A DNA stretch of 64,000 bases, from NCBI GenBank assembly GCA_046154225.1, contig JBJXEM010000007.1:859-64858 (forward strand), given 5' to 3'. Positions 1 to 64,000 of this stretch are shown here, one piece after another. Each line of letters opens with the position of its first letter. Position 1 is the first letter of the stretch. The stretch is from Rickettsiales bacterium (lineage in GTDB: Bacteria; Pseudomonadota; Alphaproteobacteria; Rickettsiales; UBA3002). The notes beneath the pieces were generated by a model. The model ran no database searches, was not told the origin of the DNA, and worked only from the letters and a program-made list of their open reading frames with translations. A program made the translations under genes and the position numbers.

Positions 1-168
1 AAAACCCTTGCAGAAAAATTCATGCTGCCAAGCTTCCGGCCATTCGCCACCCACCAACGCTTCCACAAACCCTTTCGAGGTTTGCTTAAACACATCGTAG
101 GCCCAGCCCAGATCTTTGTCCGGGTCGGCGGGTCTGAGTTCAAATTCTGTGTCTTTGATCTTCATCAT
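1..168 (-). CDS. hypothetical protein, N-terminal fragment (gene continues beyond left edge)
   Basis: Not in ORF track (too short). The minus-strand frame is open from the ATG at 168 to base 1 (MMKIKDTEFELRPADPDKDLGWAYDVFKQTSKGFVEALVGGEWPEAWQHEFF...). Its ATG overlaps the TGA of the upstream 1314-aa gene (TGATG, 166-170), suggesting a fifth coupled gene. Confidence 0.4.
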   Translation of the reverse strand, partial: MMKIKDTEFELRPADPDKDLGWAYDVFKQTSKGFVEALVGGEWPEAWQHEFFCKGF

Positions 169-3100
169 CAGGTTCCCCTTTCCGAAGTAGCTCTCTGGCC
201 GCGCGTAATTTTAGGATTACCTTTCACAAGTGTGGCATCCGGCCCTTCGTGTGCGGGGGCGGGTGGGCTCACATCCACCACATCGCCCAATAGGCGCACC
301 ATGGGGCGTGGTGCGGGGTTGTGCCATACCATCTTGTCTGCCGGGTCGAAGTCGATGAAGTGAATCAAGTTGTCGCCGAGATTGATGTCGCGCGCGTGGT
401 CGACGAACATGGCCGTGAGTTCTTTTTGCATGCTTGCCAGGTTAGCGTAGCCATAATGCACGGCGTACTCTTCGGTGAAGCTTTCTTTGTTCATCAAAGA
501 TTTCAGTTTTTTGAGGCTTTTGAGCCCCGCTTTCGCGGCATCCTCATCCGTCATCTCATCACGCGCGAGCGCCGCACGTGCTGCATCAATCGAATCCAAG
601 CCAACGGCCACGGCAGCCTTTATCTGCTCGCGCCCCAGCTTAACACGTTCGCGCGCTTCTTTCAGCGTCATAGTCTGCACGTTGGTGATGGTGGCGGGCA
701 CTTCCCACCCACTCTCCTCTAGCCCCGGTTTTTTACTGCCCTTGACCATGCCTTCCAGGCGTGTTGCGCCAATGCTTGGCACATAGCCCTCGTGCTTGAT
801 CGCAAGGCCGGTGAGGCGCGTGTCGCGATAGCCAAGTTCGGGGCTTACCGTGGCCATGAAGTTGTCCCAGGTGCGCACTTTAATGGGTTCCAGTGATTCG
901 TTGATTTTCGCGGGAACAGGCTCGAAAGCTTCCGCCGCGATAGCGACCAACTCCTCGGGCGCGGGCGGCTCCATGCCGCTGTCGCGAAACCGCACGGCGG
1001 CGGCTTTGTATTCCTCATGGAAATACGCGCTCGGCGAAATTTCGCGTGTGGTGAGAATGGCGGGTTTTGCTGCCAGATACGTACGCCCGGTTTGTTCGCC
1101 GCGCAGAAACAGGAAAGTCCCCGGCTCCATTTCGGCTAATGCTTTGCGCTGCGCGGGGCTTGGGTTGCACATGATGAAATTGTGCGACACTTCGTGATGA
1201 CCGAGCGGCCGCTCGAGCATTTTATCGGGCACGTCGAGGGTCAGCACCTTTGCACCGGCGGGAATTTCATACCGCGCATATTCGATAGGGAACCCTTGTT
1301 TGAGCGGTTCATAGCCCATCAGGCGCTGTTTCTCGTCAGTCAGGGGATGCGCGGCCATCATTTCGGCACATAATTTTATGTATTCGTTCACGATCGGTGC
1401 GGCGACATCGCTATTGCGCATAAAAATGTCCCAGTGGCCCCAATGCTCCAGATCTTCGGGACGGACATCGCCTTTGAGAAGGTTGTCAAGAATGCGGGCA
1501 CAATCTTTCAGGCCTTTTTCACCAGTCATCCAGCGCGAGTGATCGATGTCTTCGTGAGGGGCGCGGTTCCATGCGAGGGCGATTCTACCTTCAAAAATGC
1601 GTTCCCATCTCTCCCACTCACGCAGTTTGTCTTCGCGCCCTTGGTCGGCCCAGTATTGCTTTACCCACTCCACACGCCCGGCATCGCGGAACATGCATGC
1701 CATTAATTCAGCGCTATAATTCAGCTGTTCTTTGTGAATGCTGTATTCACCTGTGCGGAATTTACTACTGCGGTCGCGCTCGCTCATGGCGTTGAGCCTT
1801 GGAAATGCGACGGGGTGCCCATAACGATCATGCACGGTAAAATCGGTACTGAAATCGCCGAATTCGCTCATAAACTCGGCACGCAATTTCCACAGATACT
1901 CAACCGCATTTGCCGTTAGCTCCGCGCATTCCTCGTGCGTCATCACGTGGGGAATTCCCGGGTTGCCACCTGCCGGCTTCACATCCCATTTCGGCGGGGT
2001 GAACGAGGCATCCGGCTTAGGCAGTTTGAAATTTTTACCCGGTAGGGATTTATGCAGCGCCTTTTCAACTTCGCCCATACGCTCGATGAACGCTTCAAGC
2101 GTGTCGTTGCGCACTTCAATTTCGACCGTTTGCGGTTTCACCGCGCGACGCAGCACCGCGTCGATACTGCGGTCAGTCGTCAATTCTTTTTCCCAAAGTA
2201 CATGCACGTCACGCGCGACCATCTCTTTTTTACCGTCCACCTCGAATTCATATCGTTTGGCATTGGCGAGGTTCGTGAATAAATGCTCTTCCGGGCGTGG
2301 ATTGCGGATGGTGCGGAAATCGGGCAATGGCGGCGTTACAAGGCAGTGCGCCTTCATTAGCTTGTCGCGCAACTCGGGGTGCGAAAGCAGGAAGCGGCGA
2401 TTGGTCTCATTCAACGCAAGGTCGCCGCCAGCACCGCGCAGAATGGCAATTTCCTTCTCAACCACCGGCGGGTTTTTGCGCATCTTGATGATTTCGCACA
2501 GCGCATCAGGGTTGCCCGCCTGCATTTTTAACATGACGGCGAGTTCGTCGGCCGTCATGTCGAGGAGTTTTTTCTCGGTGCCGTTCACGTTGTAGGTGTA
2601 ATCTTCGAGCTTGCTGTTGAGGTCGGTGCGCATCAAAAGCGCTTGCCGCCGCTCTTTCATGTCTACGTTGACGCCGACACACACGCCCAGGCGCAGATGC
2701 GCGCCGTTGGGGTGAATGTAGCGCGCAAAGCCGCGAATGGGGTGAGGCTCGAAGCCCTTGCCGCCGGTCAGGAACAGTATCAGCTTATCCAGATCGGCGT
2801 TTTCCTCGAACCGACGCACCACATCCGGCACGCGTTTACGCATGAAAGCCCGAAGCGAAATGCACGCCAACACATCGTATTCCGGGTCCTGATGCGCGAG
2901 GCGACGGTCGTATTTCGAGCCGTCCGGCATACGCACCCCTTCGTCGACGCCGCGTTCGGGGTTGGCATCGCGCGTGTTAGCCTCCATCAGGCTCGACAGC
3001 GTGTAGGATTTATAGGGCTTGCCGGTGTTGCCATCGATTTTGGTGCCCAGTTTGAAGCTGTTCTCACCGCCAACATCCACGAGCGCGATGAGCTTGGCCA

Positions 3101-4109
3101 GATGCAACGTGTCGACCCGGAACCGCTTAAATTTTTTGGTGTGGGTGAGGTGATTTTCATCGCTCATGTAGCGGTGCAGGAACGACCGTAAAATACTGTC
3201 GTCAAAGCGGCTGATATTATGGCCTTCGGTGACGGCTGGCGACTCTACTTTTTTCCAGCGTTTTTTGCTCGGTTCGGGGTCGTAATAAATGTCGCCTTTA
3301 TTCAGTTGGTCGGCGTCGGCCAGCCGATAGAGTGGCTGCGGATACCCCTCGCCCATGGCCTCCTTCATCGCTTCGGCGAAAGCGCTCATTCCACCATGAA
3401 ACGCGTATAATTTCTTCGTGATCACGTCGCGATTGAACGCGTGCGTTTCGCTATTGAAAATCTCGTGCGCATCCGTTGTGAGTACGCGGGCGATTGCCTG
3501 CGCCAGTGCTGACTTATCCTCGATGCGCTCCATCACGTCGCAATAATGATCGACGCGGTCGGGGTAACGGTACGACAGGTATTTACCGCCCTGATGGATG
3601 CGGATTTCCGTCTTCCGTTTGCCGTCGCGGCTGGCGATGCTGTAGACGCGCACTTCTTCCTCTTTGCCGGAGGGGCCGGTGATCATCATCGCTGAATCTT
3701 CCAACTGGTCCCACAACGCCCGGTAAGGATTGCGGAAATACAGCATCATTTTTGCCGCCGCGAGGTGCGGCTTCACTCGGCCTTTTTCGCTGTATAAATC
3801 CTTCGGTGGGCTTTGCGTCACGATGGCGGCTTGTGGGGCCACCACCACATCTTTGGGCACCTGAATGTCCATTTTCAGCGTGTCGATAATCCGCCCGTCG
3901 AGCGTGATGATTTTACCGCAGAACATGGTGGGGGCCGCGAACATGGGGTCGAGCCCGGTGGTTTCAAAGTCGTAGCTCAGCGACAGCAGCTTACCGCTCT
4001 CGATTAAATGCTCGACATTGTCGTAGTCGAACTGCTCGCGCAGCCACCAGTCTTGCGCCGGATTGCCTAGCTCGGTGGTTGGGGTTGGGGCAACTGCTTT
4101 ACGGGCCAT
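168..4109 (-). CDS. giant exonuclease I (SbcB)-like DEDDh 3'-5' exonuclease with internal insertion and ~700-aa C-terminal extension of unknown function
   Basis: 1314-aa ORF. The track start is GTG 4112; ATG 4109 lies 6 nt after GGGAGA. Exonuclease motifs: SYDFETTGLD (Exo I), EGHNISRFDDSILR (Exo II), AHQDPEYDVLA (Exo III, H-x4-D). The following stretch (HPIRGFARYIHPNG, IIKMRKNPPVV, NRRFLLSHPELRDKL) parallels the SH3-like and C-terminal domains of E. coli ExoI as I recall them. Confidence 0.75.
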   Translation of the reverse strand: MARKAVAPTPTTELGNPAQDWWLREQFDYDNVEHLIESGKLLSLSYDFETTGLDPMFAAPTMFCGKIITLDGRIIDTLKMDIQVPKDVVVAPQAAIVTQSPPKDLYSEKGRVKPHLAAAKMMLYFRNPYRALWDQLEDSAMMITGPSGKEEEVRVYSIASRDGKRKTEIRIHQGGKYLSYRYPDRVDHYCDVMERIEDKSALAQAIARVLTTDAHEIFNSETHAFNRDVITKKLYAFHGGMSAFAEAMKEAMGEGYPQPLYRLADADQLNKGDIYYDPEPSKKRWKKVESPAVTEGHNISRFDDSILRSFLHRYMSDENHLTHTKKFKRFRVDTLHLAKLIALVDVGGENSFKLGTKIDGNTGKPYKSYTLSSLMEANTRDANPERGVDEGVRMPDGSKYDRRLAHQDPEYDVLACISLRAFMRKRVPDVVRRFEENADLDKLILFLTGGKGFEPHPIRGFARYIHPNGAHLRLGVCVGVNVDMKERRQALLMRTDLNSKLEDYTYNVNGTEKKLLDMTADELAVMLKMQAGNPDALCEIIKMRKNPPVVEKEIAILRGAGGDLALNETNRRFLLSHPELRDKLMKAHCLVTPPLPDFRTIRNPRPEEHLFTNLANAKRYEFEVDGKKEMVARDVHVLWEKELTTDRSIDAVLRRAVKPQTVEIEVRNDTLEAFIERMGEVEKALHKSLPGKNFKLPKPDASFTPPKWDVKPAGGNPGIPHVMTHEECAELTANAVEYLWKLRAEFMSEFGDFSTDFTVHDRYGHPVAFPRLNAMSERDRSSKFRTGEYSIHKEQLNYSAELMACMFRDAGRVEWVKQYWADQGREDKLREWERWERIFEGRIALAWNRAPHEDIDHSRWMTGEKGLKDCARILDNLLKGDVRPEDLEHWGHWDIFMRNSDVAAPIVNEYIKLCAEMMAAHPLTDEKQRLMGYEPLKQGFPIEYARYEIPAGAKVLTLDVPDKMLERPLGHHEVSHNFIMCNPSPAQRKALAEMEPGTFLFLRGEQTGRTYLAAKPAILTTREISPSAYFHEEYKAAAVRFRDSGMEPPAPEELVAIAAEAFEPVPAKINESLEPIKVRTWDNFMATVSPELGYRDTRLTGLAIKHEGYVPSIGATRLEGMVKGSKKPGLEESGWEVPATITNVQTMTLKEARERVKLGREQIKAAVAVGLDSIDAARAALARDEMTDEDAAKAGLKSLKKLKSLMNKESFTEEYAVHYGYANLASMQKELTAMFVDHARDINLGDNLIHFIDFDPADKMVWHNPAPRPMVRLLGDVVDVSPPAPAHEGPDATLVKGNPKITRGQRATSERGT

Positions 4110-4112
4110 CAC

Positions 4113-7100
4113 TTATCTCCCTGCGTATGCAGCAGAATTATTTTGAAACCGCCCTAAAAGCCGCCCACGATTTTCCTGCCCAGGCAGGTCAGCGCCGCGG
4201 TCTGGCCGCTCGCCAGGGGGCGCCATGCGGTTTTCCGGCGCGGGTTCGGGCGGGCTTGCTTTGCGCTCGGCGTGAGCTCTCGCCACGTATTCGGCATCCA
4301 TGGAAGCAAGCGCACTCTCATACATCCCGCTTTTTTGTGCGGTGGCAAAAAGCCCCTTACCCACAAACCCACCCTCGGCATCCATCCGGCGGACGCGGGT
4401 GGCGATCTGGTAGCCCCCGTGATACTCTCCTTCTTTAATGATACGCTGAATGCGGATAAGCGACGCCATGCTGCGGCCAAGCGAAGTGATTTGCGTTTCT
4501 GCCGCGCTCGCGCCGGCGGCGATACCGATTTTCTCGAAATTCGGGACAATGCGCCCCATGTAGCGATGGCCGCCAGCGGCGCATATCTCGCCCACTCGCT
4601 CGCCTGCTTCTAGCGACGACGTATGCTGCGACGCCGTCATATCGGCGCGAACCATGTTCACCCATGCTTCGCAGTCTTTCGCGTAACCATGGCCGCCCGC
4701 GTGAATGGGCATGCCGCTCACCACCAATGTTTTGCCGTCCTCACTGCGTACGCAGTTTTTGCCCAGACTTTTGAGCCTTTTTTCGATTTTCTCGCGGCGG
4801 TCTAAATCGTGCGGGGCGAAATGGATGATAAACCCGTCGTGAATCGCCTGCACCACGCTGTAGCCTTGCGCCACCAGATCATCGCACATTTTGGCTTGTT
4901 TTTTGTCATTTCCCGGAATGGCACTTTGTGAAATGACGACGAAATTATTCTCGGGGTTCACCGGGCGCGCCGTGTGGCTTTTATCCGCGTTGCCGTTTAA
5001 CACCGGGTGGCGGCCTTGCGACATGGCCGTCAATGCCGCATCCACTTCGACATTGGTGCCCTGCGTGCCGGTGAGCAGCACAAGCCTGCGGCTGTCGGCG
5101 CCATGCATGCCGTCGCCATCGTCCATGCTCATGATGCGGCGTGCCGTTTTGCTGCCACGGCCCACGCGGATGGCGCCGAGCGTCAATTCATCCTCGGTTA
5201 ACGAGCCGAGCGTAGTTTTCCGGCCGAATTTATTTTTAAGAACCTGTTCATATTCCCATCGCTTTTCGTAACGGGTGGCGGGGCTTTTAATGTCTTTGAG
5301 TTTCTCAAAAAACTCCAGACGTGCTTCATGCCGCTCGATTTTATTTTCAATCGTACGGCGCGTTCTTTCGTTCGTGGTTGTTTCGAGTTTCGCTTTGTGA
5401 CCCTCGATTTTTCTGCGCAGGCGGTACTCGAAATACCAATCGAGATAGGGCAGAATATTATTACGAATTTCCGGCTCAATACGTAGATCGTTCACGCCAC
5501 CCACGTTCATGGTCGTCGCGGTTTTCTGCAGGTTGGTGCCGAATTCCGTCACGTCGCGATGCACCCGCGTGCCCACCCGCAGCGCGGTTTCGTAGCGGTT
5601 GTCGTTGGTCGAAATCATGGCAAGGAACATGCCCTTGTCCTTGAACCAGTCGGATATCTCGCAGAGATTATCCTCGACTTCAGGTTCCGTCGGCCCCCAG
5701 CCGTTTTTCATGATGGAGGTGATGTCCATGTCGAAATAAGTCGGCCCGCGCTTGGCGATTTCAGGGTCGAAGCGGTCGGCCACTTCCTGCGCCAGCTGAT
5801 TCTTTTTTGCCAAACGCTGCATTTCATCGAGGAAACGCTGGTTGCTCTCGGTGAAAAACTTCTTATCCAGATGGTCGGCGTCAACTTCGCGCCCCACGTA
5901 ATCGTCGGCATTGTGGCGACCAAACCGCGCATCGCCGTGGTTGAGGTAAGAGCCCAGCCATTTGCCCTCATAATGCCCATGCACGAAAAACGGTGTGGTG
6001 CGTGCTGAGTGCGGCGTGGCGTTGCGCGCATAATTCACCGAAAGCCGGGTTTTACCTTGCTTGTCTTTGATGTGCAGCCAGCCCTGCCCATTCAGCATCG
6101 CGAAGGTGGGCAGGTCGCGCTCGCTAATGCCCGGATAGCTTGACAACTTATCACGAATCGAGCGGTAGACCTCCGGTGTGCAATGCACCGTTTTACCACG
6201 CAGCAGGCCGCGCTCAATATAGATGAACAAGCCATCCGTGTGGTCGAGATGGCGGTGGGTGATGAGGATATCGTCGCAGTATTTCAGGTGCTCCACCACA
6301 TCCGGCGCGGCCGAGAGCGTTGCTTCATCTTTGGGGCTAAGATGCAGCCCCAAATCGATAATGACGCCTACCCGGTCGAGCTTGCCGTTTTTATCGAGCC
6401 CTTCGTGGCACACCACTTTCGAGTTGCCGCCAATCGCCTCACCCAACCCGTCAACGATGGGTTCCATGTTGTTGCCGCCAACGGAAATCATGCTCAGCCT
6501 CCCGCCCTGAGCGAGCGGTGGAGGCGGCGTATAGGTATACACCAGATCATCAAGGTCGTGCTCGACGAGATGGTCGATGGCGGCCGGATATTTACCAAAC
6601 CGCGCGTCGTGCATCATGCGGTTGGTGGCGCCGAGCCCGCGCATCTGCCGCAAATGGCTATCATCCTTGAAATTTTCGTCGCACAGATTCATTTCTGCGA
6701 GCGTGGCAGTCCGGTTTTCCGGTACCACGGATGCATCGTCGCTACTTTTCCACGCAACATCCGTCAGGCCTGGCAGGGCACTGGCCGGTTTGGTTTCAAA
6801 ATCCCAACTGGGCGAATATTGACTGCGTACGCTCGGATTTCGACCTTTAGTAGCGTGGATGAGCGTCAGGTAATCTTCGCCCGTTTCAGGATGGGTTCCG
6901 TGCAGGGGGGTCACTGGCTGCAACTTATTGTCGTGATCGATCGTATTGGCATCGAGCCCCATCAGCGCGCCCGCCACCCATTCCGGCACCGTGATTGTCT
7001 GATCGCGCGGCATCTCCTGGCCCGGCATAGCATCGAACACTAAGCCATCCTGCGTGGCCGACTGGCCGGTGACCGTCAGGCTGTGGCCGGAAGCATCTTT

Positions 7101-7622
7101 CAGCGCATACTTATCGAGGATTTTTGCCACGTTTGGCAGCTTTCCAGCGCGCATTTCAAGGTTCACGTCCTTCACCGCCGCCATCAAGCGCGACAGATTT
7201 GCCATCACCGCGTCCCTGTGATCGGGATCGTCGTCATCGCCCAGCAAGTGGCCGTCATTGCCTGATTGATACATCGGATTGCCAAGCACATACGCCGCAC
7301 GCGGGACAACGCTTGGAACTTTTGTCTGAGTGCCGTCAGGTTTGTCGACAGTGATTTCCTCCTGCGCCAACTCGATATCGAATAGTTCGAGAGATTGCTG
7401 GCGGCCTGCCGCATTCATGTACCAGTAGAGGGTTTTGAGGTGTGTCACGCCCCCGCTTTTATCGAGCACGGCTTTGGTTTGAATGGCGACGGCGCCACCG
7501 GTGCGCGGATCCACGCCGCCTTCGGCCAACCCTACAGCATGTCCCTCGCCGTTCGCCAGTGCCGGGTGGCTGAGGCCGACCGCGTTCAGAATCGCACGTT
7601 TCGGCCAGCCCCAGTAACTCAT
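4113..7622 (-). CDS. giant metallo-beta-lactamase/beta-CASP (RNase J-like) nuclease with ~400-aa unknown N-terminal region
   Basis: ORF 4113-7655. The likely start is ATG 7622, with AAGGAG 7 nt upstream and an ATGA overlap with the upstream stop. Motifs: ILITHRHLDHTDG (HxHxDH), VLLTGTQGT, SQSAIPGND, and IHAGGHGYAKDCEAWVNMVRADMTASQHT (resembles the RNase J segment hvSGHa...PvHGE). Confidence 0.75.
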   Translation of the reverse strand: MSYWGWPKRAILNAVGLSHPALANGEGHAVGLAEGGVDPRTGGAVAIQTKAVLDKSGGVTHLKTLYWYMNAAGRQQSLELFDIELAQEEITVDKPDGTQTKVPSVVPRAAYVLGNPMYQSGNDGHLLGDDDDPDHRDAVMANLSRLMAAVKDVNLEMRAGKLPNVAKILDKYALKDASGHSLTVTGQSATQDGLVFDAMPGQEMPRDQTITVPEWVAGALMGLDANTIDHDNKLQPVTPLHGTHPETGEDYLTLIHATKGRNPSVRSQYSPSWDFETKPASALPGLTDVAWKSSDDASVVPENRTATLAEMNLCDENFKDDSHLRQMRGLGATNRMMHDARFGKYPAAIDHLVEHDLDDLVYTYTPPPPLAQGGRLSMISVGGNNMEPIVDGLGEAIGGNSKVVCHEGLDKNGKLDRVGVIIDLGLHLSPKDEATLSAAPDVVEHLKYCDDILITHRHLDHTDGLFIYIERGLLRGKTVHCTPEVYRSIRDKLSSYPGISERDLPTFAMLNGQGWLHIKDKQGKTRLSVNYARNATPHSARTTPFFVHGHYEGKWLGSYLNHGDARFGRHNADDYVGREVDADHLDKKFFTESNQRFLDEMQRLAKKNQLAQEVADRFDPEIAKRGPTYFDMDITSIMKNGWGPTEPEVEDNLCEISDWFKDKGMFLAMISTNDNRYETALRVGTRVHRDVTEFGTNLQKTATTMNVGGVNDLRIEPEIRNNILPYLDWYFEYRLRRKIEGHKAKLETTTNERTRRTIENKIERHEARLEFFEKLKDIKSPATRYEKRWEYEQVLKNKFGRKTTLGSLTEDELTLGAIRVGRGSKTARRIMSMDDGDGMHGADSRRLVLLTGTQGTNVEVDAALTAMSQGRHPVLNGNADKSHTARPVNPENNFVVISQSAIPGNDKKQAKMCDDLVAQGYSVVQAIHDGFIIHFAPHDLDRREKIEKRLKSLGKNCVRSEDGKTLVVSGMPIHAGGHGYAKDCEAWVNMVRADMTASQHTSSLEAGERVGEICAAGGHRYMGRIVPNFEKIGIAAGASAAETQITSLGRSMASLIRIQRIIKEGEYHGGYQIATRVRRMDAEGGFVGKGLFATAQKSGMYESALASMDAEYVARAHAERKASPPEPAPENRMAPPGERPDRGADLPGQENRGRLLGRFQNNSAAYAGR

Positions 7623-8080
7623 GCCGAGGCTCCTTTTACCAGCGCCTGCGTCCATAAAACCTGTCCGCGTTTGGACAGTAGCGGCATGATGAGCGCATCC
7701 TTTGGTCGCGCGCTAGCCTTCAACGCGGTGATAATGGTGCCAAGCGTTGCCAGCAGCCGCGGTAGATCGGCCAAATGCGCGCCTGCGTCGCAGGTGAACG
7801 ATGTCACCGCGCACAGCCCGTCGGGCCCGGCGGGCGAGAGCGTCAGTGATAGCACGTCGAAAAACCGGCGCTTGAAACCGGGGCCCTGGCGGTGCATTTC
7901 GAAGCTGAGGATGACGCCCCCGCGCGCCGTTTCCTCGAGCCCGATCGACAGCACCCGGTAATCTCCTGTCGTGGGATTATAATCGGCCAGTTCCGCGCGC
8001 TCGCCCACCACGAGGCAAAGGCTGTGCGAAAATGCCGCCGGGTCGATGCGTAGCGAACCCATGCCAGGTGTTGCGCTCAT
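7619..8080 (-). CDS. hypothetical protein (153 aa), operon-internal
   Basis: ORF with ATGA overlaps at both ends (8077-8080 and 7619-7622). No motif recognised. Confidence 0.6.
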   Translation of the reverse strand: MSATPGMGSLRIDPAAFSHSLCLVVGERAELADYNPTTGDYRVLSIGLEETARGGVILSFEMHRQGPGFKRRFFDVLSLTLSPAGPDGLCAVTSFTCDAGAHLADLPRLLATLGTIITALKASARPKDALIMPLLSKRGQVLWTQALVKGASA

Positions 8081-10410
8081 CGCCCGGCTCCATCGCGTCT
8101 GATTTCAACGTCATCGCGCGCGGGGGACTGTTTAATGAGCTTCTGCTCACCTCGCAATGTGGTCTGCGCCGAAAGATAGGCATCCATCAGCTTATTTTGT
8201 ACCGCTTTGACGGAAGCGCGGTCGCCATCGTCACTCGTGTCGGGCTTTGCATACAAACGATCGTGCGGAATCCATAAGGCGGCCTTGGTGGTGAGCAGCC
8301 TTCTTGCCTCCTCCACCACGGTTTCTTCGCCGGATTCGCGTGGGGCCGAGGTTGTTTGGCCGCGGTCGTAACTGACGAGTTCGGGCGGCGCAAAGTTTGT
8401 GTTGATCGGGTCGCGGGTTTGCTCGCCAGCGTTGCGTGCCGACGGGTCGACCCCCATGTCATGCAGCGCAACCAACCGCGCCAGCGCCACTGCCTGCTCG
8501 GTCGCCACCACATTCGAAAGTGCCGCACGGCGCACTTCCTGCGTTAAAAGCTGGATGTCGGTGAGCAGTGTTTCAGGTGTTTTCAGGTCGGCGGCGCTGA
8601 ACACATCCAACGTCGATTGCGCGCCTGTCGGGCGTTCGATCATGCCGGCCTGAATCAGCCTTGCCCGCACACGCAACTGCACCAGGTCGTTCGAACGTTG
8701 CCACCCCTCCTGAAACACCGCCTTGTCCACATTGCGGTCGAGGTATTTCATCTGCAGCGCGAGGCGCAGTTGCGGGCTAGTTTTGCCTGCCCCAGGTTCG
8801 GCGATAAATCCTTCGGGCCGCATGCGTTCAATGGTGCTGGCGATACGCAGAAAGCTTGGGGTGCTGACCACAATTTTATGTGGGTTTTTTGCTTTTATCT
8901 CTGCCTGTAACGTTTCCGCTTCGCGCAAGTTGGCCGAAATGATTTCTGCCGTTTCGCGGCCCAGTGCCCCGGCGAGCTCATCCATGTTGTCGACGCCCAT
9001 CGCGTCGGCCCGTTCGGCACCGTATTTGCCGCGTTTGAGATCGGCGAACACCATCGTCGCCATCGGGTGGCCGGTGGGGTAAAGCCCGGTTTCGCTAGCG
9101 CCGATGGCAAACGGCAGTGCCAGCCGCTCCCACTTTTGAAGCTTGCCATACACATCATCTTCGAACATTTTCGACTGTGCGCGCTTTTCGAAGAACCGCT
9201 CGTAACTGTCGAACACGCGCTGGGGCCGCGCCTCGATATCGGCGTGTTTTGCACGCAGCGAATCCGAAGGCAACACCGAGAGAATGCTGTAGGCGTTGGC
9301 CGAAATCCTGTCGGCCACTTGTTTACATGCATCGAGCAGTTTAGCCGATAATTTACGAGGCTTTGCCTGAGCCGCGATGCGATATCCTTCCGGCAAATCA
9401 TCCAATCGCATCAACGACGCGCATTGGTTTTTCAGAATCGGCAGCAGCTCGGCCTTCAGCGCATCCATCGCGGCGAGCTCCTCGGGCGAGCGGTTCTGTA
9501 ACGTCGGGTGCAACTTGCGCCCTTCGGCCGGAATTTTTCCGGCACGAATCTCATCATCGAGCGTAAAAACCTGTGCCAACGCCGTAGCAGCTTCGCGCGG
9601 CTCGAACCCTTTGCCGAGCTGGTATTTCAGCATTTCAGCCAATTTTTCGGTGCGCCATAGCAACGACACGGGTTTGCCTTCTAGGTCGCGCACGTCCATG
9701 TCGGCATCCGGGCGCGATTCCAGCTGACCTGCCTGAATCAACACCCCGCGCATCATTTCCCAAATCGAGTTGCGCGAGAAATTCCAGTCGCCGTCGAGCA
9801 CCATCATCTTGCAGCGATCGATGACGGGGTACCAAAAGGCCATAAAATCTTCTTCTTCATAGCGCTGGCCTTTGGCGAATCCGCGGTCGCTCAGGGCACG
9901 CACTGCCCCCTCGCGCACTACGGGTGCCACCACCATTTTGTCGGCATACATGCGGCTGACGATGGCCGCGCGACGGAGGTTATCGTCTTTGTTCTGCTCG
10001 ATCGCATGCTTCACCAGCGTGCCGGCCAAACGCTCATCGGATTTATAGGTGGATTCGTCCCACTCACGATTGCCCGTGGCGCGCGAGCGATTTTTTCTAT
10101 CCAGCAGCTCGTGCATGCGCAGGCCGGAAGAAATGCCGCACGGTACATAAATCATATCGGCGTCTTGTGCGATTTCATGAAACGCGACCGCCTCAACCGT
10201 GACGCAGGCACGGGTAATTTTGGATTTAGGGTTGATCAGGCGGTTGAAATAGCTGCGCGAGCCGTCGTTACTGACGCCAAAACCGTCGAACCGGTCGGGC
10301 TTGATGCTGCCCTTGAAATACCCGCCAATCCACTCGAATAATTGCTTTTTGGGTGCGGCTTGCGGCGCATTCGTATCGTCTTGCGGTGCATCCAGTTCCG
10401 TGTTGGCCAT
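8077..10410 (-). CDS. large hypothetical protein; N-terminal region with DUF4406 / nucleoside 2-deoxyribosyltransferase-like signature
   Basis: ORF 8077-10488. I prefer the start at ATG 10410 (MANTELD..., GAGGGTG upstream). MIYVPCGISSG ... EEDFMAFWYPVIDRCKMMVLDGDWNFSRNSIWEM fits the IYIAGxxxG ... DW-x2-S-x5-E pattern of DUF4406/NDT-like proteins. This pattern is recalled from memory and needs a profile search. Confidence 0.6.
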   Translation of the reverse strand: MANTELDAPQDDTNAPQAAPKKQLFEWIGGYFKGSIKPDRFDGFGVSNDGSRSYFNRLINPKSKITRACVTVEAVAFHEIAQDADMIYVPCGISSGLRMHELLDRKNRSRATGNREWDESTYKSDERLAGTLVKHAIEQNKDDNLRRAAIVSRMYADKMVVAPVVREGAVRALSDRGFAKGQRYEEEDFMAFWYPVIDRCKMMVLDGDWNFSRNSIWEMMRGVLIQAGQLESRPDADMDVRDLEGKPVSLLWRTEKLAEMLKYQLGKGFEPREAATALAQVFTLDDEIRAGKIPAEGRKLHPTLQNRSPEELAAMDALKAELLPILKNQCASLMRLDDLPEGYRIAAQAKPRKLSAKLLDACKQVADRISANAYSILSVLPSDSLRAKHADIEARPQRVFDSYERFFEKRAQSKMFEDDVYGKLQKWERLALPFAIGASETGLYPTGHPMATMVFADLKRGKYGAERADAMGVDNMDELAGALGRETAEIISANLREAETLQAEIKAKNPHKIVVSTPSFLRIASTIERMRPEGFIAEPGAGKTSPQLRLALQMKYLDRNVDKAVFQEGWQRSNDLVQLRVRARLIQAGMIERPTGAQSTLDVFSAADLKTPETLLTDIQLLTQEVRRAALSNVVATEQAVALARLVALHDMGVDPSARNAGEQTRDPINTNFAPPELVSYDRGQTTSAPRESGEETVVEEARRLLTTKAALWIPHDRLYAKPDTSDDGDRASVKAVQNKLMDAYLSAQTTLRGEQKLIKQSPARDDVEIRRDGAGR

Positions 10411-10578
10411 TTCACCCTCGCAGCACTTCGTTGACACCGAAGGAGTGGCAAAGATTTGTGACAGTCGCGTGACGGTTGCCATGCTCAAACCTCATGGCAG
10501 CCATACCCGTTTTGCAACTATTGACTTTTCCCTGCATGGCTGCGACGCAAGGCTCGAATTTTACAAAAGGAGAAGCGA

Positions 10579-11595
10579 ATGCGTTATCCACAAGCACAAA
10601 AAATAGGCACGATGGGCGACGAAATTGATCTGCCCGCGTTCGATGCAATGATTGACCGTGCACGCGAAAAATTTCGCGCTTTGGCGCAGCGCAATCCGGC
10701 ACTGTTTGGTGGCAGCAACAACCCGCGCCTTGCACTCACCATTAACGAGGACGCTTCGCGCGGCACCATCGCCGTGCCTCAGGGCATTGACGTCAGCTCA
10801 ACGCAAGGGCTCATGCAAGCTGTCGACTTAACGGAGCTGAAACAGACCGCAATAGCCGAGGACATAAAAACCATCGCCGCCCATGCGCATACCAAAAAAG
10901 CCGCCACCGTGTGCGTGCGCCCTGAATTTGTGGCACTGGTGAAAAGCGTCACCGACGACAACCCTCCGCCCATCGCCGTGGTGGGCTTCCCTTTCGTGCC
11001 CGACCCCACCAGTGCTACACAGGCGGTGCTCGAACAAACCCGCTCTGCTATTGAAGCAGGCGCACGCGAAATCGACATGGTGCTCGCCATGAACTTCAAA
11101 GACGGCACGCCCGATTATGCCGCGCATTACGATTACATTCGCCAGATCGTGGAGGAAGCCAGCAAAAGCGGCGTGCAAGTCAAAGTGATTCTGGAAACCG
11201 CCTACCTCAGCGACGAGCAGAAAGTAGAAGCCAGCATGATCGCGAAAATGGCCGGTGCCACGTTCGTCAAAACCTCGACCGGCTTCGCCCGCGACGAGCT
11301 GATGCATCCGGACGTACCACTCACGCAAAAAGGCGCCACCGTGCACGATGTGGCACTCATGCGCCGCACCGTGGGCGATACCACCTGCGACGATGCCGGA
11401 AAGCCAACGCCCATGGGCGTAAAAGCTTCGGGCGGCGTGCGTACCCGCGAACAAGCCATCGCCCTGTATGAGGCAGGCGCGAGCCGAATCGGGGCCAGCG
11501 GTGGCATCGACCTGCGCACCCGGCCCGAAGCACGGGCAGACAGTCGCAATGCCCAGCAATCTGACGGCCCGCAGAGCGGCCTGAGTGCGTATTGA
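10579..11595 (+). CDS. deoC: deoxyribose-phosphate aldolase with ~95-aa N-terminal extension
   Basis: AAGGAG lies 6 nt upstream of the ATG. Motifs: VCVRPEFV, VVGFPFV, REIDMVLAMN, VKVILETAYL (catalytic Lys), FVKTSTGFA (Schiff-base Lys), GVKASGGVRT. Confidence 0.85.
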   Translation: MRYPQAQKIGTMGDEIDLPAFDAMIDRAREKFRALAQRNPALFGGSNNPRLALTINEDASRGTIAVPQGIDVSSTQGLMQAVDLTELKQTAIAEDIKTIAAHAHTKKAATVCVRPEFVALVKSVTDDNPPPIAVVGFPFVPDPTSATQAVLEQTRSAIEAGAREIDMVLAMNFKDGTPDYAAHYDYIRQIVEEASKSGVQVKVILETAYLSDEQKVEASMIAKMAGATFVKTSTGFARDELMHPDVPLTQKGATVHDVALMRRTVGDTTCDDAGKPTPMGVKASGGVRTREQAIALYEAGASRIGASGGIDLRTRPEARADSRNAQQSDGPQSGLSAY

Positions 11596-11736
11596 TACGG
11601 TTTACGCTTTACGCGACCCAGCGAGCCTAAGTAAATAAGTCAATGCTTAAGCAGGGTGACTATTCTTCACGGAACTGTCACATCATCTTGTTTTTACACC
11701 CGCTATACTCGTCTCGAATCAGGCATTGGGTAGGGT

Positions 11737-14700
11737 GTGGCCAAAGTAAAAACAGATAAAATTGAGACTAAAATCGCCACATTAAAGTCATTCTTTAATG
11801 CGGGAGGGTTGCAAATCGTTGCCGAGCCCAAACGCTGGTCCTATCCCAGCCCTTATGCCCCCGATCCCAATCCCAAAGACAATTACTACGCCATTTACGG
11901 TCCGCCCCTCACGCTCGATGCGTTGCAAAACAGCGGCCTTCTTTCCGAATCGGAGCTGAGGCCGCGCGTCGATAGCAAAACCGAAAGCAAGGCCTATCTG
12001 GATAGTGATCTCGCGCTGGCATTTTTGAAAAAATACCCGGAACTTAAAACCGAAACACCAAACCGCCTATTCGCCCTGAGGAATGACGCGCAGGAGCCGA
12101 CCCTCGCCTGTTTCGACACAGGCAGGCCCATCGAAGGCGACACGCACGCCGATGGCACCAAACCCGACAAGCTATCGTACCTGCTTCTCAGTGCCAGCGA
12201 TGCACGGCGTTTCGAACCAGCACTTAAGCGTCTAACGGTCGATGGTCCACGACAGTATATTACCGCCATCCATCACAAGCGCGAAGTGGGCGAATTTATG
12301 ATTCTGCCAATCCGTCACTCGATGGTGGAAAGCATCCGGCGGGCCAATCCCGGATTGATTGATCTGCAACCTGACGAGTTCGACATAGCGCAGGCGCAAG
12401 GCGCCGATATGGCAACAGCCATGCTGCATATCATAGCGAACCTGAAAGGTGACACACGGTTTGAGAAAGAACCGAAAACAAAAACCATTCACCCCAATGC
12501 ACGAGCCGCGCGCGAGCCTCAGCCAGAATTTGAGCCGCTCACCCTCGCCGATTTTCTCGGCAAACTAAAGCCGCACATTCAAGGCTTTCGGCGTATCGAG
12601 CAATTTAACGGCAGCTTTGATACAACCATGAGCGTCAATGGCAGCGCAAAATTGGCCGAACTGATAAAACGCCAAAGCACGCAAGCTAACGATCTTTCAT
12701 TCACGCCAATCCTGCAACATTCCAAGACCGTGGCTTATAAAATCAATCAGGCCACCTACGATGCCCTAAACCCATTGATCAATGGCACCACGATTACCGA
12801 GCATCTCGGCCAACAGAAATTCAATCCAAACTGGACGCAGCCTACCAACATAAAATACCTGAAGCCAAAACGCGATATCCCGCCTGCGCCAACACTAAAA
12901 AGCATTAAAACGCCAGCAGAAGAATACGATCTGGTCTCAGAATCCGTGTATTCGCTGCGCCTTGCATGTAACAGCGACGGCTCCCTTGAGCAGCATTGGT
13001 TGATCGCCGAGCTGGACAGCCCGCGCCGCGGTTTGGTGCTCGCGGAAAAAATGAGCATCGCGCCGGCGAAAGTTTCGGTGCTGACAGCCGAAAATGAAAA
13101 ACCCACCTTAATCCGCATCCCCATCAGCGCCGCTATTGCCGAAAGCCTGCGTGATGACGATGCCAAGCGGGAAACAGATAAGTCACGCGCCAAGGAAATG
13201 CGCATCGATTCGCAAGAAGCCCCCTACGATTCTCTGGAAGCACTAGACGCGGAGCAGCGCAGCCGCGCTGGCGTGACGGAGTCGCTACCCAAAAGCGCAA
13301 AAACACCTGAACCCACCGCTGAACCTGAAGCTGCCACCCACTCCGAAGAAACCATTCGCGCCGACGCCGAGAAATTGCTTTTCCTGAACCAGCCTGCCTT
13401 CGCGGCGCAGCGCGCAATTCACGTCGCGTCCTATGTCTGGACGGTGATTCATGAGAACTACTCCGACATCCCGGGTAAGCATGCGGATTTACAAACGCAG
13501 CTACGCAACGGGCGCGCGTTTCTGGGCATAAAAATACCTAAAACCGACGCGCCTGAATTCGAAAGTGCGCTGAAACATGTTGGTTTTCACGGACCCGTCG
13601 ATCGGCGCCTGACGTTAGTAGGCTCGGCAGGTCAGGACCAGGTTTATAAGCTGTCGCTTGGCAAGCTCGATGCGCTCGCCTTTGAAAAATACCTCACGCC
13701 TGAACATGCGCTGGAAAATGGCTTGGGAAGCAAGCTGGGCTTTTCTTCACAAACCACGTTTCAAAATACCCTCAAATCGCATTTCGGGGTTACTGAAAAA
13801 ACAAAAGAAGAACCGACTGACACCTACGCCGAAGCCTGGTCGCAGCTCGCCAAACTCGCACAAAAAGGCGATCTGAAATACGCGCAGGTGCGCTATGATG
13901 AAGAAACGATTGCCAAGGCGCTTCACGATTTGCAGGCCGACCTCGATCACCTGAAAGAGGTGGCGGCTCGCGCCGAAACACAAACTACACCCGACAACGA
14001 AAAAACGGAAAACCCATTGGCCGCCCTCAGCCCCGCCATTATGCGTCAGGGGGCCAAACTTTACACACTAAAACGCCATCACGAAGGTCGCCTGAATGCG
14101 CTTCGGATTCAAATTGAAACCATGGAAAAAGAAATCAGCACGTTTCGTGATTGGGTCGAGGCGCAACCGCGTACAATCAACGGCGATATTCTGGTCACGA
14201 ATCTGGTACTCCCCGATCCGGGAAGCAATATCATCAACCATCTGAACACGCTGAGAGCGCAGCTTTATAAGCCACCCGGAGCCAAGGAAGAAAAGAAAGA
14301 GAAAGGGGATAAAAAAGAAAAAAACCCCGGCGTTCAGCTTTTCCCCGATCCATTGGAGCATGTGCAAAAAGCCATGGCCGATAAAATAATCATGGCGGGG
14401 AATCGTGAGGTGTTGCAACCCCGCGAGGTGATACTCGTACCCGTTATCCCGCAATTTTTTGATGTGTTACGTATCCACGCGCCCGAAATTGAAGTCGCCG
14501 CACTCGCACCCAAACCGCTTAGCCGTGCCCGACTCCTGCAGTCGTTACGCAGCATGTTTTATGTCGAACCACCTGCGAAAGTAGAGATAGAAAAAGACCG
14601 TTCGTATGATGCAGTGGCCTCGGTGCGTGAAACCCTGCCACGGCGAGATGAATTACTTAATTGCCGCGATATCCTGCGCTACGCCACTCTGGTCGAGGGG

Positions 14701-15627
14701 CACGCGCATGAAAATCTGGCCGCCAAGACCGTAACCCGCAGGCGCGACGATGGCCGCGTGTTCGCGCGCAAGGAAGTGCTGGGCGAGCGCATCGGCGAAC
14801 AGCATGCCGCCATGTTCCACATCCGCGACGCGCGCGACTGGAAACGCGCAGAAATTTTATTAAAAAGACTCACGGCAGCCGATTGGCTCAAAAATCGTGA
14901 GCGCTATGGCGGGCTTATTGAAGCGCCTTTGCCCGACGATCTGCAAGCTGCGATCAATCAGCGCGATCACGCCACGCGGCAGATTGAATGCATTGAAAAC
15001 GATGACCTTCTTTTCCATCTTCAGCAGGTGGCAATAGGTAAAGGCACGGAATTCTCTTTGCCGCATGCACGCGTAGCAGCAAGGGCGCTGTGCGAAGCGG
15101 TCGAGTACGATGAAGATGCGGAAAAAATCCGAGATTTACTACAAACGGATGGCGACATTGATGACACGAAACTCGCCTCGGCCCACGGAAAGCTGGAAGC
15201 AATTTTCAATGAACTCCGCACGCGCCGTAACGAAGCGCAGGAGCGCGTGATTCAGCTCGGCATACACTATAAAATCCCCGAAACCGATGCACGTATGGCA
15301 CCGGAAATTATCGCCGATGAGGCGCCGCTCGCTTACCTGCCCGGTGAGGAACATGGCGTTGCGCTCTCGCAACTGGCCGAATTAATGCCCAAACTACCGG
15401 GCGATGAATCTGTCAGTTTCGTGGTTTACCTCGGGCTCGACGATAAGCGTGAGCCCGACCGGCAGATGATGGCTGCCATGCAGTCTTTTCGCCCGGCGCC
15501 GGATTCTGCAGGTGTACGCTCAGCCAAAGCCATCGAAGAAAAATATGGCCGCACCAGCGGTAACACCCTCGATGAGTGGTTTGCCGAGCGTGGCAAACAT
15601 TTCGGAGTCAGCGGCGAACTCGCATAG
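11737..15627 (+). CDS. hypothetical protein (1296 aa), no recognisable domain
   Basis: Long uninterrupted ORF with a GTG start (gtg gcc aaa gta). It has a K/E-rich low-complexity patch (PGAKEEKKEKGDKKEKNPG). No signal peptide or TM segment is seen. Confidence 0.65.
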   Translation: MAKVKTDKIETKIATLKSFFNAGGLQIVAEPKRWSYPSPYAPDPNPKDNYYAIYGPPLTLDALQNSGLLSESELRPRVDSKTESKAYLDSDLALAFLKKYPELKTETPNRLFALRNDAQEPTLACFDTGRPIEGDTHADGTKPDKLSYLLLSASDARRFEPALKRLTVDGPRQYITAIHHKREVGEFMILPIRHSMVESIRRANPGLIDLQPDEFDIAQAQGADMATAMLHIIANLKGDTRFEKEPKTKTIHPNARAAREPQPEFEPLTLADFLGKLKPHIQGFRRIEQFNGSFDTTMSVNGSAKLAELIKRQSTQANDLSFTPILQHSKTVAYKINQATYDALNPLINGTTITEHLGQQKFNPNWTQPTNIKYLKPKRDIPPAPTLKSIKTPAEEYDLVSESVYSLRLACNSDGSLEQHWLIAELDSPRRGLVLAEKMSIAPAKVSVLTAENEKPTLIRIPISAAIAESLRDDDAKRETDKSRAKEMRIDSQEAPYDSLEALDAEQRSRAGVTESLPKSAKTPEPTAEPEAATHSEETIRADAEKLLFLNQPAFAAQRAIHVASYVWTVIHENYSDIPGKHADLQTQLRNGRAFLGIKIPKTDAPEFESALKHVGFHGPVDRRLTLVGSAGQDQVYKLSLGKLDALAFEKYLTPEHALENGLGSKLGFSSQTTFQNTLKSHFGVTEKTKEEPTDTYAEAWSQLAKLAQKGDLKYAQVRYDEETIAKALHDLQADLDHLKEVAARAETQTTPDNEKTENPLAALSPAIMRQGAKLYTLKRHHEGRLNALRIQIETMEKEISTFRDWVEAQPRTINGDILVTNLVLPDPGSNIINHLNTLRAQLYKPPGAKEEKKEKGDKKEKNPGVQLFPDPLEHVQKAMADKIIMAGNREVLQPREVILVPVIPQFFDVLRIHAPEIEVAALAPKPLSRARLLQSLRSMFYVEPPAKVEIEKDRSYDAVASVRETLPRRDELLNCRDILRYATLVEGHAHENLAAKTVTRRRDDGRVFARKEVLGERIGEQHAAMFHIRDARDWKRAEILLKRLTAADWLKNRERYGGLIEAPLPDDLQAAINQRDHATRQIECIENDDLLFHLQQVAIGKGTEFSLPHARVAARALCEAVEYDEDAEKIRDLLQTDGDIDDTKLASAHGKLEAIFNELRTRRNEAQERVIQLGIHYKIPETDARMAPEIIADEAPLAYLPGEEHGVALSQLAELMPKLPGDESVSFVVYLGLDDKREPDRQMMAAMQSFRPAPDSAGVRSAKAIEEKYGRTSGNTLDEWFAERGKHFGVSGELA

Positions 15628-15628
15628 G

Positions 15629-15862
15629 CTACGACGCTACTTTTTTCAAAAAGCACGTCTTCAGCACCAGACCTTTAATTTTCTCGACGCGGCATTCCAC
15701 CTCTTCCGCGTTATGTGTGAGGCGAATATTTTTCACCATCGTGCCGCGTTTGAGGGTGATGGAGGTGCCCTTCACCGGCAAATCCTTGATGAGCGTGACC
15801 GCGTCGCCATCGACGAGAACCGCGCCGTTGCTATCTTTTACCGTGAAATCATCGTCGGTCAT
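15629..15862 (-). CDS. PhnA/YjdM C-terminal-domain protein (77 aa)
   Basis: VKDSNGAVLVDGDAVTLIKDLPVKGTSITLKRGTMVKNIRL is typical of the PhnA domain. The N-terminal zinc ribbon is absent. Confidence 0.7.
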   Translation of the reverse strand: MTDDDFTVKDSNGAVLVDGDAVTLIKDLPVKGTSITLKRGTMVKNIRLTHNAEEVECRVEKIKGLVLKTCFLKKVAS

Positions 15863-15922
15863 TGGGCTGCCTTGGGTTGGGGTGCGCCAGTGTTATAGCG
15901 CCTGCCGAATGCAGGCACAAGC

Positions 15923-17773
15923 CTAGCCCAACGCTTCTTCGTGGCGACGAATGACGGCGATGAACGCGGCACCGTAGCGCGCAAGCTTCGCATCACCCAC
16001 GCCGCTGATACCGCGTAGCTCCTCGGCATCCCTCGGTTTGCGCTGGGCGAATTCGGCGAGGGTTTTGTCGTGAAAAATCACATAAGGCGGCACGTTATGT
16101 TCGCGCGCGAGCGCGAGGCGCGCGGCTTTTAGCGCGTCGAATAATGTGGCATCCGCCGGGTTCGCCGCGAGGTTCGTGCGTGCAGCGCGTGGCGCGCGTT
16201 CACGCCGTGCAGGGCGGCCCACATACACGCGTAAATGCAAAGCCTCGCGCGCTTTTAGCCACGCATAACCCGTTTGCGTCACCGATAACCCGCCATGTTC
16301 GGCGATGTCGACATGCAGCAGCCCCAGCGCCACCAGTTGGCGAAAAATATTCTGCCATTCCGGCTTGCTCAGCCCTGCACCCACGCCAAAGGTGGGCAAC
16401 TCGTGGTGGCGAAATTGCGTCATGCGGTCGGACGATTTTCCGAGCAGCACATCGATCAGATACATCACCCCAAAGCGCGAGCCGGTGCGGTGCACGGCGG
16501 AAATGGCTTTTTGCGCAGCGATGGTGGCATCGAACGTGGCGGGGGCGGTGTCGCACGTGTCGCAGTTGCCGCAGGGGGGTGCGCCGCCGTCGCCGAAATA
16601 ATGCAGCATGATCTGGCGGCGACAGCTGGCCGCTTCGCACAAGCCCAACAGCGCGTTCAATTTCTGGTGCTCGACGCGTTTTTGGATGTCCGGCGCATTG
16701 CCACCATCGATAAAACTGCGCTGCATGGCGGCGTCTTTCATGCCGTACAGCATCAGTGCTTCGGCCGCCTGCCCGTCGCGCCCGGCACGACCGGTTTCCT
16801 GATAATACGCTTCGATGTTTTTGGGGATGCCCAGATGCGCCACAAACCGCACATCGGGCTTATCGATGCCCATGCCGAACGCCACCGTCGCCACCATTAC
16901 CACCGCTTCTTCGCGCTGGAATTGCTGCTGGTGCACCACGCGCAGCCCCTGCTCCATGCCTGCATGATAGGGCAATGCACGAATCCCTTGCTCCACCAGA
17001 AACGCCGCGATTTCCTCGGTCTGCGCGCGGCTGAGGCAATAGACAATGCCGCTTTCGTTCGCATGGGTGGCGATGAAATCGCGCAATTGCTGCTTCGGAT
17101 TTTTTTTGAGGTCGATGCGGTAATGAATGTTGGGGCGGTCGAACCCGGCCACGAAACTGCGGCCTTCATTTAATTGCAACCGCTCCACAATGTCACGGCG
17201 CGTGGGTGCGTCGGCCGTCGCGGTGAGCGCGATGCGTGGCACGTTTGGAAAACGCGTGGCGAGCAGCCCAAGCTCCATGTAATGCGGCCTGAAATCATGC
17301 CCCCATTGCGACACGCAATGCGCTTCGTCGATCGCGAAGAGCGCGAGCGGCGATTGCTCCAGCAGGTCGAGAAAATCCGGCATCAGCAGTCGCTCGGGCG
17401 CGACATACAGCATGTCGAGCGCACCGTTGCGCAGGTCGCGTTTGGCGTTGGCCACTTCCCCCGCATCAATGAGCGAGTTGATGGCCGCGGCGCGAATGCC
17501 CAGCTCGCGCAACGCCGCCACCTGGTCCTGCATCAGCGCAATCAACGGCGAAATCACGATGCCGACGCCTTGCCGGATGAGCGAGGGAATCTGGTAGCAT
17601 AGCGATTTCCCGCCGCCCGTCGGCATCAGCACGAAGGCATGGCCGCCTGCCACCACATGGTCAATCACCGCCGCCTGCTCACCACGAAACGCGCCGTAGC
17701 CGTAGGTGTGCTGCAGGATATGCAGTGGTGTGGGCTGCGCGGATTCCGCTGAGAGTGGTGAAGCAAGTTGCAT
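15923..17773 (-). CDS. recQ: ATP-dependent DNA helicase RecQ
   Basis: [40 protein letters not shown], the zinc-binding CRRQ..CGNCDTC, and a C-terminal HRDC-like region. The start is uncertain: ORF start 17824, with ATG 17773 fitting the E. coli N-terminus better. Confidence 0.9.
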
Positions 17774-17861
17774 GCATGCAGTGGTAGCACATGCGCTGGC
17801 TTGCGCTGCATAAAAAAGGCCCACCGTTTGCGCGGCGGGCCTTTCTGTTGCGTCAAAGCGA

Positions 17862-19193
17862 CTATTTGAACGAGTAGGAGTTCATCGACGGCGCACTGCG
17901 CGCCGCTTCGCCGTGTTGCGAGCTGTCGAGGCCGTGGCCTTCGGCGTCGGTGCCCACACGAATCGGCACAAACGCATCGACGACTTTCACAATCACGGCC
18001 GTTGCCACGAACGAGAAAATGGCCACCGCCAGCACGCCTTCGAGGTTGGCGATGAAGGTGCCCGTTTCACCGGAAACGAAATAGCCTTCCACCGCGACGG
18101 CCGGGTTCACGGCCTTACTGGCATACAGCCCGGTCATGACGGCCCCAACTACACCGCCCACGCCATGGCAGGCAAACACATCAAGCGAATCGTTGAGATG
18201 GGTGATTTTCTTCACCGCCAGTGCGGTGTAGAAACACACAATCGGCGCCACTGCCCCAATGATGAGCGATGCTTGCAGCGTCACGAACCCGGCGGCAGGC
18301 GTAATGGCCACCAGCCCCACCACGATACCGATGGACGAACCAACCGCGGTCGGTTTACCATGTACGCACCAGTCCAGCACCATCCACACCAAAAATGCGA
18401 CGGCAGCGGCAAGGAAGGTGTTCATGAACGCATACGACGCCAGCGCGCCCGAGGTCACGGCAGAACCAGCATTAAAGCCGAACCAGCCGAACCACAGCAG
18501 CGCCGCACCCAACATCACCATCGGCACGTCGCTCGCAACGGTCATGGCGCGGTCGCCACGGCGGCCGAACAGGAAGCCGCACGCCAATGCCGAGAAACCG
18601 GCCGTGATATGCACCACCAGGCCGCCCGCGAAATCGAGACCGCCTTTGGCTGCAATCCAGCCGCCCGGACCCCACACCCAATGCGCGACGGGCACGTAAA
18701 CCACAAGGCTCCATAGCACCATGATGATGAGCCATGCCTTGAAATTCACCCGCTCGGCGAAGGCCCCGGTAATCAGGGCTGGGGTGATGATGGCAAACAT
18801 CATCTGAAACGCCACATAGGCGAGGTTCGGAATCCCGGTCTCGCCGTACAACGTGTTTTCAAGCCCCGCGAGCATAAGGTTCGCGGTGCCGCCGATGTAA
18901 GCGGTGTTTTCAGTGAACACTAAACTGTAGCCCACCACCACCCACACAATGCCCACTATCGCGAGTGCGACGTAGTTTTGCAGCAGCGTGGAAACCACGT
19001 TTTTATGATGCACCATGCCGCCATAAAAGAAAGCGAGGCCGGGCGTCATGAGCATGACAAGCGCCGCCGATAGCAGCAGCCACGCCGTGTTTCCGGTGTC
19101 GATTTTAGGGGCAGCGTCAGCCGCCAGCGCAGGCACACTGAACAGCAGTGCCGCCATGGCCACAGCGGCCAGGCGAGGAAAAATTTTCAACAT
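17862..19193 (-). CDS. amt: ammonium transporter (Amt family)
   Basis: Signal-like N-terminus [24 protein letters not shown], with GGAG 5 nt upstream of ATG 19193. Motifs: [35 protein letters not shown]. Confidence 0.9.
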
Positions 19194-19364
19194 AAGTGCT
19201 CCAATGATGGTTCTCAAGTTTACGCGCGGGAGCGGTCGGTGAGCCGCCACTCCTCTTTGTTCCTGCAAGCACTTATGCATCAGCGCTACTGGATTGTACA
19301 TCGCACCGCAACATTTTTTATGATGCAAACTTTACATGCCGGCGAAGCGGCGTATGGTGGAGGC

Positions 19365-20363
19365 ATGAACTTGTTTTCTACCTACTTTACAAAGCTCTCA
19401 GCCGCGCAGGACTCGGCTATCGACACCGCGCTCGGCCAAGCCGAAACACATTTGGACGGCGCATGGGGCACGGTCTTCGACACGCTGAGCGACGTTAAAT
19501 TCTCCATCGGCCATGTCGATCTGAACCTGTTTCTGATCCTCAAGGGCCTCGTCATTGTGTTCGTGCTGCAATGGCTGGTCAGCTCGTTACTTCGCCGTGC
19601 CGAGCGCCGATTACACAATCTGAAAAACATGCGCGCCAGCGACCGCACGCTGATTATGAAAATGCTCACGATCGGGCTTTATTTCCTCATCTGCGTGGTC
19701 GGCCTGCAATCCATCGGGGTCGACCTTACCGCCTTGTCGGTGCTGGGCGGCGCACTCGGCGTGGGCATCGGGTTTGGCTTACAAAAAATCGCCTCGAACT
19801 TTATTTCGGGCATTATCCTGCTGTTCGAAAAATCCATCGAAGTCGACGATTTGATCGAGATGACCGACGGCACCATCGGTTTCGTGCGCCAGACTTACGC
19901 GCGCTACACCCTGATGGAAGCCTATGATGGCCGTGAAATCCTGATCCCCAACGAGGAATTCATCACCCAGCGCGTGATTACCTGGACGCACACCAGCCGC
20001 CGCGTGCGCATCGAAGTGCTGGTCGGCGTTGCTTATGACTCCGACCTCGACCTCGTTGAAAAACTGGTGCTCGACGCCGCCCGCAGCCACCCCCAATGCC
20101 TGAGCGACCCCGAACCCAATTTCTTTGTCACCGCCTTTGGCGAGAGCAGCATCAACCTGCAATTATTCTTCTGGATAGACAACATCACCGATGGCAAATT
20201 ATGCGCTAAAAGCGACGTGATGCGCGCCATCGTGAAATCCTTCCGCGAGCATGGCGTATCCATTCCGTTTCCACAGCGTGAGGTGCGCATGCTGGACGAG
20301 GACGCGGACGCATCGACCAAGCCCACACCCCCTGCCCGCAAACCAGCCAAGCAGGCCGTATGA
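19365..20363 (+). CDS. mechanosensitive ion channel (MscS family)
   Basis: LGGALGVGIGFGLQKIASNFISGIILLFEKSIEVDDLIEM...ILIPNEEFITQRVITWT. The start is uncertain (19239 GTG, 19320 ATG or 19365 ATG). Confidence 0.8.
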   Translation: MNLFSTYFTKLSAAQDSAIDTALGQAETHLDGAWGTVFDTLSDVKFSIGHVDLNLFLILKGLVIVFVLQWLVSSLLRRAERRLHNLKNMRASDRTLIMKMLTIGLYFLICVVGLQSIGVDLTALSVLGGALGVGIGFGLQKIASNFISGIILLFEKSIEVDDLIEMTDGTIGFVRQTYARYTLMEAYDGREILIPNEEFITQRVITWTHTSRRVRIEVLVGVAYDSDLDLVEKLVLDAARSHPQCLSDPEPNFFVTAFGESSINLQLFFWIDNITDGKLCAKSDVMRAIVKSFREHGVSIPFPQREVRMLDEDADASTKPTPPARKPAKQAV

Positions 20364-21370
20364 GCATGCTCACCATCGGCGGCGAGGATATTGGCCGGGG
20401 CGAGCGGCGGCAATTATCGCTGATCGTCGCAAAGCTCTACGATTTCACCGACATGAAAATCCCCGTCGAAGTGGTGCGTGGCCAAGAGGACGGGCCCACC
20501 CTGTTTGTGTCCGCCGCGATTCATGGCGACGAAATCAACGGTGTCGATATCGTGCGCCGGCTGCTGAAGCACCGCGCCATGAAGCAACTGCGTGGAACGC
20601 TCATCGCCATTCCCATCGTCAATGTGTTCGGCTTCAACGACAAGTCGCGCTACCTGCCCGACCGGCGCGATTTGAACCGCAGCTTCCCCGGTGCCCAGCA
20701 CGGTTCGCTGGCCAGCCAGGTGGCGCATATTTTCCGTACCGAAATTGTCAGCCAATGCACCCACGGTATCGATTTACACACGGGCGCTATTCACCGGCGC
20801 AACCTACCGCAAATCCGCGCCGACCTCAGTTTCGCTCCCAACATGGAACTGGCCCGCGCCTTCGGCGTGCCGGTGATTCTCGACGCCTCCCCGCGCGACG
20901 GCAGTTTGCGCGAAATGGTGAACGAGCAAAATATTCCCATGCTGCTGTACGAAGCAGGCACGGCGCTGCGTTTCGACAAGCGCGCCGCCCTCACCGGCGT
21001 CGAGGGGATTTTGAACGTCATGCGCAACATTGGCATGTTACCGCCGCTGCGCTTCCCCAAACCCATGACCAATCCGCTGATTGCCACCGCTAGCCACTGG
21101 GTGCGCGCCCCCATCAGCGGCATTTTCATCACCCGCAAAAAACTGGGCGAATTCGTGGCCAAGGGCGATCCGCTTGGCTTCATCACCAACCCGTTTGGCG
21201 ACTATGAACACCGCATCGACTCACCCGACGACGGATTGATCATCGGCAATTCTATCCTGCCTCTGGCCAACGAAGGCGACGGGCTCTACCATATCGCTCT
21301 CGTCGACGGCAAAGACCTCCCCCGCGACGAAGAGCTGTATCCCTACATCGACCCGGAATTGCAGGAATAG
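20360..21370 (+). CDS. succinylglutamate desuccinylase/aspartoacylase (AstE/AspA) family zinc hydrolase
   Basis: ATGA overlap with the mscS-family stop. Motifs: SAAIHGDEINGV, IPIVNVFGF, DRRDLNRSFPG, IDLHTG. Confidence 0.8.
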   Translation: MSMLTIGGEDIGRGERRQLSLIVAKLYDFTDMKIPVEVVRGQEDGPTLFVSAAIHGDEINGVDIVRRLLKHRAMKQLRGTLIAIPIVNVFGFNDKSRYLPDRRDLNRSFPGAQHGSLASQVAHIFRTEIVSQCTHGIDLHTGAIHRRNLPQIRADLSFAPNMELARAFGVPVILDASPRDGSLREMVNEQNIPMLLYEAGTALRFDKRAALTGVEGILNVMRNIGMLPPLRFPKPMTNPLIATASHWVRAPISGIFITRKKLGEFVAKGDPLGFITNPFGDYEHRIDSPDDGLIIGNSILPLANEGDGLYHIALVDGKDLPRDEELYPYIDPELQE

Positions 21371-21404
21371 TGCAATTAGGCAGCGCTTTCTTACGCACTC
21401 AGCC

Positions 21405-21476
21405 TGTCATCCCGGCCTTGTGCCGGGATCTACCTTCCTTGAGAAAGATGGATCCCGGGATAACCCCGGGATGACA
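21405..21476. repeat. palindromic repeat family A, copy A1 (TGTCATCCCGG..CCGGGATC ... GATCCCGGG..CCCGGGATGACA)
   Basis: Two hairpin arms in inverted orientation. The architecture matches the copies at 32968, 42791 and 44278. Confidence 0.8.
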
Positions 21477-21488
21477 TTTTTCGGGCAA

Positions 21489-21629
21489 TTTATAGTCGAT
21501 TTGAATAAAAACTTTACAATTTTGTCATTCCCGCGAAGGCGGGAATCCACTTTTTCATGAAGGAGATTCCCGCCTTCGCGGGAATGACAAAATACATAGC
21601 ATGTACAAAATTTTCGAAACGACTATAAA
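21489..21629. mobile_element. MITE-like element family B, copy B1 (~141 bp)
   Basis: Terminal inverted repeats TTTATAGTCGATTTG / CGAAACGACTATAAA flank internal arms TTGTCATTCCCGCGAAGGCGGGAATC / GATTCCCGCCTTCGCGGGAATGACAA. The same element is inverted at 34910-35052 and diverged at 40168-40321. Confidence 0.8.
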
Positions 21630-21687
21630 TAGGTATTTATTGCCTAGTTAGTGGAGTTTTATTCCATAACTAGGCATTTTTTGCCTA
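21630..21687 (+). promoter_or_regulatory. two palindromic sites TAGGYA-N5-TGCCTA (putative enhancer-binding-protein UAS)
   Basis: TAGGTAtttatTGCCTA at 21630-21646 and TAGGCAtttttTGCCTA at 21671-21687, with centres 41 bp apart. They lie about 100-140 bp upstream of the sigma-54 -24 element. A related site sits upstream of flgB. Confidence 0.5.
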
Positions 21688-21776
21688 GTTTACATAATCC
21701 CTCAAATTTTAGCTAAATTTCAGCCATTTAACTGAAATCGCAGAAATCCGCCATTTTCACAGCTTTGGCCGACATT

Positions 21777-21796
21777 TGGCACGGCTGTTGCATAGT
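21777..21796 (+). promoter_or_regulatory. sigma-54 (RpoN) type promoter
   Basis: TGGCACggctgTTGCATAGT has exact -24 GG / -12 GC spacing. It lies about 45 nt upstream of ATG 21838. Confidence 0.7.
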
Positions 21797-21837
21797 CTTG
21801 GGCAAGCAGCAGCAAGCTGTACCAACAGGAGGTGAAT

Positions 21838-22053
21838 ATGACCAAACAACAACTCGAAGTGCACGCAACGATTCAATCCATGGCGGAAGAGCAAGTGCTG
21901 TTCCTGAAAAACCGCTACAAAATGAACCCCGAGGAAATCATCAGCCTCTACACCGGCGAGAGCAAGGCGAAAGCCACCTACTCCGACGCCATTCGCTCCA
22001 TCATGGTGTTCAACACCCAAAACGCAAAACAACACGGCTTCATCGCTTCGTAA
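21838..22053 (+). CDS. small hypothetical protein (71 aa)
   Basis: AGGAGG lies 5 nt upstream of the ATG (the track start 21832 is a GTG inside the SD spacer). A sigma-54 promoter lies upstream and an intrinsic terminator downstream. No homology recognised. Confidence 0.65.
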   Translation: MTKQQLEVHATIQSMAEEQVLFLKNRYKMNPEEIISLYTGESKAKATYSDAIRSIMVFNTQNAKQHGFIAS

Positions 22054-22153
22054 CGTTATCGGCGCCACCGGCGAAGTCGGTGGCAGAAAAGGCGAGTCGC
22101 CTCGGCAAGTAAGAATTCGGCGCATGGCGCCAGACGAACACACCATCCTCACT

Positions 22154-22187
22154 GGGTCACTTAGCAATAAGTGACCCATTTTTTTTT
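22154..22187 (+). terminator. rho-independent terminator
   Basis: GGGTCACT (22154-22161), an 8-nt loop, AGTGACCC (22170-22177), then A plus T9. Confidence 0.8.
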
Positions 22188-22214
22188 GACGCTCCTCGCG
22201 GATTCATGTATGTA
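22186..22214 (+). promoter_or_regulatory. sigma-70-like promoter of pilin-like gene 1
   Basis: TTGACG (22186-22191), a 17-nt spacer, TATGTA (22209-22214), with a T-run upstream. The predicted TSS coincides with ATG 22221, so the mRNA would be leaderless or near-leaderless. Confidence 0.5.
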
Positions 22215-22220
22215 AATTAT

Positions 22221-23036
22221 ATGTTTTTTCCTCAGCGCTCAGCCACCCAAGCCTTCAGCCTCGTTGAGCTTAGCATTGTGCTGGTAATCCTGGGTCTGCT
22301 CACGGGCGGCATTCTGGCCGGACAATCCCTAATCCGCGCGGCGGAGTTACGGGCAGTCACCACCGAATATGCGCGCTACGTCACCGCCGTGCAAAGCTTT
22401 CGTGACAAGTATTTTGCCATTCCCGGCGATATGCCCAACGCCTCACAGTTCTGGACCTCCATCCCCGGTACGGTGGGTTGCACTACCTCCACCACCTGCG
22501 GCAACGGTGATGGCGGCGGCACAATCACCCCCCCTGCGTTCGTGGCGAGCAGCTATTCCGAGAACCTTCAAGTGTGGAATGAACTGGCCTTGTCCGGGTT
22601 GATTGAAGGCAGCTATCCCGGCACCACCGGGCCGACAAACGGCGGCAATGGTGCGATGGATACCATTCCGGGCACTAACTCACCTAAATCTAAACTGTCG
22701 AATGCAGGTTGGGGCGTTTGGTGGGGTCCGCCCGGGTATCCGGGACAGCCGAATATCTATGCCGGTAACTTTGGCAATTCCCTTGTTTTTGGTGGGGTGT
22801 ATGGCGGTTTTGCGCCCATTGGCTCCCGCTTGAAGCCGGAGGAAGCGTGGAACATCGACACAAAGCTGGATGATGGCGTGCCCAATAAAGGCAAAGTCTA
22901 TGCAGGAAATCCCGGAACCTGCACGCTGGTATCGCCCGGTGGTGCCGCATCGGCAGGTACCAGCACGACGCCGGAAGTGTATAGCCTGCAAAGCAGTACG
23001 GTGGGCTGTGCGCTGTTTTTCCCCGGGGCGTTTTAA
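22221..23036 (+). CDS. prepilin-type N-terminal cleavage/methylation domain protein (pseudopilin/pilin-like), paralogue 1
   Basis: MFFPQRSATQA|FSLVELSIVLVILGLLTGGILAG has Glu at +5 and Ala instead of Gly at -1. The ORF-track start 22206 lies inside the predicted -10 box. Confidence 0.75.
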   Translation: MFFPQRSATQAFSLVELSIVLVILGLLTGGILAGQSLIRAAELRAVTTEYARYVTAVQSFRDKYFAIPGDMPNASQFWTSIPGTVGCTTSTTCGNGDGGGTITPPAFVASSYSENLQVWNELALSGLIEGSYPGTTGPTNGGNGAMDTIPGTNSPKSKLSNAGWGVWWGPPGYPGQPNIYAGNFGNSLVFGGVYGGFAPIGSRLKPEEAWNIDTKLDDGVPNKGKVYAGNPGTCTLVSPGGAASAGTSTTPEVYSLQSSTVGCALFFPGAF

Positions 23037-23094
23037 CTACAAAATCGTCGGATTCGCAGCGCGGCCGCTGTTCCAAATGCAGCATATGACTTTT

Positions 23095-23123
23095 TTGACA
23101 ATGTGCCCATACTAACGTATTAT
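23095..23123 (+). promoter_or_regulatory. sigma-70-like promoter of pilin-like gene 2
   Basis: TTGACA (23095-23100), a 17-nt spacer, TATTAT (23118-23123). ATG 23130 is 6 nt downstream and no SD is present. Confidence 0.55.
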
Positions 23124-23129
23124 TGTTAG

Positions 23130-23939
23130 ATGAATTCACTCCCACGCTCTGCCCGACTCGCCTTCAGCCTCGTTGAGCTGAGCATTGTGCTGGTGATTTT
23201 GGGTTTACTCACCGGCGGCATCCTCGCGGGACAATCCCTCATCCGTGCGGCGGAGTTGCGCAGCATCACCACGCAAATTAATCTCTACACCACCGCCGCA
23301 CAAACTTTCCGCGACAAATATTTTGCCATCCCCGGCGACATGAACAACGCGACCGCTTTTTGGGGGACCGATAATGTAGGCTGCCCCAATGGCGGCGGCA
23401 GCACGGGAACTTGCAATGGAGATGGAAACGGACAAATCGGATTAATAGCGAGTGGCTGCGAAGCGCAAGAGTTCTGGCGACAGCTTGCGCGTGCAGGCCT
23501 GATAGAGGGCAGCTATACACCTCTCACTGCATCCGCCTGTTATGACCTGCCAGTATTGGGCACAAACATTCCAAAAACAAAATTATCCAATGTCGGTTTT
23601 GGAATCGCTTACACAGCGAATATTGTGAGCAATGCGGGAGGCTCATTTCCAAGTAACTTCCTTTACACGGGCAGTTATGGAAATGCATTCTACATTGGTG
23701 GCAATAACATCAGTGGCGTCAATTATCTCCAAATGGTGCCCGCCTTCAAAGTGGAAGAAGCCTGGAACATTGACACCAAGATGGATGACGGGCGACCCGA
23801 TTTGGGAAGCGTTACTTCGGTATTATTAGGCCCCTACAATTCCGGCTGCGCCACCAGCGCCACCCCCGGTAGCGCCGCTTATAACCTGAGTAACACTGCC
23901 GGCAGCCAATGTTCGCTGGTGATAAAATCCGGGCTTTAA
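23130..23939 (+). CDS. prepilin-type N-terminal cleavage/methylation domain protein, paralogue 2
   Basis: MNSLPRSARLA|FSLVELSIVLVILGLLTGGILAGQSLIRAAELR is near-identical to paralogue 1 over the first ~70 aa. Shared C-terminal motif EEAWNIDTK(L/M)DDG. Confidence 0.8.
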   Translation: MNSLPRSARLAFSLVELSIVLVILGLLTGGILAGQSLIRAAELRSITTQINLYTTAAQTFRDKYFAIPGDMNNATAFWGTDNVGCPNGGGSTGTCNGDGNGQIGLIASGCEAQEFWRQLARAGLIEGSYTPLTASACYDLPVLGTNIPKTKLSNVGFGIAYTANIVSNAGGSFPSNFLYTGSYGNAFYIGGNNISGVNYLQMVPAFKVEEAWNIDTKMDDGRPDLGSVTSVLLGPYNSGCATSATPGSAAYNLSNTAGSQCSLVIKSGL

Positions 23940-23972
23940 AGAATTGTCGGGTTCGGCGCATTGCCCTGTTCC

Positions 23973-24049
23973 TGTCACCCCGTCGCATGACGGGGTCTGC
24001 GCCTAAAAATATTGAGGTGCGCGGATGCCGTCATGAAGACGGCATGACA
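23973..24049. repeat. palindromic repeat, family A-like variant (A5)
   Basis: TGTCA-CCCCGTCgcatGACGGGG-TC ... GA-TGCCGTCatgaaGACGGCA-TGACA. It has the same TGTCA/TGACA termini and two-hairpin layout as family A, with different stems. Confidence 0.65.
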
Positions 24050-24071
24050 GGTGAGGAGTTTTGCTAGGTAT

Positions 24072-24530
24072 TTACAAAATCGTCGGATTCGGCGCGTCGC
24101 CGTAGACCTTCAGCGGGTCGAACATTTTTTTGTCTTCGCGGAATTCTAGGGTGTGTGACGCTTCTTCACCCAGCGGCACGGCGCGGTAGAAGCAGCTGCG
24201 GTAGCCTACGTGGCAGCTGGCGTCACCCGGGATATCGACCGAAATCCATACCGCGTCCTGGTCGTCGTCGATGCGCATTTCGCTGACTTTTTGCACGAGG
24301 CCCGACGTCGCCCCCTTGTGCCAAAGCACCTGGCGGCTGCGGCTGAAATAATGCGCCTCGCCGGTTTCAATGGTTTTGCGCAGCGCTTCTTCGTTCATGT
24401 AGCCCAGCATCAGCACCTCGCCGGTTTTGGCGCTGGTGGTGACGCAGGCAATGAGGCCCTGCGCGTCGAATTTCGGCGCGAGCTCGTTGCCTTCTTCGAC
24501 TTGTTCGATGGTTTTTCGTGGATTGAACAT
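24072..24530 (-). CDS. hisI: phosphoribosyl-AMP cyclohydrolase
   Basis: [69 protein letters not shown]. Confidence 0.9.
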
Positions 24531-24538
24531 AGCTGTCT

Positions 24539-24633
24539 CGTGAGTGGTGAGTGGTGGGTGGTGATACAGGAAAAATCCTGGCGGCTGCCAGCAAAACTTT
24601 CACCACCCACTACTCACTACTCACCACTCACCC
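24539..24633. repeat. heptad (GTGNGTG)n inverted repeat, family C copy 1
   Basis: GTGAGTGGTGAGTGGTGGGTGGTGA ... TCACCACCCACTACTCACTACTCACCACTCACCC. It fills almost the whole 105-bp gap between the virB9-like stop (24636) and the hisI start (24530). Confidence 0.8.
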
Positions 24634-24635
24634 TA

Positions 24636-25433
24636 CTAAAACGGCTGATACTCACGGATTTTGTCGGAAATCTGTTTGTCGGGTGCGGGGGTGCGCACGA
24701 AGGGCACACGCTCGTTATACACACAGAGAATTTCAGCCCCACGGCGCAGAGTGAAGCGCGAGCTGACGCGCTCGACCACGATATAATTGCCGCGCTTGCG
24801 GAAGTTGATGAGCTGCTCGTTCCCGCCGCCATCCACGTTGAAGAAGGCCGGAACCTCAGCGTTTTTGTCGCGCATTTCGAAATAGGTAAACTCACCATCG
24901 TCAAAAATGCGAATGGGTTCGATCACGTTCGAACCGCGCACGGAATAATTGAAGTTATATTTTTCTGGGTTTTTATCCACGTCCGGCAGCGGCTCGAATT
25001 GGCTGAAATCAATTCCTGCGTTGTCGTCGGGGTAAATAAAGCGCAGGCTGAAAATCAGGTCTTTGTCGCGAATATCCTTGGTTTCCTCGGCATGCAGCTC
25101 GAACAGGTACGAGCGTTTGTCGGTGATAACCGTCATGTTGGTCAGCGCGTTCTGCTCGATCGGCTTCAGGAACAAACGATTGCCTGAAGGGTTGACCAGC
25201 CACGCCACGGAATCACCGATCGAGACCGTCTGAATTTTTTCGTCCTCGGCGAATTCGATGGTCGACTGATAGCTGTAATGGCCGATGAACTGGTACACTT
25301 CATTCGGGCTATAGCGCACCGTGCGGATGCGGCTATCGGTCGCAATCGGGCGCGGCGTTTGCAGCGCCAACGCAGGTGCCGCCATGCACAGCCCAACCAA
25401 CAATAGCAAACTAGCGCGCGGGAATAATGTCAT
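24636..25433 (-). CDS. virB9: VirB9/TrbG/CagX-family type IV secretion outer-membrane core protein homologue
   Basis: Signal peptide MTLFPRASLLLLVGLCMAAPALA. Motifs: VRYSPNEVYQFIGHYSYQSTIEFAEDEKIQTVSIGDSVAWLV, TNMTVITDKRSYLFEL, and the C-terminal IFDDGEFTYFEM...LINFRKRGNYIVVERV. Confidence 0.8.
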   Translation of the reverse strand: MTLFPRASLLLLVGLCMAAPALALQTPRPIATDSRIRTVRYSPNEVYQFIGHYSYQSTIEFAEDEKIQTVSIGDSVAWLVNPSGNRLFLKPIEQNALTNMTVITDKRSYLFELHAEETKDIRDKDLIFSLRFIYPDDNAGIDFSQFEPLPDVDKNPEKYNFNYSVRGSNVIEPIRIFDDGEFTYFEMRDKNAEVPAFFNVDGGGNEQLINFRKRGNYIVVERVSSRFTLRRGAEILCVYNERVPFVRTPAPDKQISDKIREYQPF

Positions 25434-26130
25434 AACTGACTACCTGAAACTGAGGATCCTGGGTGGTGGTGATGGGGCGGCCCGCCTCATCCGTACCCGG
25501 GGTGACAACCATGGGAGTGTAGTAATATTGCAGCCGTGTCGTGCCCCGTGCCGGTATGGTGCTAACCGCGAGATTGATAAGCTCGGAACGCCAACTGATA
25601 GTGGCCGTACGCGGCTCGACCTTGTCGTCGATAACAACACTGTCGATGAAAAGCAATCGCTGGCCGTTATAGCCCAATTGCGCCGCCAGGCTTTGTGGGT
25701 TGGTGCTGCTGTACTGCTTGGCGAAATAGGCCGCCGTGGGTTGGTCGGAATGGGCAACAATGAACGCGTAATTGCTAGTGTAATGGCTGTATTCATAGCT
25801 CTCACGCATTTTCACATAAAGCGCGATCAGGTTTCGCTCCATCGCAGGCTCGATGGGTGCACCGGTAGGCTTGATACGCTGCACGTGGGGCACCACGTCG
25901 TCGGGGCGGTCCGAGCGAATGACAATGCCGGGCCGCGAGGTAAGGGGCAGTAGGCTGGTCATGGCAATGATGCCAAACAGGGCCACGAAACTGGCAAGCA
26001 TGGCCACCAACAGAAAAAAGCTGCGTTCCGAGATCGGGCCGATGTATAACGCAGCGTACCACGCGCGCGATTCCTTGTAGTAGGCCCCGCTACGGATCAT
26101 TTCGGCTAGCTGCTTTGCATCGTCGCTCAT
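25411..26130 (-). CDS. virB8: VirB8-like type IV secretion protein homologue
   Basis: Likely start at ATG 26130 (MSDDAKQ...). Features: YYKESRAWYAALY, a single TM (FFLLVAMLASFVALFGIIAMTSLL), then a periplasmic domain with LIALYVKMRESYEY. It overlaps the virB9-like start by 23 nt. Confidence 0.6.
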   Translation of the reverse strand: MSDDAKQLAEMIRSGAYYKESRAWYAALYIGPISERSFFLLVAMLASFVALFGIIAMTSLLPLTSRPGIVIRSDRPDDVVPHVQRIKPTGAPIEPAMERNLIALYVKMRESYEYSHYTSNYAFIVAHSDQPTAAYFAKQYSSTNPQSLAAQLGYNGQRLLFIDSVVIDDKVEPRTATISWRSELINLAVSTIPARGTTRLQYYYTPMVVTPGTDEAGRPITTTQDPQFQVVSYDIIPAR

Positions 26131-26233
26131 GGCCTTCGAATCGCTAAAATTGTAACATTTTCCGTGCAGCTTACCGGGCAGTGTGGTAATGTAAATAACA
26201 ATCACAAAAACAACAGGCTGGTGTGGGTATTTA

Positions 26234-35603: not shown

Positions 35604-35798
35604 TTAATCGCGTTCGTCGATCCACGCCATTTGAATGGCCTCGAGGATTTTTTCGTTGCAGCCATCGGGGGCGTCGGTGAATCCCGGCAGGGAAACCACC
35701 CATTGGCGCAGGTCGGTGAAGCGCAGGTTGAGGTTGTCCGCCTGCGGATACAACTCATCCAACGCGATTGCAATTTTCTGTACATCAGTCCAACGCAT
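35604..35798 (-). CDS. iscX: IscX (YfhJ)-like Fe-S assembly protein (64 aa)
   Basis: MRWTDVQKIAIALDELYPQADNLNLRFTDLRQWVVSLPGFTDAPDGCNEKILEAIQMAWIDE aligns along its full length with E. coli IscX as recalled. GGAGA lies 6 nt upstream. Confidence 0.7.
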   Translation of the reverse strand: MRWTDVQKIAIALDELYPQADNLNLRFTDLRQWVVSLPGFTDAPDGCNEKILEAIQMAWIDERD

Positions 35799-35861
35799 GA
35801 TTAATCTCCGACTTATCAAAAAAAACTTAAAACGATTCACTTGCATAAAAAGGTTTAGACT

Positions 35862-36254
35862 ATGCCCGTCAATAAGGCCATGCCCATCCTGATCGTCGAT
35901 GATTATAAAACCATGCTGCGCATTGTGCGCGGCCTTCTCAACCAGCTCGGCTTTACCAATATCGACGAAGCGACCGACGGCACGATGGCGTGGGACATGG
36001 TGCAGAAAAAACCCTACGGCCTCATTGTGTCGGACTGGAACATGGAGCCCATGTCGGGGTTCGAGTTTTTAAAACTGGTGCGCACCAACGCCAACCCGGC
36101 CATTAAATCGCTGCCGTTCATCATGGTCACGGCGGAAAGTAAAACCGAGAACATCATTGCGGCGAAACAGGCAGGTGTCAGCAATTACATCGTGAAGCCA
36201 TTCAACGGCGTCACACTCAAACAGAAACTCGAAGCTGTTTTTGGCGCATTTTAG
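35862..36254 (+). CDS. cheY: chemotaxis response regulator CheY
   Basis: ILIVDDYKTM, LIVSDWNMEPMSG, IMVTAE and YIVKPF (Asp pocket, T, K). Confidence 0.9.
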   Translation: MPVNKAMPILIVDDYKTMLRIVRGLLNQLGFTNIDEATDGTMAWDMVQKKPYGLIVSDWNMEPMSGFEFLKLVRTNANPAIKSLPFIMVTAESKTENIIAAKQAGVSNYIVKPFNGVTLKQKLEAVFGAF

Positions 36255-36266
36255 GGATTTTTTGTT

Positions 36267-36803
36267 ATGGCGAGCACCACTATTACCGAAGCGCAGCTTA
36301 AAAAAGAGATCGAGAAAATCGGCGAGTACATTAGCCAAGCGAAAGCCGAAATCGCCGCTATTTCATTGCATCAGGAAGAGTCCGGCAGCGACAAAAACAT
36401 CGCCCATGCCACACTCGAATTAAACGAAGTGGTGCGCCACACCGAGGAAGCCACCAACAGCATCATGGACAAAGCCGAAGCCATTATGGCGCTCGCCGGA
36501 AACGTCAGCGATGCCGATACAAGCGCGAAACTGGGCGAATATGCGGTGAACATCCTAGAAGCGTGCAGCTTTCAGGACATCACCGGCCAGCGCATTAAAA
36601 AAGTGCTCAAAACGCTGCAACAAATCGAGCTGCGGGTGGGCAACCTGATTAAATTATTCGGGGGCAATATGCCTGCCGGGTTGCAGATCGGCGAAATAGA
36701 GACCACCCCTCGCCGTGCCGACGAAGACCTGCTGAATGGCCCGCAAATGGGCGGCGATGGTGTTAGCCAAGCTGATATCGATAAGCTGTTCGGGAATTCC
36801 TAG
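36267..36803 (+). CDS. cheZ: CheZ-like CheY-P phosphatase (short alphaproteobacterial type)
   Basis: ILEACSFQDITGQRIKKV (catalytic D..Q motif), located directly downstream of cheY. Confidence 0.7.
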   Translation: MASTTITEAQLKKEIEKIGEYISQAKAEIAAISLHQEESGSDKNIAHATLELNEVVRHTEEATNSIMDKAEAIMALAGNVSDADTSAKLGEYAVNILEACSFQDITGQRIKKVLKTLQQIELRVGNLIKLFGGNMPAGLQIGEIETTPRRADEDLLNGPQMGGDGVSQADIDKLFGNS

Positions 36804-36844
36804 AACCTGTTGCTTTCCCGGCATGTTGGGTCATAACAAACACC

Positions 36845-39800
36845 ATGGCCGCTCATCGCCGAATGCTTTTCCTATCGCTTGTGTCTGTGGTGCTCATCAC
36901 CGCGACCGCGGCGATGGCTGCGCAAATTTCGGCGCAGACGCGCAGTAGCTATCAACGAATCAGCTTCACGTTCAACGCCGAACCCCAAATGCAAATCAGT
37001 GGCGGCGGCACGGCCTTGGTGCTCAGTTTTAACCAACCACTTGAGCAGCCACCTAGCGCCATTAGCAACAAACTACGTGGTTACGCAAAAAGCGTCACCC
37101 TCTCGAACGATGGCAAGCAACTCAGCATCGCCCTCACCAAACCATTTCGCACGCGCCAGTTTCGCAGCGGCACCACCGTCGGCCTCGACCTGATCGGCGC
37201 GCCCGATGAGGCCGCACTTGCGCAAACCCAAACGGCAGTGCCCGAGGCACCGAGCGCCGCCACGCCCAATGAAAAACCATTGCCGCCAAAAACTGAAAAA
37301 CGCCTGCCGAAAAACGAACCACGCGCGACTGCCGCCAAACCGCCCGCCACAAAATCTAAGCCGCCCGAAAAGCCCAAGGCGGAACCGGCACCCGTGGATG
37401 CTATTTTAAGCACAAAAGCCGCAACGCCTGAAAAACCCGAGGAAGTGCTGACGACCAAAGCAGCGCCTGCGCCTAAAGCTGAGCCCAAGCCTGAATCTAA
37501 GCCCGAGCCTGTGCTTGCCGCCGAACCCAAGCCTGAACCCGCCCCTACCGCCGAACCCGCAACGCCTGCGCCCGTGGCGAAAGCTACGCCGCCCGTTGAA
37601 GCCAAAACCTCGCCTGAAGCCGCGCCCGAGAAAAAAGACATCCCCTTCATCGTCACCGGCAAAACCACTGGCAACGGTACCGTTATCGACTTCCCGTGGC
37701 AGGGACGCACGGCGGCCGCCCTGTTCGAGCGCGCACGCGATATTTGGCTGGTATTCGATCACCCGGCGGATGCCAATGTGGCGCTGCTGCGCACCATCCT
37801 ACCCAAGGGCGTGGTCGATGTGACGCAATTCGCCCTGCCGGGTGCCACAGTACTGCGTTTGACCACCGACGGGTCGTTGCACGCGCGCGCCACGCAATCC
37901 AAAGGCGAATTTAACTGGAAAATTACCCTCGGCACCAGCGCCCAGCCACCCACGCTCGACACGCCGGTGACAGGCGACTCCACCAACGGCGAGGCGAAAT
38001 TGGTCATTGCCGCGTTCGATGCCGCCGACCCCATTCGTTTCTACGACCCGCGCATTGGCGATTTGCTGCTGGCCATCCCCACGTTTGAGTCCGGGCGCGG
38101 CATCAGCAATCTGAAATCGTACCCAGAACTGAGCGTCCTCGCCTCGGGTCAGGGCATCACCCTCACCAGCAACCGCGACGACCTCACAACCAGCCGCAAT
38201 CGCAACGGCATCACCGTCAGTGCGCCCGGAGGCTTGGCGATTTCCGGCAACCTCTCGACCCTGACGCCAACAGCGGTGCCCGTGCCCGGCACGTCCGCGC
38301 TGTCGGACGTGATGATTCCCTACGACCAATGGTATGTCGCGCCCGAATTATTTGTCGATACCCGTGCCGCGCGATTGCGTGCCGTGGCCAACGCCTCCGC
38401 CGCCACCAAACCCGATGCGCTTTTGCAAATGGTGAGCCTTTACCTAGGCCAGGGCCTTGGGGCAGAGGCCGCAGGTTACCTCGCATTACTGCGTGAGCGC
38501 TACCCGGATTATTACACCGCCCGCAAGCTCGCGCTGCTCGATGGTGCAGCTTCGTTCATGCAAGGCCACCTTGATGCCGCGCAGAAAGCAATTTCCGCAC
38601 CGGAACTGAGCGACGTGACCGAAGCGCAATTATGGCGCGAGGCCGTAGGGCTTTCGGCCCCCGAGGCGAGTGAAATTCAGAAGCTGCAAAATACCGTCAC
38701 ACAGGGCGGCGCGCCCGCGGCACCACCCGCACCTGCGCCTGCGCCGGCTGCCGATGACGATCAGGACGCGGGCGATAAACCATCCGCCACTCCCAGCGCC
38801 GCTAGCGCGCGCCCCCCGTTTCGTTTCCTGAAATGGAACAAGCCCTACATTCATTTCTATCCACCGCGCATTCGCCAGCGCCTCGCCATTACCGCCGCCG
38901 ATGCGTACCTTGAAAACGGGCAGGACGACAAAGCCCTCGCCGCCTACGAAACCCTGAACCGCGACGGCATTTTAACACCGATCAAGCATTATGCCGAAAT
39001 CACCATCGCGGAAATTGCCGCGAGCCGTAACCAAACCAAACAGGCGCTCGAAGCCTTCGACACCTTAAGCGACCAGAGCGACGATCCCTACATCAGCACC
39101 CGCGCGCGGTTCGACGGCGCAATGTTGAGCCACAAACTCGGCCTCTTGAGTGACGACGACACCGCCGAGATTCTGGAACGCCTGCTGCTAGGCTGGCGCG
39201 GCGACGCGCTGGAACGTAAAATCCTCGACAGCCTCGTGATGCTCTACCGCGACGCAAAACGTTACGATGCCATGTTGCGCAGCTGGCGCAAAATCATCGA
39301 AGACTTCCCGGGCGATCCGCAAATCCTGAAAATTTCCGGCGACATGAGCCAACTTTTCCAAGAACTGTTCCTCGGCGACGCACTCGACGAACAACCACCG
39401 CTGAAAGCACTCGCGCTGTTCTACGAATTCCGCGATTTAACCCCCGTTGGCGATACGGGCGACCAGATCATCCAGAAACTGGCCGACCGCCTCGCCGCCG
39501 TCGACCTGCTCGACCGCGCCACCCAGTTGCTGGAAAATCAGGTAAAGTTCCGCCTCAGCGGTGAGGAACGCTCGCGCGTGGGTGCGCGCCTGGCGCTGCT
39601 GTATTTGCTCAACCAACAACCACAGGAAGCGCTGAATGTACTGCAAATCACCAATTTCGGCACCAATGCAGGCGAGCTGCAAACCAACCGCCAGCAACTT
39701 ACGGCCGAAGCGTTAAGCAAACTTGGTAAAAACACCGAAGCGTTGAGCCTGATTTTTAACGACTCCACCCACAAAGGCACACTGCTCAGGCTCGACCTAT

Positions 39801-40156
39801 TATGGGGACTGCAGGATTGGCCCAATGTCATCAACCGCGCCGAGGATATTCTGGCGGCGCGGGCCAACCTCACCGCCACCCTCACCACCGAGGAAACCGA
39901 TGTGCTGCTGAAGCTGGCTCTCGCCTATGCGTTCGAAGGCGACAGCAATCAGCTGAAATTCCTGCGCGAATTCTACGGCCCCCTCGTGCCTGATAGTGCC
40001 TACAGGGAAATTTTCAATTTCATCACCAGCGACACCGCCCCGCTGGATGCCGCCGACCTGGCGCTGCTCACCAAACAGATCAGCAACACCGAAAGCTTCA
40101 TGACCGATTTCAAAGCCAAAATCGCCGCCGGGAAATTGAGCGATACGGTGAAGTAA
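36845..40156 (+). CDS. large periplasmic hypothetical protein (1103 aa) with Pro/Ala/Lys/Glu-rich linker and helical-repeat (TPR-like) C-terminal half
   Basis: Signal-like N-terminus MAAHRRMLFLSLVSVVLITATAAMAAQ. A ~150-aa PEPKPA-type low-complexity region follows. The C-terminal half is rich in A/L helices. Confidence 0.65.
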   Translation: MAAHRRMLFLSLVSVVLITATAAMAAQISAQTRSSYQRISFTFNAEPQMQISGGGTALVLSFNQPLEQPPSAISNKLRGYAKSVTLSNDGKQLSIALTKPFRTRQFRSGTTVGLDLIGAPDEAALAQTQTAVPEAPSAATPNEKPLPPKTEKRLPKNEPRATAAKPPATKSKPPEKPKAEPAPVDAILSTKAATPEKPEEVLTTKAAPAPKAEPKPESKPEPVLAAEPKPEPAPTAEPATPAPVAKATPPVEAKTSPEAAPEKKDIPFIVTGKTTGNGTVIDFPWQGRTAAALFERARDIWLVFDHPADANVALLRTILPKGVVDVTQFALPGATVLRLTTDGSLHARATQSKGEFNWKITLGTSAQPPTLDTPVTGDSTNGEAKLVIAAFDAADPIRFYDPRIGDLLLAIPTFESGRGISNLKSYPELSVLASGQGITLTSNRDDLTTSRNRNGITVSAPGGLAISGNLSTLTPTAVPVPGTSALSDVMIPYDQWYVAPELFVDTRAARLRAVANASAATKPDALLQMVSLYLGQGLGAEAAGYLALLRERYPDYYTARKLALLDGAASFMQGHLDAAQKAISAPELSDVTEAQLWREAVGLSAPEASEIQKLQNTVTQGGAPAAPPAPAPAPAADDDQDAGDKPSATPSAASARPPFRFLKWNKPYIHFYPPRIRQRLAITAADAYLENGQDDKALAAYETLNRDGILTPIKHYAEITIAEIAASRNQTKQALEAFDTLSDQSDDPYISTRARFDGAMLSHKLGLLSDDDTAEILERLLLGWRGDALERKILDSLVMLYRDAKRYDAMLRSWRKIIEDFPGDPQILKISGDMSQLFQELFLGDALDEQPPLKALALFYEFRDLTPVGDTGDQIIQKLADRLAAVDLLDRATQLLENQVKFRLSGEERSRVGARLALLYLLNQQPQEALNVLQITNFGTNAGELQTNRQQLTAEALSKLGKNTEALSLIFNDSTHKGTLLRLDLLWGLQDWPNVINRAEDILAARANLTATLTTEETDVLLKLALAYAFEGDSNQLKFLREFYGPLVPDSAYREIFNFITSDTAPLDAADLALLTKQISNTESFMTDFKAKIAAGKLSDTVK

Positions 40157-40167
40157 TTTTTTTATTG

Positions 40168-40321
40168 AACGACAGTCGAAGCAACCAAAAACCCAAATTT
40201 TGTCATTCCCGCGAAGGCGGGAATCTCCTTTGCCGTTTGCGCTAGGGATTGAATGGGATTCCCGCCTTCGCGGGAATGACAAAGCGAGAGCTGTACGAAA
40301 ATTACGCAAAACGACGATAAT
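40168..40321. mobile_element. MITE-like element family B, copy B3 (diverged termini)
   Basis: Core arms TTTGTCATTCCCGCGAAGGCGGGAATC (40198-40224) and GATTCCCGCCTTCGCGGGAATGACAAA (40257-40283). The termini are degenerate: CGACAGTCG / ACGACGATA. Confidence 0.7.
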
Positions 40322-40329
40322 AGCGACGT

Positions 40330-40584
40330 TTATTCCGAATCCACGCGTTTATAATCGCCGTCGATCACGGTGATGGTGGGCGGAGCGTCCTCAGTCACGG
40401 GCGGAACGCCGGGGGTTGGATTCAAAATACCTTTGGCGATGAGATACGTTTTCAGGTGCGCCCACACCACCGCGATCAACCCAATCGCGAACAGTGCCAG
40501 CAATAGCCACAGTGACACCCACACCGCAAACGCGAGGCCGAGCAACAGCACCGCAAAACCCACCATCTGCATAATCCACGGCAT
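40330..40584 (-). CDS. small membrane protein (84 aa), coupled to fliP
   Basis: Two predicted TM helices. Its ATG overlaps the fliP TGA by 1 nt. Confidence 0.55.
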   Translation of the reverse strand: MPWIMQMVGFAVLLLGLAFAVWVSLWLLLALFAIGLIAVVWAHLKTYLIAKGILNPTPGVPPVTEDAPPTITVIDGDYKRVDSE

Positions 40585-41522
40585 CAGTTCACACCGAAGC
40601 TGCGAACGAGTGAGCCAGCCAGCATGTACCAGCCGTCGATCAGCACGAAGAAAATCACTTTGAACGGCAGCGAAATCACGACCGGCGGCAGCATCATCAT
40701 GCCCATCGCCAGCAGCACCGAGGCGATGACCATGTCGATGATGAGAAACGGTACGAAAATAAGGAACCCGATTTCAAACGAGCGGCGCAATTCGGAAATC
40801 ATGAAGGCCGGAATCACTACGGTGTAGGGCACTGTTTCGGGTGTTTCGACTTTGGTTTTGCTGATGTCAACAAACAGCTGCAAATCCTTCTCGCGCACAT
40901 GGTGCATCATGAAATCGTGGAATGGTGCGGCGGCAAGCTTCAGCCCTTCTTCCTCGCTGATTTTTTCGGCGATGAGGGGCTTGATGCCATCGTCGTAGGC
41001 TTTCTGGAACGTGGGAGTCATGATGAACATGGTGAGAAACAGCGCCAGCGCCACCAGCACTTGGTTGGGCGGGGTGTTTTGCGTGCCCATGGCGGTGCGC
41101 ACGAAGCTGAGCACAATGATAATGCGCATAAAGCTCGTCACCATAATCAGGATCGAAGGCGCGAGGCTCAGTACGGTCAGCAACACCAGCACCTGAATAA
41201 TCCGCGCGGTTGAGGACCCGCCGCCGCCAGCATCGAGGCTAAGGCTCTGTGCCTGCGCGGCTAGGGGCGACAGCAGCAGTGCCAACATGACTGCAGCAAA
41301 ACAGGACCCAACAAATGTCACTCTATATTTACCTCTCCCTTGGGAGAGGTCGAAATCATTCTGCATGATTTCGGGTGAGGGCGTGCGGCGCTTCAGAACG
41401 CCCTCACCCGAAATCCCCTCTAACTCCCCCCGCTTGCAGGGGGAGTTAGAGGGGATTTCGACCTCTCCCAAGGGAGAGGTAAAAAAGTTGGCTGCTTTGT
41501 TCATCAATGCTCGCACGTTCAT
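40584..41522 (-). CDS. fliP: flagellar export apparatus protein FliP (N-terminus carries or is preceded by a family D palindromic element)
   Basis: IIQVLVLLTVLSLAPSILIMVTSFMRIIIVLSFVRTAMGTQNTPPNQVLVALALFLTMFIMTP and later sequence are typical FliP. ATG 41522 forms an ATGA overlap with the fliO stop. An alternative GTG near 41306 lies 10 nt after GGGAGAGG. Confidence 0.85.
   Translation of the reverse strand: MNVRALMNKAANFFTSPLGEVEIPSNSPCKRGELEGISGEGVLKRRTPSPEIMQNDFDLSQGRGKYRVTFVGSCFAAVMLALLLSPLAAQAQSLSLDAGGGGSSTARIIQVLVLLTVLSLAPSILIMVTSFMRIIIVLSFVRTAMGTQNTPPNQVLVALALFLTMFIMTPTFQKAYDDGIKPLIAEKISEEEGLKLAAAPFHDFMMHHVREKDLQLFVDISKTKVETPETVPYTVVIPAFMISELRRSFEIGFLIFVPFLIIDMVIASVLLAMGMMMLPPVVISLPFKVIFFVLIDGWYMLAGSLVRSFGVN
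41329..41482. repeat. family D nested palindromic element, copy D2 (~154 bp)
   Basis: The outer arms TACCTCTCCCTTGGGAGAGGTCGAAAT / ATTTCGACCTCTCCCAAGGGAGAGGTA are reverse complements. Inner hairpins: ATTTCGGGTGAGGGCG..CGCCCTCACCCGAAAT and CCCCTCTAACTCCCCCCgcttgcaGGGGGAGTTAGAGGGG. Confidence 0.85.
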
Positions 41523-41788
41523 GCCTTCTTCTCGAACCGTTCGATGATTTCTGCCTTGTCGGCGGTGATGAGTAACAGATACTCGCGATCGTCGGCGCGT
41601 ACCAGCGTGAGTTTTCGCCGCGGGTCGAGATACAACACATCGACGACGGCCAGCCGCCCCTGCCCGCCGGTAATGCCGCGCAAACGCTTGTCCATGCCGG
41701 TGCGCTTTGCCAACACCGCCAAGCCCCAAATGAGCGCGATGACAAATGCGAGCGCCAGAAAAAACCGGGTGAAATCGACCGTTTCCAC
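41519..41788 (-). CDS. fliO: flagellar biosynthesis protein FliO
   Basis: Single N-terminal TM (FFLALAFVIALIWGLAVLA), then VVDVLYLDPRRKLTLVRADDREYLLLI, located directly upstream of fliP. Confidence 0.75.
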   Translation of the reverse strand: METVDFTRFFLALAFVIALIWGLAVLAKRTGMDKRLRGITGGQGRLAVVDVLYLDPRRKLTLVRADDREYLLLITADKAEIIERFEKKA

Positions 41789-42124
41789 TTACGCCTCCGG
41801 CTTTTTGAGGTAGGCTTTCGCCGCGCGCTGACGCTTGTCGAGCGCGTCCATGTCGTCGCCCAATTCGGCTTTGGCGGCTTCAATTGCACCCGCCAACTGT
41901 GTGAGGCGCTCGTTCAAATGTTCAAGCTCCGGTGCGTATTCTTTGGACTCTGCTGCAGGCAGCGCCAGCACGCGTTGGCACAACACATCCACCACCGTGT
42001 CGAGCCCGGCGAGGCGCACGGTATCGCCCACTTTCAGCAAAGCCTCGGCCGCAACCACATAGCTTAAAATATCGCCGAGCAATTGTTCGGGATGTTGCTC
42101 GCGGCCGATGTCAGGGAGCTGCAT
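41789..42124 (-). CDS. hypothetical protein (111 aa) in flagellar export operon
   Basis: The ORF abuts the fliO start. It is helical and acidic. No motif recognised. Confidence 0.5.
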   Translation of the reverse strand: MQLPDIGREQHPEQLLGDILSYVVAAEALLKVGDTVRLAGLDTVVDVLCQRVLALPAAESKEYAPELEHLNERLTQLAGAIEAAKAELGDDMDALDKRQRAAKAYLKKPEA

Positions 42125-42458
42125 GCGATTCCTTTCCGCGCGGTTTCAAGGCGGCATTGGCCTGATACACGTAGGCGAGAATTTCGGCAACCGCCGCGAA
42201 TGCCTCGAGCGGAATGGGCGAATCGACGTCGACCAGCGACAGGATTTCCACCAGCTCCGCATCCTCGCGCACCTTGATGCCACGGTCGAACGCGATGGCC
42301 AAAATTTGCTCCGCCGCCGCCCCCCGGCCCGAGGCCAACACCATGGGCGCGTCATCCGTCGCGCGGTCGTAGCCCAACGCCACCGCTTGCGTGAACGCGG
42401 CAGGCTTTTTGCCACGGCTGTCGGTTTCGCGCAGGTCGATATCGGTTTTATCGGTCAT
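42111..42458 (-). CDS. FlhB C-terminal-domain-like protein (EscU/YscU/HrcU family fragment)
   Basis: APMVLASGRGAAAEQILAIAFDRGIKVREDAELVEILSLVDVDSPIPLEAFAAVAEILAYVY parallels the C-terminus of FlhB in this window (APKVVAKGADDVAARIRELATKNKVPIVRNPPLARILYETAELDEVIPLAHYQAVAKIIGYVY). It lacks the NPTH site. Confidence 0.75.
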   Translation of the reverse strand: MTDKTDIDLRETDSRGKKPAAFTQAVALGYDRATDDAPMVLASGRGAAAEQILAIAFDRGIKVREDAELVEILSLVDVDSPIPLEAFAAVAEILAYVYQANAALKPRGKESHAAP

Positions 42459-42712
42459 TTCGGCGCCTTTGGGGTATCGAGGAGCGACAAGTCGAACTCG
42501 CCCTCCATGAAATCCGCATCATCCCCACCGCCAGTGGCGGCCGCCATGTTTTCGGCCAGAATTTTGTCGTAAATTTCTTTTCGCAGCACGGTCGCTTCCG
42601 GTGGAAAATCGAAGCCGATTTTCACCGTTTTGCCGCGCACCTCAACGACGGTGAGCTCAATCGAGTTATTGATAACTATCGACTCGCCAATCTTGCGCGA
42701 TAAATACAGCAT
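42455..42712 (-). CDS. csrA: carbon storage regulator CsrA
   Basis: MLYLSRKIGESIVINNSIELTVVEVRGKTVKIGFDFPPEATVLRKEIYDKI. ATGA overlap with the next gene. Confidence 0.85.
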   Translation of the reverse strand: MLYLSRKIGESIVINNSIELTVVEVRGKTVKIGFDFPPEATVLRKEIYDKILAENMAAATGGGDDADFMEGEFDLSLLDTPKAPK

Positions 42713-42790
42713 GAAGACCTACTGGTGACTGCGTGACCTACTGGTAGATATGGCTTAACACGAATAGTGCTATTTCCGCCAGCGAGAATT

Positions 42791-42876
42791 TGTCATCCCG
42801 GGCTGTGCCGGAATCTGCCGTACGACGCACGCATTGCTTGTTGTTGCGCGGATCTCGGGACAAGCCCGGGATGACA
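42791..42876. repeat. palindromic repeat family A, copy A3
   Basis: TGTCATCCCGGGCTGTGCCGGAATC ... GATCTCGGGACAAGCCCGGGATGACA. Confidence 0.8.
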
Positions 42877-42910
42877 GCACAAGACACATCGATATTTTAT
42901 TCTTGCAAAC

Positions 42911-42927
42911 TAGGTAAAAATTACCTA
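42911..42927 (+). promoter_or_regulatory. palindromic site TAGGTA-N5-TACCTA (putative UAS of flgB promoter)
   Basis: Perfect palindrome about 80 bp upstream of the -24 element. It has the same half-site family as 21630-21687. Confidence 0.45.
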
Positions 42928-42997
42928 TATTACACCTATACGAGATGGGGCGCTTTCACCCTGCATGTATCGGCTAGGCTTCCGCGTTTATTGTAAC

Positions 42998-43017
42998 TGG
43001 CATTGTGTTTGCATAGT
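42998..43017 (+). promoter_or_regulatory. sigma-54 type promoter upstream of flgB
   Basis: TGGCATtgtgtTTGCATAGT. The spacing and extended -12 (TTGCATAGT) are identical to the promoter at 21777. Confidence 0.65.
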
Positions 43018-43054
43018 GTAGTGAAAAATGCAGTCATAAAAGGAGCTTTCGACC

Positions 43055-43456
43055 ATGCCCGCACCCATTCTGCACCAAATGTTGGCGACCAGCCTGCGCT
43101 ACAATATGCAGCGGCAGAAGGTGCTGGCGAGCAACATCTCGAACATCGATACCCCCAAATATCAGGCCTATGACGTAAAAAAGCCCGACTTCGCCAAAAT
43201 GGCCGAAGCCAGTGGGCAGCTCCAGTTGTTGTCCACCTCAGGCACGCATCTCACGGGCACACTTGGCGTCGGCCAGAATTTCCGTAGCGACAAAAACCGC
43301 AAGCCGTTCGAAATCACGCCCGTCGGCAACTCGGTGGTGCTGGAAGAGCAAATGGCAAAAGTGTCGGACACCACCGCCAGCTACGAATTCTCGAGCACGA
43401 TGCTGAAAAAATTCACCGGCCTTTACAAAACCGCCCTCGATAACCGCGGCAGTTAG
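43055..43456 (+). CDS. flgB: flagellar basal-body rod protein FlgB
   Basis: AAGGAG SD. Motifs: VLASNISNIDTPKYQA and the C-terminal SYEFSSTMLKKFTGLYKTAL. Confidence 0.85.
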   Translation: MPAPILHQMLATSLRYNMQRQKVLASNISNIDTPKYQAYDVKKPDFAKMAEASGQLQLLSTSGTHLTGTLGVGQNFRSDKNRKPFEITPVGNSVVLEEQMAKVSDTTASYEFSSTMLKKFTGLYKTALDNRGS

Positions 43457-43464
43457 GAACGTTT

Positions 43465-43872
43465 ATGGATCTCGTCGACACCATGCATATTTCCGCCGCC
43501 GGCATGCGGGCGCAGTCCGACCGCTTGCGGGTGGTGTCGCAAAACATCGCCAACGCCGATTCCGTCGGCACGCGGGCGGGCGATTTACCGTATCGCCGCC
43601 AAACCATCAGCTTCAAAGACAGCGTCGACCGCGAAACGGGGCTGAAACTTGTGGGCGTCAACCGCATCAGCGGCGATAACAGCGAGTTCCCGCGCAAATA
43701 CGAACCGACCAATCCGAATGCCGACCCGCAGGGTTATGTGTTCTATCCGAACGTGAACCCTATCATCGAAACCATCGACATGCGCGAAGCACGACGGGGT
43801 TATGAAGCGAATCTCGACGTCATTCAGGCATCGAAATCGATGCTCAGCCAGACCATCAATTTACTACGCTAA
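43465..43872 (+). CDS. flgC: flagellar basal-body rod protein FlgC
   Basis: ISAAGMRAQSDRLRVVSQNIANADS, YPNVNPIIETIDMREARRGYEANLDVIQASKSML. Confidence 0.9.
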   Translation: MDLVDTMHISAAGMRAQSDRLRVVSQNIANADSVGTRAGDLPYRRQTISFKDSVDRETGLKLVGVNRISGDNSEFPRKYEPTNPNADPQGYVFYPNVNPIIETIDMREARRGYEANLDVIQASKSMLSQTINLLR

Positions 43873-43904
43873 CACCACAAAAAAAATAACCGAGGGAGAA
43901 TTTT

Positions 43905-44243
43905 ATGGACGCACGTTTCAGCCAGGCCGCAGGTGCTTATCAAGACGCATTTCGCGCCGCGCAGCGCATACTTGAACAAACCAGCAGCGCCGCACCCGAC
44001 AGCCGCCGCGCACCAAACATCGGCGACACCAGCTTCCTCGATTACGTCAGCGACTCGCTGAAAAGCGCCGCCGCCAGCGGTTACAAAAGTGAAGTGACAG
44101 CCACCAAGGCCCTCACCGGCAAAGCCGACCTGACGGATGTAGTGACCGCCGTGGCCGGGGCCGAAACGGCGCTCAACACCGTGGTCGCCATCCGCGACAA
44201 AGTCATCAGCGCCTATCAGGACATCATTAAAATGCCGATTTAG
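43905..44243 (+). CDS. fliE: flagellar hook-basal body complex protein FliE
   Basis: C-terminal LTDVVTAVAGAETALNTVVAIRDKVISAYQDIIKMPI, located after flgBC. Confidence 0.8.
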   Translation: MDARFSQAAGAYQDAFRAAQRILEQTSSAAPDSRRAPNIGDTSFLDYVSDSLKSAAASGYKSEVTATKALTGKADLTDVVTAVAGAETALNTVVAIRDKVISAYQDIIKMPI

Positions 44244-44277
44244 TGCGTGAGGGTTACGCTCCTTTACATAAAAACGT

Positions 44278-44366
44278 TGTCATCCCGGGTTTATCCCGGG
44301 ATCCAGCCACGCCACGCACTATGCGCTTGAGGCCGGACTGGATCCCGGCACAAGGCCGGGATGACA
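44278..44366. repeat. palindromic repeat family A, copy A4
   Basis: TGTCATCCCGGGTTTATCCCGGGATCCAGCC ... GGACTGGATCCCGGCACAAGGCCGGGATGACA. Confidence 0.85.
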
Positions 44367-44464
44367 GGTGGTTACGGGGCATGCGCCAATAGGCCAGTTA
44401 ATGGTTGGCAGTCGCGCCGTGGCAGGCTAATCACAAGGAACACCAACCTCGCCGGGAACGCGCT

Positions 44465-44731
44465 ATGGAAAGCTCCGACCTCATCACGCTCGCCCGCCAA
44501 GGTGTCTGGGTGTTGATGCTGGTGAGTTCCCCCATGATGATTACGGCGCTGGTCGTTGGGCTTTTAGTGTCGCTGTTTCAGGCACTCACGCAAATTCAGG
44601 AAAATACCCTCACCTTCGTGCCCAAAATGGTGTCGATGCTGATCGTGATGCTCATCGCCCTGCCCTACATGCTGCAATCGCTGCAGGACTATACCGGCGA
44701 GCTGTTCGAAAAAATCGAAAACATCCAATAG
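44465..44731 (+). CDS. fliQ: flagellar export apparatus protein FliQ
   Basis: 88 aa from ATG 44465. PMMITALVVGLLVSLFQALTQIQENTLTFVPKMV is typical FliQ. Confidence 0.85.
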   Translation: MESSDLITLARQGVWVLMLVSSPMMITALVVGLLVSLFQALTQIQENTLTFVPKMVSMLIVMLIALPYMLQSLQDYTGELFEKIENIQ

Positions 44732-44746
44732 CGGCGGGCGGGCACC

Positions 44747-45529
44747 ATGACCCATACGCTGCTCGACTATTTCCTGATTACCCAGCTTTCCGCCGCCTTG
44801 CTTATTTTCTGCCGCGTTGGTGCGGCGTTTATTTTGCTGCCGGGCATTGGCGATGTGTATGTGCCCGCCCGCGTGCGCCTCACCGTTGCGCTGGTGCTCA
44901 CGGTATTGACCACGCCGTTGCTTGAGGCGCGAATGCCACCCCTGCCCGGCGCGCCGCTGGCGCTGTTCGTCATGATGTCGGGCGAAATTCTGGTAGGCAT
45001 TTTCATCGGCATGATTGCACGCGTGGTGCTGAGCGCGGTGCACGTGGCGGGCCACATGATTGCGCTGCAATCGTCGCTGTCGGTCGCCACTTTGTTCGAC
45101 CCCAATACCGGCGCGCAATCGGCCACGCTGAGCAATTTCCTCAGCATCACCGCGCTGGTGCTGTTGTTCATCACCAACATGCACCATTTGCTGATTGCGG
45201 TGGTGTTCCAAAGTTACGACGTGTTTGCCCCGGGCATTTTTCCCAACGTGTCGGACATGAACCTGCTGAACACCCGCGTGATGGCGGATAGCTTCGCGCT
45301 CGGCGTGATGCTTTCGGCGCCGCATATTGTGTTTTCGCTGCTGTTTTACGTCGCGGGCGGGCTCATGACCCGGCTGATGCCAAGCTTTCAGGTGTTCTAC
45401 GTGATGGTGCCACTGCAATTGCTGATCGCGTTTTTCCTGCTCATCGCCATCCTGCCCAACATGATGCAGATATTTGGCGGGTTTTTCGAACACCAGATGC
45501 TGAATTTCGTTTCAGCAGACGGCATATAA
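44747..45529 (+). CDS. fliR: flagellar export apparatus protein FliR
   Basis: A 260-aa polytopic membrane protein located between fliQ and flhB. Motifs: FCRVGAAFILLPG, GEILVGIFIG. Confidence 0.85.
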   Translation: MTHTLLDYFLITQLSAALLIFCRVGAAFILLPGIGDVYVPARVRLTVALVLTVLTTPLLEARMPPLPGAPLALFVMMSGEILVGIFIGMIARVVLSAVHVAGHMIALQSSLSVATLFDPNTGAQSATLSNFLSITALVLLFITNMHHLLIAVVFQSYDVFAPGIFPNVSDMNLLNTRVMADSFALGVMLSAPHIVFSLLFYVAGGLMTRLMPSFQVFYVMVPLQLLIAFFLLIAILPNMMQIFGGFFEHQMLNFVSADGI

Positions 45530-45541
45530 GGCGAGGAACCC

Positions 45542-46678
45542 ATGGCCGACGATAGCCACGACGATTCCTCGAAGACCGAGGAACCTACCCAGAAAAAGCT
45601 CGATGACGCCCGCAAAAAAGGGCAGACCATCTCGACGCGCGAGCTGAACCATTTTTTCATCATGCTGGCGCTGGCCACGTTCATTTACATGCTGTCGGCG
45701 CGCACAGGCATTGGCATTCTCGAACTGCTTTCCCCCTACATCACCAAACCCGAAGAATTCCCGACCGAAGCAGGCGGCATCAAAGATGCGCTGTCGCACG
45801 CGGTGATTGGTGCGGCGTTCGTCATGGCGTTACCACTGTTCGTCACGTTTGTTGCGGCATTTGCCCCGGCGGTGGTGCAGGGGAAATGGATTTTCTCGAC
45901 CGAACAAATCAAGCCAAAATGGAGCAAAATTTCGCCACTCAGCGGCTTTTCGCGATTGTTTGGCTGGAAGGCGATGATCGAGTTTTTGAAAAACGCGATT
46001 AAGGTCACGATCGTTGGCACGGCAGCCGTTATGGTGGCCCTACCCGCGCGCAACGAAATGGTGCGGCTGATGGAAGTCGACCGCACGGGCATGCTGCTTT
46101 TTACCCAGCACGTGGCCGGAAAAATGCTTATCTCTGCGTGCATTTTTCTCTTTTTCCTGTCGATCATCGACTACATCTACCAGCGCTTTATTTTCCTTAA
46201 ATCACAGCGCATGACCAAGCAGGAAGTAAAGGAAGAATACAAACAGCAGGAGGGCGACCCGCATGTGAAAGGAAAAGTACGCCAGATCCGCCGCGAGCGC
46301 GCAAAAAAACGCATGATGGCCAACGTGCCCAAGGCCGATGTCATCATCACCAACCCCACCCATTACGCCGTCGCCCTGCAATACGACGCGAACACCATGC
46401 CTGCCCCGAAGGTGGTAGCAAAGGGCGCCGACGATGTCGCTGCGCGCATCCGCGAATTAGCCACTAAAAACAAGGTGCCGATTGTCCGCAATCCGCCGCT
46501 CGCGCGCATTCTGTATGAAACCGCCGAACTGGATGAAGTGATTCCCCTCGCCCACTATCAGGCCGTCGCTAAAATCATTGGCTATGTGTACAAACTGAAA
46601 GGCAAAGTGCCGCAAAAACCGCCCACCAAGCCCACTGGAAAAGGCATCAAGATGCCGACTATCAACCTCAAAAAATAA
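45542..46678 (+). CDS. flhB: flagellar export apparatus switch protein FlhB
   Basis: SSKTEEPTQKKLDDARKKGQ, and LKSQRMTKQEVKEEYKQQEGDPHVKGKVRQ followed by the NPTH autocleavage site (ADVIITNPTHYAVAL). Confidence 0.9.
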   Translation: MADDSHDDSSKTEEPTQKKLDDARKKGQTISTRELNHFFIMLALATFIYMLSARTGIGILELLSPYITKPEEFPTEAGGIKDALSHAVIGAAFVMALPLFVTFVAAFAPAVVQGKWIFSTEQIKPKWSKISPLSGFSRLFGWKAMIEFLKNAIKVTIVGTAAVMVALPARNEMVRLMEVDRTGMLLFTQHVAGKMLISACIFLFFLSIIDYIYQRFIFLKSQRMTKQEVKEEYKQQEGDPHVKGKVRQIRRERAKKRMMANVPKADVIITNPTHYAVALQYDANTMPAPKVVAKGADDVAARIRELATKNKVPIVRNPPLARILYETAELDEVIPLAHYQAVAKIIGYVYKLKGKVPQKPPTKPTGKGIKMPTINLKK

Positions 46679-46783
46679 TCCGGCTGCGGGATTCCTGCAC
46701 CGTTTGTCCTCCAAAGCACCGCCGCACGCCAGATAAGCCTTTTTTTCAGTTGCGTCGGAAGGCAGTCGAGCTAATCTGCTTCG

Positions 46784-47770
46784 ATGCGTTTCAATGAAAA
46801 CGAGTACCACGATCCGTCCCGGCTAGATTTTGTGCCGAGGGAGTATCGACGCCAGTTCGTGCGTATGATTGCGGCTTTTACCGTGTGCCTGCTGGCGCTG
46901 CTGGTGGTTGGGTTTATCGGCACCATCCGCAACAGTGGCTTTTCACCGCTGCTCTCACTGTTCATCATCATCTTTATTTCCATGTATGCGCTCATTCGCA
47001 AGCAGCGCGACATCGACCTCGTGGTCAACACTGAATACCAGAACATGTTATTTTCGCAGGGCGTGGCCCTTGGCAGCAGCTTTTACATGTTCGTGCGGAT
47101 GGACGGCACCATCGCCTATTCCAGCGATGGCTTGCGCACATTATTTCCCATGCTGGCCGGTGGCGAGGCGCAGGCGCTCGCATCGGTACTCGAGCATGGT
47201 GGCATATTAGCCCCCGACCGCGATCGCCTGATGAAAGCCATCACCACCTGCAGCGCCGACCGCATGGTGTTCCCCATTCCCGCCAATAACGACAAAAAAG
47301 AGTATGTCATCACCGTCGACCCCTTGCCGCGCCCGGCAGGCATGCTGCTGGTGCGTGGTCGCGAATTCCGCGATAATCGCTCGGGCACCCAATTACTTCC
47401 CGACGTGTTACGCTCCACCACCACCGAAAAGCTCGACCACATGCTGGCGCGCAGCCCTGTGGGCCATTATACCGCCGATGGTTTCGGCCAGATCGAATAC
47501 GCAAACCGTGCGTTCGAGGAGCTTTTAGGCTACGCACCTGGTGAAGCCACCGAGCGTAAACTCACCCTCGCCGAAGTGATTCACGCCCTGCATGGCATCC
47601 CCTACGACGCCGAGGCGGGACTAATGGAAACCTCCGGCGATGCAAGCCTGCGCCGCAAACAAGGCGGGCAAGTGAGCGTGATGTTATTTCAGAGCCTAAT
47701 CCGCGATGCTGCAGGCAAGCCCACTGCCGCCACCGGCAGCATTCTGCCGTTCAGCGCAACGCGAGAATAG
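46784..47770 (+). CDS. membrane-anchored PAS-like sensor protein (328 aa)
   Basis: Two N-terminal TM segments. There is a PAS-like segment (FGQIEYANRAFEELLGYAPGE). It is adjacent to the hybrid kinase. Confidence 0.6.
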   Translation: MRFNENEYHDPSRLDFVPREYRRQFVRMIAAFTVCLLALLVVGFIGTIRNSGFSPLLSLFIIIFISMYALIRKQRDIDLVVNTEYQNMLFSQGVALGSSFYMFVRMDGTIAYSSDGLRTLFPMLAGGEAQALASVLEHGGILAPDRDRLMKAITTCSADRMVFPIPANNDKKEYVITVDPLPRPAGMLLVRGREFRDNRSGTQLLPDVLRSTTTEKLDHMLARSPVGHYTADGFGQIEYANRAFEELLGYAPGEATERKLTLAEVIHALHGIPYDAEAGLMETSGDASLRRKQGGQVSVMLFQSLIRDAAGKPTAATGSILPFSATRE

Positions 47771-47776
47771 CACGCC

Positions 47777-49384
47777 ATGTCAACGCCATTTGAATTTACC
47801 GCCAGCAAGCCCACCGGGCTCGACATCAACAGTTTCATTGAGTTTTCTCCTATCGCGGTGATCCGCCTGAGCGCGCAGGGCGAAATTGTCGAGGCCAACA
47901 GTGCCTTCCTCCAATTGATGAACCACGCGTTGCCGGCGGACCGCCCCGTCACCTTCGCCGAACTCATCGAACCCGAAGACCGCATCCGCTTCCTCGATGT
48001 GTTCCGCCGCATGATGGCAGGCGAGAAAGTCGCGCCGTTGTCGCTTAGCCTTCTGTCGCCGGGCGACACTGAAATGCGGGTCGTGTACACTTACATGGGC
48101 GTCATGCATCCGGGCGGGCCGCATGCGCCGGTGCCTATGCTGCACATGATCGACCAGACCGAGCAGAAAAACCTTGAGCACCGCTTCGCCCACAGCCAGA
48201 AAATGCAGGCCGTGGGTCAGCTGGCGGGCGGCGTGGCGCATGATTTCAACAATCTGCTCACCGCCATGATCGGCTTTTGCGATTTACTGCTCATGCGCCA
48301 CCCGGCAGGCGACCCGAGCTTTGCCGACATCATGCAAATCAAACAAAACGCCAACCGCGCCGCGAATTTGGTGCGCCAGTTACTTGCGTTTTCGCGCCGC
48401 CAAACGCTGCAGCCTAAAATGGTCGACCTGACGGATGTATTGGCGGAATTATCGAACCTCATCCGCCGCCTGATTGGCGAAAACATTCAAATGAACATGC
48501 TGCATGGCCGCGATTTGGGCATGGTGCGCGCCGACCAGGGCCAGCTCGAGCAGGTCATCATCAACCTCGCAGTTAACGCGCGCGACGCGATGAAAGAAGG
48601 CGGCGTGCTTTCCATCCGCACCAGCGTGACGCGCATTGAGTCGATGGAATCGCTACCGCGTCACCTCATCGCGCCCACCGAGGACGAAGCCATCGTGCCC
48701 GGCGAGTATATTCTGGTCGAAGTCGAGGATTCCGGCACCGGCATTCCGCCCGAAATCGTCAAAAACATTTTTGAGCCGTTTTTCTCGACCAAAGAAGTCG
48801 GCTCGGGCACCGGGCTTGGACTTTCCACGTGCTACGGCATCATCAAACAATCCGGCGGCTATATTTTTGTCGATACCGAAATCGGCCGCGGCACCAACTT
48901 CCACCTCTACTTCAAACGCTACGAGCAGGCGGAAACCACCAAGCCCGCCGAAACACACGACGACAAAAGCAGCGGCGACCTCACCGGCCGCGCCACCGTG
49001 CTGCTGGTCGAAGACGAAACGCCCGTGCGTATTTTCGCCGCCCGCGCGCTGCGCAACAAAGGCTACGAAGTGCTCGAAGCCGATTCCGGCGAGAACGCCA
49101 TCGAAGTATTCACCAGCCATGACGGCCCGATTGATGTTATTATTTCTGACGTGGTAATGCCCGGTGTCAACGGCCCAAAAATGATCGAGTCATTATATGA
49201 GTCTCACGCTACACGCATGGATTCCATCAAAGTTATTTTCATTTCTGGTTATGCGGAAGACGCATTTGTCGATACGTACGGAACCGAACGCAGCTTTAAT
49301 TTCCTACCAAAACCATTCACGCTTAAACAGTTAGCGAGTAAAGTTAAAGAAGTGCTGGAGCTTGAAGAAAAAAGTGAACATTAG
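47777..49384 (+). CDS. hybrid sensor histidine kinase/response regulator (PAS-HisKA-HATPase-REC)
   Basis: H-box GGVAHDFNNLLTAMIGF, N-box NLAVNARDAM, DSGTGIP, GTGLGLS, and a receiver domain LLVEDE...IISDVVMPG...KPF. Confidence 0.9.
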   Translation: MSTPFEFTASKPTGLDINSFIEFSPIAVIRLSAQGEIVEANSAFLQLMNHALPADRPVTFAELIEPEDRIRFLDVFRRMMAGEKVAPLSLSLLSPGDTEMRVVYTYMGVMHPGGPHAPVPMLHMIDQTEQKNLEHRFAHSQKMQAVGQLAGGVAHDFNNLLTAMIGFCDLLLMRHPAGDPSFADIMQIKQNANRAANLVRQLLAFSRRQTLQPKMVDLTDVLAELSNLIRRLIGENIQMNMLHGRDLGMVRADQGQLEQVIINLAVNARDAMKEGGVLSIRTSVTRIESMESLPRHLIAPTEDEAIVPGEYILVEVEDSGTGIPPEIVKNIFEPFFSTKEVGSGTGLGLSTCYGIIKQSGGYIFVDTEIGRGTNFHLYFKRYEQAETTKPAETHDDKSSGDLTGRATVLLVEDETPVRIFAARALRNKGYEVLEADSGENAIEVFTSHDGPIDVIISDVVMPGVNGPKMIESLYESHATRMDSIKVIFISGYAEDAFVDTYGTERSFNFLPKPFTLKQLASKVKEVLELEEKSEH

Positions 49385-49586
49385 TTCTGATGAATACTGC
49401 GTTGTTCTAGACACACTCTGCTAAAACCCACGGGACTTCATGAGTCTCCTGTAAGATAATTCACTGACGATAGTTTGCAACTCATGGTAGTTATATTTCT
49501 GCACTATCGTGTTTCCAAATAAAAATGAGATATTTTTATTTGGGGTCACGCTCGCTTCGCGGCGAAATTCCTGCTTCGCAGTCATT

Positions 49587-49620
49587 CATAGTCGTCCCAA
49601 TTAAAATTGGAACGACTATA
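49587..49620. repeat. minimal family B hairpin (terminal repeats only)
   Basis: ATAGTCGTCCCAATTaaaATTGGAACGACTAT has the same TATAGTCG termini as family B without the internal arms. Confidence 0.55.
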
Positions 49621-49639
49621 ACCTAAGAAATGAGGCATT

Positions 49640-51343
49640 ATGTTTGGTCACAAAAACGAAAGTGCCGCGATTCTCACCGCACTCGATAAATCTCAGGCCG
49701 TCATCGAATTCGACCTGAACGGCATTATCCTCAACGCGAACGATAATTTCCTGAACGCAATGGGTTACACGCTCGCCGAAGTCAAAGGCAAGCATCACCG
49801 CATGTTCGCCGAGCCTGCCTACGCACAAAGCAGTGAATATGCCGATTTTTGGGCTAAACTGGGCCATGGTGAATACCAGACCGCGTAGTATAAACGCTTG
49901 GCTAAAGGCGGCCGTGAAGTGTGGATTGAAGCCAGCTACAACCCCATTTCCAACGGTCGCGGCAAGCCCTATAAGGTTGTCAAATACGCCACCGACATCA
50001 CCGCGCAAAAACTGCGCGACGCCGATGCGCAGGGCCAGATTTCCGCCATTGGCAAATCGCAGGCCGTCATCCATTTCGCGCTCGACGGCACCATCCTCGA
50101 AGCGAACGAGAATTTTTTGAACGTTATGGGCTACACACTCGCTGAAATCAAAGGCAAGCACCACAGCATGTTCGCCGAACCGAGCTTCGCCCGCAGCGCT
50201 GAATACGCCGAATTCTGGGCTAAACTGAACCGCGGCGAATACCAGTCGGCGGAATATAAACGCCTCGCCAAAGGCGGCCGCGAAGTGTGGATTCAGGCCA
50301 GCTACAACCCGATTATGGCCATGAACGGCAAGCCATTCAAGATGGTGAAATACGCCACCGACATCACCGCCCAGAAAATAGCCTCGTCCGATGTACAGGG
50401 CCAGATTGCAGCGATCAGTAAATCGCAGGCAGTCATCCATTTCAATCTCGATGGCACCATCCTCACCGCCAACGATAATTTTTTGAATACTATGGGCTAC
50501 GCGCTCAGCGAAATTCAAGGCAAGCACCACAGCATGTTCGCCGAGCCCGCTTACGCCCGCAGCGCCGAATATGCTGAATTCTGGGCTAAACTGAACCGAG
50601 GCGAGTTTCAACAGGCTGAATATAAACGCCTTGGCAAAAATGGCCGAGAGGTCTGGATTCAGGCCAGCTACAACCCGATTCTCGACATGAACGGCAAAGC
50701 GTTCAAGGTCGTAAAATTTGCGGCCGACATCACCGCCCAAATGGGCGCGCGGCTGGAGTCGGCGCAGCTGGTACGCAACACCATGGCCAACGTGCAAAGC
50801 GTTGCCGCCGCGGCCGAGGAAATGACCGCCTCGATCAGCGAAATCAGCAAAAACATGAGCATGACCAAAGGCGCGGTCGATGAAATCGTGAGCAAAACCA
50901 ACGCCGCTAACGCTGCCAGCACACAGTTGCAAAGCAGCGCAAAATCGATGGAAAACGTGGTGAACTTCATCCGCTCCATCGCCGAGCAGGTGAACCTGCT
51001 GGCGCTGAACGCGACGATTGAAGCCGCCCGCGCCGGCGAGGCCGGGCGTGGCTTTGCCGTGGTTGCCGCCGAAGTGAAAAACCTGGCCAACCAAACCACC
51101 AAAGCGACCGACGACATCGCCAAGGAAATCCTCGGCATGCAGCAAGTGTCGGAAAATGTGGGCTCAAGCGTCACGGCCATCACCGGCTCCACCCAATCGG
51201 TCGAGCAATACGTGACCGGGGTGGCCAGCGCCATCGAGGAGCAAAGCGCCGTCACCCGCGAAATTTCCGGCAACATGCAACGCGCCGCGCAAGGCATCGA
51301 GGAAATCGACGGCTGCATGAAGCAAATCGCCAACGCGGCGTAA
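49640..51343 (+). pseudogene. soluble methyl-accepting chemotaxis protein with three tandem PAS domains, interrupted by an in-frame TAG at 49886-49888
   Basis: ORFs 49640-49888 and 49898-51343 share a frame. The stop sits where PAS repeats 2 and 3 have GAA (..[19 protein letters not shown]..). The MCP signalling domain is [41 protein letters not shown] lies before ATG 49640. Confidence 0.75.
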
Positions 51344-51408
51344 GTAACGCACGTTAATCTTCATGAAACTGTCACGTTTTCTTTAGTTCATGATGCTACT
51401 TGTACGCA

Positions 51409-52359
51409 ATGGATAACGGCCTCTACCCTCAAGAACGGGAAGCACTGATTGCGGCAGCGAAAGCTGCAAGCAGCATCTCAAGCGCGTGGTTTGAGAAGGC
51501 ACGCGCCTCGGAAAATCCGGACAAAGTGTTACATACGATTCATAAAAAAGGTGATTTTCGCACACTCGGTTATCAGGATGTCTTTACGCAGGCCGACATC
51601 GACACTGAGGATGAGATACTCGGCATCCTCAAATCCTGCCGCGATATCTTGATCGTTTCCGAAGAAAAAAATCCGCTTTGCCCTGAAGTGCCGGACGTTA
51701 CGCAACGCTGGCTGGTTGACCCCATCGACGGCACCTCGCAGTTCAAGCAGGGCAAAGAAGCTTTTTCTGTCACGCTGGCACTGCAAACTAAGCGCGATGG
51801 AGAATGGGTAACGGACATCGGTGTCGTCGCCGTCCCCATGAAAAATTCCATCTACGTAGCAGACGACCGTGGTGCCGCGAAAATCATCGGCGACAATACG
51901 GAGGCCATCAATGTTACATCGCCCTGCCCAATCCAAGCTTTCGTAGGCTCACGCAGTAAAGCATTGCGTGGGAAGTTGATCGAGAACGTTGTTTATTCAC
52001 ACTCAAATCCAATACTAATGAAAACACATCATCCATTCAGAGAGGCTTTAAAGACAAGCGGGGCCAATGTTAGCACCACCTATTCATCCGCCCTCGTGCA
52101 TGTTGAAATGGTGGAGCGCGACGGCGTGGATGCGATTGTGCTGGCGGGCAGCGCGCTCGATTTCGCATGGGATACCGACGCAGCATTCCACATTGGGCAT
52201 AAAGCGGGGCTTTCGAGCAAAAAATTCGAGCTTGATGGTGAGCCGGTGGTTATTTTTGCCAAAGACCCTTCAACCATCCCCGCGCTCGAAGTCACGCTGC
52301 GCGACACCTATTATGTCCAGAAGCTCAACGCGGCACAAAATCCCGTGCATAACCGATAA
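51409..52359 (+). CDS. inositol monophosphatase family protein
   Basis: ILIVSEEK and WLVDPIDGTSQF motifs. The track start 51400 is TTG, and ATG 51409 is preferred. Confidence 0.75.
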   Translation: MDNGLYPQEREALIAAAKAASSISSAWFEKARASENPDKVLHTIHKKGDFRTLGYQDVFTQADIDTEDEILGILKSCRDILIVSEEKNPLCPEVPDVTQRWLVDPIDGTSQFKQGKEAFSVTLALQTKRDGEWVTDIGVVAVPMKNSIYVADDRGAAKIIGDNTEAINVTSPCPIQAFVGSRSKALRGKLIENVVYSHSNPILMKTHHPFREALKTSGANVSTTYSSALVHVEMVERDGVDAIVLAGSALDFAWDTDAAFHIGHKAGLSSKKFELDGEPVVIFAKDPSTIPALEVTLRDTYYVQKLNAAQNPVHNR

Positions 52360-52434
52360 TTCCCGTTGAGCCAGCGTGGGCGCGGGTGTAAGGTTTCGGC
52401 TCCAAATTAGAAATCACACCCGAGGAGCTGCGCC

Positions 52435-53520
52435 ATGTCCGTCACCGCAAAAACCGAAACGAAACCTGCCGAAAAGAAAAAAGCGCTCGACGCCGCGCTG
52501 GCGCAAATCGAGAAAACCTTCGGCAAGGGCTCGATCATGAAGCTCTCAAACGCCGAGCAAAACACGGCAATTGAAGTGATCTCGACTGGCTCGCTCGGGC
52601 TCGATATTGCACTCGGCGTGGGTGGCATTCCCAAAGGCCGGGTGATTGAAATTTACGGGCCGGAAAGCTCGGGTAAAACCACCCTTACCCTGCACTGCAT
52701 CGCGGAATGCCAAAAGCAAGGCGGCACCTGCGCGTTCGTCGATGCCGAGCACGCGCTCGACCCCTCCTACGCTCGCAAACTGGGCGTGAATGTCGATGAG
52801 CTACTCATCAGCCAGCCCGATTCCGGCGAACAGGCGTTAGAGATCGCCGACACGCTGGTACGCTCCGGCGCGATTGACATGGTGATCGTCGACTCCGTCG
52901 CCGCCCTCGTGCCCAAGGCCGAACTGGAAGGCGAAATGGGCGACGCCACCATGGGCGCACAAGCCCGCCTGATGAGCCAGGCACTGCGTAAAATGACCGG
53001 CACCGTCAGCCGCACGGGTTGCACGGTGATTTTCATCAACCAGATCCGCCAGAAAATCGGCGTGATGTTCGGCAACCCCGAAACCACCACCGGCGGCAAC
53101 GCGCTGAAATTCTACGCTTCCGTGCGGCTCGACATCCGCCGCATTGGCGCGCTGAAAGACAAGGAAGAAACCGTGGGCAACCTTACCCGCGTGAAAGTCG
53201 TGAAAAACAAAGTGTCGCCGCCGTTCAAAACCGTCGAGTTCGATATTCTCTACGGTCAGGGCATTTCGAAAGAGGGCGAATTGCTCGACATGGGCATTAA
53301 AGCAGGCGTCGTCGAAAAATCCGGCAGCTGGTTTGCGTACAAAGACCAACGCATCGGCCAGGGCAAAGAAAACGCGCGGCAATATCTGCGCGACAATAAA
53401 AAAGCCGCCGCCGAAATCGAGACTGCAATCCGCGCTAAATCGAACAAAATCTCGGAAGAGCTCACCGGTTCGCCCGCCGATTATACCGAGGACTCACCGA
53501 CGGCCGCCGATGCAGCATAA
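52435..53520 (+). CDS. recA: recombinase RecA
   Basis: GAGGAG SD. Motifs: [67 protein letters not shown]. Confidence 0.95.
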
Positions 53521-53566
53521 ATTTTGTATGCTGCTGAATGATTCACTTTAACCTTTAGGAAAAACC

Positions 53567-53878
53567 ATGAAAAAACTTCTCGTCACCGCCACGATTATCG
53601 CCCTCACCTCGACTGCTGCGCTTGCTGGCGGCAAAACCTATCAAGTTACCGGTCCCGTACTGGCCTTAACCGATAGCGCGATCACCGTTCAAAAAGGTTC
53701 TGAAAAATGGGAGCTGGCACGCGATGGCAGCACCAAGCTGCCTGAAACGGTGAAAGTTGGCTCGAAAGTGACGATTCAATACAGCATCACCGCTGTGAGC
53801 GTGGAAGATAAATCCCCCGCACCGAAAGCCGAGAAACCCACCAAAGTGGATGACAAAGCTGTCGCTAAAAAACATTAG
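53567..53878 (+). CDS. small exported hypothetical protein (103 aa)
   Basis: Signal peptide MKKLLVTATIIALTSTAALA and a Lys-rich C-terminus, followed by an intrinsic terminator. Confidence 0.65.
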   Translation: MKKLLVTATIIALTSTAALAGGKTYQVTGPVLALTDSAITVQKGSEKWELARDGSTKLPETVKVGSKVTIQYSITAVSVEDKSPAPKAEKPTKVDDKAVAKKH

Positions 53879-53897
53879 CCTTACTGGTAGTCAATGC

Positions 53898-53930
53898 AAG
53901 CGGCGCCGGGGCAACCTTGCGCCGCTTTTT
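53898..53930 (+). terminator. rho-independent terminator
   Basis: AAGCGGCGC, a 12-nt loop, GCGCCGCTT, then TTT. Confidence 0.7.
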
Positions 53931-54007
53931 ATCGAATTTTCTGCTATTAGGAACTGCCACCGCCGCATTCGGCGACGATGACGACCACAGCCTAGCAGGA
54001 GTCGTTT

Positions 54008-54124
54008 ATGGCCCGCGTTCTCATGATTCTTATCGCTCTCATCGCCGCTTTCATCGCGTGGCAGCACCAGCCGGAAATTCTCCACGCCGTGGGCATGTGC
54101 CCGGACGATTTATCGCAATGCTGA
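54008..54124 (+). CDS. possible small membrane protein (38 aa)
   Basis: Not in ORF track. AGGAG lies 7 nt upstream of the ATG. The product is MARVLMILIALIAAFIAWQHQPEILHAVGMCPDDLSQC. Confidence 0.35.
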   Translation: MARVLMILIALIAAFIAWQHQPEILHAVGMCPDDLSQC

Positions 54125-54213
54125 TGACCCTCCCCCACGCCTAAACCACGGATTTTTCTTGCCGCCCTGCCCCGCGCTGGCTATGAATTTTCTCCCTTTC
54201 TGAGAGAACCCCC

Positions 54214-57200
54214 ATGCCCACCACCAGCGACGTTCGCGCCCAGTTTTTGCAATTTTTCGACAGCAAGCAACACCGTGTGTTGCCCAGTTCCAGCCTCGTG
54301 CCGCATAACGACCCGACCCTGATGTTCGCCAACGCAGGCATGAACCAGTTCAAGAATATTTTCACCGGCAACGAAAAGCCGTTAGCCCCACGAGTGACGA
54401 CTACGCAGAAAGTGGTACGCGCCGGGGGCAAACATAACGACCTCGACAATGTGGGCTACACTGCCCGCCACCATACGTTTTTCGAGATGCTCGGCAATTT
54501 CAGTTTCGGCGATTATTTTAAGGAAGGTGCGATTGAATTTGCGTGGGAGCTGCTCACCAACATATGGCAGATTAATCCCGAGAAGCTTTGTGTTACCGTC
54601 TATCATACGGACGATGAAGCCTTTGCACTCTGGAAAAAAATCGCGGGGCTCCCTGAATCGAGAATCATCCGTATCGCCAGCGACGATAATTTCTGGGCGA
54701 TGGGCGACACCGGCCCTTGCGGTCCCTGCTCGGAAATTTTCTACGACCACGGCGCGCATATCGCGGGCGGCCCACCCGGCTCGCCCGATGCCGATGGCGA
54801 CCGGTTCGTGGAAATCTGGAACCTTGTGTTCATGCAGTCCGACCAGAAGGACGCCGACACACGCGTTAATCTTCCCAAACCCTGCATCGATACCGGCATG
54901 GGGCTCGAGCGCATTACCGCCGTGCTGCAAGGGGTTCACGATAATTACGACACGGATTTATTTAAAAACCTGATTGCAGCCTCTGTAAATTTCTCAAAGA
55001 GCAACTCAGCAAAGTCCGCCAGCCACCGTGTCATCGCCGACCATCTGCGCTCCAGCAGTTTTCTCATCGCCGACGGCGTACTGCCCAGTAACGAAGGGCG
55101 CGGCTACGTGCTGCGCCGCATTATGCGCCGCGCGATGCGCCACGCCCACATGCTAGGCTGCCGCGACCCGCTGATGTACAAACTTGTGCCCACGCTGGTT
55201 TCCGAAATGGGCGCCGCCTACCCCGAACTCACCCGCGCCGAAACCGCGATTACCGAAACGCTGAAGCTCGAGGAAGAGCGTTTCAAACAAACGCTGGATC
55301 GCGGGTTAAAACTGCTGGAGGAGGAAAAAGCAAAACTCTTCAGCTCCCCCCCTGAGGGGGAGCGGGCGAGTGTAGCGAGCCGTGGGGGGGACTCTCCACG
55401 CGTCGATGCGCTGAAATCCCCCCCCACCAAATCCGCAGGCGGATTTGACTCCCCCTCGGGGGGGGAGTTGCCAGGGCCCGCCACGCGACCTCAGTTCCCA
55501 GGCGTTGTCGCGTTCAAACTTTACGACACCTTCGGCTTCCCACTCGACCTGACGCAGGATATTTTGCGCGGCGAGAATATTGCGGTCGACCTTGAGGGCT
55601 TCACCGCCGCCATGGACGAGCAAAAAGCCAAAGCCCGCGCGGCGTGGAAAGGCTCGGGGCAGTCGGCCACGGCGGGGCTGTGGTTTGATATTAAAGAACG
55701 CGTCGGCGCGACCGAGTTTTTGGGCTACGCGATGGATGAAGCGGAGGCGCAAGTGGTCGCTATCGTGCATGGCGACGCTGAAGTGCAGTCCGCCGCAGCT
55801 GGCGAAACCGTCAGCGTATTGCTCAATCAAACACCGTTTTACGGCGAATCCGGCGGCCAAATCGGCGATGCGGGAACCTTTAGCGCTAACGGCACTGTCA
55901 TCGGTCTTGTCACCCGCACCGGCAAACTCCTCGATGGGCTGATTGTGCATGAAGTGACGCTCAGCGCATCGCTGAAAGTGGGCGATTCAGTGCAAGCCCA
56001 TATCGCGGGCGATGCACGCCGTCTCATCCGCGCCAACCACTCGGCCACGCACTTGCTGCACGCAGCGCTGCGCGAAAAACTGGGTGAGCACGTTACCCAA
56101 AAGGGCTCGCTCGTGACCGCCGAACGGCTGCGGTTCGACGTGACGAACCCCAAAGCCATCAGCCGCGACGAGTTGGATGCGGTGGAAGCCACGGTCAACC
56201 ACTACGTGGCGCAGCAATCACCCGCCACCACCAAACTGATGACGCAGGATGAAGCCATAAAATCCGGCGCGATGGCGCTGTTCGGCGAAAAATACGGCGA
56301 CGAAGTGCGCGTGCTCGAATTAGGCTACAGAGAAGATACTTCCTTCCTTCACTCCCCCCTTGCGGGGGAGTCGAATCGCCCCTTAAGCGATTCGGTGGGG
56401 GGTACAGCGCCGCAAGAAGCCCCCCACGGATTTTCTCAAGAGAAAATCCCGCTCCCCCGCAAGGGGGGAGCTAAAGTGCCCTTCTCGGTCGAGCTATGCG
56501 GCGGCACCCATGTTGCCAACACCGGCGATATCGGTGCGTTCAAAATTGTCTCGGAAGGCTCGGTCAGCTCCGGTGTGCGGCGAATCGAAGCCGTGACGGG
56601 CGAAGGCGTGCGGGTCTATTTGCTTGAGCAGCTAGAGAAGCTCTCGGCACAGATGCAAGGCCTCATCGGGGAAAATACTCGCCTGCGTGGCGAGCTTAAA
56701 CAACCGGCAAGTGCCGCCATTTCTGCCCCTGATACGGCCGCATTGCACACCGCATCGCTTGCGCAGGTGCCCGCACTTTATGCCGACCAATCCGCCAAAG
56801 CCGCCGCGCCGATTGCTTCGCTCGCGGAAGAAAACAAGAAGCTCGCCAAGCAGCTCGAAAGCGCTAAAAAGCAAGCGGCGATGGATGGCGCAGGCGGCGA
56901 AGCGGATGTTGAAACTATCGGCTCCATCAAACTCGCCAGCAAACATTTTGGCGAGCTGGACGCGAAGTCGCTGCGCGATCTCGCCCAGGCCCTGCAACAA
57001 AAACACGGCGATTGCGTCGTCGTCGCACTTTCCACTACGGAAGGCAAAGCCAACATCATTATCGCCATCGGCAAAGAGATTCAGGGCAAGGTAGCGGCAC
57101 CGGATTTGGTGAAAGTGGCGGTTGAAGCCGTTGGCGGCAAAGGCGGTGGCGGCCGCCCCGAATTCGCCCAAGGCGGCGGGCCTGATGGTGACAAGCTAGA

Positions 57201-57240
57201 TGCGGCGCTTTTGGCGGTAAAGGCGGCGCTCGCATTATAA
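54214..57240 (+). CDS. alaS: alanine--tRNA ligase carrying two in-frame palindromic-element insertions
   Basis: [67 protein letters not shown]. It is 1008 aa versus about 876 aa in E. coli. Confidence 0.95.
55339..55488. repeat. family D palindromic element D3, in frame inside alaS (50 codons)
   Basis: Hairpins: GCTCCCC..GGGGAGC, AAATCCGCagGCGGATTT, ACTCCCCCtcGGGGGGGGAGT. It encodes [50 protein letters not shown], which is absent from canonical AlaS between ..EEEKAKL and [11 protein letters not shown]. Confidence 0.8.
56326..56478. repeat. family D palindromic element D4, in frame inside alaS (51 codons)
   Basis: Hairpins: CTCCCCccttgcGGGGAG, GAATCGCcccttaaGCGATTC, GGATTTTCTCaaGAGAAAATCC, GCTCCCCCgcaaGGGGGGAGC. 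It is inserted between RVLELG and [11 protein letters not shown]. Confidence 0.8.
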
Positions 57241-57291
57241 TCTTCATCTAATCTTCATTAAACTCAGTATGCGCTGTGCTATTTCATCGAA

Positions 57292-58917
57292 ATGCACACA
57301 TTGAACGAACGCATTTTGCCCTCAAAACGTCGCAAATCCATCGCCATTATCGGCGGTGGGTTAACTGGCTTGATGACAGCTAAAGAGCTTCAGGAACAAG
57401 GCTTTGCCGTTACAGTGTTCGAGGAAGATGCGCGGCTTGGCGGCCACATAAAAACGGTCATGGCACCCCATGAGGGGCTCATGATCGAATCTGGTGCTGA
57501 ACTCATCTCAGGCAAGCACGAACATGTTCTGAAACTAGCGCAGGAATTGGGGCTGGAAGTTCAGCCGCTCTCGACGCCCGATAATTCTGCGGATACTGGC
57601 ACCCTCCTGCATTTCGGCGGGCAGGTGTATACGCAGAGCGAATTCGAATCGACTTTCGCCATACTAGCCCAAGCCATTGCGCAGGATGAGTCAGAGCTCT
57701 ATTTTCGCACTGACCTGCCCATAGACTCCACCCGAGACATTCCATGGAACCGTCACGTGGCCGAGAAACTCGATGCGATGAGCTTACGCGATTATTTGCT
57801 GGAAAAAAAACAGCAGCTGCACGTAGCCGGAAATGACATTCCGGACTGGCTGATTGAAGCGATTGCCACTTCCTACGGTGGTGAAATTGGTCAGGATGCT
57901 GAAAGAATTTCTGCCCTAACATTCGTCACCATGCTGAACACGTCGTTGTTGCGCAGTGGCAATGCACAGGGGCTTGAAATGCCAGGCGAAGAAGATCAAA
58001 TCTACCGCATTCGCGGTGGCAACGAAGCACTGATCGGCGCACTCGTCGACCGGGTGCTGTCCACCGCCCCGCCGCCCAACCACTTCCATCGCGGCGGCGG
58101 TGTTATCCGGCACTCCTCACCGGTCACACATGTCCAGCAAATCCCTCGCAATCGAGTCAGCGTCACTTACCAAAACCACGGACAGCTACAAACCGAACAG
58201 TTCGATGGGCTGGTCACGACCATGTCGATGTCGGCCCTGCGCCAAATCCCCGGCATGCAACATGTGCTGCAGCGCCACAGCACCGCGAGCGAAGATGTGG
58301 ACATCATCGAAACCATGCAAGAAAGCGATGTCAGTAAAATCACCTTCCAGACGCGCCTGCCTCCGGCACAACTGCTTGCGACCCTTAACGACGGAAAAGC
58401 TTTTGAGGGAATTATCTACACGGATTCCGGCCCGCAAACCATTTGGGTGTCGAGCAGTAACCAGCGCACTACTTATGGAAAGCCACCTCGCGGCGGCCTG
58501 ATTACGTGCTATGTGTGCGGCGAAACGTCTCGCCTAGCTGCACCCGAAAAAGCAGCACTTTGCGAGAAAGCAATTCTGCAGATGCTGCAATCACGCGATG
58601 CTACCCTCACCCGCAATGCCATTTTTACGGACAATCCTCCGGTCGTGAGTGATTGGGTGGATAATTTACAGGGCTGCTTTGCTTCGCCTGCGCCCGGCCA
58701 GTTTCTGCCGCTGTGCGATTTTAATCCGTATCACGGTAACATCGTGACCACCGGCAGCTTCCTGCCGCTGACCGTGAATAACCCCACGACGGAAGAAGGT
58801 TTCGATATCGACATTCAGCTGGGGTACATGAACAATGCCATTAATGCCGCGAAACAAGCTGCCAATCACTTGACCGCCTATTATGCAAAACGCTCAGCTT
58901 CTGTGCCGTTACGATAA
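57292..58917 (+). CDS. FAD-dependent amine oxidase family oxidoreductase
   Basis: N-terminal dinucleotide-binding motif IAIIGGGLTGLMTAKELQEQGFAVTVFEEDARLGGH. Confidence 0.7.
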   Translation: MHTLNERILPSKRRKSIAIIGGGLTGLMTAKELQEQGFAVTVFEEDARLGGHIKTVMAPHEGLMIESGAELISGKHEHVLKLAQELGLEVQPLSTPDNSADTGTLLHFGGQVYTQSEFESTFAILAQAIAQDESELYFRTDLPIDSTRDIPWNRHVAEKLDAMSLRDYLLEKKQQLHVAGNDIPDWLIEAIATSYGGEIGQDAERISALTFVTMLNTSLLRSGNAQGLEMPGEEDQIYRIRGGNEALIGALVDRVLSTAPPPNHFHRGGGVIRHSSPVTHVQQIPRNRVSVTYQNHGQLQTEQFDGLVTTMSMSALRQIPGMQHVLQRHSTASEDVDIIETMQESDVSKITFQTRLPPAQLLATLNDGKAFEGIIYTDSGPQTIWVSSSNQRTTYGKPPRGGLITCYVCGETSRLAAPEKAALCEKAILQMLQSRDATLTRNAIFTDNPPVVSDWVDNLQGCFASPAPGQFLPLCDFNPYHGNIVTTGSFLPLTVNNPTTEEGFDIDIQLGYMNNAINAAKQAANHLTAYYAKRSASVPLR

Positions 58918-59000
58918 CCTGTTCCCACCTCTAATCGCCAAAGCACATCAAGCCGCACGAAATTGCCACAACCTCAGGTTTACTTGGCCAAGTGGCTGGC

Positions 59001-59029
59001 CGGATTCCAGCTTTCGCTGGAATGACGGG
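59001..59029. repeat. solo arm of the GGATTCCAGCTTTCGCTGGAATGAC repeat
   Basis: Identical to the right outer arm at 35064-35088. No partner arm is nearby. Confidence 0.7.
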
Positions 59030-59078
59030 GGTGGCCCGCGGTATAAGGAAGCGAAGATTTAACCTTAGGAGCACCCAC

Positions 59079-60554
59079 ATGGCATCCGTCGTTCAGCTGA
59101 ATAAAAACCCCGAAGCTCACACCATTACCGTGGCCTACGGCGATGGCATCGGGCCGGAAATCATGGAAGCGGTGCTGAAAATCCTGAAAGAAGCCCATTG
59201 CCCACTGGTGATCGACACCATCGAGGTTGGCCAAAAATTCTACGAAAAAGGCGTCACGACCGGCATTCCGCCGGCCGCGTGGGATTCCATTCGCCGCACC
59301 AAGGTGCTGCTGAAAGCCCCCATCACCACCCCGCAAGGTGGCGGGTATAAAAGCCTGAACGTGACGATGCGCAAAGCGCTGGGGCTTTACGCCAACGTGC
59401 GGCCCTGCACCAGCTTTCACCCCTACATCAAGTCCATGCATGCCAACATGAACCTCGTGATCGTGCGCGAGAACGAAGAGGATTTATACGCCGGGATTGA
59501 ATATCGCCAGACGCAGGACGCGTTTCAGTCGGTGAAAATCATCACCCGTTCGGGGTCCGAGCGCATCATGCGTTACGCGTTCGAATATGCCGTGGCCAAC
59601 GGTCGCAAAAAAGTGACCTGCATGAGCAAAGACAACATCATGAAACTCACCGACGGTGCGTTCCACGACATGTTCACCAAAGTGGCCGCCAACTTCCCGC
59701 AAATTGAATCCGAGCATTACATCATCGATATCGGCTCGGCCCGCATCGCCAGCAAACCCCATATTTTCGACGTGATCGTGACCGAAAACCTGTTCGGTGA
59801 CATTATTTCGGACATTGCTGCGGAAGTCTCCGGTTCGGTGGGCTTGGCGGGCAGTGCTAATATCGGCGCGAATTACGCCATGTTCGAAGCGATTCACGGC
59901 AGCGCGCCGGACATTGCTGGTAAAAACATCGCTAACCCCTCGGGCCTGCTGCATGGCGCCATCATGATGCTGGTGCATCTGGGCCTGCATAAAGAAGCCA
60001 GCACGATTCACAACGCATGGCTGAAAACCATCGAAGACGGGCAGCATACCGGCGATATCTTCAGCGACATGAGCAAAGCAAAACTGGGCTGCAAGGAATT
60101 CGCGGAGGCGGTAATCGAGCGTTTGGGGCAAGAGCCCGAAACCTACCGCGTGGTAAAATACGCGCCGCGCGCCAGCAGCGAATCCATCCACGCGGTGATG
60201 GCGCCGGAAACGGAAATACGTAAACTCGTCGGCGCCGATTTCTTCGTGCACTGGACGGGCGACGACATCAACGATCTGGGCACGCAAATCAGCGAACTTT
60301 CGACCGACGCGTTAGGCCTCACACTTATTTCGTGTAAAGGTTTAAAAGTATGGCCTAACATGGTGACCGAAATGGATTTTACCGACCGTTTCCGCTGCCG
60401 CTTCCTGCCTAAAAACAAGGATGCCGAAGTCACCCACGCGGAAATTGCCGAGCTGCTAACGCGCGCGGCTGCCAAAAACATCGACTTCCTGAAAGTGGAA
60501 ACGCTGTTCACGTTTGATGGCAAAGCCGGGTTCAGCGCCAGCCAGGGGGAATAA
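59079..60554 (+). CDS. icd: NADP-dependent isocitrate dehydrogenase (~490-aa type with C-terminal extra domain)
   Basis: AGGAG SD. Motifs: ITVAYGDGIGPEIM, GYKSLNVTMRKALGLYANVRPC, LVIVRENEEDLYAGIE, NLFGDIISD, HGSAPDIAGKNIANP. Confidence 0.9.
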   Translation: MASVVQLNKNPEAHTITVAYGDGIGPEIMEAVLKILKEAHCPLVIDTIEVGQKFYEKGVTTGIPPAAWDSIRRTKVLLKAPITTPQGGGYKSLNVTMRKALGLYANVRPCTSFHPYIKSMHANMNLVIVRENEEDLYAGIEYRQTQDAFQSVKIITRSGSERIMRYAFEYAVANGRKKVTCMSKDNIMKLTDGAFHDMFTKVAANFPQIESEHYIIDIGSARIASKPHIFDVIVTENLFGDIISDIAAEVSGSVGLAGSANIGANYAMFEAIHGSAPDIAGKNIANPSGLLHGAIMMLVHLGLHKEASTIHNAWLKTIEDGQHTGDIFSDMSKAKLGCKEFAEAVIERLGQEPETYRVVKYAPRASSESIHAVMAPETEIRKLVGADFFVHWTGDDINDLGTQISELSTDALGLTLISCKGLKVWPNMVTEMDFTDRFRCRFLPKNKDAEVTHAEIAELLTRAAAKNIDFLKVETLFTFDGKAGFSASQGE

Positions 60555-60557
60555 TAT

Positions 60558-60734
60558 TTGGGTGAGTTTCTGCTATTTATCGTGGAAATCGTCGCTGACT
60601 TTTTAATGTTCCGTCACGTCAAATCGACAGGCGCCATTGATGAGAAAGAGTTTTCATGGATAAAGATTGCCGTTTTTGTCGCCTGTTTGGCCATTGTCGG
60701 TATAATCTTTTTCACCGTGCAATTTAACCGCTAA
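60558..60734 (+). CDS. possible small membrane protein (58 aa, TTG start)
   Basis: Not in ORF track. GGGGGA lies 7 nt upstream of the TTG. The product is GEFLLFIVEIVADFLMF...IAVFVACLAIVGIIFFTVQFNR. It overlaps the convergent hisF-like stop by 11 nt. Confidence 0.25.
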   Translation: MGEFLLFIVEIVADFLMFRHVKSTGAIDEKEFSWIKIAVFVACLAIVGIIFFTVQFNR

Positions 60735-61482
60735 ACGCTGCGGTCATGTCGGCCCTACTCGGCACATTCACCAGTACCGCGCGGTGTTTTCCCTGAAACA
60801 CGAACAGCGCCCCGGCGCTGGCGGCGGAAGCCCCGGCGCGGGTGGCAGCAGCGAGGTTTGCGGCGCTGTTGGCTCCCCCGGCGGCAATAACGGGCACGGT
60901 GGTGTTTTTGGCCACGAGGCCCACCAATTCAAGGTCGTAGCCGCTGAGTGTGCCGTCTTTGTGAATCGCCTGAATCAGGATTTCGCCAGCCCCTTTGGCT
61001 GTCACGTCGCGCACATATTCCTCAAGTAGCGTGGCGATTTTGCGGCTGCCGGATGCGACCATCACCTCATAGCCGCCCAGCAGCTTTTTGCGCACATCGA
61101 TACCCACGACCACGCTTTGGCGACCAAAACGTGCGGCGGCTTCCTCGATAAAACCCGGTGTGCTTGCAGCCGTGGTAATGCAGATTTTTTCACAGCCGAG
61201 GCGGTAGAGGCGCTCCATTTGCGCCACGTTTTTCACGCCTCCGCCATAGCATAGCGGCATAAAGCATTCGCTCGCCAGTTCACCGATGAGCGCGTAATTC
61301 GGTTCGCGCCCTTCGCGCGTCGCGTCGATGTCGAGCAACATGAGCTCATCAACGCCTTTGTCGTTAAAAATCCGCGCGGTGTTGATGGCGTCGCCCACAT
61401 AGCGGTGGTTGGCGAATTTTTCGCCCTTCACCAGCCCGGTTTTGCGTAGCAGCAGGCAAGGAATGATGCGCGGTCTAGCCAT
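60724..61482 (-). CDS. imidazole glycerol phosphate synthase cyclase subunit homologue (HisF/WbuZ-like, sugar acetamidino modification type)
   Basis: RIIPCLLLRKTGLVKGEKF, VDELMLLDIDA, PLCYGGGV, PVIAAGGA. It is clustered with the hisH-like and N-acetyl sugar amidotransferase genes. Confidence 0.8.
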   Translation of the reverse strand: MARPRIIPCLLLRKTGLVKGEKFANHRYVGDAINTARIFNDKGVDELMLLDIDATREGREPNYALIGELASECFMPLCYGGGVKNVAQMERLYRLGCEKICITTAASTPGFIEEAAARFGRQSVVVGIDVRKKLLGGYEVMVASGSRKIATLLEEYVRDVTAKGAGEILIQAIHKDGTLSGYDLELVGLVAKNTTVPVIAAGGANSAANLAAATRAGASAASAGALFVFQGKHRAVLVNVPSRADMTAAFSG

Positions 61483-61864
61483 GCGTCACTTCCCGCAAAT
61501 CGTAGTGAAACACTTTTGCAATAATCTGCCAGCGATCTGCCACGCATATCAATGTCAGGAAGTCGGTAAAAAATTTTATCCCAATTGCGCATTGTACTTT
61601 GGCAAACGCCGTCACCGGCCCAGCAAACTCGATGGAAATTATGCGGTCAGCGCGCTGTTCATTACGACTGGCAGGGGATTCGCGCTTGGCTACCACTTGG
61701 AAATACTCATCCATATGCAAATGCAGTAATGTTCCGTCCGTGGCGCAAGAATATTGGGCTTTGGGGTGAAAAACCTGCTGCAATAACCCTACATCACTAT
61801 GATAAAGCCCATCGAAATACTGGTTTAGCACTGCTGCCACCGCATGAAAATCATTGCTAGCCAT
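61475..61864 (-). CDS. NTF2/SnoaL-like fold protein (129 aa)
   Basis: AVAAVLNQYFDGLYHSDVGLLQQVFHPKAQY ... RWQIIAKVFHYD resembles NTF2-like (lumazine-binding-type) proteins. It has 8-nt overlaps with both neighbours. Confidence 0.55.
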   Translation of the reverse strand: MASNDFHAVAAVLNQYFDGLYHSDVGLLQQVFHPKAQYSCATDGTLLHLHMDEYFQVVAKRESPASRNEQRADRIISIEFAGPVTAFAKVQCAIGIKFFTDFLTLICVADRWQIIAKVFHYDLREVTHG

Positions 61865-62594
61865 GGAATTCCTCCGCGAAGGCTTTCAAAAACCGCATGC
61901 CGAAGGCGTGGCTTTTTTCGGGGTGGAACTGCGCGCCCACCACATTGCCGCGCGCGAAAGCCGATACAAAATCGTGCCCATAATGGGTGGTGCCCAGCAC
62001 ATCGGACTTTTCGGCGCAGGTGACGTAATAGGAATGCACAAAGTAAAAGCGCGGAGGTTCACTCCCTCCCCCAGAGGGGGAGGGTTGGGGTGGGGGCGAC
62101 TCAAGCGTTGATCCAGGAATATTATCCGCAGTGCCAATCAGCCCCCCTCCCAACCTCCCCCCTCCAGGGGGAGGAACTTGTTCGGCGTAGCCATTTGCGA
62201 AAGGACTGGCGGGGGCGAATGCCACTTCGTCCCAGCCCATATGCGGCACGGGTAACGGCGCCACATCGCGAAATTCGCGCACGGTCGCATCTATCCAGCC
62301 CAGCCCGTCGCAATCGCCCTCTTCGCTGTGCTTGGCCATCAGCTGCATGCCGAGGCAAATGCCTAAAATCGGGGTTTTTTGGCCCAGCACGGCCGTGTCA
62401 AGCGCTGCGCGGTAGCCGCTTTGGTTCAGCCACGCCATCACCGTGGCGAAATGGCCCACGCCAGGTAGGATAACCTTGCTGGCACCCAGCACATCTGCGG
62501 GCGATTGGGCAATACGGGCAGCCACGCCAATGCGTTTGAGCATATTGGCGACCGAGCTGATGTTGCTTTGCTGGGTGTCGATTAAAGTGATCAT
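61857..62594 (-). CDS. glutamine amidotransferase HisH/WbuY-like subunit carrying an in-frame palindromic-element insertion
   Basis: Start at ATG 62594 (MITLIDTQQSN). Motifs: VILPGVGHF, PILGICLGMQLM (catalytic Cys), VPHMGWDEV, FYFVHSYY, GAQFHPEKS. Confidence 0.85.
   Translation of the reverse strand: MITLIDTQQSNISSVANMLKRIGVAARIAQSPADVLGASKVILPGVGHFATVMAWLNQSGYRAALDTAVLGQKTPILGICLGMQLMAKHSEEGDCDGLGWIDATVREFRDVAPLPVPHMGWDEVAFAPASPFANGYAEQVPPPGGGRLGGGLIGTADNIPGSTLESPPPQPSPSGGGSEPPRFYFVHSYYVTCAEKSDVLGTTHYGHDFVSAFARGNVVGAQFHPEKSHAFGMRFLKAFAEEFHG
62053..62178. repeat. family D palindromic element D5, in frame inside the hisH-like gene (~42 codons; boundaries approximate)
   Basis: Hairpins CCCTCCCCCagaGGGGGAGGG and CCTCCCCCCtccaGGGGGAGG. 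It encodes PPPGGGRLGGGLIGTADNIPGSTLESPPPQPSPSGGGSEPP between FANGYAEQV and RFYFVHSY. Confidence 0.75.
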
Positions 62595-62700
62595 GTGCGT
62601 GGTGGGTGGTGAGTGGTGAGTAGTGGCGTTGCGTATAGTTTGTGCTACATAGCATCGGCTTTTTACTTTCACTACTCACAACTCACCACCCACCACGCAC
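62595..62700. repeat. heptad (GTGNGTG)n inverted repeat, family C copy 2, occupying the whole divergent intergenic region
   Basis: GTGCGTGGTGGGTGGTGAGTGGTGAGTAGTG (62595-62625) and CACTACTCACAACTCACCACCCACCACGCAC (62670-62700) form a 31-bp inverted repeat with 1 mismatch. Each arm abuts a start codon (62594 and 62701). Confidence 0.85.
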
Positions 62701-63846
62701 ATGCAACAAACTACTTGCCAAGTCTGCATCATGGACACGACGGACCCCGAAATTGTGTTTCACGGGGCGGATGGCTGCAATCATTGCATCAACGCCCGCG
62801 CACGCATCGAACACGACGCGTTTCCCGGGACCGAGGGTGAAGCGCGGCTGGCCGCACTCGCCGAAACCATTAAAGCCGCAGGGCGCGGCCGGGAATATGA
62901 CTGCCTCGTCGGCATTTCCGGTGGGGTGGATTCGAGCTACGTGATTTACAAGGCAAAGCAACTCGGCCTGCGCCCGCTCGCCCTGCATCTCGATAATGGC
63001 TGGAACTCGGAACTGGCCGTGCATAACATCGAGCGGCTGATGACCAAACTGGGCATCGACCTTGTCACCCACGTCGTCGACTGGGAAGAAATCCGCGATA
63101 TGCAGCGCGCCTGTTTCAACGTGCCGCTGATGGATATCGAAATCGTGTCCGACCACGCTATTTTCGCGGCCATGTTTAAAACCGCCGCGCAGCACGGCAT
63201 TAAATACATTCTCTCCGGCAGCAACGTGGCGACGGAATCCATCATGCCGCGTGCGTGGTTTTACGATAAGCGCGATAGTCGCCATGTGCGCGCAGTGCAT
63301 CGCAAATTCGGCGCAGGCGTACGGCTAAAAACATTTCCGTTCTTATCACCGTGGAAGTTTTTGCAATATGTGTTCGTGAATAAAATCCGGATGATTCCGA
63401 TGTTGAATTATGGCGGTTTCAACAAACCGATGGCGGTGGAATTTTTAGGCCGCGAATTCGACTGGCGCCCCTACCCCAACAAGCACGGCGAATCGACGTT
63501 CACGCGGTTTTTTCAGGATTATTATCTGCCCGCCAAATTCGGCATCGACAAGCGCCGGGCTCATTTCTCGAGCATGATCGCGGCCGGCCAAATGACGCGC
63601 GACGAAGCCATTTCGCGACTAAGCACGCCATTATTTACGCCCGAAGCACTAGCGATTGAGAAAGAATATGTGTTGAAAAAGCTGGGCTACACCTCCCCGG
63701 AATGGGACGCGATCATGGCCCGCCCGGCCACGCCGCATCAGGCCCTGCCGCATAATGGCTGGATGTTTAACACCAACAACCCGCTGGTGCAGTTCATTCG
63801 CCGCACCACCAAAATGGAACGCGGGGCGCGCGGGGGGCGTGCATGA
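62701..63846 (+). CDS. N-acetyl sugar amidotransferase (WbpG/PseA-like PP-loop ATP pyrophosphatase)
   Basis: N-terminal CQVC...CNHC zinc ribbon and the PP-loop CLVGISGGVDSSYV. It pairs with the hisH/hisF-like genes. Confidence 0.8.
   Translation: MQQTTCQVCIMDTTDPEIVFHGADGCNHCINARARIEHDAFPGTEGEARLAALAETIKAAGRGREYDCLVGISGGVDSSYVIYKAKQLGLRPLALHLDNGWNSELAVHNIERLMTKLGIDLVTHVVDWEEIRDMQRACFNVPLMDIEIVSDHAIFAAMFKTAAQHGIKYILSGSNVATESIMPRAWFYDKRDSRHVRAVHRKFGAGVRLKTFPFLSPWKFLQYVFVNKIRMIPMLNYGGFNKPMAVEFLGREFDWRPYPNKHGESTFTRFFQDYYLPAKFGIDKRRAHFSSMIAAGQMTRDEAISRLSTPLFTPEALAIEKEYVLKKLGYTSPEWDAIMARPATPHQALPHNGWMFNTNNPLVQFIRRTTKMERGARGGRA

Positions 63847-64000: not shown

Follow-up and report, generated by a model that had tools for sequence, protein, structure and literature searches.

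The window, that is, the whole 64-kb stretch of DNA analysed here, carries on its minus strand a gene for a HisH/WbuY-type class I glutamine amidotransferase (61857–62594), whose product, 245 amino acids long with the insert described below, is identical to NCBI MFM9889408.1. The protein matches TIGR01855 at 200 bits, in two stretches, as well as Pfam GATase, and in Foldseek comparisons its core superposes on HisH structures with a TM of 0.85–0.88, consistent with the class I amidotransferase fold. The Cys-His-Glu catalytic triad is intact, with Cys80 (62355–62357), His224 (61923–61925) and Glu226 (61917–61919) encoded on the minus strand and invariant in a 63-sequence alignment. On the same strand lies the gene for a partner cyclase-like subunit of the AglZ/HisF2/WbuZ family (60724–61482; NF038364, 325.6 bits against a cut-off of 310), and on the plus strand, transcribed divergently from the hisH-type gene, that for a WbuX-type N-acetyl sugar amidotransferase (62701–63846; TIGR03573, 272.6 bits). 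Since the adjoining partner gene is of the HisF2/WbuZ type, we assign the host gene to a sugar-amidation module rather than to histidine biosynthesis.

Translation of the minus-strand open reading frame gives ...FANGYAEQ VPPPGGGRLGGGLIGTADNIPGSTLESPPPQPSPSGGGSEP PRFYFVHSY..., in which VPPPGGGRLGGGLIGTADNIPGSTLESPPPQPSPSGGGSEP comprises 41 residues, including 10 prolines and 11 glycines. The 17 closest intact insert-less homologues, 200–216 amino acids long, read GYxED followed directly by PRFYF; they comprise P0002–P0005, which are 85–87% identical to the host protein outside the insert, and 13 others. At the DNA level, BLAST alignments with empty orthologous loci stop at 62054 and resume at 62181. 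Together with the translation, these comparisons place the inserted element at 62055–62177 on the minus strand (123 nt, codons 140–180), at the GYAE(D/Q)/PRFYF codon boundary, with a length divisible by three and no stop codon in the host frame. The initial annotation had recognized the insertion and put it at about 42 codons; the insertion is real, but homologue alignment fixes its length at exactly 41. A segment both ancestral and non-repetitive would have refuted the annotation's reading, but this is not what was seen: the nearest orthologues lack the insert, and a repeat family is present.

The inserted DNA is a long imperfect palindrome made up of two terminal hairpins, an inner stem and a variable centre. 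In the coding sense, one terminal hairpin lies beside the 5' end of the insert (62154–62174, CCTCCCCC-CTCCA-GGGGGAGG) and the other beside its 3' end (62064–62084, CCCTCCCCC-AGA-GGGGGAGGG), confirming the two hairpins described at the outset. The inner stem is formed by a C-run (62142–62153, CCCCCCTCCCAA) pairing with a G-run (62085–62096, TTGGGGTGGGGG), and encloses the 45-nt centre (62097–62141), which contains CAAGCGTTGA. The 126-nt stretch folds at -76.8 kcal/mol, compared to -57.5 ± 4.1 for shuffled sequences, none of 200 of which folded as well (z = -4.7). As Rfam candidates for this copy, searches returned only generic microRNA-precursor hairpin noise and a 15.7-bit match to whalefall-1.

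Five copies of the palindrome are found in the window. Besides the one in hisH, two lie in frame in alaS, on the plus strand: a four-way form with two extra internal hairpins at site 1 (55344–55467) and another four-way form at site 2 (56352–56470). A CTCTCC variant is located upstream of fliP (41328–41483), and an intergenic half copy on the plus strand (32858–32936) retains a terminal hairpin, an internal hairpin, the G-run and the start of the centre. Fold z-scores of the copies range from -4.7 to -17, and the unit ends read (G/A)TTCC-CTCCCCC. The unit pattern CTCCCCC-N3-5-GGGGGAG-N7-37-GGGGGG matches eight times in the window and never in 100 shuffles, which bears out the proposal that a member of a palindromic family sits in frame in the HisH-type amidotransferase, and CCCTCCCCC occurs three times against 0.48 expected. 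The sequence said to be common to the hisH insert and an intergenic copy near 32853–32945 is also there: CAAGCGTTGA occurs only at 32927 and 62102, in the same position relative to the G-run (0.19 expected). The initial annotation had counted hisH as the third in-frame case in a conserved enzyme; the two alaS copies and the hisH copy are indeed in frame, but the copy at 41328–41483, upstream of the real FliP start, is not clearly coding.

Beyond the window, the unit is widespread in Alphaproteobacteria, across many orders, and in metagenomes, and is mostly intergenic. Of the 128 metagenome matches, the majority consist of one unit and some are doublets like the copies in the window; many are part of larger composite repeats, and copies of the Mesorhizobium/Brucella type have further outer palindromes. 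On unrelated metagenome contigs, the unit lies in frame in genes for TrmD, Aat, a GT2 and a PhoR-type kinase, and these cases use both frames. Some of the short-pattern matches across phyla may be convergent rather than members of a single homologous family, and a literature search for the arm sequence returned no paper containing it.

Alternatively, the palindrome might be kept for a role at the level of RNA or single-stranded DNA, related to whalefall-1 and acting in mRNA stability, translation pausing or assembly, with coding being incidental. Against the whalefall-1 model, which has a gathering score of 37 bits, the two arms of the fliP-proximal copy score 46.9 and 43.2 bits, and those of the alaS copies 31.4 and 26.9 bits. 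Furthermore, the arms are far more conserved between lineages than the host gene, and the internal hairpins pair almost perfectly despite having wholly different sequences: 25 of 34 distinct segments fold with z < -2, at a mean pairwise identity of 0.48. However, the hisH copy has no internal hairpins and, at 15.7 bits (E = 0.3), falls below the whalefall-1 gathering score, the closest hisH orthologues manage without the insert, and the unit occurs on both strands, singly or in inverted pairs, intergenically and within unrelated genes, as is typical of selfish repeats. We therefore regard a nucleic acid-level role as quite improbable.

Comparison with related loci documents the mobility of the palindrome. 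A sister element occupies the same hisH codon boundary in two relatives, and in one of them, the filled locus L003, hisH DNA is 95.3–95.8% identical to that of the empty loci L125 and L126, with which it is colinear over about 5 kb. Because a filled locus is some 96% identical to empty ones, the insertion site is polymorphic, and the insertion is evolutionarily labile between near-identical relatives; the L003 and L125/L126 loci also differ in whether they have certain other palindromic repeats. The three filled hisH alleles belong to three subclades, each nested among empty alleles, and their inserts have unalignable centres and arms that are about 90–97% identical. At least five lineages have an occupied alaS site 1, and three an occupied site 2. 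The recurrence of the same boundary in three hisH subclades, and of the same alaS sites in several lineages, is awkward for random insertion followed by selection.

Clues to the mode of insertion come from the junctions. Empty hisH sites carry no scar, and no consistent target-site duplication was found on comparing the palindrome extension and flanks of 55 elements or in the filled/empty pairs formed by the window with L127 and by L003 with L125. The tetranucleotide GAAC is present at both ends of the hisH copy in the window and is not reproduced in L003. A search of about 1 Mb of loci for a transposase or other gene that could mobilize the palindrome found none; tblastn with an approximate E. 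coli RayT query detected nothing in the 64-kb window and a single RAYT-like gene in the ~1 Mb of loci (L062), which is flanked by unrelated GTAG-type REPs. The lack of a target-site duplication and the scarless empty sites fit hairpin-dependent single-strand transposition of the HUH/Y1 type, or homologous recombination that spreads the filled allele, better than a classical DDE-type MITE.

The repeated occupation of identical sites could also mean that integration itself is site-specific and homing-like, with machinery that recognizes the site sequence or a small hairpin and produces repeated, independent insertions at one codon boundary, so that selection for permissive loops is secondary. 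The filled hisH subclades scattered among empty ones, their unalignable centres between closely similar arms, the alaS sites filled in several lineages and the scarless empty sites are all compatible with this explanation; in addition, the sequence of the empty L125 site, CCGCG-AAGAC-CCGCGG, would allow a small hairpin whose loop contains the insertion point. Several observations argue the other way: no target motif shared by the hisH and alaS sites was found, target-site duplications are lacking, and the alaS site-1 copies share a terminal loop sequence (CCTGA/TCAGG) while P0122 retains a decayed remnant there, pointing to common descent and loss. Moreover, a divergent stretch of 33 nt lies upstream of the L003 insert (22/33 identical to the nearest empty locus, compared to 125/128 further upstream) and resembles a recombination tract imported with the element; no sampled allele, including that of the P0015 type, matches more than 24 of the 33 positions as a donor. 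On balance, we consider such site-specific integration rather unlikely. Also with only a small chance of being right, in our estimate, is the more far-reaching idea, drawn from the three filled hisH subclades, the five or more alaS site-1 lineages and the scarless empty sites, that the element is a seamless, site-directed "coding REPIN" that integrates and excises at defined codon boundaries via a hairpin-recognizing single-strand transposase or homing-like recombination, that the hypervariable perfect hairpins are part of the mechanism, and that whalefall-1 is one arm of it.

The net length is a multiple of three in all five intragenic copies examined (123, 126 and 150 nt in hisH, and the two alaS copies), and four of the five are open; the exception is L003, which has an in-frame TAG at which the called gene is truncated. 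As stops are absent from only 12 of the 30 reading frames of the elements, the chance of a random hit being both in frame and open is about 13%, and a filter on frame and stops acting on intragenic copies is supported. The initial annotation had argued for selection of frame-preserving, stop-free insertions. Preservation of frame stands in all five copies, but the absence of stops is in part a matter of composition, since the G/C-only arms cannot encode a stop in any frame, and no particular peptide is selected, because hisH and alaS use different frames of the element (PPPGGG...SPSGGG in hisH, as in PPPGGGRLGGG; SPPEGE and SPLAGE in alaS, as in SPPEGER and SPLAGES). A phmmer search with the insert peptide against 1.84 billion proteins gave just four matches, all to repetitive proteins, and a word-indexed protein search with the 41 residues produced no candidate; accordingly, the insert falls outside any protein-level family.

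The stop codon in L003, downstream of which the HisH frame is perfectly kept, is what might be expected if the insert were not translated at all, being excised from the transcript or skipped by the ribosome in the manner of the GC-rich "byp" elements of mitochondria. Yet neither a length divisible by three in five of five copies nor an open frame in four of five would be needed if the insert were skipped, it has no intron or intein features, and L003 can be explained by one nonsense mutation, the sugar-modification gene being dispensable. An untranslated insert is accordingly an extremely unlikely explanation.

The filled host gene looks functional, judging from its intact triad, a dN/dS of 0.14–0.15 relative to empty orthologues (0.16 between those two empties), and an AlphaFold2 model with a confident core (pLDDT above 90) and a disordered insert (residues 139–176, pLDDT below 50 and no secondary structure). 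The 41 residues would be translated with the gene as a Pro/Gly-rich, disordered surface loop. Mapped by sequence, the base of this loop is four residues ahead of the tyrosine that aligns with Tyr138 of Thermotoga maritima HisH, a residue of the interface involved in allostery and regulation, so the loop may not be distant from the HisF interface, nor is it necessarily a harmless surface loop. One could accordingly imagine that the loop has been co-opted, the Pro/Gly segment beside the HisF2-facing tyrosine altering docking or regulation under positive selection. The occupation of the same hisH site in three lineages and the raised divergence in the flank adjoining the L003 insert would agree with this, as does the position next to Tyr138. 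We nevertheless think co-option very unlikely: the three hisH inserts have unrelated centres, a stop occurs in one of them, the segment is predicted to be disordered, most close relatives do without it, and different proteins use different frames of the element.

Taken together, these results make it very probable that the hisH segment is a non-autonomous, mobile, GC-rich palindrome that is kept only where the reading frame is preserved and the recipient loop is permissive. The element would have a variable centre flanked by two REP-like units inverted relative to each other, in each of which a G-run comes after a terminal hairpin (CTCCCCC-loop-GGGGGAG). Once inserted, a copy would be transcribed and translated with its host, here as the 41-residue loop, while the enzyme presumably stays active; selection would purge copies that disrupt the frame, contain stops or land in structured parts of the protein. 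Such purging, together with the inability of the G/C-only arms to encode stops, would account for several in-frame copies in conserved enzymes.

These findings extend the phenomenon of selfish palindromes in coding genes, best documented for the AT-rich elements of Rickettsia, to a widespread GC-rich, REP-like family. The intragenic copies amount to natural insertion experiments that mark permissive loops in a HisH-type amidotransferase, AlaRS, TrmD, Aat and a PhoR-type kinase. They also call for caution in annotation, given that Pro/Gly-rich segments of 40–50 residues in conserved proteins can be repeat DNA. Moreover, two features, identical sites that are filled again and again and hairpins that are perfect yet hypervariable, could lead to the mechanism of insertion.

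Among known systems, small non-autonomous inverted repeats such as ERIC, the Coxiella QMITE and the Anabaena MITEs are sometimes fused in frame with ORFs, and usually have IS-related terminal inverted repeats and target-site duplications (PMC2229807, PMC5896051, PMC10969869). The hisH palindrome resembles them as a small, non-autonomous inverted-repeat element in frame with a host ORF, but neither IS-related ends nor a target-site duplication were found for it. A classical DDE-type MITE fits it poorly: inverted ends are present, but the two filled/empty pairs show no consistent duplication. REP and REPIN elements, which are mobilized by RAYT transposases (Bertels and Rainey 2011, PMC3116915; Di Nocera 2013, PMC3733652), offer a closer parallel, with a palindromic unit of about 33 nt, occurrence singly or as inverted doublets able to form a long hairpin, no target-site duplication, and presence/absence polymorphism. 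In contrast to REPs, the unit in the window lacks a GTAG or CGTC head, no RAYT flanked by it was found with the approximate query in the 64-kb window or the ~1 Mb of loci, and the hisH copy is coding, whereas REPs are extragenic by definition.

Rfam lists a variant of the unit as RF01762, whalefall-1, a motif reported from whale-fall metagenomes alone and interpreted as a free-standing non-coding RNA (Weinberg et al. 2010, PMC2864571). One arm of a sister copy corresponds to it, with a CUCUCC..GGAGAG hairpin, a covarying hairpin and then GGGUGAGG, but the second hairpin is missing from the hisH copy, and here the motif is one half of an inverted-repeat element that also occurs within genes. 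This suggests that whalefall-1 represents one module within a mobile inverted repeat, not an independent small RNA.

The nearest analogues are the Rickettsia palindromic elements (RPEs), reportedly described by Ogata and colleagues in Science in 2000 and in Genome Research in 2002. RPEs are AT-rich, which makes homology to the hisH palindrome unlikely. For the one in the guanylate kinase of R. conorii, enzyme forms with and without the element have reportedly been assayed. They are multi-copy palindromic repeats of about 100–150 bp, a large share of which lie in frame in unrelated housekeeping genes, where they are translated and are compatible with the fold and function of the host protein (PMC10969869). 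The element characterized here is similar in size and copy number (123 nt in hisH, five copies in the window), in lying in frame without disrupting genes (hisH and the two alaS sites), and in having alphaproteobacterial hosts, the source MAG being labelled "Rickettsiales bacterium" by NCBI. The window element, with its poly-C/poly-G hairpins, is GC-rich, unlike the AT-rich RPEs. Each RPE encodes a conserved peptide, according to a review (PMC10969869), whereas the hisH/alaS element is read in different frames, and the window unit, unlike RPEs, is also found as a REP-like single copy across many alphaproteobacterial orders. With these differences, the hisH palindrome adds a new case, from another bacterial group, to the protein-coding palindromes of the Rickettsia type.

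The minus-strand ORF at 61857-62594 encodes a 245-aa class I glutamine amidotransferase that matches TIGR01855 HisH (200 bits, split over two stretches) as well as Pfam GATase, and is identical to NCBI MFM9889408.1, annotated as HisH on a 193-kb contig of a MAG labelled 'Rickettsiales bacterium'. The surrounding window has a G+C content of 57% and carries flagellar genes. Given its neighbours, an AglZ/HisF2/WbuZ-family gene (60724-61482; NF038364, 325.6 bits) and a divergent gene for a WbuX-type N-acetyl-sugar amidotransferase (62701-63846; TIGR03573, 272.6 bits), this gene, hereafter hisH, is the glutaminase of a sugar-amidation module rather than histidine-pathway hisH. A Lumazine_bd_2 (PF12893) gene of 129 aa (61475-61864, minus strand) separates hisH from hisF2 in the window, unlike in the related loci L001, L003, L004 and L125, where hisF2 directly follows; the two genes overlap in L001, L004 and L125, and the gap in L003 is due only to a truncated gene call. 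We also observed a 34-nt inverted repeat (62592-62625/62670-62703; 97% complementary, 44-nt spacer), whose outer ends coincide with the start codons of two divergent genes, hisH (CAT on the plus strand) and wbuX (ATG). Pairing of the two 5' regions, or cruciform formation, is conceivable.

The host protein reads ...FANGYAEQ-VPPPGGGRLGGGLIGTADNIPGSTLESPPPQPSPSGGGSEP-PRFYFVHSY..., whereas its four closest homologues (204-206 aa, 85-87% identical outside the insert) read GYAE(D/N)-PRFYFVHSY, and the insert is also absent from 13 further intact close homologues. BLAST homology to L127 and L004, two loci with the site empty, ends at 62054 and restarts at 62181, and the extra DNA amounts to exactly 123 nt (62055-62177). 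The in-frame extra segment proposed in the initial annotation is thus real, although its length is 41 codons instead of about 42, and the hairpins quoted there are present at 62064-62084 and 62154-62174. The segment is not ancestral and non-repetitive: besides its absence from the closest homologues, its unit pattern, CTCCCCC-N3-5-GGGGGAG-N7-37-GGGGGG, occurs 8 times in the window compared to 0 in 100 shuffles. The folding energy of the segment is -76.8 kcal/mol vs -57.5 +/- 4.1 for shuffles, and the 10-mer CAAGCGTTGA is confined within the window to the hisH insert and the 32858-32936 copy, at equivalent positions after the G-run. The hairpins, unit pattern, fold and shared 10-mer are more than chance.

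On the plus strand, the hisH element consists of a flank AGGTTCACT, a hairpin CCCTCCCCC-AGA-GGGGGAGGG, a G-run TTGGGGTGGGGG, a 45-nt centre, a C-run CCCCCCTCCCAA, a second hairpin CCTCCCCC-CTCCA-GGGGGAGG and a final AAC. Its halves are inverted copies of one ~33-nt unit, and therefore either strand yields one long hairpin. The two copies in alaS (55344-55467 and 56352-56470) and the copy upstream of fliP (41328-41483) share this overall layout, with an additional hairpin on each side, between the terminal hairpin and the G-run, producing a four-way junction (fold z = -7.6, -10.1 and -17.3, respectively). Across the window and the fetched loci, 25 of 34 distinct internal-hairpin segments fold with z < -2 (median -3.1), at a mean pairwise identity of 0.48: the sequence varies per copy and pairing is nearly always good. 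Such hypervariable, near-perfect hairpins might result from structural selection or from exchange between copies.

One arm of the element equals the RF01762 whalefall-1 model, that is, a conserved hairpin, a covarying hairpin and then GGGUGAGG. Both arms of 41328-41483 score above its gathering threshold of 37 bits (46.9 and 43.2 bits), the right arms of the alaS copies reach 31.4 and 26.9 bits (E 6e-6 and 1.5e-4), and the hisH copy, which has no second hairpin, remains below threshold at 15.7 bits. Whalefall-1 has been described as a probable non-coding RNA known only from whale-fall metagenomes (Weinberg et al., PMC2864571). Here, it appears to be half of an inverted-repeat element, and the scores of both arms of 41328-41483 suggest that whalefall-1 belongs to a mobile inverted repeat, as one of its arms, and is not an sRNA standing on its own. 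Of the results, this and the recurrent insertion sites described below are the more unusual. The 41328-41483 copy is a 156-nt nested palindrome immediately upstream of the real FliP start, and one of its internal hairpins encloses another hairpin, CTCCCCCC...GGGGGAG, nested within it.

Purifying selection acts on the host gene, which is intact: an alignment of 63 sequences shows no variation at Cys80, His224 or Glu226, and dN/dS is 0.14-0.15 between the window gene (insert removed) and two empty orthologues, and 0.16 between those orthologues. In an AlphaFold2 model, the core is confident and matches HisH crystal structures (TM 0.85-0.88 on target), and residues 139-176 have pLDDT <50 and lack secondary structure; we infer that the insert is translated into a disordered loop that the protein tolerates. 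By sequence, the insert maps between Tyr136 and Tyr137 of T. maritima HisH and window Tyr184 corresponds to Tyr138, so that the loop emerges four residues ahead of a position with an interface or regulatory role. Tyr138 carries one of the two substitutions of PDB 2WJZ ('K181A Y138A ... constitutive glutaminase activity') and also appears in a list of conserved HisH positions linked to allostery (bioRxiv 10.1101/565457).

Two further homologues carry a sister element at the identical hisH codon boundary: P0006 (loci L001 and L002) is intact with a 150-nt insert, and within L003 positions 1804-2541 (GCA_947441895.1), the 126-nt insert keeps the frame and contains an in-frame TAG in its centre, for which reason the gene was called truncated, as P0021. 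The L003 copy, whose stop falls in a dispensable gene for sugar modification, looks like an insertion that escaped filtering or is decaying. All three inserts start with (G/A)TTCCTCC and finish with GGGAGGGAG plus 4-7 nt; the arm stems are nearly identical between the window and L003 and more diverged in L001, and loops and centres are unalignable. The hisH DNA of L003 is 95.3-95.8% identical to that of the empty loci L125 and L126, and L003 is colinear with L125 for ~5 kb at roughly 96-97% identity, and the wbuX-hisH spacer of L125 contains other palindromic repeats that L003 lacks. Because these near-identical loci differ in repeats both ways, presence or absence of repeats changed recently, and several repeat families are active in this group. 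Hence, the hisH segment is one copy of a palindrome that occurs repeatedly, and it is inserted relative to orthologues, polymorphic in close relatives and frame-preserving.

Recurrence extends to alaS, where the window AlaRS (1008 aa) has two inserts. Site 1, after LLEEEKAKL, is also filled in P0133, P0138, P0151 and P0180 and empty in P0123-P0130, and site 2, before FSVELCGG, is also filled in P0180 and P0198. Separately, AlaRS of the window's clade is ~917 aa long vs ~880 in other Alphaproteobacteria, owing to ~37 additional residues in the C-terminal helical region (alignment A3 columns ~850-890; window ~56800-56950), a segment that does not look like a palindromic element.

Identical sites might be filled recurrently through target specificity, through survival in very few permissive loops alone, or through one old insertion that was spread by homologous recombination and lost elsewhere. 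Repeated insertion is favored by the core-protein neighbour-joining tree, in which each of the three filled hisH alleles belongs to a separate subclade that is nested among empty alleles, and by the unrelated centres of the three inserts. Descent with recombination is favored by a divergent tract beside the L003 copy: the 33 nt immediately upstream match L125 at only 22/33 positions, compared to 34/36 and 125/128 further upstream, 34/36 downstream and ~97% in the rest of the gene, and the best donor among sampled alleles reached only 24/33. The same reading is supported by shared loop sequences, the terminal loop CCTGA/TCAGG being common to the site-1 copies of the window, L128 and L130, whose internal hairpins are entirely different in sequence and perfect except for the imperfect left-hand one of the window. 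It is further supported by the closest AlaRS homologue, P0122 (L129), in which a 13-residue AT-shifted remnant at site 1, NSASNQLERLANKKTI, looks like a decayed, partly deleted copy.

No target-site duplication was found in the filled/empty pairs and element flanks compared, empty sites are scar-free, and the element ends are hairpins alike on either strand; these features are closer to single-strand transposition of the IS200/IS605 or RAYT type than to DDE MITEs. However, the fetched DNA contained a single RAYT-like gene, and the REP flanking it is a different one, of the GTAG type.

The number of in-frame matches, attributed in the initial annotation to selection for frame-preserving, stop-free insertions, can be explained by a frame and stop filter, whereby unacceptable insertions would be purged from important genes. 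Among the element reading frames, 12/30 are open, and therefore a random insertion would be acceptable about one time in eight; the G/C-only arms are unable to encode stop codons. As the reading frame of the element differs between hisH and alaS, no peptide function is under selection. In contrast to the element, all copies of the two other palindromic families in the window, the GTCATTCCCGCGAAGGCGGGAATC and TGTCATCCCGGGnnnnCCCGGGATCC types (21403-21613, 32964-33060, 34877-35091, 40196-40283, 42845-42885, 44278-44370 and 59002-59028), are intergenic. The 59002-59028 copy extends the icd ORF by a false N-terminus (MAGRIPAFAGMTG). Repeats of another kind occur in the ORF at 26234-31198 (1654 aa), which has tandem repeats with a 39-nt period (26324-26689; 7 copies, up to 98% identical) and a 45-nt period (29156-29605; 7 copies).

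Scanning GTDB species genomes with the unit pattern yielded at least 120 stretches. Among the matches listed, named records are mostly Alphaproteobacteria, including Mesorhizobium, Agrobacterium, Brucella, Caulobacter, Sphingomonas, Bradyrhizobium, Hyphomicrobiales, Stellaceae and others, and the element is mostly intergenic or at gene ends; some subfamilies have additional outer palindromes. At 17392-17430 of L130, a hisH-type unit forms the 3' terminus of a Bac_transf gene, apparently providing the C-terminal codons along with the stop region. The metagenome matches listed for the hisH-type arm are mostly single units, often just upstream of genes, with some inverted doublets, and include in-frame units inside four recognisable proteins (JGI contigs L135, L136, L187 and L215): TrmD (Pfam tRNA_m1G_MT split into two stretches), Leu/Phe-tRNA-protein transferase (profile split at position 105), a family-2 (GT2) glycosyltransferase and a PhoR-type histidine kinase (within HisKA). 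At the inserts, the Pfam domains of these proteins are interrupted, being either split or cut, and the units translate as PPPxGGRxGGG or SPxxGEVRRG.

The closest known phenomenon is the Rickettsia palindromic elements (RPE), which are inserted in frame in numerous genes that are unrelated to one another (review PMC10969869); the likeness is one of behaviour, in-frame presence in unrelated genes. Each RPE family has one conserved peptide, a feature that the element described here does not share, and this element is, in addition, GC-rich. Its architecture of single units and inverted doublets is that of REP/REPIN, but it differs from these in having neither a GTAG/CGTC head nor a demonstrated RAYT. 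We accordingly file the element among protein-coding palindromic repeats, a kind already known.
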